A stretch of DNA of 64,000 nt, taken from the NCBI GenBank assembly GCA_963675765.1, contig OY776568.1:347558-411557 (forward strand). Direction: 5' to 3'. This DNA is from Phycisphaerae bacterium. GTDB lineage: Bacteria; Planctomycetota; Phycisphaerae; UBA1845. The notes beneath the pieces were generated by a model. That model made no database searches. It was not told where the DNA came from and saw nothing but the letters and a program-made list of their open reading frames with translations. Of this stretch, positions 1 to 64,000 are shown one piece after another (within the stretch, counting starts at the first letter, position 1; each line of letters starts with the position of its first letter). Both the position numbers and the translations under genes were made by a program.

Positions 1-2
1 TT

Positions 3-1961
3 CAAACAGACCCCCATAAGTGCGCCTTCGGTAAATGGCTCGATGGAGAATCGTGCAAGAAGCTCTGCCAGCAATGGCCTGAATTCTCCAAGGCCGTCGA
101 TGAAGTAACCCAACATCATCAGCAACTGCACGCCTCCGCCATCACTATCGCTGAGAATTGGCGCCAAGTCCATCCCGGCCTTGAGAATACCATCAAGGAT
201 CGTCTCGATGACCACCGCAAGTGGGCTGCAGCAGTCGCCAACTCCCTCATCGCCAATGAAGACCTAACCGTTCAAACTGATCCGACGAAATGCGCTCTCG
301 GAAAATGGCTCGGAAGCGAAGAATGCACGAGTCTCACTTCCGATTGGCCTGAGTTCGCCGCCGTTATTGACAGCGTGCGCCAACACCACATCGCCCTCCA
401 CGCAACGGCTGTCAGCATTGCAAAAGCCACAGAGCCAGCAGACAAAACGAGAATCTACCAGCAGCAGACTCTGCAGGAACTCGACACTATCGGCAACCTC
501 CTTCACCAAGCGGTTGCTCTGGAAGCCCAAAACACTCGAGGAGCACAAGCCGCACACGAAGTCTACATGGCCACTACTCTGCCCGCGCTCGGTGCCGTCG
601 CCGCCAGCTTCGACCACGTAATGAAGCTCGAATCCGAACTCGTCGAAGCCCAAAACAAGGCTCGCGAAGTGTACGAGACCGTGACTCTGACCGCCCTCAA
701 CAACACTCGTGGGGCAATACACAAATGCCGCGAACACGCCAGTTCCGCTCTTGAAGGAATGAACCGCGCCAATTCAGTGTTTTCCAAAAACACCAAGCCA
801 TGCCTCGAAAACGTGCAGAGAATCCTGAACGACGTCCGAAAAGAAGTCAAAGCCAACATAATGACCGACGATGCAATGCTCGCATCCGCACAAACCACCA
901 AACGCAATGTCACTATCGTCGGTGCTGTCGCTATCGTTAGCGGAATCATCCTCGCCCTGACTATAACCGGCGGCATTGTGAAATCACTCACCCGCATTAT
1001 CGCCGATCTCAATGAAGGTGCCGACCAGGTGAACGAAGCCGCAATGCAAGTATCAACCGCCTCTCAGCAACTGGCCGCAGGAGCCGGCGAACAGGCAGCC
1101 TCCCTCGAAGAAACGAGTGCCGCGCTCGAGGAAATGGCCGCCATGACCAGAACCAATGCCGAAAACGCCTCCAGCGCCAACAACCTCAGCACCAAAGCAA
1201 GAGTGTCCGCTGAAGACGGCGACAAAACCATGCAACAGCTCAACAGAGCCATGTCCGCTATCAACGACTCCTCCAGCCAAATAAGCAAGATCATCAAGGT
1301 AATCGAGGAAATAGCCTTCCAGACTAACCTTCTCGCCCTCAACGCAGCCGTCGAAGCCGCCCGCGCCGGAGAGCATGGTAAGGGTTTCGCCGTAGTCGCT
1401 GACGAAGTGCGCAGCCTAGCACAAAGAGCCGCCCAAGCCGCCGGCGAGACTACCTCACTGATCGAAGACTCCGTCGGGAAAGCAAAAGAGGGCGCAGACG
1501 TCGCCGGCGATGTCGCTAAATCCCTCGATGCCATTGTTGAGGATGTGTCCGGCGTAACCGGACTCCTCAACGGAATCAGCACCGCCTCTCAAGAGCAGGC
1601 GTTGGGTGTCGACCAAGTCAGCACTGCCGTCTCTCGCGTCGATCGCGTCACTCAGCAGAATGCCTCCAGCGCCGAGGAGACCGCCTGCGCAGCAGAAGAA
1701 ATGTCTGCCCAAGCCGCCACCGTAAAGCTCATCGTCGATGACCTCTCACGCATGGTCGGCGTCCAGACACATGCACATGTCCACACCACTCAGCCGACGA
1801 CGGCCAACCCAAAAACACAGAAACCTCAGCCGTCGGCTACCAAAGTCGATGCGCAAAACCCCCCGCAGCCCAAGACACAGGGAAAACACCCGGCATCCGA
1901 CGACTTCCTCGCCCTCGACGAACAGGAGAACAAACAAGCAGAATCCCTGGCCGAGTTCTAA
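3..1961 (+). CDS. Methyl-accepting chemotaxis protein with tandem CZB (zinc-binding) domains; 5' end lies outside the window
   Basis: The frame of ORF 375..1961 is open back to base 3. It has two CZB-like repeats ([13 protein letters not shown]...HHQQLH; HRKW...[13 protein letters not shown]...HHIALH), one TM helix ([19 protein letters not shown]) and the MCP hairpin [34 protein letters not shown]. Confidence 0.93.
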
Positions 1962-2211
1962 CGCGTTATCAAGCTGCTCTTATGGCGTAATCGATCCGGG
2001 CGTGCCGCAGGAAAACGAAAACTCACCGCGGCATACCGGCCAGCAAACGCTGCAAGTGAACGCACCTTGCCCGGGCCCTTAGCGTGCCTGCGGACGAGAG
2101 ATGATCCGCTTCACTAGCGCGCTCTGGACGTCCAGGCCACCGGTCGCTGCAAGTCATCCGGCCACGACCGGGTGCACCGAAGAACAATCTTCCCCACTAC
2201 TCAGTCGTCAC

Positions 2212-2922
2212 CTACCGGCGGCGAACGATCACAACCGCTCCGCAAACCAGCAACAACACACTGGCAGGCTCCGGTATACAGATCGTATCAACAACAACCT
2301 CAGAGACGATTGACTTGGCCCCTATCGCCAGCGGAGGCACAATGTGGATAATCTCCAAATCGGGATTAGGTTCCAAACGGAAATCCGCCACTAGAACTGC
2401 CCAATTCGGATCGGCCAAATCGATGATCTGCGTACCCTGCGGTATGATGGCGTAGTCCATACTGGTATCGGGCTCAACGAGCGGAATGTCCTCATTGATG
2501 TCATACGTCACCTGAACGCGGACCAGCTTGTACGACTCCGGCGGGCTGAAAAGACGGTTCGGAAGCAAAACATCTAGCGCACTGCGATAGCCCATCGAGT
2601 TGTCGTCCAGCAACGTCCAGGCTCCACCCGGTCCAGGCCCCAGCGGCTTTTGGTAGTCTGTTGCCGCAGGAGCGAACGCAGTTAGCTCGGGCGTGCCATA
2701 CGGATTACTGCTGCCGCCGTCTGCGCCATAATACGTCCCCTGCGTGCCACTGTTGTACTTGACCGACAGAAAATCCCAAGCCTGCCAAGTTGAGTTCGAA
2801 TCGCCCCGCCAGTACGGCGCGGCCACATCCTCACCCAACGCGGAAGGAGCGAGTACCATCAACACGGCGCTCACCCCCAGCACTACACCTACCCACCTTC
2901 GTATCAATACCTCCGTTTTCAT
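2212..2922 (-). CDS. PEP-CTERM sorting-domain protein
   Basis: The C-terminus reads IPEPASVLLLVCGAVVIVRRR and the N-terminus has a signal peptide. The start was moved to ATG 2922 because AAGGAGGAG lies just upstream. Confidence 0.9.
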   Translation of the reverse strand: MKTEVLIRRWVGVVLGVSAVLMVLAPSALGEDVAAPYWRGDSNSTWQAWDFLSVKYNSGTQGTYYGADGGSSNPYGTPELTAFAPAATDYQKPLGPGPGGAWTLLDDNSMGYRSALDVLLPNRLFSPPESYKLVRVQVTYDINEDIPLVEPDTSMDYAIIPQGTQIIDLADPNWAVLVADFRLEPNPDLEIIHIVPPLAIGAKSIVSEVVVDTICIPEPASVLLLVCGAVVIVRRR

Positions 2923-3457
2923 GGTCAATTCTCCTCCTTTGGAATCTGTTCCCTCCTCGACACGAACTACCGTTAGCCCATATCGTTGGGGAATTCCCAT
3001 TGACCCGTATCCTTGAGAGAGACCTACCCGAAATCCGACCATATCCATCCATTATACATCACCCCCCGCCGTTACCCCCAAACCTTCTCTAACTCTTTTT
3101 CCTCTCCCCAACCCGCGCCCACCAACGCCTTACTCACCACCCCTCCCCGACCACGCTGATCAGCTACGCCTACCGCGAAACCGCTAACTCCCTATGTAAC
3201 AATGACTTGCACAACCAGCGACAGTGGTGAATCCCCAAATGAAAGGTAATCGCAGCTAAGCACGGCAGACATCAGCCGGCGACGCGAAATAACCCAAACT
3301 CACACAAACACCCAATGTGCCACGAACTGTCACCCGTCTGCTCTTCTCTTCCCCTCTCGCGCACATCGCCAAGCTGCATATCCCGCCCGCAGCTCGCCGT
3401 CACCAACCCAGAAAAAGGCCAAGTGGCCATCCGCCCCAACCGCTTCCATCCCCCATC

Positions 3458-3955
3458 CTACATGGCCTCTGCCGTTCCTATTTCTGCCAATGCATGTTTT
3501 ACCGTAGACACGACAACATCCTCTATGTCGTATCCTGAACAGTTGCGTAGCGCCGTCTCGCAATGCCTCAGACAAGTACGTTTCTTGCCACGCTCACCAT
3601 ATATCAACGCCAATTCGCCATGCGCCTCAGGGTTCTTCGGTGATATTCTCAACGCTTGCCGAAGACACTTCTCCTTCGATCGAACCTGCACGTAGAGGTC
3701 GGCCAACTGCAACCAAAGAAGCTCCGCAGGACCATCGCCTCGGGCAATCGCTCGACGAATGAATCCTATTGTTCTTGCCTTCATCAAAGCTGCGTCCCGC
3801 CTACGTCCCTTCACCAGGTAGGTGTAAAAATACTCCTCCGCACGCCGACGAGCTTCAACCAAAACAGGACAGCTTGATTCCTTCGCATTCGCTTCGCCCC
3901 TTCGTCTGGCCGCCATAGCACACTCCGACCTACACTGCAGAAAAACCAACCTCAA
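3458..3955 (-). CDS. Small TPR-like helical protein (start uncertain)
   Basis: TPR-like pattern LRQALRISPKNPEAHGELALIY; co-oriented with the island genes. Confidence 0.6.
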   Translation of the reverse strand: MRLVFLQCRSECAMAARRRGEANAKESSCPVLVEARRRAEEYFYTYLVKGRRRDAALMKARTIGFIRRAIARGDGPAELLWLQLADLYVQVRSKEKCLRQALRISPKNPEAHGELALIYGERGKKRTCLRHCETALRNCSGYDIEDVVVSTVKHALAEIGTAEAM

Positions 3956-3960
3956 CTACA

Positions 3961-4425
3961 TCAACGAGCCTTTTGCTCTCGCCGAAAGGCTCGATACGCC
4001 GTAATCGAGTTGATGAAGCACCAAAACCACAAAAGACATGCAATCAGAATCCCCAGGACAAGCTCCATAGGATACTTGCCCATGTTCGAGAAGAACATAT
4101 GCAAGCTGCCGACAAAGCCGACGCCGACAGACAACATAATCACAATCGTTATTGCCATGTACTTCTGTCGAGCAAACATACAACCCAGATACGCCAGAAC
4201 GGCGTACCATGCTGTGGATAATACAACTCCCAAAAACGTCTTCAGGACAGAGAGAGGAATACCACAGGGATTCCTAATCACAATGAATGAAAGAAACAGC
4301 CAGCCGTACACAACGAAGAGGAACATTCCGTTTCTGACAGTCTTACACCTAACCACTACGTTTCCAGATGGCTGTTTTGACATACTAACAGGAACCTCAC
4401 AAAATCGACGATTCATTTGAATCAT
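3961..4425 (-). CDS. Hypothetical multi-pass membrane protein (about 4 TM), possible immunity protein
   Basis: Four hydrophobic segments in 154 aa; located in the Rhs island. Confidence 0.6.
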   Translation of the reverse strand: MIQMNRRFCEVPVSMSKQPSGNVVVRCKTVRNGMFLFVVYGWLFLSFIVIRNPCGIPLSVLKTFLGVVLSTAWYAVLAYLGCMFARQKYMAITIVIMLSVGVGFVGSLHMFFSNMGKYPMELVLGILIACLLWFWCFINSITAYRAFRREQKAR

Positions 4426-4617
4426 ATCGAACCAGGACCGGATCCTTCTCTGCTATTCGGCGACTGTCCAGTGACACGTGACCTTGACTGCTGGAGAACA
4501 GTAGACAAGACGGGTTCCATACGTTCACCAAAACAGGGTTGACAGTTTAATTAGCTACGTCCGCGTTCCGAATTCCGATCGCGAGTTGCCACCCACATCG
4601 GCGTTCGCCTCCTTCCT

Positions 4618-5013
4618 TCAGTATCGCCACGGTCGCCAGATCCTTTCCAGTTCTTCGATACTGTAACCCCTACCGCACTCTGGGCACTTTCCCTGGTCAG
4701 GCAGCCCGCTAAGCAAGTACCCGCACTGCGGACAAACTCGATACTCATCATCAGCCACACGCGCAACAAACTTACGCCTCGCCTTATCATCTAACACGAT
4801 ATGGAGGAACACGAAAACGAATGTAATAACACATAACACCAACCCAATGGCGTCTGAAAACCTCGGCGATGAAGGTTCCAGACCGAACAGAAAGATCGCG
4901 CCGATAACACCCAAACCCGCAGTTGCTATCCATGCAACAGCCAAACGTCGCCTGCGCCAAAACGGTTTTAGTACTACCTGCCCCCTGATGTTCTTGTCGC
5001 TTGGGTCCGGCAT
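4618..5013 (-). CDS. 2-TM membrane protein with C-terminal zinc ribbon
   Basis: Two TM helices followed by CPQCGYLLSGLPDQGKCPECG. Confidence 0.8.
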   Translation of the reverse strand: MPDPSDKNIRGQVVLKPFWRRRRLAVAWIATAGLGVIGAIFLFGLEPSSPRFSDAIGLVLCVITFVFVFLHIVLDDKARRKFVARVADDEYRVCPQCGYLLSGLPDQGKCPECGRGYSIEELERIWRPWRY

Positions 5014-5042
5014 GAGCGTTGACCTTTCTTGATCACTTGTAC

Positions 5043-5136
5043 TATAGCGTCACTAATCCAAGTGTAGCGTCAAACACCCGAAACCTACCGGAGAAAACAG
5101 GCATGCAGCTGCTACACTCGGATAGACCTTGCTCTA
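5043..5136 (+). mobile_element. 94-bp MITE copy 1 (IS630-related)
   Basis: Runs TATAGC...GCTCTA with 26-bp imperfect TIRs (TATAGCGTCACTAATCCAAGTGTAGC / revcomp TAGAGCAAGGTCTATCCGAGTGTAGC). It aligns with copies at 17414, 46489, 46710, 58725 and 59483. Confidence 0.75.
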
Positions 5137-5308
5137 GCCGCCAGTGTAACAATGTTCCCTACCCGATTCACCCAAGTGGTTATTCAGCCGTCGCCGTGCA
5201 GCCGCAGGTCACCGTGGAGAAACTGGCAACGTACGGAATTCCAGCCCCCACTCCTTCCCGTCTTCTGCTTCCGCCTTGACCAACATTCATGCGCTGCCAC
5301 GAAAGAAA

Positions 5309-5348
5309 AACCCACCTTGCTCGCAAGTCTGGACGAGCAAGGTGGGTT
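5309..5348. repeat. REP-like or terminator hairpin, copy 1 of the CCCRCCTTG...CAAGGYGGG family
   Basis: Perfect 15-bp inverted repeat AACCCACCTTGCTCG / CGAGCAAGGTGGGTT with a 10-nt loop, followed by a T-tract on the minus strand. Confidence 0.7.
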
Positions 5349-5442
5349 ACCTAGAGTAGTTGAAGCTGTGCCGCGAGGAAGTCGGCAGAAAGCTTGAGAA
5401 TTCAACTAGCCACGTCCCCATACTAAACCCCTGTTTGATTTC

Positions 5443-5958
5443 TCACCAACTTCCACGCTTCCAGTCTTTTGATCGCCACGTGTTCTGAATATCCTTGGAT
5501 TGGTATTTCACGCCACACTCAGGACACACATGCTCTTCGGGCAAGTTCCACAAATCATAACCGCAATTGAGGCATACGGTTATATCTGCTGACTTCGCAT
5601 TCCGTAAGATTTTAGCTGCGCGGTATCTCAAAGACAGATAAATAATGATTAGTACGCTGGGTACAAGGGAATTGAATATTAAGGCTTGCGGGTAAAATGA
5701 CGCCAGTGTTCCAGCCAGTCCGGATCTACAATCCGACAGATAAAGCACGAGAATAGTTAACGCGCTCAACCATGTGACATATAAACAAATCCAACATAAT
5801 CGGCTAATCCGTATATGCCTACGCACAATCCTTGGGAAGTTGCCTATGCCTCTCAACAGCTTTCCTCCATAGGTGAGCTCGGGGAACACTTTTCCCAACC
5901 CATTTGCGTGCACTGTGCCTACTCTTGAGAGGTCGTATCCGTACGCAGCCGTAAACAC
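5443..5958 (-). CDS. 2-TM membrane protein with C-terminal zinc ribbon (start uncertain)
   Basis: TM helices followed by CLNCGYDLWNLPEEHVCPECG. Confidence 0.8.
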   Translation of the reverse strand: MFTAAYGYDLSRVGTVHANGLGKVFPELTYGGKLLRGIGNFPRIVRRHIRISRLCWICLYVTWLSALTILVLYLSDCRSGLAGTLASFYPQALIFNSLVPSVLIIIYLSLRYRAAKILRNAKSADITVCLNCGYDLWNLPEEHVCPECGVKYQSKDIQNTWRSKDWKRGSW

Positions 5959-6165
5959 TGGAACGCTAACAGCCGATACTACCCCACCTCAAGCTTATCT
6001 AGAGCAGTCCTTGACTACCGAAGCATGGGAGATTACCTCCACACCGCAAGATGGCCAGGAACGTCACCGTTCGCCGAGTAGTCCCCAAATCAATCTTGGC
6101 CACTCCTCCCCTGCATCCGTCTGCGTCACATCGCCCCCACCCAACCCGGTCACACAACATCATGC

Positions 6166-6738
6166 TCAGGAACTCTCGTCCCTCTGATCGAGGTCACGTT
6201 TGTCAATGGGTATGACTACGCACCGGAACTCGATCTCATTCAACGGGAGACCACAGGCGGACAGCTTGAGCCACTCTACAGGGAAAGGCCATCCACATTC
6301 GGGACAGCGCGCTCTTCCCGAAACACCCACAAGTGAGTACCCACACTTGCCACACTTGAGGTCCGGCAGAATACGCTTCTGCCAGTCCAATGGAATTACC
6401 TGCGAAAACCGCAGAGAAGTGGCTCTTCCGCAAACAGAGCATACTAGCACACTAATCGGCATATACCGATACAGTGCGTGGACGACCAGCACGCCCACAG
6501 CGAGACCAACCACCTTCGCAACCCCCAAGGAAACCTGCGATGCAACCTGCTCACGTACAATCCACACAAATGGAATACTCAACAGGCAAATGAGCAAACA
6601 CAACACCACCAACACCCAATGTACCCGGCACTTTGATTTAAAGATCCTGTACATTCCCAGTGCCACCCTACCAGGCGAATTGCACTTCGCGCAACAAGAA
6701 TGAACGAGCACTCTCTTCATTGCCAACCTCTTCCACAA
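6166..6738 (-). CDS. 2-TM membrane protein with zinc ribbon(s)
   Basis: CGKCGYSLVGVSGRARCPECG, plus extra CAKC and CSVC pairs, flanking two TM helices. Confidence 0.8.
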   Translation of the reverse strand: MWKRLAMKRVLVHSCCAKCNSPGRVALGMYRIFKSKCRVHWVLVVLCLLICLLSIPFVWIVREQVASQVSLGVAKVVGLAVGVLVVHALYRYMPISVLVCSVCGRATSLRFSQVIPLDWQKRILPDLKCGKCGYSLVGVSGRARCPECGWPFPVEWLKLSACGLPLNEIEFRCVVIPIDKRDLDQRDESS

Positions 6739-7120
6739 TACCTTTTCGTGGACCGAACAATCATCACGCCAACGTGCACAGTAGTAACATGCCCATGTGC
6801 TCAGCGTCCGTTCAGTTCCCTAAGAATCAATAGCACTCCGTTTCTTCACCGTGTGGCTTTGCTTGCCTCCGCATGTCTCCATGAAGAAGGGCAACACCGG
6901 AGCGTAGCGACCTTCTCGCACACGGTATGCCCTCTTCAATCTAGAAACTCTCACCGCAACAGCCGAATTGGATCCTCTCATCAAGATGCACCAAAGTCGT
7001 GACTTGCTATTCGTAACCGGTGCTTCGCATCCATCTCCGCCGCGGGCGAAACATTCCATTGTCGACGCGATTGCTCCATCGCAGTAACAACCGACGACTA
7101 TCTCCTTCTGCAATACATCA

Positions 7121-7159
7121 GCCCGCCTTGCATGCTGGAAGCCGGCAAACAAGGCGGGT
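7121..7159. repeat. REP-like hairpin, copy 2
   Basis: GCCCGCCTTG...CAAGGCGGGT, with the same stem as the hairpins at 5309 and 12495; about 33 bp downstream of 7192..7530. Confidence 0.65.
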
Positions 7160-7191
7160 TCTTTAGGTTTAGAAACAAATTATGAATTTAA

Positions 7192-7530
7192 CTATCTACG
7201 TTCCGGTTTCGAATCCGTTCCGAATCGCGAAGCCTTCTTGGAGAACACCAAATACGCAAAAGCGTAAATCACATTCGGAACACATCCTAGATCAACAAAC
7301 AACGGAATCCACCAGCGATTTGCCGCTCCTTGAATCGGAACAACAAGGAGAAATAACACACCAAAGATACCTCCAACTAGGGGTATTAACGATTGATCCT
7401 TCCGTTTCATTATGGTTGCTAAAAACAGTATCACACCATTACCGATTGCACTGATAATGAACACTAACGCAAATACCCCGCTCAGGCACCAACGTAAGAT
7501 ACCATAATCCATTGTTCGACTCGCTAACAC
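7192..7530 (-). CDS. Putative membrane immunity protein for Rhs cassette A
   Basis: Starts 4 bp after the Rhs stop; 3-TM protein (SLIPLVGGIFGVLFLL...WWIPLFVDLGC). Confidence 0.7.
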   Translation of the reverse strand: MLASRTMDYGILRWCLSGVFALVFIISAIGNGVILFLATIMKRKDQSLIPLVGGIFGVLFLLVVPIQGAANRWWIPLFVDLGCVPNVIYAFAYLVFSKKASRFGTDSKPERR

Positions 7531-7533
7531 AAG

Positions 7534-10050
7534 CTAGGGACCAAATACTCTCTGTCCCAGCGATCCCTTAATCCAGTTTATTGGATTATACAGATTCGGC
7601 CAATGTAAAGAACTTGCGCAAACAAGGTAATTTACACCAGAAGAGTAACTTGCGTACAAGTTAGAGAATCCAGGCTGCCATTTTCCAGAGAACAGGTAGT
7701 TCAGCCAAGATACTCTTCCATTCATTACCCAGTTACCGGCAACCAATCCCGGAGGGCCCCAACGACTTACTATAACATAGCCTGTACGACTCGCCAGCAC
7801 GGACGATCCGAACGCATATCCCGCCCAACCACCGACAGCGATACCAACACTAGCACCAATGGCTTCCCCATAAGCTCGCCCATCCGACATTTCCGCAAGC
7901 GTCTCCGTCGAATGAACTTCCATCCACACATGCTCAGCTATCCACTCGTGAAAACCATTGCTGCCATCCCAGAAGTCTTGCCCGTTAGGATCAATCCGAC
8001 TAACCGGATTATTCCCACAATAGCCATACACATTCAATCCACCAGAAATCCCAATCGGATCCCGCTGCAGGAATCGCCCGGTCGACGGATCGTAGTACCT
8101 AGCTCCCGTATGCATAAACGGAAAACCATCAGTAGCGCTACGACCCAGAAGGTTATCCGGCACGCCGTCGCCGCGATAGGTTGTTCCGCCATCACCGGAA
8201 TCGTAATCGTGCTCCTCATAGCCGTGAGCACCCACATAACCATACCGACTGGCCACCCCGCTGTCCAAAGTAACGATCTCACCGAACGCCGTCCGCACCG
8301 AAACTAGCGAACTGGTCACCGTACCGCCCGTGTCCGTCTTGAACCACGTCGAACCCAGCAGGTCCGTGTGCAGATAGCTCACCGTTCGCGGAGTAGTACC
8401 CAAATCGATCTCGGCCACTCCTGGCAAATAGGCAAACAGCTCATCCGGATCATCATCCGGCTCGCGATAATCCACAACCGGAGCGTTACCAATGTAGTCG
8501 GTAAACGTCCTCTCGGCCCCGCCACTCGCCGGAGTAAGGCCATCGTCCAACTCGACATCTGAGACCCGCTGACGAGCACTAAGGTAACTGAACCTGCGCC
8601 CCCACTTGCGCTCGTACCCATCCTGCGGGTAAACGGTGTCACCGCAGAACTCGCTATTGCAGAACGCTCCCATGATCAGGAATGGATGCGATTCACTTCC
8701 GTCGGCATCAACGAATCCGTTCTTCGTAGGATCGCCGCCCTGGTTCAACACCAACAGCAGGTGATTCTCCTCACCGCTCTCCGTACTATCCGCGTCGTCC
8801 GGATCACCTGCCAGCCAACCTCCGTACACGTAGCCGCCCGGCAACGGAGTAACACCTTCCGGCCACCAGGAAAACTGCCAACCCAGTGCATCGCCGGCAG
8901 GATCTGCCCACTCCCAGCAATACGCAGGATTGCTGTTGCATGGGTAGTTGGGATCATTGAAGAAGTTGCCGCTGCTCTCCTGATAGCCACCGACCCAGTA
9001 TGATATCTCCGTATCATCCTGCGGCCGGAAGGCCTCTACGAACCAATCCAAATCAGACTGATCTTCGATCTGCGCTAATCCATAAAGCTCGTCATCGCTA
9101 CTGTACGTAGTATCAATATAGCTCTGGGCCCCGCTCCACGTCCTCGCCTCAGCCGGATCGGAAACCGCTAAAATCCCAACAACACCGTTGAATGACGAAC
9201 GCGTCATGTAGCGCCAATCGTCCACCCACTCGTCGTTCGACACTACGCGCACTCTACCCATGGCGTCATAATCCAGACGAGTGCCCTTGTAGCCCACTTC
9301 CTCGCTACTTTGAGTGGTAATGCGATCGATGTTGCCGTATACGTTGTAGTAGTACCACGTCGTCTCCACTATGGGATCACCGCCACCCGGACGCGGTTTG
9401 CTACTCACGTAGTACATCAAACGGTTGTTGTTGCTGCCGTACTTCTCCACACCGTCGACCGGGTTACTGTTCTCGTCGACCGTATCGACGTCGTAGTAGT
9501 AGGCCACGCTCTCCGTCTGTACGCCATTCTGCTGCACTACCTTACTCTTGCGATTCCCGCCATTATCGTAGGTGTAGCTAATGTCGTAGATGGCCGTCGC
9601 CTGCCCATCAATCAAACGCCGCTCCCGAGTAAGACGGTTGCGATTGTCGTACTCGAACAGAGTGTGATACAGATTGCTGTCCAAGCCACTATCCGAGATC
9701 TGCGTAATCCGACCGCCGTCATCATATAGATAGGTCAGCACCTGAGGAGTGCCCTCACCGGTATCATGGGTAATCGTAAACACCCGACCGTCCGTGTAGT
9801 AATTGTAATCCACTGTCGTCCCGTTTCCATGTGTGATCACATCAACCTGACCGATAGTGGTGTACGTGTAACTCGCCTGGGCATCGGTCACGTTATTCTC
9901 ATCTACTGCCAAAACTGTGGCCACCTGTCCACGGGCGTTTAGCGTTGTGGTTATCTCCCTGCTTCCCACCGTTACCGTTGCCGTTCCCACGGCGTCATCG
10001 TAGGTGTTGTCCGTATCACGAATGTCAGCCGGTCCTCCATCCTCTAGCAT
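7534..10050 (-). CDS. Rhs cassette A (N-truncated): YD repeats, inserted C-type-lectin-like domain, Rhs-associated core, toxin tip A
   Basis: YD/RHS repeats, core GARYYDPSTGRFLQRDPIG...NLYxY-like NVYGYCGNNPVSRIDPNG, then a unique tip of about 147 aa. Confidence 0.92.
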   Translation of the reverse strand: MLEDGGPADIRDTDNTYDDAVGTATVTVGSREITTTLNARGQVATVLAVDENNVTDAQASYTYTTIGQVDVITHGNGTTVDYNYYTDGRVFTITHDTGEGTPQVLTYLYDDGGRITQISDSGLDSNLYHTLFEYDNRNRLTRERRLIDGQATAIYDISYTYDNGGNRKSKVVQQNGVQTESVAYYYDVDTVDENSNPVDGVEKYGSNNNRLMYYVSSKPRPGGGDPIVETTWYYYNVYGNIDRITTQSSEEVGYKGTRLDYDAMGRVRVVSNDEWVDDWRYMTRSSFNGVVGILAVSDPAEARTWSGAQSYIDTTYSSDDELYGLAQIEDQSDLDWFVEAFRPQDDTEISYWVGGYQESSGNFFNDPNYPCNSNPAYCWEWADPAGDALGWQFSWWPEGVTPLPGGYVYGGWLAGDPDDADSTESGEENHLLLVLNQGGDPTKNGFVDADGSESHPFLIMGAFCNSEFCGDTVYPQDGYERKWGRRFSYLSARQRVSDVELDDGLTPASGGAERTFTDYIGNAPVVDYREPDDDPDELFAYLPGVAEIDLGTTPRTVSYLHTDLLGSTWFKTDTGGTVTSSLVSVRTAFGEIVTLDSGVASRYGYVGAHGYEEHDYDSGDGGTTYRGDGVPDNLLGRSATDGFPFMHTGARYYDPSTGRFLQRDPIGISGGLNVYGYCGNNPVSRIDPNGQDFWDGSNGFHEWIAEHVWMEVHSTETLAEMSDGRAYGEAIGASVGIAVGGWAGYAFGSSVLASRTGYVIVSRWGPPGLVAGNWVMNGRVSWLNYLFSGKWQPGFSNLYASYSSGVNYLVCASSLHWPNLYNPINWIKGSLGQRVFGP

Positions 10051-10051
10051 A

Positions 10052-10268
10052 CGCTGAGAATGCCTCGATCACGTCACCATACTCAACAGAAGACAGCCTT
10101 GGTCGAATCCTGAGAAGCCACTTCAGGTACTATAACGAACCACGCTGCCATCTTCTCTTGGATCGCAACGCCTCGACACTCCGTCGAGTTGAGCGTCCAT
10201 CAGAAGGCCAAGTCGTTGCGATTCTGCAAGTCAGCGGGTTGCATCATCGCCATTGCTGCGCGACTTGA
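10052..10268 (+). pseudogene. C-terminal remnant of an integrase-core (rve, IS3-like) transposase
   Basis: Translates with a stop and a frameshift as ECLDHVTILN / EDSLGRILRSHFRYYNEPRCHLLLDRN...VSGLHHRH, matching the ECLDHxIxLxExHLRRIL...YY...H...GGLHHRY tail typical of these transposases. Confidence 0.8.
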
Positions 10269-19800: not shown

Positions 19801-20454
19801 TCATTCGTCACTCGAAGCGCTGCCCCCAGGGCCACAAAGACGGATAGCGCGGTGCGACCCTGATTCGATAACGCCGAGGATGTAACTGACCTCCCTTTCG
19901 CCTGCATCCTCATCCAGTAGCTGCAACTCCACGTCCAGGCTCGACACTTCCATCGTTATACAAGAATCCTCGCATGTAGTGAGAACCAACTGTGATCTTT
20001 CCGCCTCATAGTTCAGGCGGTCCAACGTATAAAAACCAATCTTGGACCGATCATGGATACACGCGCTACCCACATCACGAAATCGCAGGATGCCTTTCCG
20101 CAAGGGGATTCGCCACTGCCGTCGTATTATCCCCTTCCGGGCAAGCTTGCGACGTGTGCCAAGCTCATAGACAAACGGAACCTCGACGACGCGGTTTTCC
20201 ACATCATGCTTCACCCAGTCGACGTTGAACAGCTCATCGTGGATCTCACCGCTAATCCGCTCAAGCTCTTCAGAAGTACTTGCGTGTATTATTCGCATAA
20301 TACGACCTGCCATAACTTCGCCCCCTCCCCTTCCCAAAACTAGAGCCCGGCGGACCTTTGCTCCAACCCTCATGCCTTTCCCTAGCCCACTCCTTCTACC
20401 TTCGCAGAGCGATTCGCTTAACTCGTTTTCCACACGACCAACGAGACTTCCCAA
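19801..20454 (-). CDS. Hypothetical protein, probable orphan immunity (true start probably later, e.g. MRIIHAS)
   Basis: Globular-looking region of about 165 aa at the 5' end of the island, with no upstream toxin visible. Confidence 0.55.
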   Translation of the reverse strand: MGSLVGRVENELSESLCEGRRSGLGKGMRVGAKVRRALVLGRGGGEVMAGRIMRIIHASTSEELERISGEIHDELFNVDWVKHDVENRVVEVPFVYELGTRRKLARKGIIRRQWRIPLRKGILRFRDVGSACIHDRSKIGFYTLDRLNYEAERSQLVLTTCEDSCITMEVSSLDVELQLLDEDAGEREVSYILGVIESGSHRAIRLCGPGGSASSDE

Positions 20455-21762
20455 AACCCTGATTCACTATCACTCCACACCTCCCACCTCTTGACTTAAT
20501 CATAATCAACCGTACGCACAATATCGAGTCCCCCAGCGTCCATCCCTTACCTCGACAATCTGGGTATTCCCTCTTCCGCCCGACCTCCCCTACTCCTTCC
20601 CCGAAGCTCACCACCGCCAAAACGACCTCTAGACCTCTCCAATCCCCAACCCCTTCCACTAATCCGCCTCCTCGCACCGCCACCACTGTCAACACCGTCC
20701 AAGGCCACCTCAAACACCCCAACTTCACCTACCCTAACATGCTCCTCAGACCATTTTTCGAAAGTTTTTTTTCGCACCTGGCGCTAGCGCCAGCCCCGAT
20801 TTTCACCTCTCAACCGAACCCATTATAAAAAAAAGCGGAACACCCGCGCCCTTATATAGGGTGGAGACAAGCGCGCTTACCCCGGCAGGCCACAACGGGC
20901 TCCCAATGCCCCGACGATCCTTGCTGGCCCCCAACCGAGTTCCCCAGCCGCCAGCTATCACCGAGCCACGCACTCCACAAGGCGCACCTGCACGCGAACA
21001 CCCGGCCGACGGATGCCTTCGCCGCCCCCGCTGATCGCATCCGTACAGAACTCCGACCCAGCCCGACCCCAGGCATTGCGATGCACACGTATATATATAA
21101 GGACACCGCCCGCTCATCCCCGCCCCCACGCGTGCCCAGCCAGGCCTACGCCGTCCCGGCCACAGGCTCCCCGCCCGACAAGCCCGGCGTCCATCACCGC
21201 CCAGCGCTCCACCCCGGGCACCCAGGCCTTCTGAGTCCCCCGGCCTCCCCCAGCGCACCGAACACCGGAAGCCACCCAGCGCCCCCTTGTTAAGGAGACC
21301 TCCTCCAGCGCGTCGCGCAATGCGACCGCCGCCCACAAGCTTGCTCAAAAGCGATCGATTCGATGCAAAAACGACTCGAAATGACTCAAAACTGAAAGGA
21401 ATCCGACATGAACCCCAACATTTCCAACCCCAAAACAAACAAAAACGGCGATTTTCACCCCAATTTCACCCCCAAATGCGCGACAATGTGGCCCAAATGC
21501 AGCCTGGCGCCCACTCAATGCGCTGTAAAAGCAGGGCTAGCGCACTCAAAAACGCGGTTTTCCATCCGGACAAACCCCATCCCCGACCCCCAAAAGCGCT
21601 ACGGCCCAACCCTCATTTCGCTCACGCGCTTTGCCTTAAACCATCATCACCCTTTACCACCACCGTTCGCCTTAACCACCATCGCGTGCTGTGACCATGC
21701 GCCGGCCTCACACCCTCGCCGCAGCATCCCTGAATACCAGCAAGATGTCCCGCTCCCGTACG

Positions 21763-23769
21763 CTAAAACCCCGATGGCCCCAGATCAACCGCCGCCCGCT
21801 CACTCGCCCGCTGCAGAGTACGCGCCCGCAGAGCCGCATCGCGAAGGAGCACGGCCATCATGTCACGCGGAACCCTCTCCATGCACTTGCCGAAACCACC
21901 AATCGCCCTCTCCGCCTGACCTGCCGCCAACCGCATATACGCATGCAAAAACCACACATCATTACTCTCATCATCCTTGCGTAGATGCTCCTCCAACATG
22001 GAGAAATGCTTTGCCAAATCCCCCTGATTCCCGTATAGCAGACAAACATCAATTGGATATTCAATTAGAGTCGGATCTGCTTCCAAAGCGCGGCGAACAC
22101 TCAATGCCGCAACCAGGTAATCTCCAGTCGCAAAATGGGAATAGCCATAGAGCATCAGCACTTCGGCATCATCCGGCGTCGCCAACAAAGCCCTTACAAA
22201 CTGCCGTCGCGCCAGACTGTAATCACCCGCAAAAAACGCCCCCTCACCCACTTGCCGCTGAGAGGACACCTGCGTACTCATTGGGGCCACCCCCACGCTC
22301 GCAACCGCCGATACACTGTCCTCAACATACTCCCCTGCAATCGGCACGCCCGTCGTCACATAACTACCCGGAACGTAGTTATCCATTACGTAATTGGTAA
22401 CAACCACATCCGGCTGCGATCGATAAATCCCCGGACAGTAACTCGGAACGAAGCACGATGCTCCATAGCTAATCCACGCGCGATGATCGGTTTTCCAACG
22501 ACCGTGCCGAGTGTAATTGGCAAAAGAATAACGATTATCTAAGAAGTTGCGTGGTCGATCCCAGCACCCCGAACCCCGCCTACTGTAGGCACCGAAGCCG
22601 TACCCAATACCAAGCGTGCGTGCCGGATAACCATTACGCCGATACCACTCATTGCGACAAGGGTCCTGATCCAACCGCGAGTATGCCCGCGTCTGCGATC
22701 GCGACAGAATGGCACTATTAATCGATCGTTGATCACATTGCGGCGAGTAACCACTGTAACTACTACCCCGCCCGCCCCAACCGACAAAGACATTCTGCCG
22801 CCGCGACGGAGCGCACCCCATAGGCTTATCCCTATCGCCACTGTGATGCAGCCCCCTATCCGGCCGCCGCGTCGCCCCGCACTGCGATTGATTATCAACG
22901 GCGATTACGTTTCTGGAATTCACGCAGCTCGATCCCGGCAAGCGTGCCGGCGCAAAGAAACTTCGCCGGCCCACACTGCGACTCGGCGACACCGTAGCCG
23001 CATGAATCGTGGATACTGGTTTTCTCCCTGGATCGCTATAGCGTCTGCTCGTACGCCCCACCGAAGAACGGGTCGTTCCCGAGCTACCAGTACTCACAGA
23101 ACGAACAATGCTATCATGTTTTCCCCTGCCGATGCTTATTCCAATGCTGCCCTGCCGGCTGCGAACGGGCGACCGCCTCACCGTAATCCCGGCCCGGCTG
23201 TTTGACGCCACGCCGATCTTGCCGCCGGACACCGTACGCCGCTCGCCCAAACGTGTTGCATGACCGGCCCGCGGCACCGACGATCGAGCGGCACCAACGG
23301 AAACCGTTCTCGAACTTCGTACCGGTTTCCTACCAATACTGAACCCGCTCCTGTTCGGTTTTACCGAAGACGAACCCCGGTTACCGCCTATGCTGCGAAT
23401 CGTTCTGACGCTGCGCGTTCCACCACTGCGACGACCACCCGCATTGCTGGATTTACCAACGGATCGGCTAACAGCTTTTCCCCCGCTCCTGCCGACCGTT
23501 CCCCTCGCCCCCCGCGTGCTTCCCGATCTCGCCCGCGCGGGAGCAGACGAGCGCCCCGGTCTGGAATTCTTAATCGACCGCCTGACAGGTGCTCGCCTAC
23601 TAGGAGGCGCCGACACAGTGCGTTTCGACCCTGAGGAAGTGCGACCGACGCGACTCACCTTCGATCGTTGCTGCGGTCCGCGTTGTCCAAAACACAAGGA
23701 CACGGGCCCGATGACCAGTACGGCCAGTACTATTGTGAAAATCCTAATGCGGCTGGCTGTTGCTGACAT
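21763..23769 (-). CDS. Secreted or anchored protein: Arg/Ser/Gly-rich low-complexity region plus C-terminal TPR domain
   Basis: Signal peptide, about 300 aa of basic low-complexity sequence, then TPR (GEGAFFAGDYSLARRQF...VLMLYGYSHFATGDYLVAALSVRRAL). Confidence 0.8.
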   Translation of the reverse strand: MSATASRIRIFTIVLAVLVIGPVSLCFGQRGPQQRSKVSRVGRTSSGSKRTVSAPPSRRAPVRRSIKNSRPGRSSAPARARSGSTRGARGTVGRSGGKAVSRSVGKSSNAGGRRSGGTRSVRTIRSIGGNRGSSSVKPNRSGFSIGRKPVRSSRTVSVGAARSSVPRAGHATRLGERRTVSGGKIGVASNSRAGITVRRSPVRSRQGSIGISIGRGKHDSIVRSVSTGSSGTTRSSVGRTSRRYSDPGRKPVSTIHAATVSPSRSVGRRSFFAPARLPGSSCVNSRNVIAVDNQSQCGATRRPDRGLHHSGDRDKPMGCAPSRRQNVFVGWGGRGSSYSGYSPQCDQRSINSAILSRSQTRAYSRLDQDPCRNEWYRRNGYPARTLGIGYGFGAYSRRGSGCWDRPRNFLDNRYSFANYTRHGRWKTDHRAWISYGASCFVPSYCPGIYRSQPDVVVTNYVMDNYVPGSYVTTGVPIAGEYVEDSVSAVASVGVAPMSTQVSSQRQVGEGAFFAGDYSLARRQFVRALLATPDDAEVLMLYGYSHFATGDYLVAALSVRRALEADPTLIEYPIDVCLLYGNQGDLAKHFSMLEEHLRKDDESNDVWFLHAYMRLAAGQAERAIGGFGKCMERVPRDMMAVLLRDAALRARTLQRASERAAVDLGPSGF

Positions 23770-23887
23770 GACTCACCTCTTTAGGCGTACCCAGAATGCC
23801 GGTTCTAAACCATCGAGCAAAAGTTTCACTGAGTTAACTATATCACGTGAGCAACGGTACGGCAACACAAAAGTTGGTAGTCAATGC

Positions 23888-24571
23888 TCACACGATCTCG
23901 CGTAACATCTTTAGATTCATAACCTTATAGTCTGGATCGGCCATGCCGACATCGAGAATGCGATCTTCGTAGCACACCCAGCACGACTTGATGCCCAGCC
24001 GTTGGGCACCTCCCACGTCGCTGTGCAGCGAATCGCCGGCATGGATAACTTGATGTGGATCCACCTGATAATGGCGCAAAGCCGCCTCGAAAATGGCGGA
24101 GTCCGGTTTGTACGAGCGAGTATCCTCGGAGGTGATTACGTGGTCGACGCGAAGGCCCAGAGTGTCTATGGCATGATGTATATCTTCCGTGTCGGCATTG
24201 GAGACAACGCATACAGGAATATCAAGGCTTTCGAGTGCCTCGTGGACATCCGGAGCCGGTGTTGGGTTTCTCCAATACTCTCGCAGCATGCTTGCGTAGG
24301 GCACGGGATCGACTGAAGCAACATAGGGGGCCAACGTCTCACACAACGATACGCATTCACAATCGAACAGAGTCTGAAAGCGGCTATTGTTGGCTTCCTC
24401 AATCATAGCGAAGAAGCGTTTGCCCCAATCGATGGCCAGCTGCTTCGCTGACATATCCAGACGGAGATCATCAACGGCGGATTGACAAGTGGCCTCCACG
24501 GCAATGCGATCACCTGTAACCAAAGTTCCGTAGAAATCCACGAAGACGACGTCAAGCCTGCGCTGTGACAT
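23888..24571 (-). CDS. HAD-superfamily hydrolase
   Basis: VFVDFYGTL motif I, VVSN motif II, YKPDSAIF and HAGDSLHSDV motifs III/IV. Confidence 0.92.
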   Translation of the reverse strand: MSQRRLDVVFVDFYGTLVTGDRIAVEATCQSAVDDLRLDMSAKQLAIDWGKRFFAMIEEANNSRFQTLFDCECVSLCETLAPYVASVDPVPYASMLREYWRNPTPAPDVHEALESLDIPVCVVSNADTEDIHHAIDTLGLRVDHVITSEDTRSYKPDSAIFEAALRHYQVDPHQVIHAGDSLHSDVGGAQRLGIKSCWVCYEDRILDVGMADPDYKVMNLKMLREIV

Positions 24572-24629
24572 GCCGAGCCACTCCTTGTCCTTGAGGTTTG
24601 TGGTATACCGAACCACATAGGGCCGGTGA

Positions 24630-25055
24630 TTAGGGTTGGAGGATGGCAGATATTCGATCGCTTATCTGCTGCATCCGTTCATCGGCGCATTTGCAGGTAT
24701 TCCAGCGATAGCCGAGCCCATCACCTTCCTGACGGGGAATAATGTGGACATGCACATGCTCAACCACCTGCCCTGCCACCTTGCCGTTGTTCTGAAGGAT
24801 ATTGACGCCTGCAGACTCTACAGCCTTCTGCACCGCATCGCTGAGTAGTGGTAAAACCGCACCCATTCTGGCCGCCAGCTCAGCCGGCAGCTCTTGCATG
24901 CAGGAATGATGGGCACGAGGGATAAGCAGTGTGTGTCCGGGTGCAAGAGGCGCAACATCAAGAAAAGCCAGCAGATACTCGTCCTCGAAAACGCGAGTGC
25001 AGGGGATGTCTCCCGCGGCAATACGGCAGAAGATGCAATCGCTCGCTCCGCTCAT
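24630..25055 (-). CDS. HIT family protein
   Basis: DCIFCRI N-terminus and HVHVHII histidine triad. Confidence 0.95.
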   Translation of the reverse strand: MSGASDCIFCRIAAGDIPCTRVFEDEYLLAFLDVAPLAPGHTLLIPRAHHSCMQELPAELAARMGAVLPLLSDAVQKAVESAGVNILQNNGKVAGQVVEHVHVHIIPRQEGDGLGYRWNTCKCADERMQQISDRISAILQP

Positions 25056-25221
25056 CGCGCTGCCCTCCGAATCTGCTCAAGGCCCGAGCAAGCTCTGTCC
25101 CAAGGTAGCGTCCGGCCCGCCGGTGTCCTTACCTGCTCAACACTACGTTCGGCCAAATGGCGCTCTAAGAGCTGCCAAAGGTACATAGCCGGCAGCTGTT
25201 CGAGAAGCGGAGCCCGTCGTG

Positions 25222-25863
25222 TTATTCTTCCGTCTTCTCAGATTCGGTCGATCCACCGGTACGGCGCTGCTTGGCCAGCTTTACGGCCAAGGCGTATCGC
25301 GAATCGGCCCGAAGTTTGCGAGCATTCTTTCGCGGCTTAGTGACAGTGCCGGGGCTTTCTTCCTCACCGACAAACTGAAGGATAGCCTGCTCACCACCGT
25401 CACCGATACGGCGTTCGGCGAGCTTTATCAAACGAGTATAGCCGCCAGGTCGATTGGAATAGCGGTCAGCAACACTGTTGATCAGTCGATGAGCGACGGA
25501 TTCGCCGGTAAATGTCTGCTTACCCTTGGGTTTACCAGTACGGTAACGGCGTCCACTCGCGTTGCGCAGCGCCTTGTGCCTCTTGGCCAATGACAGATTA
25601 TCGTAATCGGCCTGATGTTCGGCCGGAATCATCGAACGATCACTTAGGAGCTTATGAATCTGCCGTCGGGCGCTTATGCTCCCGTCACGAGCACTCCGGG
25701 CGAGGGTGACCAGCTTCTCCACAAAGGGGCGGAGATCCTTGGCCTTTTGCACTGTAGTGCGAATCTGGCCATGCTGGATAAGGCTTTGCGCCATGTTACG
25801 CTGCATCGCTTTGTGGTGCGACGAGGTTCGATTCAGTTTTCGGCTTCTGACACGATGCTTCAT
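25222..25863 (-). CDS. rplQ: 50S ribosomal protein L17 (with internal insertion and C-terminal extension)
   Basis: MKHRVRSRKLNRTSSHHKAM...RPGGYTRLIKL; directly after rpoA. Confidence 0.96.
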   Translation of the reverse strand: MKHRVRSRKLNRTSSHHKAMQRNMAQSLIQHGQIRTTVQKAKDLRPFVEKLVTLARSARDGSISARRQIHKLLSDRSMIPAEHQADYDNLSLAKRHKALRNASGRRYRTGKPKGKQTFTGESVAHRLINSVADRYSNRPGGYTRLIKLAERRIGDGGEQAILQFVGEEESPGTVTKPRKNARKLRADSRYALAVKLAKQRRTGGSTESEKTEE

Positions 25864-25948
25864 GGTCCTGTCACTCACATTGGGTGGACTGCCGGGCAAG
25901 TCCACGATTCGCTTGGCGCGTGCCGCAGGGCACAGTCACCACTGCTAA

Positions 25949-27277
25949 CTAATCTTCATATGGTCTACTACTATCGGCGATCATCGACATTGACGAGGAT
26001 CCCGAATCGTCCGAACTATCGTTATTGTCACTGCTGTCATTCTGAGGAAGTTCCCCAGACATGTCTGCCTGAGCATTGTCTGGTTGCCCATCATCGGCTC
26101 CCGCCTGGGGCGTTTCACTATCTGGCTCCACGTGGCTATCAACGCGTTGATTCAAGAAGGCGGCTCGCGGAAGTCTGCCATCATCCACCAAGTCGGATGA
26201 GTGAAAAGACTGCATGGGCTGGGGAGCTATCGCCGGATGACTTTGTTCAACGGCGGAAGCAGAACTCTCGACCGGCGCTGAAACCTCTCCACCTTCACCG
26301 AAGGTCATACCCAGGGAAAGTCCAATATCGGCAAGTTTTCTTCTGACCTCCCGCAGTGATGTTTTACCAAAACTACGTACTCGGAGCAGGTCCGCCTCGG
26401 TCTTGCGGACGAGTTCCCCAATAGTAATCACGCGAGCAGCTTCGAGGCAGTTGGCCGCGCGAACGGAAAGCTGCAACTCTGCAACGTTTCGTGAGAGCTT
26501 GTCCTGCAGTTGGTCATCCACATCCGACTGCTGCACGGCCACAACAGGAGCTTCGGCAACCAGTTCTTCACCCAGCTCGTAGTATTGCACGAAGGGGTTA
26601 AGATGCTTGCGAAGGATCTTCGCCGCTTCCACGACGGCGTCCTCGGGCAGAATACTTCCCTTGGTCCACACTTCCAAAACCAGACGATCGTAATTCGTTT
26701 TCTGGCCAACGCGAGTATCCTCGGTCTTGTAGCGTACGCGCATCACGGGCGAGAAAACCGAATCAACAGGAATAACGCCTATCTCCTGGTCGGGGCCGGA
26801 GTTCTCATCGGCGGTAGCATAGCCTCGTCCAGTACAGCAGCGCATCTCCATTTCGAACGGAATATCCTCGGTCAGAGTCGCCAACACCTGTTCGGTATTG
26901 ATGACTTCAACACCCGCTTCCGCCTCAATATCAGCGGCAGTCACGACTCCAGCTGTGTTGCGTGACACGCGCAGCACTCTCTGCTCATCGCCTTCCATAG
27001 CGATGACCAGCCCTTTGACGTTGAGGATAATATCCGCCACATCCTCGAGTACGCCGGGCAGGGTACTGAACTCGTGGGCGGCGTTGGCAATCTTCACGGC
27101 ATGAACCGCAGCACCATCGAGGCTGGACAGGAGGATTCTCCGAAGAGAATTACCCACTGTGGTTCCAAAGCCGCGTTCGAACGGTTCCACAATAAACCTG
27201 CCATAGGTGTCGGTGCTGACAGCCTCATCACGCTCTAACCGGCTTGGCAGTTCCAACCCGCGCCATCGGATACGCAT
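25949..27277 (-). CDS. rpoA: RNA polymerase subunit alpha with a long acidic C-terminal tail
   Basis: EPFERGFGTTVGNSLRRILLSSL; alpha-CTD LSVRAANCL...SFGKTSLREV; 442 aa. Confidence 0.98.
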   Translation of the reverse strand: MRIRWRGLELPSRLERDEAVSTDTYGRFIVEPFERGFGTTVGNSLRRILLSSLDGAAVHAVKIANAAHEFSTLPGVLEDVADIILNVKGLVIAMEGDEQRVLRVSRNTAGVVTAADIEAEAGVEVINTEQVLATLTEDIPFEMEMRCCTGRGYATADENSGPDQEIGVIPVDSVFSPVMRVRYKTEDTRVGQKTNYDRLVLEVWTKGSILPEDAVVEAAKILRKHLNPFVQYYELGEELVAEAPVVAVQQSDVDDQLQDKLSRNVAELQLSVRAANCLEAARVITIGELVRKTEADLLRVRSFGKTSLREVRRKLADIGLSLGMTFGEGGEVSAPVESSASAVEQSHPAIAPQPMQSFHSSDLVDDGRLPRAAFLNQRVDSHVEPDSETPQAGADDGQPDNAQADMSGELPQNDSSDNNDSSDDSGSSSMSMIADSSRPYED

Positions 27278-27530
27278 ATTCTTCTTCTCCTAAAGGGGCT
27301 TCTGCGATCGATCTCGTGGGCGTCGGCATCCGCTTCCGACTTAACCCCTATTGCTTATACTGGCCAGCTCACTAAGCAGCCAAAGTCAGGTCTCCCACCC
27401 GAAGGCGGCCACAGGACAAAGCAGTAAGATGCAACATCCTGTTACGATTCACTGGGCCACCGAACAATTCACCATCGTCCGATCCGCCTCACCGCGAACC
27501 GAGTGGTTCGGGTAAAGGCAAGCCGGCAAG

Positions 27531-27914
27531 TCACACCCGCCTTCTCTTGGCAGGCCGGCAGCCGTTATGGGGTAGCGGCGTCGCGTCCTCGATGGAGGTA
27601 ATGCGTATACCCGCACTCTGCATCGCAGTAACAGCGGACTCACGGCCACTGCCCGGCCCCTTGACCCTCACTTCCACCTCTGCCATCCCAAACTTCTTGG
27701 CGGCATGGGCACAACGTTCCGCGGCTCTCTGAGCTGCGAAAGGAGTACTTTTACGAGTTCCCTTAAAACCGACGGTCCCAGCGGAGGCCCAGCAGAGCAC
27801 CTCACCATTGGTGTCGGTAATGGTAACGATAGTGTTATTGAACGTCGCCTTGACGTGAGCAATGCCACGCGCAACATTCCGCCTGGTTTTCTTCTTACCT
27901 GCCCGCTTAGCCAC
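27531..27914 (-). CDS. rpsK: 30S ribosomal protein S11
   Basis: [14 protein letters not shown]...GPGSGRESA...PHNGCRP. Confidence 0.98.
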
Positions 27915-28296
27915 GGCTCATCTCCTTGACACCCTTCTTTCCGGCCACGGTCTTCTTGGGTCCCTTGCGCGTTCGCGCGTTGGTACGCGTTCGCTGGCCT
28001 CGAGTAGGCAAACCTCTTCGATGGCGCAGACCCCGATAGCATCCGATATCGCGCAAGCGAGCGATGTTGCTCTGGACTTGGCGTCGCAAACTACCTTCGA
28101 CCTGGTAGTTTCGTTCGATGATACCGGCTACGCGCGATACCTCGTCCTCGGTCAGATCCTTGGCCTTAGTACTCGGGTCAATCTGAGCTTCCTTAAGGAT
28201 ATCCGCGGCAATCTTCGGTCCAACACCGAATATGTAGCGGAGGGAAATCTCAACCCTCTTCTCATTGGGAATATCTACACCGGCAACACGTGGCAC
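27907..28296 (-). CDS. rpsM: 30S ribosomal protein S13
   Basis: [10 protein letters not shown]...[18 protein letters not shown]. Confidence 0.98.
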
Positions 28297-28307
28297 TGGT
28301 ACTCTCC

Positions 28308-28424
28308 TTAGCCTTGACGCTGCTTATGTTTGGGATTGCTGCTACAAATAACTCGAACAACACCCTTGCGTTTGATCACGCGGCAGTTCTCGCAAATACG
28401 CTTGACGCTGGCACGTACTTTCAT
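28308..28424 (-). CDS. rpmJ: 50S ribosomal protein L36 (zinc-binding form); too short for the ORF track
   Basis: Manual translation: [38 protein letters not shown]. Confidence 0.97.
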
Positions 28425-28559
28425 CGGACCACTTCCTTAACTCAAAAAACCGCCGGCAGAGTTCGTATCTGCCATGAGAGGCATCCGTGCCGCCAGAAAC
28501 AACTCCAGGCGAGAAGCACTCGCCAAGCTACCGGCCTTGCCCCATTCACGGCGGGCAAT

Positions 28560-29375
28560 TCACTTTTTCCCAGGGCCGTCAGTCAGCACCAGAGGCCCAT
28601 CCTCGGTAACGGCAATGGTGTGCTCAAAGTGGGCCGAATAACGACCGTCCTTGGTAACCACGACCCACGCATCCGCATCGGCGTAGGCAACATTGCCGCT
28701 TCCCAGAGTGACCATTGGCTCGACCGCCACAGTAAGTCCTGGCTCAAGCCGAAAATCCGACCTCCTCTGGGCACGATCATAATAATTGGGCACCTTGGGA
28801 TCCTCGTGCATCTCACGACCGATTCCATGGCCCACGAATTCTCTTACCACTTCCATGCCTGCGGCTTCGACAAGCTTCTGAATCTGGACAGCAACCTCGC
28901 TCCACATTCTGCCGCAATGCATCTCTTGAACTGCAAGCATAAGCGAACCGAGCGTCACGTCCAGCAATTGCTGTGCCCGCCCATCGATTTTTCCGACTGC
29001 AACGGTCCGAGCAGCGTCACCGCAGTAACCTTTTAGGCGTACGCCACAGTCAATGCTGATGACATCGCCATCCCGCAGAGCCCGCGACCCGGGGACGCCA
29101 TGAACCACTTCCTCATTCACGCTTGTGCAAAGCGCCGCCGGAAACGGATACCTAGCTGCCGGATTCACCACTCCCTTGAACAGTGGTTCAGCGCCTGCCT
29201 CTTTTATCAGTCGCTCAGCCTCTGTATTCAACTCCGCGGTAGTCACTCCAGGAGCGACCATCTCGCAAACATAGTCAAGAACAGCAGCGACCAATCCACC
29301 CGCATCCCGCATGAGTTGGATTTCTCGCTCGCTCTTAAGTATCACACCGCTATTGGTAATGCGATCCTTGCTCAC
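28560..29375 (-). CDS. map: Type I methionine aminopeptidase
   Basis: SVNEEVVHG, DCG...GDAART, GHGIG...HE, AVEPM, SAHFEHTI. Confidence 0.97.
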   Translation of the reverse strand: MSKDRITNSGVILKSEREIQLMRDAGGLVAAVLDYVCEMVAPGVTTAELNTEAERLIKEAGAEPLFKGVVNPAARYPFPAALCTSVNEEVVHGVPGSRALRDGDVISIDCGVRLKGYCGDAARTVAVGKIDGRAQQLLDVTLGSLMLAVQEMHCGRMWSEVAVQIQKLVEAAGMEVVREFVGHGIGREMHEDPKVPNYYDRAQRRSDFRLEPGLTVAVEPMVTLGSGNVAYADADAWVVVTKDGRYSAHFEHTIAVTEDGPLVLTDGPGKK

Positions 29376-29471
29376 CGCAAGCGTTCACTTCCATTCCAGA
29401 GCTGAATTCGCGTCAGCTCCATGCTGCCAGCAGGATCCAAGAGACTGCCAGCATAGCTAATCCCTCGGCCA

Positions 29472-30797
29472 TCAGTTACTACCGCCAAGGAAGCCCTTGT
29501 AATTACGCATGATCAGGTTGGCCTCTATTCGTTGGACAAGATCCAAGGCAACGCTAACCACAATCAGCAGACCAGTTCCTCCCAGAAACGCCGAGACGCT
29601 GAAGGGGATCTCCAGCCAGATAGCGACGATGGTTGGAATCAGTGCGATCAGAGCCAGGAATGCAGCCCCCACATAGGTTATCCGCCCCATGACTCGCTCA
29701 AGGTAATCGGCAGTCCTCTTACCCGGACGCAGCCCGGGAATGAAGCTACCATAATCTCTCAGATTGTTCGCCATCTCCTTGGGCTGGAACTGCACAGTGG
29801 TCCAGAAGTACGCGAAGAAGTACACCATAGCAACATATGCCAAGGTATAGAGGTAGTTGCCTGGTGAGAAGGCATGGCCCAGGCTATTCCACATATCCCA
29901 TCGAATAAGGCCATTGAGCCACTGGAAAACATAGCCGGGGAACATCATCAAAGTACTCGCGAAGATGATGGGCATAACACCGCCGTGGTTGACTCGAAGC
30001 GGCAAGTAGTTGCGCTGCCCGCCATAGACGCGGCGTCCGCGAGTCTGCTTGGCCTGCTGGATGGGGATACGCCTTTGGCCCTGAGTGATCAGGATTGAGC
30101 CCGCAACAACACCGACGAATGCGAGGATTAAGAAGACGATCTTGCCTGGCCCCATCGCGTCAGGGTTGTTGGTGTTCATGCTAAGGTCGGCCTGGCGAAT
30201 TACGTAAAAGACGGCGTTGGGCATCCTAGCGACAATACCGGCCATGATGATTAGGGAGATACCGTTTCCGATCCCGTACTCGTCAATCTGCTCACCAAGC
30301 CACATGAGGAATACGGTTCCGGTGGTCAAACAGGTTACCGCGAGGAGGAAGTAGAACCATGATTGCCGGAAGTCGGCATATATCATACCGCCGGAGTATA
30401 GGTGCTTCATCCACATGGTGCCCTGGATTATGCAGAGGCCAACCGTAGCATACCTGGTATACTCCTGGATCTTCTTGCGTCCGGTGTCGCCCTCTTTCTG
30501 CAGCTTCTCGAGCGCAGGGATAACCGTGACGAGGAGTTGGAAGATAATGGAGGCGGAGATATACGGCATAATACCCAAGCCAAAGATAGTGCTCTGGCTC
30601 AAGTTTCCTCCGGTAAAGAGAGCGAATACATCGGCCAAGTCGCCACCGGGCCGACCCCCGCCAAGCATTCTTTCCTGGTTAACGCCCGGAACGGGAACGT
30701 AAAAGCCGATCCGGTAGATTGCGAGGAGCCCCAGAGTGAACAGAATCTTGTTCCTCAGTTCCCTGACTCGCCAGATGTTAATGAAAGTTCCAAACAT
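29472..30797 (-). CDS. secY: Preprotein translocase SecY
   Basis: LGIMPYISASII, GNGISLII, PGLRPGKRT, GGTGLLIVV. Confidence 0.98.
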   Translation of the reverse strand: MFGTFINIWRVRELRNKILFTLGLLAIYRIGFYVPVPGVNQERMLGGGRPGGDLADVFALFTGGNLSQSTIFGLGIMPYISASIIFQLLVTVIPALEKLQKEGDTGRKKIQEYTRYATVGLCIIQGTMWMKHLYSGGMIYADFRQSWFYFLLAVTCLTTGTVFLMWLGEQIDEYGIGNGISLIIMAGIVARMPNAVFYVIRQADLSMNTNNPDAMGPGKIVFLILAFVGVVAGSILITQGQRRIPIQQAKQTRGRRVYGGQRNYLPLRVNHGGVMPIIFASTLMMFPGYVFQWLNGLIRWDMWNSLGHAFSPGNYLYTLAYVAMVYFFAYFWTTVQFQPKEMANNLRDYGSFIPGLRPGKRTADYLERVMGRITYVGAAFLALIALIPTIVAIWLEIPFSVSAFLGGTGLLIVVSVALDLVQRIEANLIMRNYKGFLGGSN

Positions 30798-30853
30798 CTA
30801 CTACCTCTCACGCAAGGGTGTGACGGAATCGCCCATTGATCGAGGATTCCCGA

Positions 30854-31300
30854 TCAAATGACAATGACTTCGCCTCCCGCAGCAGTGATCTTCTGCTCGG
30901 CAGACTTGCTGAACTTCGAAGCCTCAACCTTGAGCTTCTTTGTGCATTCGCCCTCGCCCAGCACCTTTACCTTGTAGCGAAGATTCCGGATCAAACCTGC
31001 CTCCAAAATCGCCTCTGGAGTGATGTGAGTTCCGGCATCGAACCGTTGCTCCAAATCACCCACGTTTACCACACTGTATCTGGTGCGGAAGGGGAAATTG
31101 CTGAAGCCACGTTTGGGCATTCGGCGGAACAAGGGCATCTGCCCTCCTTCCATCATGGTGCGTCGAGTGCTGCCAGCGCGTGAGCCGGCACCCTTGTGGC
31201 CACGGCCGGCGGTTTTGCCCCAGCCACTGCCCGTGCCGCGTCCGATTCGCTTTCGCTTCCGGTTAGCACCGGCCAGTTTTAGGATTTCAGCTAGTTCCAT
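30854..31300 (-). CDS. rplO: 50S ribosomal protein L15
   Basis: GRGTGSGWGKTAGRGHKG...EGGQMPLFRRMPKRGF. Confidence 0.97.
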   Translation of the reverse strand: MELAEILKLAGANRKRKRIGRGTGSGWGKTAGRGHKGAGSRAGSTRRTMMEGGQMPLFRRMPKRGFSNFPFRTRYSVVNVGDLEQRFDAGTHITPEAILEAGLIRNLRYKVKVLGEGECTKKLKVEASKFSKSAEQKITAAGGEVIVI

Positions 31301-31360
31301 AATCCCTATCCTGCGTCGTATAAGTCACTAATAACCCTGATCCACCGCACCCCGCAAGGC

Positions 31361-31873
31361 CTAGTCTGCGAGTGAGACCCCTCTAAGTTGAGCAATGGTC
31401 TCGCGATCATGAAGCTGAGTCAGCGCGGCAAAGGTAGCCCTAACCAAGTTCTTTGGGCAATTGGAGCCATAGCTCTTGGTAAGCACATCCTTCACACCAG
31501 CCAACTCCAGAACGGCACGCACGCTTGCGCCCGCTATAACGCCGGTACCATGACTGGCGGGAACCAGAACAACTTTCGCAGCCCCGAAACGGCCGATGAT
31601 GCGATGAGGAATAGTCCCATCGACCAGCTTGACCTTTTTGAGGCTGCGAGAAGCAGCCTTCTTGGCTTTTTCCACTGAGAACGGAACTTCCTTAGCCTTA
31701 CCGTAGCCGATACCGACCCGGCCATTCATATCCCCTACAACAACCAGCGAGGAGAAACTAAATCGGCGACCGCCGCGAACCACTTTGGCGCAACGGTAGA
31801 TCTTGACTACGTTCTCAGACAAGCCAGGATCAAGATCGCTGGGACGCTCTTCTTCTTTTGTCATTCGACTCAT
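31361..31873 (-). CDS. rpsE: 30S ribosomal protein S5
   Basis: KVVRGGRRFSFS...GTGVIAG. Confidence 0.97.
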   Translation of the reverse strand: MSRMTKEEERPSDLDPGLSENVVKIYRCAKVVRGGRRFSFSSLVVVGDMNGRVGIGYGKAKEVPFSVEKAKKAASRSLKKVKLVDGTIPHRIIGRFGAAKVVLVPASHGTGVIAGASVRAVLELAGVKDVLTKSYGSNCPKNLVRATFAALTQLHDRETIAQLRGVSLAD

Positions 31874-31948
31874 CGTGTCACCATCTTGCTTGCCTTAGCA
31901 ACTTGCTCCGATATAGCAAAACATCTCATTAGGACGCATGCGACCGAG

Positions 31949-32317
31949 CTAGAACTTAAGCCCGCTCTCCCGCGCGGCATCAGCCAACGCCTTGATCCGT
32001 CCGTGAAAACGGCGTCCATTCCGATCAAAGGCAACAGTTTCAATGCCCTTGCTCTTAGCCCTAGTCGCCAGTGCGTTTCCGACAGCGGCAGCAGCGTTCT
32101 TGTTGCCGCCGGCAGAAAGACTTCCGCGAAGTTCCTTGTCACAAGTGCTGGCCTGACACAACGTAATCCCCTTGTCATCGTCGATGATCTGGGCGTATAT
32201 GTTCTTCAGGCTACGGGTAACGGTAAGGCGCGGCTTTTCCGCGGTACCGAACACGCTCTTGCGAACTCTTTTCTTACGGCGAGCTAACCGGATCGCCTTT
32301 CTATTCGTACTATTCAT
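31949..32317 (-). CDS. rplR: 50S ribosomal protein L18
   Basis: [17 protein letters not shown]...[19 protein letters not shown]. Confidence 0.97.
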
Positions 32318-32392
32318 TCACTTCAAGCCTCATCAGGCCGCATTAACGCAGTAGGCGATGAACCGCCGACCACTCTTAACTACCTTGCTCCA

Positions 32393-32989
32393 CTAACCGC
32401 CCGAGGTCAGCGCCTTGCCGGCCTTACGACGTACCTGCTCGTCGTGATAGCGGATACCTTTACCCTTGTACGGCTCCGGCGGTCTGATCCGCCTGATCTC
32501 AGCGGCGAACTGCCCTACCGCCTGCTTGCAGCACCCGCGGATAATCATCTTGGCAGGGTCGCTATCACCGCGAGCGGCGGCGACTTCAACTTCAACCTCA
32601 ACTCCGGTTGGCACATCGATGACAAACTGAGGCTTGTTCTTTCCACCACGTCCCATGAAGCCACAGTTCAGGTGGAGCTGCCTCCCCTGCAAACTACATC
32701 CGTATCCCGTACCGTATATGTGCAAGCGTTTTTCGAAGCCCTCACTTACACCAAGAACATTGTTCGCCAGCATCGCCCTGGTCATGCCATGCAGGGCTCG
32801 GGCATTGCGGTCATCACCCTGGCGAGTAACGACGAGTGCCTTGGCCTCTTCATCGATGGCCGCAGTCACCGGCGAGGGAACATCAAAGGCGAGTTCGCCC
32901 TTAGGCCCCTTAATGCTTACCTTCTGTCCGGCGATGCTTGCGGTCACACCACTAGGCATGGCTACCGGTTTTTTTCCAATTCGTGACAT
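32393..32989 (-). CDS. rplF: 50S ribosomal protein L6
   Basis: MSRIGKKPV...RPPEPYKGKGIRY. Confidence 0.97.
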   Translation of the reverse strand: MSRIGKKPVAMPSGVTASIAGQKVSIKGPKGELAFDVPSPVTAAIDEEAKALVVTRQGDDRNARALHGMTRAMLANNVLGVSEGFEKRLHIYGTGYGCSLQGRQLHLNCGFMGRGGKNKPQFVIDVPTGVEVEVEVAAARGDSDPAKMIIRGCCKQAVGQFAAEIRRIRPPEPYKGKGIRYHDEQVRRKAGKALTSGG

Positions 32990-33035
32990 TGTGCTCTATC
33001 CTCAGGCAGAGGCAATAAACTTGCTCGCACCGCAA

Positions 33036-33431
33036 TCAATACACGCTGCAAAGCAGCTCACCACCAACATTCTTCTGCCGACACTGCCGGTCACTTAACA
33101 CTCCGGAACTAGTGGAGACTATGGCAATCCCCAACCCATCAAGGACTCTCGGCAGATCGCCACATCGAGCGTAGACACGGCACCCCGGTTTCGATTCCCT
33201 TCGGATTCGATGGATGATGTCCTCGCCCCTGGGACCGTACTTCAAGTCGATCCGCAACAGCCCCTGCCTAGTATCCTCGATTACGTCAAAGCCGTTGATA
33301 TAGCCCTCATCCCTAAGTACTTGGGCAATACCGATCTTCACCTTAGAGGCGGGGATCTCAACGGCTCGCTTGCGCACCCGCACTGCGTTTCTGATGCGAG
33401 TAAGCATGTCTGCGATGGGATCACTCCACAT
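33036..33431 (-). CDS. rpsH: 30S ribosomal protein S8
   Basis: DPIADMLTRIRNA...GGELLC. Confidence 0.97.
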   Translation of the reverse strand: MWSDPIADMLTRIRNAVRVRKRAVEIPASKVKIGIAQVLRDEGYINGFDVIEDTRQGLLRIDLKYGPRGEDIIHRIRRESKPGCRVYARCGDLPRVLDGLGIAIVSTSSGVLSDRQCRQKNVGGELLCSVY

Positions 33432-33529
33432 TTGGCGTCACCTCTTCTCTGCTGATCAATGGCCTCTATTCGACCGGAGCCTAGCTCATCGGCACTCCGC
33501 CCGGTCCGTCCTGCTTCCCTGCCTCTTAT

Positions 33530-33715
33530 TCACCAACTGGCTTTCTTGACCCCAGGGATCAGCCCCTGAAGCGCCAATTCGCGGAAGCAGATACGGCAAA
33601 TCTTGAACTTTTTATAGACGCCGCGGGATCGCCCGCAGCGTTGACATCGGCGAATAACCCGAGTCGAAAACTTGGGAGGGCGTTTGGTTTTTTCCATCCA
33701 GGCACGGGTCGCCAT
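33530..33715 (-). CDS. rpsN: 30S ribosomal protein S14, type Z (zinc-binding)
   Basis: [10 protein letters not shown]...CRICFRELA; 61 aa. Confidence 0.97.
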
Positions 33716-33717
33716 AA

Positions 33718-34275
33718 CTATTTCCCTTCTTCCTCAGGTCGCTTGAACGGCATGCCCAATTTCTTCAACAGGCACAGGGCGTCGCTATCCTTGCGTGCAC
33801 TGGTGACGAATGTGATATTCATTCCCTGCCGGTACTCCATCTTATCGATGTCGATTTCCGGAAAGATGGTCTGATCAGAGACACCCATCGAGTAGTTTCC
33901 CCGGCCATCGAAGGCGGAGTCACTGAGCCCACGGAAGTCCCTCATACGAGGCACAGCCAGGTTGAAAAGCCGGTCGACAAACTCGTACATTCTCCGGCCA
34001 CGCAGTGTGACCTTAGCACCGATCTCATAACCTGTACGCAGCTTGAAGTTAGAGACGCTCATTCGGGCCTTGCAGATGCAGGCCTTCTGCCCCGTAATAG
34101 TGGCCAAATCAGCAACAGCAGCGGGAATTCTCTTCTTATCCTGCAAAGCCGATCCAAGCCCCATGGAAATCACAACCTTCTCCAGACGCGGGACAGCATG
34201 GGGGTTCTTCATCCCCAGCTCCTCCTTAAGCGAAGGCGCGATTGTGTTCCTGTATGTCTGCAGCAACCTGGGCAT
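33718..34275 (-). CDS. rplE: 50S ribosomal protein L5
   Basis: [12 protein letters not shown]...[10 protein letters not shown]...IFPEI. Confidence 0.97.
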
Positions 34276-34362
34276 TTTTGGATTACTCCACTACTTCTTA
34301 CTCTCTAGCCGGCACGAGCCGACTACCCGAACGGAATCTTGAAAGAAGATAGAACCGTCCGC

Positions 34363-34719
34363 CTAAGATCCCTTCTGGGCCTTGGTAACCGTCCCCAGGA
34401 TGGCTCCGGAGGTGGCCACTCTTTTCTTGCCCGCCGTTGAACCATCGGCGCGGCGCTCGACCTGGAACTGCACGCGGCTGCCCCTTTGAGTTTTGGAGTC
34501 GAGAGGGAGCACATTGGAGATGTGCAGCGGCGCCTCTTTCTCGACCCGGCCCCCCTGAGGATGGCGTTTGCTGGGTCGCACGTGTCGGAAAATCACGTTG
34601 ACACCTTCAACCAAGACGAGCTGACGTTTGGGATCGACCCGCAGGACTTTCCCTTGCGCCCCCTTGTGGTCGCCACTGACGACCATGACGATTTCACCTT
34701 TTCTTATGTGACAAGCCAT
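34363..34719 (-). CDS. rplX: 50S ribosomal protein L24
   Basis: [17 protein letters not shown]...EAPLHISNV. Confidence 0.95.
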
Positions 34720-34761
34720 CGTATGCGATTCCTCGTCCAACCCGCAGGCTACCACTGAGGG

Positions 34762-35178
34762 TTACACAACCTCTTCTGCCAGCGAGATAATCTTCATGAA
34801 CCCCTTCTCGCGAAGTTCACGAGCGACGGCGCCGAAAATGCGAGTGCCGCGTGGCTCGTTGTTCTCATTGAGAAGGACGACGGCGTTGCTATCGAAACGA
34901 ACGTAGCTACCGTCACTTCGACGAGTCGGTCGAGTGGTTCTAACCACAACAGCCTTTGCTCGCCGCCTAGTGGATCGCTCCTTACGATCAGACCCGCCAC
35001 TGAAGTCACTATTGGGAAGCGCCTTCTTGACAGCCACTATCACAATGTCTCCGACGTCAGCCGTCTTCAAGTGGGGCTTGCCCTTACGACTACTCCCGCG
35101 TCCCAGAACGTTAAACACCATGGCGCGTTTGGCTCCGGTGTTATCCGCGACATCAACAATGGTTTGCAGCTGGATCAT
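34762..35178 (-). CDS. rplN: 50S ribosomal protein L14
   Basis: MIQLQT...ADNTGAK...FDSNAVVL...[13 protein letters not shown]. Confidence 0.97.
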
Positions 35179-35242
35179 AATCCTTGGTTCCCAGTCTTAA
35201 TGACCTCGACGGCACCCGATCACCCGGTACCGGTTACGCCTT

Positions 35243-35533
35243 TTAACCCTCAGCGCCTGCCGAACGTATCACGCGAACAAGGCGCCAAGCCTTCTGCTTG
35301 GAGATTGGCCGGCAAGCCATGACTTCCACAAGATCGTCGACCCGTGCCTCATTCTGGGGGTCGTGAACATGAAGCGTCGTACGGCGGCGAATGATCTTCC
35401 CGTACTTGGGGTGACGGCGTGAATAGCGATACAACACTTTGATAGTCTTGTCGCAGCTGTCGGAAACAACGACGCCCTCACGTACTCGTCGCGGCTTGCG
35501 GCTTTGCTCAGTTCCAGTCTTGGTCTCTGTCAT
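35243..35533 (-). CDS. rpsQ: 30S ribosomal protein S17
   Basis: GVVVSDSCDKTI...HPKYGK...RPISKQK. Confidence 0.96.
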   Translation of the reverse strand: MTETKTGTEQSRKPRRVREGVVVSDSCDKTIKVLYRYSRRHPKYGKIIRRRTTLHVHDPQNEARVDDLVEVMACRPISKQKAWRLVRVIRSAGAEG

Positions 35534-35630
35534 ATCTTGCGCCTCAATGGCCTTTCCGTGTTCGCCCGCATATTGCGGCTACGGCAACCGAATCGCACCC
35601 TTCACGCCTCTCCCACCTTTGCCGGGCCCA

Positions 35631-35885
35631 TCAGGCTCCGCGGGTGTGGGTAGCGATTGATTCAAGGTGATACTGCTTCTGCTCAATGCCCGTCTCGCCG
35701 CGTTCCTGCATAACGGTGAAAACTCGGGCAATATCCTTCCTCGCATTGGTGATGAGACTGGGGTTTTCCAGCTTTTCAGTCACCGCCTGGGAGCGGAGGT
35801 CGAACAGGTGGCGTCGCATACGATCCAACTCAGCATGCAACTCCTCAGTTTTCATCTCTCTTATTTCCGAAATCTTCATCGCCAA
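35631..35885 (-). CDS. rpmC: 50S ribosomal protein L29
   Basis: LFDLRSQ...RKDIARVFT; positioned between rplP and rpsQ. Confidence 0.93.
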   Translation of the reverse strand: MAMKISEIREMKTEELHAELDRMRRHLFDLRSQAVTEKLENPSLITNARKDIARVFTVMQERGETGIEQKQYHLESIATHTRGA

Positions 35886-35958
35886 TCGTGCCTGCCTAGT
35901 TCCGCAGCCAAATCCACATCTGCCCGGTGCAAACCAGCCGCGGGCAGTAACCGATTAT

Positions 35959-36378
35959 TCACACGCTATGCCTTCTGGCCACCATGCGGCACTTATAGGG
36001 CATCTTAGCACTCACGCGGGCAAGCGCCTGTCGTGCCGTACTCTCTTCCACTCCACCAATCTCATAGAGAATGGTTCCCGGCTTAACACAGGCAACCCAA
36101 GCCTCGGGCTCGCCTTTACCCTTACCCATACGAGTTTCCAAGGGCTTCGAGGTAATCGACCTGTGCGGGAAAATCCTAATATAAACCTTTCCCTCGCGAT
36201 GAAGGAAGTGGGTAGCGGCAATACGCCCAGCCTCAATCTGTCGGGCGGTGATCCAGCCAGCTTCGAGAACTTGAAGGCCAAACTCGCCATAGGCAACGTA
36301 GTTTCCTCGGGTCGCATTACCCTTCATCTTGCCACGTTGGGTCTTGCGGAACTTGACTCTCTTCGGCATCAACGCCAT
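35959..36378 (-). CDS. rplP: 50S ribosomal protein L16
   Basis: MPKRVKFRK...RMGKGKG. Confidence 0.98.
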
Positions 36379-36444
36379 GGGTACTGCCTCCGCGTCGGCG
36401 TCCGGTCAACCGGGCCAACGATCTTCCAACCACACCCGATTGGG

Positions 36445-37143
36445 TTAACCTCGCTTACCCTTCATATACGCCCCACGACTCGGCGCACCGGCAAGAGCTA
36501 CCTCTTCGCCATAGCGTCCCTTGTAGATCCATACCTTGACACCGATAGCTCCATACTTGGTGAAGCTGGTGGCAAAGCCGTAGTCCACATGAGCCTGCAG
36601 CGTGTGAGCCGGGATAGACCCGCGAATGATCTTCTCCTTGCGAGCCATCTCCGCACCACCAAGGCGTCCTGACACCATGATCTTGATTCCAAGAACACCA
36701 GCGGCAATCGCAGCATCCGAGCGCATCTTCAGAACGCGGCGGAAACCACCCCGCTTTTTGAGCTGCTCAGCAATCGAAGCGGCCACCAGCTGGGAATCAG
36801 AATCGGGAGATTTGATCTCCATAATGTTGACAGTCACCTTTCGGTCGATCATCTCCTCCAGGGCCTCTTTCAGCTTGTCGACCTCAGCCCCCTTCGGACC
36901 GATGACCAAGCCAGGCCTGGCGGTGTGAAGCACAACCTTCACCTCGTTGCGAGTACGGGCGATCACCACCCGGGACACCGCCGCATACGGAGGCTGCTGG
37001 TTCAGTCGCGCGTCGATGAACTTGCGCATCTTCTGATCTTCGAGGAGGAACTCCCCAAAGGCTGCCTTGGGCGCGTACCAACGTGAGCGCCAGTCTTCCG
37101 TGATACCGACTCGAAAACCTGTTGGATGAACCTTCTGACCCAC
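36445..37143 (-). CDS. rpsC: 30S ribosomal protein S3
   Basis: MGQKVHPTGFR...GRLGGAEMAR...GVKVWI. Confidence 0.98.
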   Translation of the reverse strand: MGQKVHPTGFRVGITEDWRSRWYAPKAAFGEFLLEDQKMRKFIDARLNQQPPYAAVSRVVIARTRNEVKVVLHTARPGLVIGPKGAEVDKLKEALEEMIDRKVTVNIMEIKSPDSDSQLVAASIAEQLKKRGGFRRVLKMRSDAAIAAGVLGIKIMVSGRLGGAEMARKEKIIRGSIPAHTLQAHVDYGFATSFTKYGAIGVKVWIYKGRYGEEVALAGAPSRGAYMKGKRG

Positions 37144-37216
37144 GGTAAGCTCCGTTTGTCTCCACCGCTAACGGTGGTCTGTTCCCTGGACGCGGAACGA
37201 GTAAACCCGCCGCGTC

Positions 37217-37588
37217 TTAACGCTCCGACACTTTGATAACCAGATGACACGTACGTTTTGCAATAGGATGGGCCCGCCCCCGATCTTTGGGACGGAATCG
37301 CCTGTAATAGGGGCCACCATCAACTCGTGCCTCTGCAACGAATAGCCGACTCATGTCAGCTTCCTGCTCATCCGCGTTGACCATGGCCGAACGCAGTACG
37401 TTTGCGATCAAGCCGGCCGAACGGCGGTGATTAAACTTCAGGAGGTCCATAGCCACATCACAGTCAAGTCCCCTGACAAGGTCCATGACCAGACGGGCCT
37501 TCTGAGCACTCATGCGAGCGTAGCGATGAATCGCCTTCCACTCCTTCTGCTCCACTGGACTCTGTAGTGTATCTGTTGCGTCTGTCAT
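37217..37588 (-). CDS. rplV: 50S ribosomal protein L22
   Basis: RMSAQKARLV...RPKDRGRA...KRTCHL. Confidence 0.96.
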   Translation of the reverse strand: MTDATDTLQSPVEQKEWKAIHRYARMSAQKARLVMDLVRGLDCDVAMDLLKFNHRRSAGLIANVLRSAMVNADEQEADMSRLFVAEARVDGGPYYRRFRPKDRGRAHPIAKRTCHLVIKVSER

Positions 37589-37627
37589 TGACTCACCTAC
37601 CTAACGCGGATTCCTGAACCGTCCGTG

Positions 37628-37894
37628 CTAGCGCTTCCCGCCAGCATGCCCACGGAAAGACCGCGTGGGACTGAATTCGCCGAGCTTGTGCCCGACCATG
37701 TCCTCAGTTACGGTCACGGTCGCAAAGGCCTTGCCGTTGTGCACGTCGAACTTGTGCCCGATGAACTCGGGAACGATCGTACACCTGCGATACCATGTCC
37801 GAATGGGGGACAGATTTCCCGTCTCCTTTGCTGCCATCACCTTGCGGAAGAGTTTCTCTTCCACATGTGGGCCCTTCTTCTGCGAACGTGACAT
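37628..37894 (-). CDS. rpsS: 30S ribosomal protein S19
   Basis: MSRSQKKGP...VGHKLGEFSPTR. Confidence 0.97.
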   Translation of the reverse strand: MSRSQKKGPHVEEKLFRKVMAAKETGNLSPIRTWYRRCTIVPEFIGHKFDVHNGKAFATVTVTEDMVGHKLGEFSPTRSFRGHAGGKR

Positions 37895-38008
37895 AGCCAA
37901 CCTCGTCCCGTCTGGACGTTTAGGGCAATCTCCGGCGAGCAAGCTGCTGTTCGACACCCGTGGGCAACCGCATACAGCCTGTCAATGCCTAGTAAAAAAA
38001 CGATCTAT

Positions 38009-38875
38009 TTACTTCTTGGGCAAAGTCTTCTGCCCATATCGCCGACTCTTCCGCCGACGCAAAATACGCTTGTTGGAGTTCTTGCGTGGGCTCCTGGTGC
38101 CGCCGCCCTTGGCAAGGATACCGCTGGGACTGCAAGGATGGCGACCGCCGCCGCTTCTTCCCTCGCCACCTCCCAAGGGGTGAGCAACCGGGTTCATTGC
38201 GGTACCACGAACGCGTGGCCTTCGCCCCATGTGGCGTTTGCGTCCTGCCTTGCCGACTCGAAGGTTCTGGTGATCGAGATTGCCGATCTGGCCAATAGTG
38301 GCGCGACACTCAACGTGAACCTGCCTCATTTCGCCCGACGGCATGACCAAGGTAGCCCAATCACCTTCACGAGCCAGGAATCGACAAGAAGAACCGGCAC
38401 TTCGTGCGAGCTTCCCGCCCTGCCCGATGTTCAGCTCGATATTGTGCACATCCATACCAACAGGAATGGATCGCAGGGGCATGCAGTTGCCAGCTTTGGG
38501 CTCGACCTTTTCGCCGCTCTCAACAGTGTCGCCGGCAGTCAAACCCAAAGGTGCAAGAATATAACTCTTAGTCTGATCGGCGTAAGCGATCAGGGCAATA
38601 TTACAGGTACGATTGGGATCGTACTCAACGGCCTCAACAGTACCTACCAAGCTGTCTTTGCGTCGCTTGAAATCGATAATGCGGTAGAGCTTCCTGACGC
38701 CACCGCCTCTGTGACGAGCAGTGATCCGACCGTGATGATTACGCCCGCCCTTTCGCACCAACCGCTGGGTAAGCGACTTCTCCGGACGTTTCTTTCGATC
38801 CGTAATCTCCGAGAAATCGTTCACAGACGAATTCCGCCGCCCTGGAGAAGTTGGTCTGTATACCTTTACGCCCAT
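38009..38875 (-). CDS. rplB: 50S ribosomal protein L2
   Basis: [10 protein letters not shown]...[18 protein letters not shown]. Confidence 0.98.
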
Positions 38876-38915
38876 CTAATACCTCGACTGTTTTCTAAGG
38901 CGCCCAAACCGTCCA

Positions 38916-39227
38916 TTAGAACAAATCAATATGCGAGTTCGAGTCCAGAACGATGATAGCCTTTTTCCACGAGGCTGTCTGTCCGACTTTAAAGCGAACC
39001 CGACGTGCCTTGCCCTTGCGGTTCGACGTCCGCACAGAGAGCACCTTCACACCGTAAATTTTCTCGATAGCCTGCTTAATCTCAGGCTTGCTGGCATTCC
39101 GATGCACCTCGAAAGAATACGATCCGCCGCGAGCCTTCTCCCACTTCGTACCGTCGAAGTGCCGCGCTGACTGATGGGTGCCCTTTTCGGTCACCAGCGG
39201 TCTCTTGATTAGGTGGTAAATATCCAT
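38916..39227 (-). CDS. rplW: 50S ribosomal protein L23
   Basis: IKRPLVTEK...ASKPEIKQAIEKIYGVKV...WKKAI. Confidence 0.96.
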   Translation of the reverse strand: MDIYHLIKRPLVTEKGTHQSARHFDGTKWEKARGGSYSFEVHRNASKPEIKQAIEKIYGVKVLSVRTSNRKGKARRVRFKVGQTASWKKAIIVLDSNSHIDLF

Positions 39228-39292
39228 GGCGATCGTTCAGACTTCCATTCGTTAATACTTCGGCACGTTCCTGTTGTGCCAACCCAAGCGGG

Positions 39293-39946
39293 CTAGTTAC
39301 TCTTCCTACCCAACAAAGTCGGATCCGCCTTGAGGCTCTCGAAAGCCTCCTTGGTCATGACCAACTTGCGCCGACGCAGAACTTCAAAAGCATTGATCTC
39401 ACAAACCGGCTTGACTTCTGTCTTGGCGATATTCCGGCCTGCGAGATAGGCGTTGCGATCATTGGCAGCCAGCGCAACAACACAGCCACGATCCGCACCG
39501 AGAGCAGAGAGCATACCTGCAAACACTTTGGTACGAGGCTTGTCGAACTTCAGGTCCTCCACCACAGCAACCTGCCCTGACTGCAACTTAGCGAGAATGG
39601 CATTGTTACGTGCAAGTCGCCGCATCTTCTTGGGAAGATCCTGACTGTAGTTCTGCTTTCCTTTCGCGAAGGCAACACCACCGCCACGACGCACGCAAGT
39701 TCTGATAGCGCCCATACGAGCGTTACCAGTTCCCTTTTGGCGATAGAGCTTACGAGTTGAGCCCTCAACCATACCGCGACTTTTGGTGGCGGAAGTATTC
39801 TGTCGCGCGTTCGCCTGGTACATCACTACTGCCTGCTTGAGCAGCTTTGGACGAACCTCGCCACCAAGAACGGCCGGGTCTATCTCGAGAACGCCGCTCT
39901 TTTGACCGTCCATCTTGTATACAGGTACTTCAATCATCGAACTCAA
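39293..39946 (-). CDS. rplD: 50S ribosomal protein L4
   Basis: RQKGTGNARMG...GGGVAF...LPKKMRRLA. Confidence 0.97.
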   Translation of the reverse strand: MSSMIEVPVYKMDGQKSGVLEIDPAVLGGEVRPKLLKQAVVMYQANARQNTSATKSRGMVEGSTRKLYRQKGTGNARMGAIRTCVRRGGGVAFAKGKQNYSQDLPKKMRRLARNNAILAKLQSGQVAVVEDLKFDKPRTKVFAGMLSALGADRGCVVALAANDRNAYLAGRNIAKTEVKPVCEINAFEVLRRRKLVMTKEAFESLKADPTLLGRKSN

Positions 39947-39976
39947 GCTCTAGGCCTTAACGGCCGGGACAACTTA

Positions 39977-40654
39977 TCAGTTTTCTGCCTCGCCAGCCTT
40001 TTTCAGTTTCGTTTTGGACTGGCGCACAAAAAGGAGCCCGTTTGGGGGCCCCGGAATACTTCCCTTAACAAGAAGTAGATTATTCTCTGTGTCGACGGCT
40101 ACGAGCTGAAGGCAACGCTGCGTAACCCTTGCATCACCCATATGCCCGGCCATCTTCTTACCTTTACGGATACCGCGACCGGTACCAAGGTTAGCGTGAC
40201 CGCCAATGCTGCCTGGGCTACGATGCTTCCTCTCCACACCGTGGGAAGCAAGCTGACCGCCAAAGCCCCAGCGGCGCATCACGCCAGCAAAGCCGCGTCC
40301 TTTTGTGCAACCGGTGACGTCGACGTAACCGACTTCGGAGGCCGCGAACTGCTCCACCGTAACTACATCACCCAAGCCAAGTTCTGTGGGTGCCTCAAGG
40401 CGAACCTCACGGAGGACTCTCTTGGGGCCCGTGCCGGCCTTTCCAGCATGGCCGATCATCGGCATAGTCGACCTGTGGGGCTTGACATCTTCAAAGCCAA
40501 GCTGGACGGCTTCATAGCCATCGGTGTCTTTGGTCTTGACCTGCACTACAGTACAGGGGCCACCCTTGACGACCGTAACCGGAGTAACCGCACCAGAAGG
40601 GTCAATCACTCTAGTCATGCCAACTTTTCTGCCAATAAGGGCCGGTATCATCAA
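39977..40654 (-). CDS. rplC: 50S ribosomal protein L3
   Basis: GRKVGMT...KGRGFAGVMRRWGF...RKGKKMAGHMG. Confidence 0.97.
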   Translation of the reverse strand: MMIPALIGRKVGMTRVIDPSGAVTPVTVVKGGPCTVVQVKTKDTDGYEAVQLGFEDVKPHRSTMPMIGHAGKAGTGPKRVLREVRLEAPTELGLGDVVTVEQFAASEVGYVDVTGCTKGRGFAGVMRRWGFGGQLASHGVERKHRSPGSIGGHANLGTGRGIRKGKKMAGHMGDARVTQRCLQLVAVDTENNLLLVKGSIPGPPNGLLFVRQSKTKLKKAGEAEN

Positions 40655-40800
40655 TCAACCACCTTGCCAGAACGACACTTAAGCTTCCCAAAGATCCGAC
40701 GCTGCCGAGTCTCCCCGGAGACCTAAACACACACCTAGGGACCGCATGAACGATCGAAGATCGAACGCCCAAGCGTCGCTAGGACAATTCACCAACCGAG

Positions 40801-41112
40801 CTAAGTTCTGATCTTCACAAAAACACCCGCGGGCACTACCAAGCGGTTAAGTGCTTCGATCGTTCGAGCGGTTGGCTCAGAAATCTCGATAAGGCGTTTG
40901 TGCGTACGCATTTCAAACTGCTCACGAGACTTCTTGTCGATGTGCGGGCCACGAAGAACGGTGTACCGTTCCACCCGTGTGGGCAGAGGAACCGGACCAA
41001 CAACACTGCCAGCCGTTCGCTTCGCGTGCTCCACGATTTCGTTGGCCGAAGCGTCGAGCGTACGGTGATCGTACGCCTCCATCCGAATCCTGATCTTCTC
41101 GCTAGCCACCAC
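40801..41112 (-). CDS. rpsJ: 30S ribosomal protein S10
   Basis: [10 protein letters not shown]...GPVPLPT...[15 protein letters not shown]. Confidence 0.98.
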
Positions 41113-41361
41113 AGTCGCTTACCTCTCGCGGGTTAACATCGAAAGAACCTCGGCGAACTTCGCCAGAGCATGGCGAGAATACCTTCTTTAATCCGGTTGT
41201 CAACTGAGTTAAGGCACAAAAACTTCTCTCGCTCGCAGCAGTTCCCGGACGCTCCTGTTCGACATAGATCCCGCGTGATGCATGCTGTTTGCCCTACTTT
41301 AATCATGGTGGTGTGGGCAAACTCCTGGCCGACCTTAAATGGCTTGAAAGGCTTCGCTATA

Positions 41362-42315
41362 CTACTGAGCAGGTCGGAAGCCGGCGAGCTTGTAGAGGTA
41401 GGCCTGGAACCCATGGTCGAAGGCTTGAAGATCATCGGTGATATAGGCACGAAAGACAGCTTCACCGTAACTGGTATTGGCAGGCTCCGGAGCCCTGATC
41501 TTCGCCGCCTGAGCTATCAATGGCATGTCGCCGGAGACAATCCCCTTCATGAGTTCGTCGAATCCAGCTGAATACTTGCCGCCTTCGCCGTGCCGGATGT
41601 AAACGAGCATCGCCCATGCCTGGGCGTAGTATGTCTTGGTAACCTGCGAACGACCTCGCACTATTACCTGGCCGGCATCTGTAGCCAGCATCTCCTTCAG
41701 CGGAATGATAGAGCCGACAGACAACGCTTCCCTCAGCGCGTTCAAGCGAAACGTGTTGCGTTTGGGAGTGAAGACCGGTCGGTCACCCGCCAACTCGTAG
41801 GACTCGCAGTAAGTAGCCAACCCCTCGTTCACCCAAGCAGGCAGCTTGACATCGAAGAAGTTGGCGAAGTATTGGTGCATGCCCTCGTGAGCCAGTACCG
41901 ACAAGGTGTACATCCGGCGCAGGTAGTAAACAACACACAGGTTTCCCTCTGCGAATCCGCCTGCGGAGATCTGACGATACACAGGAAACCGCTGGGGAAA
42001 ACGTTGGCGCGTGAAGCTCTCCCACTGTCTTCGAGTATCGAAAACATAGGTTTGGAGCCGCCTCTTCTTATCAATCGGCGCGGGAAGAAGTGAGTTGTAT
42101 TGAGCAAAAGAAGTTTCGAGGAATCCAGGAAGAGCCTGGGCGAATTGGGTGTCTCGCAAAGTTGTGTAGATGTCGAAGTGGTCCGTCTGGAAACGAACCG
42201 CCTCTCTCCCCTCAAAGGACCAAGCGTCTTGAGAGAAGGCGACAGGTTCATCCTCACGTTTGGGATTGCAGCCCACCACTGCTATCAGACAACATAACGC
42301 CGCTGCTTGAACCAA
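41362..42315 (-). CDS. DUF1570-like zinc metallopeptidase lipoprotein
   Basis: Lipobox VVGC; HEGMHQ...PAWVNEGLATYCE (HExxH...E gluzincin pattern). Confidence 0.8.
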   Translation of the reverse strand: MVQAAALCCLIAVVGCNPKREDEPVAFSQDAWSFEGREAVRFQTDHFDIYTTLRDTQFAQALPGFLETSFAQYNSLLPAPIDKKRRLQTYVFDTRRQWESFTRQRFPQRFPVYRQISAGGFAEGNLCVVYYLRRMYTLSVLAHEGMHQYFANFFDVKLPAWVNEGLATYCESYELAGDRPVFTPKRNTFRLNALREALSVGSIIPLKEMLATDAGQVIVRGRSQVTKTYYAQAWAMLVYIRHGEGGKYSAGFDELMKGIVSGDMPLIAQAAKIRAPEPANTSYGEAVFRAYITDDLQAFDHGFQAYLYKLAGFRPAQ

Positions 42316-42715
42316 TCGCTCTTTGATGATCCACCACCTTCCGCAAGAAAATCCGGCACAATCCCATCAGCTCGTATAAGGCAAACGCCTGCCGGCAGAG
42401 GCTGGAGCGAATTCCATTCGAGTTTGGCGTCTGGCCCCCCGGTTTTCTCCGGTGGTTTTTTACTGCTTGACGCTGCCTTCGGACGAATGCCGCTCCATAC
42501 TTCGCACAGTGTTCCTGCAGTACGCAACTCCAGAAGAAGGTTACGAGCGAGATCGTGCCAGGTCAACCGATGAGACGAGTAGGCCGGCAATGCCGCCGTG
42601 TTTTCGCAGTCCAATTGTGCCACATCGGCTGCAGCTTGCGTCCGAAGCCGAATCGCCTATTCTGGCGGCGTGAATACGCAACACTCACTACGGCGATAGG
42701 AGGTTTCACCACGCT

Positions 42716-43702
42716 ATGTCATCCGAGAAGCAGATTGAGAAAAACGTGATAATCGGATCAGGGCCATCAGGCTGGACAGCCGCAATCTACTCAGCTCGTG
42801 CCAACCTTGATCCGGTGCTGTTTGAAGGCGCCATTGCGAGCGGCAGTGAGATGATCCCGGGCGGTCAGCTGATGTTTACAACGGAAGTCGAGAACTACCC
42901 TGGTTTTCCCCAAGGGATCGACGGCCCGCAGATGATGGCTGCATTTCGCAAACAGGCGGACCGCTTCGGAGTTCGCGTGGCAAGAAAAAGCATCGTAAGC
43001 GTCGATCTATCGGAGCCCCCTTTTTCGCTTACAGATAGCGACGGCAGTGAGACTCTTGCTCACTCGGTGATAATCGCAACTGGCGCCTCCGCCAAATGGC
43101 TCAATCTGGATTCTGAGCAACACTTCCGCAAAGCGGGCTTGGGTGTCACGGCTTGCGCCACATGTGATGGAGGCATGCCGCGTTACCGCGATGTGCCGGT
43201 TGCAGTTATCGGTGGTGGTGATTCAGCCATCGAGGAGGCAATGTTCCTCACCAAGTTCTCAAACCCCGTTTACATCGTTCACAGGCGCGATCAACTACGT
43301 GCTAGCCAGATAATGCAGAAGCGTGCTCTCAGCCATGAGAGGATAGAGGTCGTGTGGGACTCAGTCGTAGAGGAGGTTCTGGGCGACGATGAGCAAGGTG
43401 TCACAGGTCTAAGGCTACGTAACACGAAAAGTGGCGAGATGAGTGAGTTGAAGGTGAACGGCATGTTCCTTGCCCTTGGACATACACCGAACACTCAGTT
43501 TCTGAATGGGCAGTTGAAAACAGATGACGCTGGCTACTTGGTGCTCAAGGACGGTGGCCGATCAATGACTGCGATCGAAGGCGTCTTCGCCGCGGGAGAC
43601 GTTGCCGACCCGCACTACCGCCAAGCAATAACGGCGGCGGGTATGGGATGCCGTGCAGCGATCGACGCTGAGAGATGGCTTGCTGCGAGGGGCATTGAGT
43701 AA
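42716..43702 (+). CDS. trxB: Thioredoxin-disulfide reductase
   Basis: IIGSGPSG, CATCDG, GGGDSAIEEA, FAAGDV...RQAITAAG. Confidence 0.97.
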   Translation: MSSEKQIEKNVIIGSGPSGWTAAIYSARANLDPVLFEGAIASGSEMIPGGQLMFTTEVENYPGFPQGIDGPQMMAAFRKQADRFGVRVARKSIVSVDLSEPPFSLTDSDGSETLAHSVIIATGASAKWLNLDSEQHFRKAGLGVTACATCDGGMPRYRDVPVAVIGGGDSAIEEAMFLTKFSNPVYIVHRRDQLRASQIMQKRALSHERIEVVWDSVVEEVLGDDEQGVTGLRLRNTKSGEMSELKVNGMFLALGHTPNTQFLNGQLKTDDAGYLVLKDGGRSMTAIEGVFAAGDVADPHYRQAITAAGMGCRAAIDAERWLAARGIE

Positions 43703-43727
43703 GCGCTTTCAGGAGGATTTTGTTGTC

Positions 43728-44769
43728 TAGAGTATTCACCGATCACGTGTAGCGTATCCACAGCTAAGGAAGTAGTTGGTGCATTCTTCGGGTTCTACCT
43801 TGTGGAATGCGTTAGCAACGGCGCGGATAAGTTGGCTGATCTGTCTTGGTCCGTCTCGACGTAGATATGATTTGATCTTTGACCATAGGTTCTCAATTGG
43901 GTTCAAGTCAGGCGAGTAAGGTGGCAGGTACAACAGTTCGGCACCGACGTTCTGTATCGACTCCTCGATTCCGCTGACCTTGTGAGATGACAAGTTGTCC
44001 ATTACGACCACGTCACCAGGTCGTAACGCTGGAGCCAGACAGTGTTCAACGTAACCACGAAACACAGTAGCATCTGTTGGCCCATCGAATAGCATGGTAG
44101 CCTCGGGAATAACGCCCGTACAGCGCAAGGCGCTGATCATCGTATTGGTTTGCCAGTGCCCATGAGGAAGGTCAAAACGACATCTTTCGCCACACATAGA
44201 CCGTCCATAAAGACGGGTCATGTTCGTTTTTGCACTGGATTCATCGAGAAAAATGAGCTGTTCTATAGGAATACCCTGTAAGCGGTGGGTAAACAGCTTG
44301 CGAGCAGCCACTACATCTGGGCGGTGCTGCTCGGAGGCAATCAGAGACTTTTTTTAAAAGTCAGACCAATCCTTTTCAGTGCTCGATGAGTTGCCATCAC
44401 GCTGCAATTGATCCCCAATTCTTCTTTCGCCCATACACGCAACTCTTCCAGCGTTGCGTCAGGCTGAGCAGATACCTTTTTATGCAACTTATCTAACGCA
44501 GCCTCATCGAACTTACTGCGCCGATCGCCACCGCAAGGCCGTGGAGCCAGTTCGCCATCTTCACGAAACCGTTGCTTCAGCCTTCGAATCCACGCGGGAC
44601 TGACACCGAAGCGGTCCGCTACGAATCTGGTTCCTTCGCCGCGATTACACGCAGCGAGGATACGTCGTCGAAGATCCATAGAATATGCTTTCATCACTAG
44701 CCTCCATGCTTGAATGAAAGCATAACAACTAGTGCACAATCGCGCTAGACCTGAAAGTTAAATGCTCTA
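43728..44769 (-). mobile_element. IS630-family insertion sequence (1042 bp); transposase split into orfA 44341..44739 and orfB 43736..44311 by a -1 frameshift
   Basis: orfA is an HTH (MKAYSMDLRRRIL); orfB has a DDE core (FLDES, VMDNLSSHK, LPPYSPDLNPIE). The junction TTTT-AAAAAAA-G gives ...TFKKKSLIASEQHRPDV after a -1 shift. TA is present at both ends with 26-bp imperfect TIRs. Confidence 0.92.
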
Positions 44770-44784
44770 AAGCAAGCTCTATTC
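44768..44784 (-). repeat. MITE terminal fragment sharing its TA with the IS630 end
   Basis: TAAAGCAAGCTCTATTC is 1 mismatch from the MITE arm TAGAGCAAGCTCTATTC. Confidence 0.6.
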
Positions 44785-45408
44785 TGAAGGGCAACGCGTG
44801 AGCCGCCAGCTGTTTCCATACCTGATTGTTGGATTCATGAGTCCGACCGGCCTCATGGCCTAACAAAGGCTGTGAGTAGCCGAAGGCAGTCGTCCTCACA
44901 AGACGCTGGTGTAGTGCCTCCTCGCGTCACTTATGCTCATGATCGCGTCATCAACCTCAGCTGTGATTTGGGTAACAGCTTCTTGTCGTTTTGGCGGTAG
45001 TTTGCGGAGTTTCGGCAGGAGTGTCGAACATCGCTCCGAGCCCCGTGTCTGCAAAAAAACCTTCCTTAAGGCAGACAATTGCCCGCATTATCTGTGCAAT
45101 TCGATTATACTCATTGTTGTCAGTGATTATGTAGGCCACGACAAACCTGAGTGTAGACAGGAAGTGGCGCGCTTGTCGCATGAGCAGCTTGTACGCAGAG
45201 TTGAGTGAGGCGGGAATACTGATCAAGGGAAAACCATTAGCGTAAGCTTCATTCAAGTGTAGGGTCCGAAGCAATCTCCGGTGAACTTCCACTGTTTGAC
45301 ATTGCCCCTGGACCGTTGATATCTCAGCTACCAAGCTTGTAGTCGTATTTCAGGTTAGAGCACGGCCAACCAGGCCGGAAAAGCTTACGAGAATGAGGAG
45401 AGTGGCCC

Positions 45409-46074
45409 ATGTATACCTCCGATTCCCTAATCAGCGTACTCATCATTGACGATCATGCCGTATTCCGCGAGGGGCTCGCAGCGCAGATCAACGCCGAGCC
45501 GGACATGACGATTGTGGGCGAGGCAGCCGATGCTGACGCGGGCATTGACGAAGCGACACGGACGAGACCCAGTATAATTCTAATGGATATAGATCTTCCT
45601 GGGCTGAGCGCTTTCGCCGCTGCGGACACAATAGTAGCCCAACTGCCTGACGTGCGCATTATCTTCCTTAGTGCCTTCAGCAACGAGGTCTACATTGCTC
45701 AGGCACTCCAGGCCAAAGCGTGGGGATATATAACCAAGAGCGAACCCTTCACGACTGTTAGGCAAGCCATCAGGGATGTAGCGAAGGGCTGGGTGCATTT
45801 CTCCAATGAGATCAAATCGCGCATGGTCAACGCCCCTGAAGGTCCGCGTCTTGCGGCAAAAACAACATCGCGCGCTTCACGACTGACTCTGCGCGAGGTG
45901 GAGTTGCTCCGTTACGTAGCCAAGGGCATGTCAGTCAAGGAGATAGCCGGGATTATGCACATCAGCCCGAAGACTGTGGATAACCACAAGACCAGTCTCA
46001 TGGGCAAGCTTGATATACATGACCGCGTAGACTTAGCAAGGTTCGCCTTCCGCGAAGGTATTGCCACGCCTTGA
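45409..46074 (+). CDS. NarL/LuxR-family response regulator
   Basis: REC domain (IIDDH, LMDIDLP) and C-terminal HTH (LTLREVELL...ISPKTVDNHKTSLMGKLDI). Confidence 0.96.
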   Translation: MYTSDSLISVLIIDDHAVFREGLAAQINAEPDMTIVGEAADADAGIDEATRTRPSIILMDIDLPGLSAFAAADTIVAQLPDVRIIFLSAFSNEVYIAQALQAKAWGYITKSEPFTTVRQAIRDVAKGWVHFSNEIKSRMVNAPEGPRLAAKTTSRASRLTLREVELLRYVAKGMSVKEIAGIMHISPKTVDNHKTSLMGKLDIHDRVDLARFAFREGIATP

Positions 46075-46090
46075 GCCGCAAAGCGTTGGA

Positions 46091-46465
46091 TCAGGCAACC
46101 TCGGCGACTTGATGATGTTCATCAACCCACAACCCAATTACTTCTGCGTGGCCGTATCGCTCGCGGAGTAGTCGTACGGCAGCGCGAACATGCTGTTCCT
46201 GTGAGGGTCGACCGGATGGATTGGCAGCGCAGTCGTGATGGCCAACCACAGCGACTTGGCGAGAATCGTGCCTATCCATGGACACCTCCAATCTTCGCAG
46301 AACGCATGCCGCTCTCTCCCCCCCGCCGTGCTCGGCAAGGATTCGATTCACGCCCGGTTCTGTAACGCTGTCGACATACTCGACGCTGAAACGAGTACGA
46401 AGGTAGTTAATCACGGGCAGCTGTGCCCGCCCGTCTATGCAGTTCACGGCTGTACAAAAACTCAT
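46091..46465 (-). CDS. Small beta-carbonic-anhydrase-like protein
   Basis: CIDGR and HHDC zinc-ligand motifs. Confidence 0.8.
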   Translation of the reverse strand: MSFCTAVNCIDGRAQLPVINYLRTRFSVEYVDSVTEPGVNRILAEHGGGERAACVLRRLEVSMDRHDSRQVAVVGHHDCAANPSGRPSQEQHVRAAVRLLRERYGHAEVIGLWVDEHHQVAEVA

Positions 46466-46488
46466 TTGTCCCCAATCCTGCACGCTCC

Positions 46489-46582
46489 TGGAGCAAGCTC
46501 TATTCAAGTGTAGCTCTGAACCCCGGTGTTCTCCGGTGGATTCTCACTGTTTGGCGCTGCGTTTGGACAAGCAACACTCTCA
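46489..46582 (-). mobile_element. MITE copy (inverted)
   Basis: TGGAGCAAGCTCTATTCAAGTGTAGC arm plus the internal CCACCGGAGAACACCGG core on the minus strand; the far end is degenerate. Confidence 0.7.
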
Positions 46583-46709
46583 CAGACGACCTATGCGCAC
46601 AACACACATCATGCAAGGTCTCACTAGAATACCCTATCCACGGAGTTCCTTGCAGCATCCTCCCAATTAAAGGGCGATAGGATAATGGCTGCGCAGTTCA
46701 AGGCAACCC

Positions 46710-46803
46710 CAGAGCAAGCTCTATCCAAGTGTTGCGATGGACCCAGGTTTTCTCCGGTAGATTCGCGTGTTTGGCGATATGCTCGCACATGCAACGGTAA
46801 AAA
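46710..46803 (-). mobile_element. MITE copy (inverted, far end degenerate)
   Basis: CAGAGCAAGCTCTATCCAAGTGTTGC arm plus the CTACCGGAGAAAACCTGG core on the minus strand. Confidence 0.68.
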
Positions 46804-46994
46804 GTGCATTCAAAGTATCGTTCGGATGCGATGAACACGCTGGCTTCGTCGGCTCCGTGAAAAGCCAGTTAGACATTGTGCGACCGAAGAACTCGCTTGC
46901 CGTATAAGATGTCGTGCGAAGGATTAGGGCCGCTGCGAACTGCATTTATACACAGGACCGTCAGCGGACGACCAACATCCGAAGGAGAAAGCTC

Positions 46995-48782
46995 ATGCCA
47001 AGAGACATCCACTTCAAACGGCTCACGTTTACGGTTCTACCGATTGTCATGTTGATCATGCTATTCCCGTATAGCGCTTTTGCCGCCTCCAACAACAGCC
47101 AAGCCAAGCTTGCGGAGGCGCGCGATGCATTGAAGGCTCCGCAGAAGAAACTGGATCTTGCCAATCGTCTGTTGTTGGAACTGATTGAGGAGCACAAGAC
47201 AGACTTCGACTCTGTCGATCTGTGCCACATCTATACCTACTTGGGATACATCGCCGACCATCGCGGCAAGCGACAAGAGGCAATCAAATGGTACGAGAAA
47301 GCGGCAAGCATGGAGGGAGATCGGTTAAGGTGGATACGTGAAGTCGCCAAAATAGGCCTGCGACAGCCGGTGACCTGGATTCGTCATCTGGATGCGGCAA
47401 ACTCAGAGGGCGCCAGGCACAGCAACTGGAGGAACAGCGTTATTGACCGAATCGACGAGGGTGTTGTCGTGACAGAGCAGCCTCCGCGAGACTTGAAAGT
47501 ACAGCAGCACCTGTCGCAAGAAGATATGCGGGCAAACTTCAGTATTCTCTGTCGAGCAATCGAGAGGTATTTCTCGTTCTTTGAGCACAAGCGTATTGAC
47601 TGGCCGTCGGTAAAACGCGCCTGCGAAGAAAAGGTATCCAACTCCAAGACTGCTGAAGACTTTTACATCACGATGGAAGAATTCATGAGAGAACTTCGCG
47701 ACTCACACTCCTGGTTGTGCAACTTTCACTCAAAGCCGCCGAGGGGGCAATATGGTCCCGGGTTTGAGACACAGTTGGTAGAGAAGCAGGCAGTCGTCAC
47801 GCAAGTAATGTCAAGATCGGATGCTGAGCAGGCCGGCTTACGACCGGGAGCCATCATCACGGCGATCGATAGTCACTCTGTCGCAGACATGATCGACTGC
47901 CTCCGGGTCCAGCTCAAGGTGTTCTCCTCAGACCGTGGTTTCTACGATGCGGCCTATCGTGAAATACCAATGGGTGAGCGCAATAGTGAATGTCGAGTCA
48001 CATTCAAGGCCTCGCCGGACGCTGCCGCTCAGACAGTCGCCCTTTCACGCACACATCGACGCCAAGATAAGCCACAACCGCAACCTTTCGTGAGCATGCG
48101 CGGCGAGTATGTCTGGAGTGGGCAGCATCCATCAGGCCTTGGCTATATACGTATTCTGTCGTTCACCGGGCGAATGCAAGTGGCCAACGAGTTCGACCGA
48201 GCCCTCGAATCGCTACGAGAAGCTCCGGCTTTAATAATCGACATCAGAGACAACCTGGGCGGGTTCGGAACGGGACAGGAGCGTATCGTAGGTCGCTTTC
48301 TCTCACAAGCATGCCCAGTAGCCATTTCCTTCCAGAGGAGCGTCGGCGCGAGCGACTTCATAAGCCACACAACAACCTTTGCACCGGCCGGTTCTTGGCA
48401 ATATCACAAACCAGTCGTCCTGCTGCTCAACTCGCGAACAGGCAGTGCGGCCGACCTTTTCGCCACTTACTCCATAAGTACCGACCGCCCAATTGCAGTC
48501 GGTACGACAACACATGGAAACCTCACCGGAGTAGGCGTCTATGCCGTGCTACCGTGCAACCTGGTTGTCAGGATATCCAATGGCTATGTCTGTGATGCCG
48601 ACGGAAGAATAATCGAGGGGCAAGGCAATCAACCTCAGGTTTTCGTGGAGCAGACAATCTCTGACCTTGCAGCGGGCCGCGACACCGCACTCCTACGAGC
48701 AATTGAGCTTCTGCAGCACGAGGTTGAACGGACCAAATCGTCATCTGCGGAGCCCGAGACAGGCGAACAGGACAACAAGTGA
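46995..48782 (+). CDS. S41-family (tail-specific) peptidase with PDZ domain and N-terminal TPR-like segment
   Basis: RBS GAAGGAG and signal peptide; LIIDIRDNLGG, TGSAADLF, GTTTHG, IEGQGNQP. Confidence 0.88.
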   Translation: MPRDIHFKRLTFTVLPIVMLIMLFPYSAFAASNNSQAKLAEARDALKAPQKKLDLANRLLLELIEEHKTDFDSVDLCHIYTYLGYIADHRGKRQEAIKWYEKAASMEGDRLRWIREVAKIGLRQPVTWIRHLDAANSEGARHSNWRNSVIDRIDEGVVVTEQPPRDLKVQQHLSQEDMRANFSILCRAIERYFSFFEHKRIDWPSVKRACEEKVSNSKTAEDFYITMEEFMRELRDSHSWLCNFHSKPPRGQYGPGFETQLVEKQAVVTQVMSRSDAEQAGLRPGAIITAIDSHSVADMIDCLRVQLKVFSSDRGFYDAAYREIPMGERNSECRVTFKASPDAAAQTVALSRTHRRQDKPQPQPFVSMRGEYVWSGQHPSGLGYIRILSFTGRMQVANEFDRALESLREAPALIIDIRDNLGGFGTGQERIVGRFLSQACPVAISFQRSVGASDFISHTTTFAPAGSWQYHKPVVLLLNSRTGSAADLFATYSISTDRPIAVGTTTHGNLTGVGVYAVLPCNLVVRISNGYVCDADGRIIEGQGNQPQVFVEQTISDLAAGRDTALLRAIELLQHEVERTKSSSAEPETGEQDNK

Positions 48783-48787
48783 CCAGG

Positions 48788-49720
48788 TTACTCCCAAGTG
48801 CCTTGTTGCCAAACCATTTCTGCGGTTGGGTCATCCAGGTATGGATTGACCGTTCCGGGAAAGCCGTAGAGTATGCTAAACCCGTTGACCGTCAGAGTTT
48901 TGGAGCATACGGGAATGGCATGGCCGTCAAAGAAGAGTGTGTTGGTTAAACCATCTGCCCTCTCTTCTCTTACCTGCGCTGCCGCCTGTTCCCGCTCATC
49001 AGAGTCTATGTAGACCCTCAGTGATCCGCGTTTGAAGTGGGGGGCAAAATGGGGTAACGCCTCTCCGCTCCACCCTGACTGGTACGGTCCTTCCTGGCTG
49101 AAGCCGGCGAAGGGGAGAGGCGGAGCCGGCCTGTACCACGCATCCGCCGTCATCCACTCTTTGGATGGCTGCGGAATGGCTTCGAGCAACTGAGGCGCAA
49201 GTGAAGAGCCAGTAGCAACCGAGTACCCAAAGTAATACTGTGGATCCGTGGAGCGAATACTTGTTCCTCCCCATTGGTTGAGCGCATAATTGAAAGGAAA
49301 GATAGTGCGGGAACTGAATTGCGAGAAATGGATATCCGGTACGAGATTCTCTGTAGTTGGACAGACGATTAGACGGTCCACCTCGTCTCCAACAACTTCG
49401 CGAAGCCGATGCCCTAGTTGTCTCTGTATGAAGTACTCTGCACTGGCCGGACTCGCGCTGTGCGTCGCATAACCTTCTACCGTCTGGTGCTGGTACACGG
49501 CTGGATGCAGCGGGCCAGGCAAGCGGCCCTCGTACAGGTCAGCGTAAGTGGCTATGGCCACGCCCAGACTCTGGAGGTTGGCTAGGCAGACTTCGCTTCT
49601 ACTGCATTTGCGCGCCGCCTGTAAAGATGGCGCCAAAGCCATGCAGAGCAGAGATATCATGGCCAACACAACAACAAGCTCCACCAGGGTCAGTCCGTAA
49701 GCTCTATTTCTGTTCGACAT
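48788..49720 (-). CDS. Prepilin-type N-terminal cleavage/methylation protein (DUF1559-like)
   Basis: YG|LTLVELVVVLAMISLL class III signal, ARKCSRSEVCLANLQSLG, and C-terminal TNTLFFDGH. Confidence 0.9.
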   Translation of the reverse strand: MSNRNRAYGLTLVELVVVLAMISLLCMALAPSLQAARKCSRSEVCLANLQSLGVAIATYADLYEGRLPGPLHPAVYQHQTVEGYATHSASPASAEYFIQRQLGHRLREVVGDEVDRLIVCPTTENLVPDIHFSQFSSRTIFPFNYALNQWGGTSIRSTDPQYYFGYSVATGSSLAPQLLEAIPQPSKEWMTADAWYRPAPPLPFAGFSQEGPYQSGWSGEALPHFAPHFKRGSLRVYIDSDEREQAAAQVREERADGLTNTLFFDGHAIPVCSKTLTVNGFSILYGFPGTVNPYLDDPTAEMVWQQGTWE

Positions 49721-49750
49721 CTCCACGTCTCGCATTGGTTGTTGGGGCTA

Positions 49751-50878
49751 TCAACTGCCGGTAAAGGCAACCTGGAAGGCTGCAAAATCAAAAAGATCGA
49801 TGCGGCCATCATCATCCACATCGACTGCTGCGCACGGTTCGGTGAGATCACTGCCAGCAGCCGGTCCGCTGATGCAATCTACAAGCGCCGTCAGATCCAT
49901 GTAATCAACATCTCCGTCTGAATCCGAATCGAATACGGAAGATATCATCACTCTCACGCTGTCGGTGATGAAGCCGCAGTCAAGAGGAAAGAGTCGCACG
50001 AGGGCGGGGCCAGGTTGAACCCATTTAGGGATATCCCAAGTAAGCGAACCATCGCCAATCGCAACATCCGGATAACCGCAGGAGTAGAAGTCGGCGGCAA
50101 TCACTACCTGCATGTCCCCGACCAAGTTTCCACTGTTCCAGTTTACAGCCATCGATGAACCAGCACGCCAATGGCTGCCATCTGCGGGATCAGTGATCTC
50201 CAAGTATTTGGCGGCAGACCCGGAGATTTGGAAAGGATCGCTTTCACTATCGACGTAGAGAGTTCTCTCCGCAACGCGGATGGAATAGTCCGAACTATCA
50301 CCCAAACCGGGACACAGCGACCAAGAGTATGATCCATCGCCGACGGGTACCGTGGCAATGTGTGTGTGGAACTCGCCATTCTCGTAGAGGTCGAGGTCGA
50401 TTTCGCCGTTGGCAAAATCCGAAGACCAGGCAATGGCCTGCGTTGACCCGGCGGCCCAGTTTTCGCCAATAGTTGGCGAGAGCACGGAAAGGCTGCCGGC
50501 CGTGGCGGGCAGGATTGTGAACGGAGCGTCGCTAGCATCGTTGATTGTGTCGCCGTCGGTATGGCTGCGCAGGATGATCACTCCATTGGTGGCAGCGAAA
50601 TCGGCGGCGATCGGCCAAGGGAATTGCCCCTCGATCATCTCGACGGTAGCGAGATATCGGTAGTTCGTAGACCCGGCCCCGTGACACCAAATATCTACAT
50701 CTCCTGATGGTTCTACAGCACTCCAAGTGATGGTATGAAGAGTATCAGCTGTCCAGACTTCACTGCCGTTGGGTGAGGTCACCGTGATGGAAACGGCCTG
50801 GAGAGTTAGGGCCGGTACAGCTAGCGCCACTGCGAAGGTGAATGGGAAATACCTACCGAACCACCAGCTCTTGCACAT
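49751..50878 (-). CDS. Secreted protein with three Ig-like (Kre9/GPI-anchored-type) repeats and a dockerin-like tail
   Basis: Repeats ITVTSPNGSEVW / LSVLSPTIGENW / LEITDPADGSHW; paired DxDxDGxxD EF-hand motifs at the C-terminus. Confidence 0.8.
   Translation of the reverse strand: MCKSWWFGRYFPFTFAVALAVPALTLQAVSITVTSPNGSEVWTADTLHTITWSAVEPSGDVDIWCHGAGSTNYRYLATVEMIEGQFPWPIAADFAATNGVIILRSHTDGDTINDASDAPFTILPATAGSLSVLSPTIGENWAAGSTQAIAWSSDFANGEIDLDLYENGEFHTHIATVPVGDGSYSWSLCPGLGDSSDYSIRVAERTLYVDSESDPFQISGSAAKYLEITDPADGSHWRAGSSMAVNWNSGNLVGDMQVVIAADFYSCGYPDVAIGDGSLTWDIPKWVQPGPALVRLFPLDCGFITDSVRVMISSVFDSDSDGDVDYMDLTALVDCISGPAAGSDLTEPCAAVDVDDDGRIDLFDFAAFQVAFTGS

Positions 50879-64000: not shown

Follow-up and report, generated by a model that had tools for sequence, protein, structure and literature searches.

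To our knowledge, little is known about how Rhs toxins that lack a T6SS, PAAR or TcA partner locate their targets and get into them, and we are aware of hardly any work on interbacterial weapons in Planctomycetota. The stretch of 64,000 nucleotides analysed here, from a Phycisphaerae bacterium (contig OY776568.1; hereafter the window), raises this question in a concrete form. The initial annotation read in it an Rhs gene whose repeats are interrupted by a C-type-lectin-like insert, and proposed that this insert projects from the Rhs cage as a receptor-binding module, with which the particle would select target cells without T6SS delivery. Here we ask whether the insert is a C-type lectin-like domain (CTLD), what it may bind, and in which proteins it could do so.

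The gene in question, cassette A, is an open reading frame of 838 residues on the minus strand (window positions 7534..10050, from the list of reading frames and the translation), along which YD repeats are followed by the insert, further YD repeats, the Rhs core and a C-terminal toxin. It is 5'-truncated and matches residues 724-1505 of a full-length homolog of 1546 residues (L005) at 48.5% identity. As judged from the structural model and from the relatives, its N-terminal YD-repeat segment (residues 1-278; 9217..10050, minus strand) corresponds to the middle of the cage of the full-length protein, and it forms 22 regular β-strands in the AlphaFold model of the whole protein (pLDDT 80-95). 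The Pfam RHS_repeat family is matched below threshold in cassette A (E-value 1.1) and at E-values of 1e-13 to 1e-27 in the homologous regions of full-length proteins, which are 40-50% identical to it. In the same model β-hairpins flank the insert on either side, with hairpins spanning residues 480-586, and the best Foldseek matches of the model as a whole are the Rhs cages 8qjb and 7q97 (E-value ~1e-15), with SGS1 (8fjp) also among the matches.

The second block of YD repeats and the Rhs-associated core occupy residues 476-690 (7981..8625, minus strand), as delimited by the model and by TIGR03696, which is matched at residues 646-691 with 65.9 bits against a cut-off of 32.5. The core stretch, RYYDPSTGRFLQRDPIGISGGLNVYGYCGNNPVSRIDPNGQ, contains RDPIG...IDPNGQ, with the DPIG...DPNG motifs of the aspartyl-protease type. 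The C-terminal tip (residues 691-838; 7537..7980, minus strand), the presumed toxin, is specific to this cassette: it occurs once in the whole genome, is left unfolded in the AlphaFold model, and finds no family in Pfam beyond a weak glycine-zipper hint (E-value 0.49). Nine cassettes in the genome have the core in common and diverge after DPxG into differing tips. By its core, its YD shell repeats and its variable tip, cassette A is a Rhs/YD-repeat polymorphic toxin.

The insert breaks the YD-repeat array in a loop that joins two YD hairpins, with about three repeats remaining before the Rhs core. When 104 Rhs relatives are aligned to cassette A, their match ends at about residue 278 and resumes at about residue 476, and P0017, P0023, P0024, P0026, P0029, P0030 and P0033 have between -1 and 7 residues at this site. 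Because relatives align on both sides of the segment, some of them with so few residues in between, we conclude from the alignments that it was truly inserted into the Rhs repeats and is not a product of chance, in agreement with the insert of about 190 residues proposed at the outset. Its placement at 8640-9215 hit the right region but not the exact frame: that interval is riddled with stop codons when translated on the plus strand, and the true interval, one base off, is 8641..9216 on the minus strand (residues 279-470, as defined by motifs, boundaries, fold and HHalign), while the alignment of the relatives puts the end at residue ~475 (window ~8626). All eight motifs on which the proposal was built are found in the order given, on the minus strand and within residues 279-470 of cassette A: TWSGAQSY starts at residue 304, LAQIEDQSDLDWF at 325, YWVGG at 351, WEWAD at 379, WLAGDPDD at 412, EENHL at 427, GFVDAD at 445 and HPFLI at 455.

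CTLDs have a double-loop α/β fold, in which β1-α1-α2-β2 are followed by a long loop and by β3-β4-β5, and whose terminal strands are paired. AlphaFold predicts for the insert a β-α-β-α-β-β, long loop, β-β-β succession, and it does so both for the domain modelled by itself (pLDDT 63, pTM 0.65) and within the whole protein, where the domain core, with its two helices and strands β3-β5, reaches a pLDDT of ~80-92; model confidence is low in the long-loop region (residues ~385-425), the would-be binding surface. When the model of the domain was compared with the PDB by Foldseek, all of the best 26 matches were CTLDs, with probabilities of up to 1.00. They include the Gal/GalNAc lectin CEL-I as the best structural match (TM 0.63-0.64, where TM values are target-normalised and 0.64 is the maximum), as well as snaclecs, BDCA2, thrombomodulin, CLEC4D and PAP. 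Among viral structures, Foldseek returned only weak poxvirus and herpesvirus CTLDs, and no phage receptor-binding or DGR Mtd-type relative.

At the level of sequence, the connection to the Pfam family Lectin_C (PF00059) is indirect. No Lectin_C or other meaningful Pfam match was found at E ≤ 10 in cassette A, in a second CTLD-bearing cassette of the window (cassette C) or in the isolated insert; a genome-wide PF00059 search at E ≤ 1 returned two unrelated canonical lectins and not the insert, and a single-sequence phmmer search against the PDB gave only a spurious match to an iota-carbonic anhydrase. A sequence profile found E-selectin, tetranectin and the Polyandrocarpa lectin in the PDB, marginally, with CTLDs making up six of its seven matches, and a profile of the C-terminal half gave only spurious, repeat-summed matches to designed β-trefoils, so that the C-terminal motifs are not tied to solved CTLDs by sequence. 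In a global HHalign comparison with the canonical lectins encoded in the same genome, DPDD/QPDD falls opposite QPNN at a probability of only 8%, which we take as a lead only; local alignments reach 48%. In the relatives P0011, P0041 and P0123, Lectin_C is the best Pfam match for the CTLD region, below threshold, and P0126, a Rhs protein of 1457 residues, matches Lectin_C with 24.0 and 28.5 bits at a Pfam cut-off of 22.6. The profile of the CTLD family aligns to the Lectin_C region of P0126 with an HHalign probability of 96.1% (E-value 2.8e-9), pairing GQPDD with GQPDD and GFADAD with GWYDAD, and the conserved block of the insert is thereby matched to PWAPGQPDD...SGWYDAD. The insert is thus homologous to Lectin_C transitively, through P0126, with the direct comparison negative. 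Cassette A contains, at residues ~279-475, a real though divergent CTLD, which the two-helix topology and the alignment to P0126 set apart from degenerate YD repeats.

What this domain may bind is best approached through its most conserved block, GWLAGDPDD..E..EEN..LVLN..NGFVDAD (residues 411-450; 8701..8820, minus strand), as defined by the family alignment. Conservation across the domain is highest here (0.62-0.80); W, L, D418, D419, E424, N436, G445 and D448 are invariant in the family, E428 is conserved in at least 90%, and it is in this block that the positions equivalent to the EPN/QPD, E and WND motifs of Ca2+/sugar sites lie. In the window copies, DPD stands in the place of EPN/QPD and aligns to the GQPDD of the P0126 Lectin_C; among 12 aligned sequences, the position holds QPD in 6 and EPD in 3. 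The glutamate before β3 is represented by the invariant E424 and the near-invariant E428, which makes the site only partly canonical; the WND motif is replaced by F-V-D in the window and F-A-D in relatives, with the Asp invariant and the Asn absent. Both canonical CTLD disulfides (C1-C4, C2-C3) are absent, with I/A, H/M and M/R at the equivalent positions, and the sole invariant cysteine is C371 (insert position 93); ahead of the W.W strand it usually has a partner cysteine, not itself invariant, 7-8 residues further on (C379).

Of the C-type lectin signature recognised initially, the order of landmarks therefore stands, while the cysteines and the WND asparagine do not. Fold and motif order (W..A, LA.I, the WIG-like YWVGG, W.W, W..G-x-P-D, E...(F/W)xD) are shared with canonical CRDs (PF00059; CEL-I 1wmy, E-selectin, tetranectin), from which the insert differs in having no disulfide cysteines, V or A for the WND Asn, and DPD in place of EPN/QPD. 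It differs further in a much longer long loop, a region in which the relatives carry extra cysteine-rich loops and large indels, and in being inserted in a host protein instead of terminal. Many CTLDs bind proteins, or bind nothing via Ca2+; in the insert, Ca2+/glycan binding is no more than suggested by the composition of the conserved block.

Further copies of the domain are found around cassette A and elsewhere. The one reported in cassette C at about 15300-15875 lies at 15298-15873 (residues 250-441), is 96% identical to the insert of cassette A and reads WKWAD for WEWAD; the cassette itself (14287..16620, minus strand), identified by sequence match, is a second truncated Rhs orphan with a different C-terminal tip. 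The partial insert noted in cassette D is a leftover of the CTLD's C-terminal end, located on the 5' border of that cassette (~19543..19650, minus strand), recovered by genome search and blastn and comprising only about the last 31 residues (insert residues 161-191; 65% identity, E-value 7e-4; a blastn match of 42 nt). A third full copy, unseen in the initial annotation, is located elsewhere in the genome (C1:3626018-3626593, plus strand).

The copies differ most conspicuously in a variable loop directly upstream of the conserved site (residues 400-410; 8821..8853, minus strand), where 5 of the 14 non-synonymous differences between A and C, including several multi-base codon changes, fall within 11 codons (P ~3e-4 in a random-placement simulation, post hoc). 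The loop is modelled with low pLDDT, and in the relatives it is rich in indels. Between A and C, the insert shows a higher ratio of non-synonymous to synonymous differences than the remainder of the protein, not significantly so (Fisher P = 0.10). P0003, which comes from another sample, matches cassette A at 100% identity downstream of the CTLD and at only ~57% within it, a pattern suggestive of module shuffling of CTLD alleles.

The part of the original proposal that fails is the closed Rhs particle made from the window's own genes. Cassettes A and C and the third copy start at the equivalent of residue ~724-760 of the full-length relatives and align to no more than residues ~724-1505 of the one with 1546 residues, so that about 720 residues are absent, and with them the signal peptide, the DUF6531 N-terminal plug and half the cage. 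Since phmmer and blastn searches found no full-length member of the CTLD-Rhs subfamily in the genome that could be their parent, the CTLD genes of the window are 5'-truncated orphans that cannot form a closed cage or particle alone. A complete cage with plug and export domain is found in P0005, P0009, P0012, P0126 and the full-length L005 protein, all of which have signal-peptide-like N-termini (signal peptides were judged by eye). Full-length relatives have 1426-1663 residues and run from such an N-terminus through the DUF6531 plug, RHS repeats, the CTLD, the last repeats and the Rhs core to a variable toxin; the subfamily is small and comes mainly from Phycisphaerae/Planctomycetota MAGs. For the lineage, delivery independent of T6SS, as originally supposed, looks right, since neither TssC nor PAAR was found in the genome and the N-termini of the full-length relatives resemble signal peptides. 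We saw no conserved delivery-partner gene upstream of the full-length homologs, and no other recognisable anchor in the CTLD-Rhs family.

In structure and in sequence, the regions flanking the CTLD are closest to T6SS Rhs cages of known structure (P. protegens RhsA 7q97, Salmonella bongori Rhs 8qjb, V. parahaemolyticus RhsP 8h8a and Tse5 8cp6) and the BC cocoons of Tc toxins (4igl, 6h6g), with which they share a shell of YD β-hairpins and an Rhs-associated core with DPxG motifs. These cages and cocoons are delivered by PAAR/VgrG or TcA, whereas the Phycisphaerae genome has neither TssC nor PAAR. We know of no lectin-type insert in the C-terminal shell turns of any of them, and sequence searches of the solved cages and cocoons found none. 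Lectin-decorated Rhs shells are nevertheless already known. In mosquito SGS1 (2023, PMC9935623), a CBM and a lectin-CRD are inserted in the YD repeats, lie on the exterior of the shell and were read as receptor domains; SGS1 thus also has a Rhs/YD shell with putative carbohydrate-binding modules built from inserted segments, but these are Ig-like β-sandwiches and not CTLD folds, and the protein is eukaryotic, of ~3000 residues and with helical cargo, whereas the CTLD-Rhs proteins are bacterial, of Sec type and with polymorphic tips, and truncated in their window copies. [quoted passage not shown] The Sec/T2SS-type toxins of that study resemble ours in their RHS repeats, Rhs core, variable C-terminal toxin and orphan cassettes; the C-type lectin domain is absent from its list, and the CTLD found here is missed by Pfam in most members. 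Given the embedded carbohydrate-binding modules of both studies, the class of architecture is not new, and the initial view that it was undescribed holds only for the CTLD fold as an inserted module, a variation for which we found no description in the literature.

We favour, with moderate confidence, a reading in which a divergent CTLD, held in a loop of the shell, serves outward target docking in the full-length proteins and the orphans of the window act as a recombination reservoir. As its N- and C-terminal strands pair, the CTLD can hang from a single loop, and, by analogy with SGS1, it is probably placed on the outer face of the shell in full-length proteins. There, the variable loop and the acidic site (Q/E/D-P-D-D ... 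E ... E-E ... D) would probably form a docking surface, through which a secreted, T6SS-independent toxin capsule would attach to a ligand on the target-cell surface; this ligand would most likely be a glycan, with Ca2+ perhaps taking part in the binding. The truncated CTLD cassettes of the window would most likely form a reservoir for recombination that moves lectin variant and toxin tip together.

The other explanations we weighed differ in what they make of the domain, of its position and of its partner. The window copy has no Pfam match, which could point to chance motifs in degenerate YD repeats, and bacterial CLec folds are the usual targets of DGRs, which could point to a DGR-mutagenised domain; two α-helices in CTLD topology and the 96% HHalign probability to Lectin_C leave these a negligible chance of being right. 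A DGR variable CLec domain was rejected, as phmmer and blastn found no template-repeat DNA copy of the insert in the whole genome beyond the cassettes themselves and the codon differences between A and C are not adenine-specific. It also seems very improbable, with nothing directly in its favour, that the CTLD lies in the cavity or closes off the cage, perhaps to hold the toxin, and plays no part in recognition. Relatives build the same array with 0-7 residues at the site, so the cage needs no CTLD; in the long-loop region, homologs have additional cysteine-rich loops and sizeable indels, a homologous CTLD occupies the neighbouring loop in P0126, and a domain of ~190 residues together with a toxin of ~150 would be expected to crowd the cavity. 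Moreover, the folded inserts in solved YD shells are all external (the CBM, lectin-CRD, wedge and propeller of SGS1; PMC9935623).

With the CTLD outside, its partner could still be another than a target glycan. Binding to the producer's own envelope glycans, which would hold the Sec-exported capsule in place for contact-dependent delivery as in WapA, would suit a family of Sec type without another recognisable anchor, and a retention role has been given to the carbohydrate-/peptidoglycan-binding domains of Sec/T2SS-type toxins (Zhang et al., 2012, PMC3482391). The retention domains of that study are, however, N-terminal, and it is the RHS-embedded ones for which target contact was proposed; furthermore, a variable loop next to a conserved site and shuffled CTLD alleles are more readily explained by a target that changes than by an unchanging self ligand, and we regard self-binding as unlikely. 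The absence of the WND asparagine and of the canonical cysteines would in turn be compatible with docking to a protein, either a component of translocation or a carrier, as the TcB β-propeller docks to TcA, or a surface protein of the target, as in snaclecs, and several top structural neighbours (snaclecs, thrombomodulin, the tetranectin scaffold) bind proteins. To this we assign a rather low probability, given that conservation in the domain peaks at the acidic cluster Q/E/D-P-D-D ... E ... D, that this cluster falls opposite the QPD site of P0126, whose Lectin_C is significant in Pfam, that the best structural match is a Gal/GalNAc lectin, and that the surroundings of the full-length homologs show no conserved partner gene upstream.

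Outward docking by the CTLD, the reading we prefer, may be part of a wider scheme. Homologous CTLDs occur in two adjacent loops in two Rhs lineages, before the 'W-x-REFRYD' hairpin in the family of the window and after it in P0126, and both loops should, going by the meander of the strands, lie along the same edge of the sheet. Located ~200 residues ahead of the cleavage site, the final turns of the Rhs shell might constitute a general display socket for targeting domains, with the variable loop as the specificity determinant; as lectin variant and toxin tip lie on the same long orphan cassette, a single recombination could both re-aim and re-arm the Sec-secreted capsule. We offer this extension tentatively, as a possibility that we think less likely than not.

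The reach of these observations is limited in that the general architecture has been described before, the window copies are truncated, and we infer both binding and topology. Within these bounds, an entire CTLD subfamily escapes Pfam, and the idea of a "decorated YD shell" would extend from mosquito SGS1 and teneurins to bacterial toxins. Orphan cassettes may hold a putative targeting module besides the toxin tip, and a lectin-type module in the shell of a Sec-exported Rhs family would offer a testable handle on target recognition in Planctomycetota.

The insert of Rhs cassette A lies in a minus-strand open reading frame of 838 residues (ORF A, window 7534..10050). The initial annotation was right that the segment is real, but its coordinates (8640-9215) are one base off: residues 279-470 span window 8641-9216, and the plus-strand translation of the 8640-9215 interval contains stops. 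All eight motifs quoted for it occur in the order stated, between residues 304 and 459, and the further copies it had listed are also found: cassette C (14287..16620, minus strand) carries the same insert at residues 250-441, 96% identical to that of A and with WKWAD in place of WEWAD, and cassette D retains only its final ~31 residues. The third full copy is found at C1:3626018-3626593 (plus strand), at a distance of 3.27 Mb.

The Rhs-associated core (NCBIfam TIGR03696) matches A at residues 646-691, with 65.9 bits against a cut-off of 32.5, and likewise matches cassettes B, C and D; the Pfam RHS_repeat match in A is sub-threshold. Cassette A aligns with residues 724-1505 of a full-length Rhs protein (1546 residues) encoded by a Phycisphaerae MAG, at 48.5% identity over 814 residues; like its relatives, that protein matches RHS_repeat at E-values of 1e-13 to 1e-27 and carries DUF6531. 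In a comparison of A with 129 collected proteins, the alignment to 104 Rhs relatives breaks off at about residue 278 and picks up again at about residue 476, with just -1 to 7 intervening residues in seven of the 104. This bears out the proposed position between YD repeats and core: the segment of ~197 residues is a clean insertion. It interrupts a repeat array that otherwise runs on unbroken, and occupies the loop that joins '...YDxxGRVxxVxxxxW' to 'WxREFRYDxxRQRY', about three repeats upstream of the core. The AlphaFold model of whole A (shallow alignment of 27 sequences, pLDDT 65) has regular β-hairpins at residues 14-285 (pLDDT 80-95) and 480-586 with an α/β unit between them, and its nearest PDB structures are Rhs cages, teneurins, Tc BC cocoons and SGS1 (E 1e-15 to 1e-7). 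Many insert-less relatives (e.g., P0046, P0062, P0066, P0092, P0098 and P0116) have a Gly/Ser/Ala/Glu-rich low-complexity segment of 50-100 residues at A residues ~243-253, in the hairpin directly upstream ('...RIITEHV[AESAASG...]YTAVRLGYA'); this part of the shell thus offers a further permissive loop.

Direct sequence searches with the insert, against Pfam and PDB sequences and in a genome-wide Lectin_C search, did not identify it as a C-type lectin-like domain (CTLD). Four independent lines nevertheless agree that the insert is a CTLD. The model of the domain alone (shallow 12-sequence family alignment, pLDDT 63, pTM 0.65) has CTLD topology, the CTLD core reaches a pLDDT of ~80-92 in the whole-protein model, and the top 26 Foldseek matches in the PDB are all CTLDs (26/26, probability up to 1.00), including CEL-I (4wqq/1wmy, TM 0.63-0.64), snaclecs, BDCA2, thrombomodulin, CLEC4D and PAP; among viral structures, poxvirus and herpesvirus CTLDs were the only notable matches. 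The profile of the 12-sequence alignment finds marginal matches among PDB sequences, six of seven of them CTLDs (a tetranectin scaffold, E-selectin, Polyandrocarpa lectin and tetranectin), and Lectin_C is the best, though sub-threshold, Pfam match for the insert region in the homologs P0011, P0041 and P0123. The bridge is P0126, a different full-length Rhs protein of 1457 residues (8.1 kb Logan contig) that has DUF6531 as well as RHS repeats. Its Lectin_C domain exceeds the Pfam gathering score of 22.6 bits, both within the intact protein (24.0 bits) and as an excised segment (28.5 bits). The family profile aligns with this domain over 121 columns (HHalign probability 96.1%, E 2.8e-9), pairing W..A, LA/LV, WIG, W.W, GQPDD and GFADAD/GWYDAD. 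The proposed C-type lectin fold is thus upheld and the segment is not just degenerate YD repeats; the Foldseek and HHalign matches also rule out a chance resemblance.

Conservation in the family peaks at GWLAG-[QED]-PDD ... E ... EE(N) ... LVLN ... NGF-[AV]-D-A-D (residues 411-450 in A), where the EPN/QPD tripeptide, the Glu before β3 and the Asp of WND have their counterparts. Among the 12 aligned sequences the tripeptide is QPD (galactose-type) in six and EPD in three; the window copies have a non-canonical DPD. In all aligned sequences V or A replaces the WND asparagine, and the four canonical CTLD cysteines are absent from the alignment. Immediately upstream, the loop at residues 400-410 differs between A and C at five residues, through multi-base codon changes, against nine non-synonymous changes in the rest of the 611 common codons (P ~3e-4 for random placement, post hoc), and shows large cysteine-rich indels among relatives; model confidence is low in this ligand loop, both models resting on shallow alignments (12 and 27 sequences). 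A conserved acidic pocket beside a variable loop looks like a ligand-binding CTLD, one that may be Ca2+-dependent and sugar-specific. Diversification of the DGR type was rejected, there being no template copy in the genome and no adenine-specificity in the A/C changes.

Several indirect arguments place the CTLD probably outside the cage. All folded inserts of YD repeats in the SGS1 structure lie on the shell exterior (PMC9935623), close relatives form the same repeat array without the domain, and the long-loop region tolerates large cysteine-rich indels. In addition, the Lectin_C domain of P0126 (residues 1040-1146) sits one hairpin downstream of the window-family site and so follows the 'WAREYRY..RQRV' repeat, whereas the window-family insert precedes it; homologous CTLDs therefore use two adjacent loops, which by geometry would lie on the same rim of the antiparallel meander.

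The architecture had been thought undescribed. We found no paper in which a C-type lectin domain is combined with RHS repeats, and none of the 120 listed Rhs relatives has a precomputed Lectin_C annotation. Carbohydrate-binding domains (RicinB, discoidin, bulb-lectin) embedded among RHS repeats have, however, been reported, with a proposed role in strengthening contact with target cells (Zhang et al., 2012; PMC3482391), and the decorated shell is physically shown in SGS1 (PMC9935623). What is new is thus the CTLD fold, in Planctomycetota and invisible to Pfam; the lectin-decorated Rhs shell is already known. Elsewhere in the genome, canonical Lectin_C domains occur at C1:3274254-3274529 and C1:860187-860447 (both minus strand), in secreted-looking stand-alone proteins (open frames of 366 and 238 residues) unrelated to the Rhs islands; the latter has QPN and WHD motifs.

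An exhaustive search of 1.84 billion representatives gave just 13 matches, the real ones all Rhs proteins or their fragments. Genome matches are mostly from Phycisphaerae/Planctomycetota MAGs, apart from two loci in one alphaproteobacterial MAG and two in a MAG labelled only 'bacterium'. Nine cassettes with the same Rhs core occupy two islands of the genome 3.27 Mb apart (window 7534-19650 and C1:3622340-3632288); three carry the CTLD, none is full length, and the genome holds no full-length parent, its only other large Rhs genes (2225 and 2628 residues) being distant relatives. Cassette A starts at the equivalent of residue ~724 of full-length relatives, with nothing Rhs-like upstream in any frame. 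The Rhs particle envisaged for these cassettes is accordingly not borne out: the window genes as they stand can neither form a closed cage nor be exported, and are orphan cassettes of unusual length, lectin included. Directly beyond the 5' ends of A and C lie plus-strand ORFs of ~192 residues (window 10510-11091 and 16773-17351), the former with a weak DUF7837 Pfam hint only. The C-terminal tip of A (148 residues, window 7537-7980, minus strand) belongs to no assigned family. It has a Gly/Ala-rich zipper-like stretch, GEAIGASVGIAVGGWAGYAFG, which matches Pfam Gly-zipper_Omp at E 0.49 only, and then a Trp/Tyr/Asn-rich tail; the tip is unfolded in the AlphaFold model.

The 5' truncation junction (LAIATSDTEVKRLQLRIIVLTQWAGV followed by DAQASYTYT) is identical in cassette C and the third copy (C1:3625256-3627652), so a truncated cassette was duplicated between islands. 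P0003, an orphan cassette truncated inside its CTLD and adjoining a DDE transposase on an ENA metagenome contig from another sample (L015 10001-11713), is ~57% identical to A within the CTLD and identical from the CTLD end onward, core and toxin tip included, which places a recombination breakpoint at the 3' CTLD boundary and indicates that lectin alleles are shuffled. The full-length CTLD-bearing homolog P0009 ends, after the core, in a PT-HINT (pretoxin Hint) domain (residues 1486-1621), which means that Hint-type tip processing is used in the family as well. Full-length members have, by eye, hydrophobic signal-peptide-like N-termini and no conserved upstream partner gene, and neither the TssC sheath nor PAAR was found in the window's genome; in agreement with the earlier idea of T6SS-independence, the family is thus best read as delivered by a Sec-dependent route without the T6SS.
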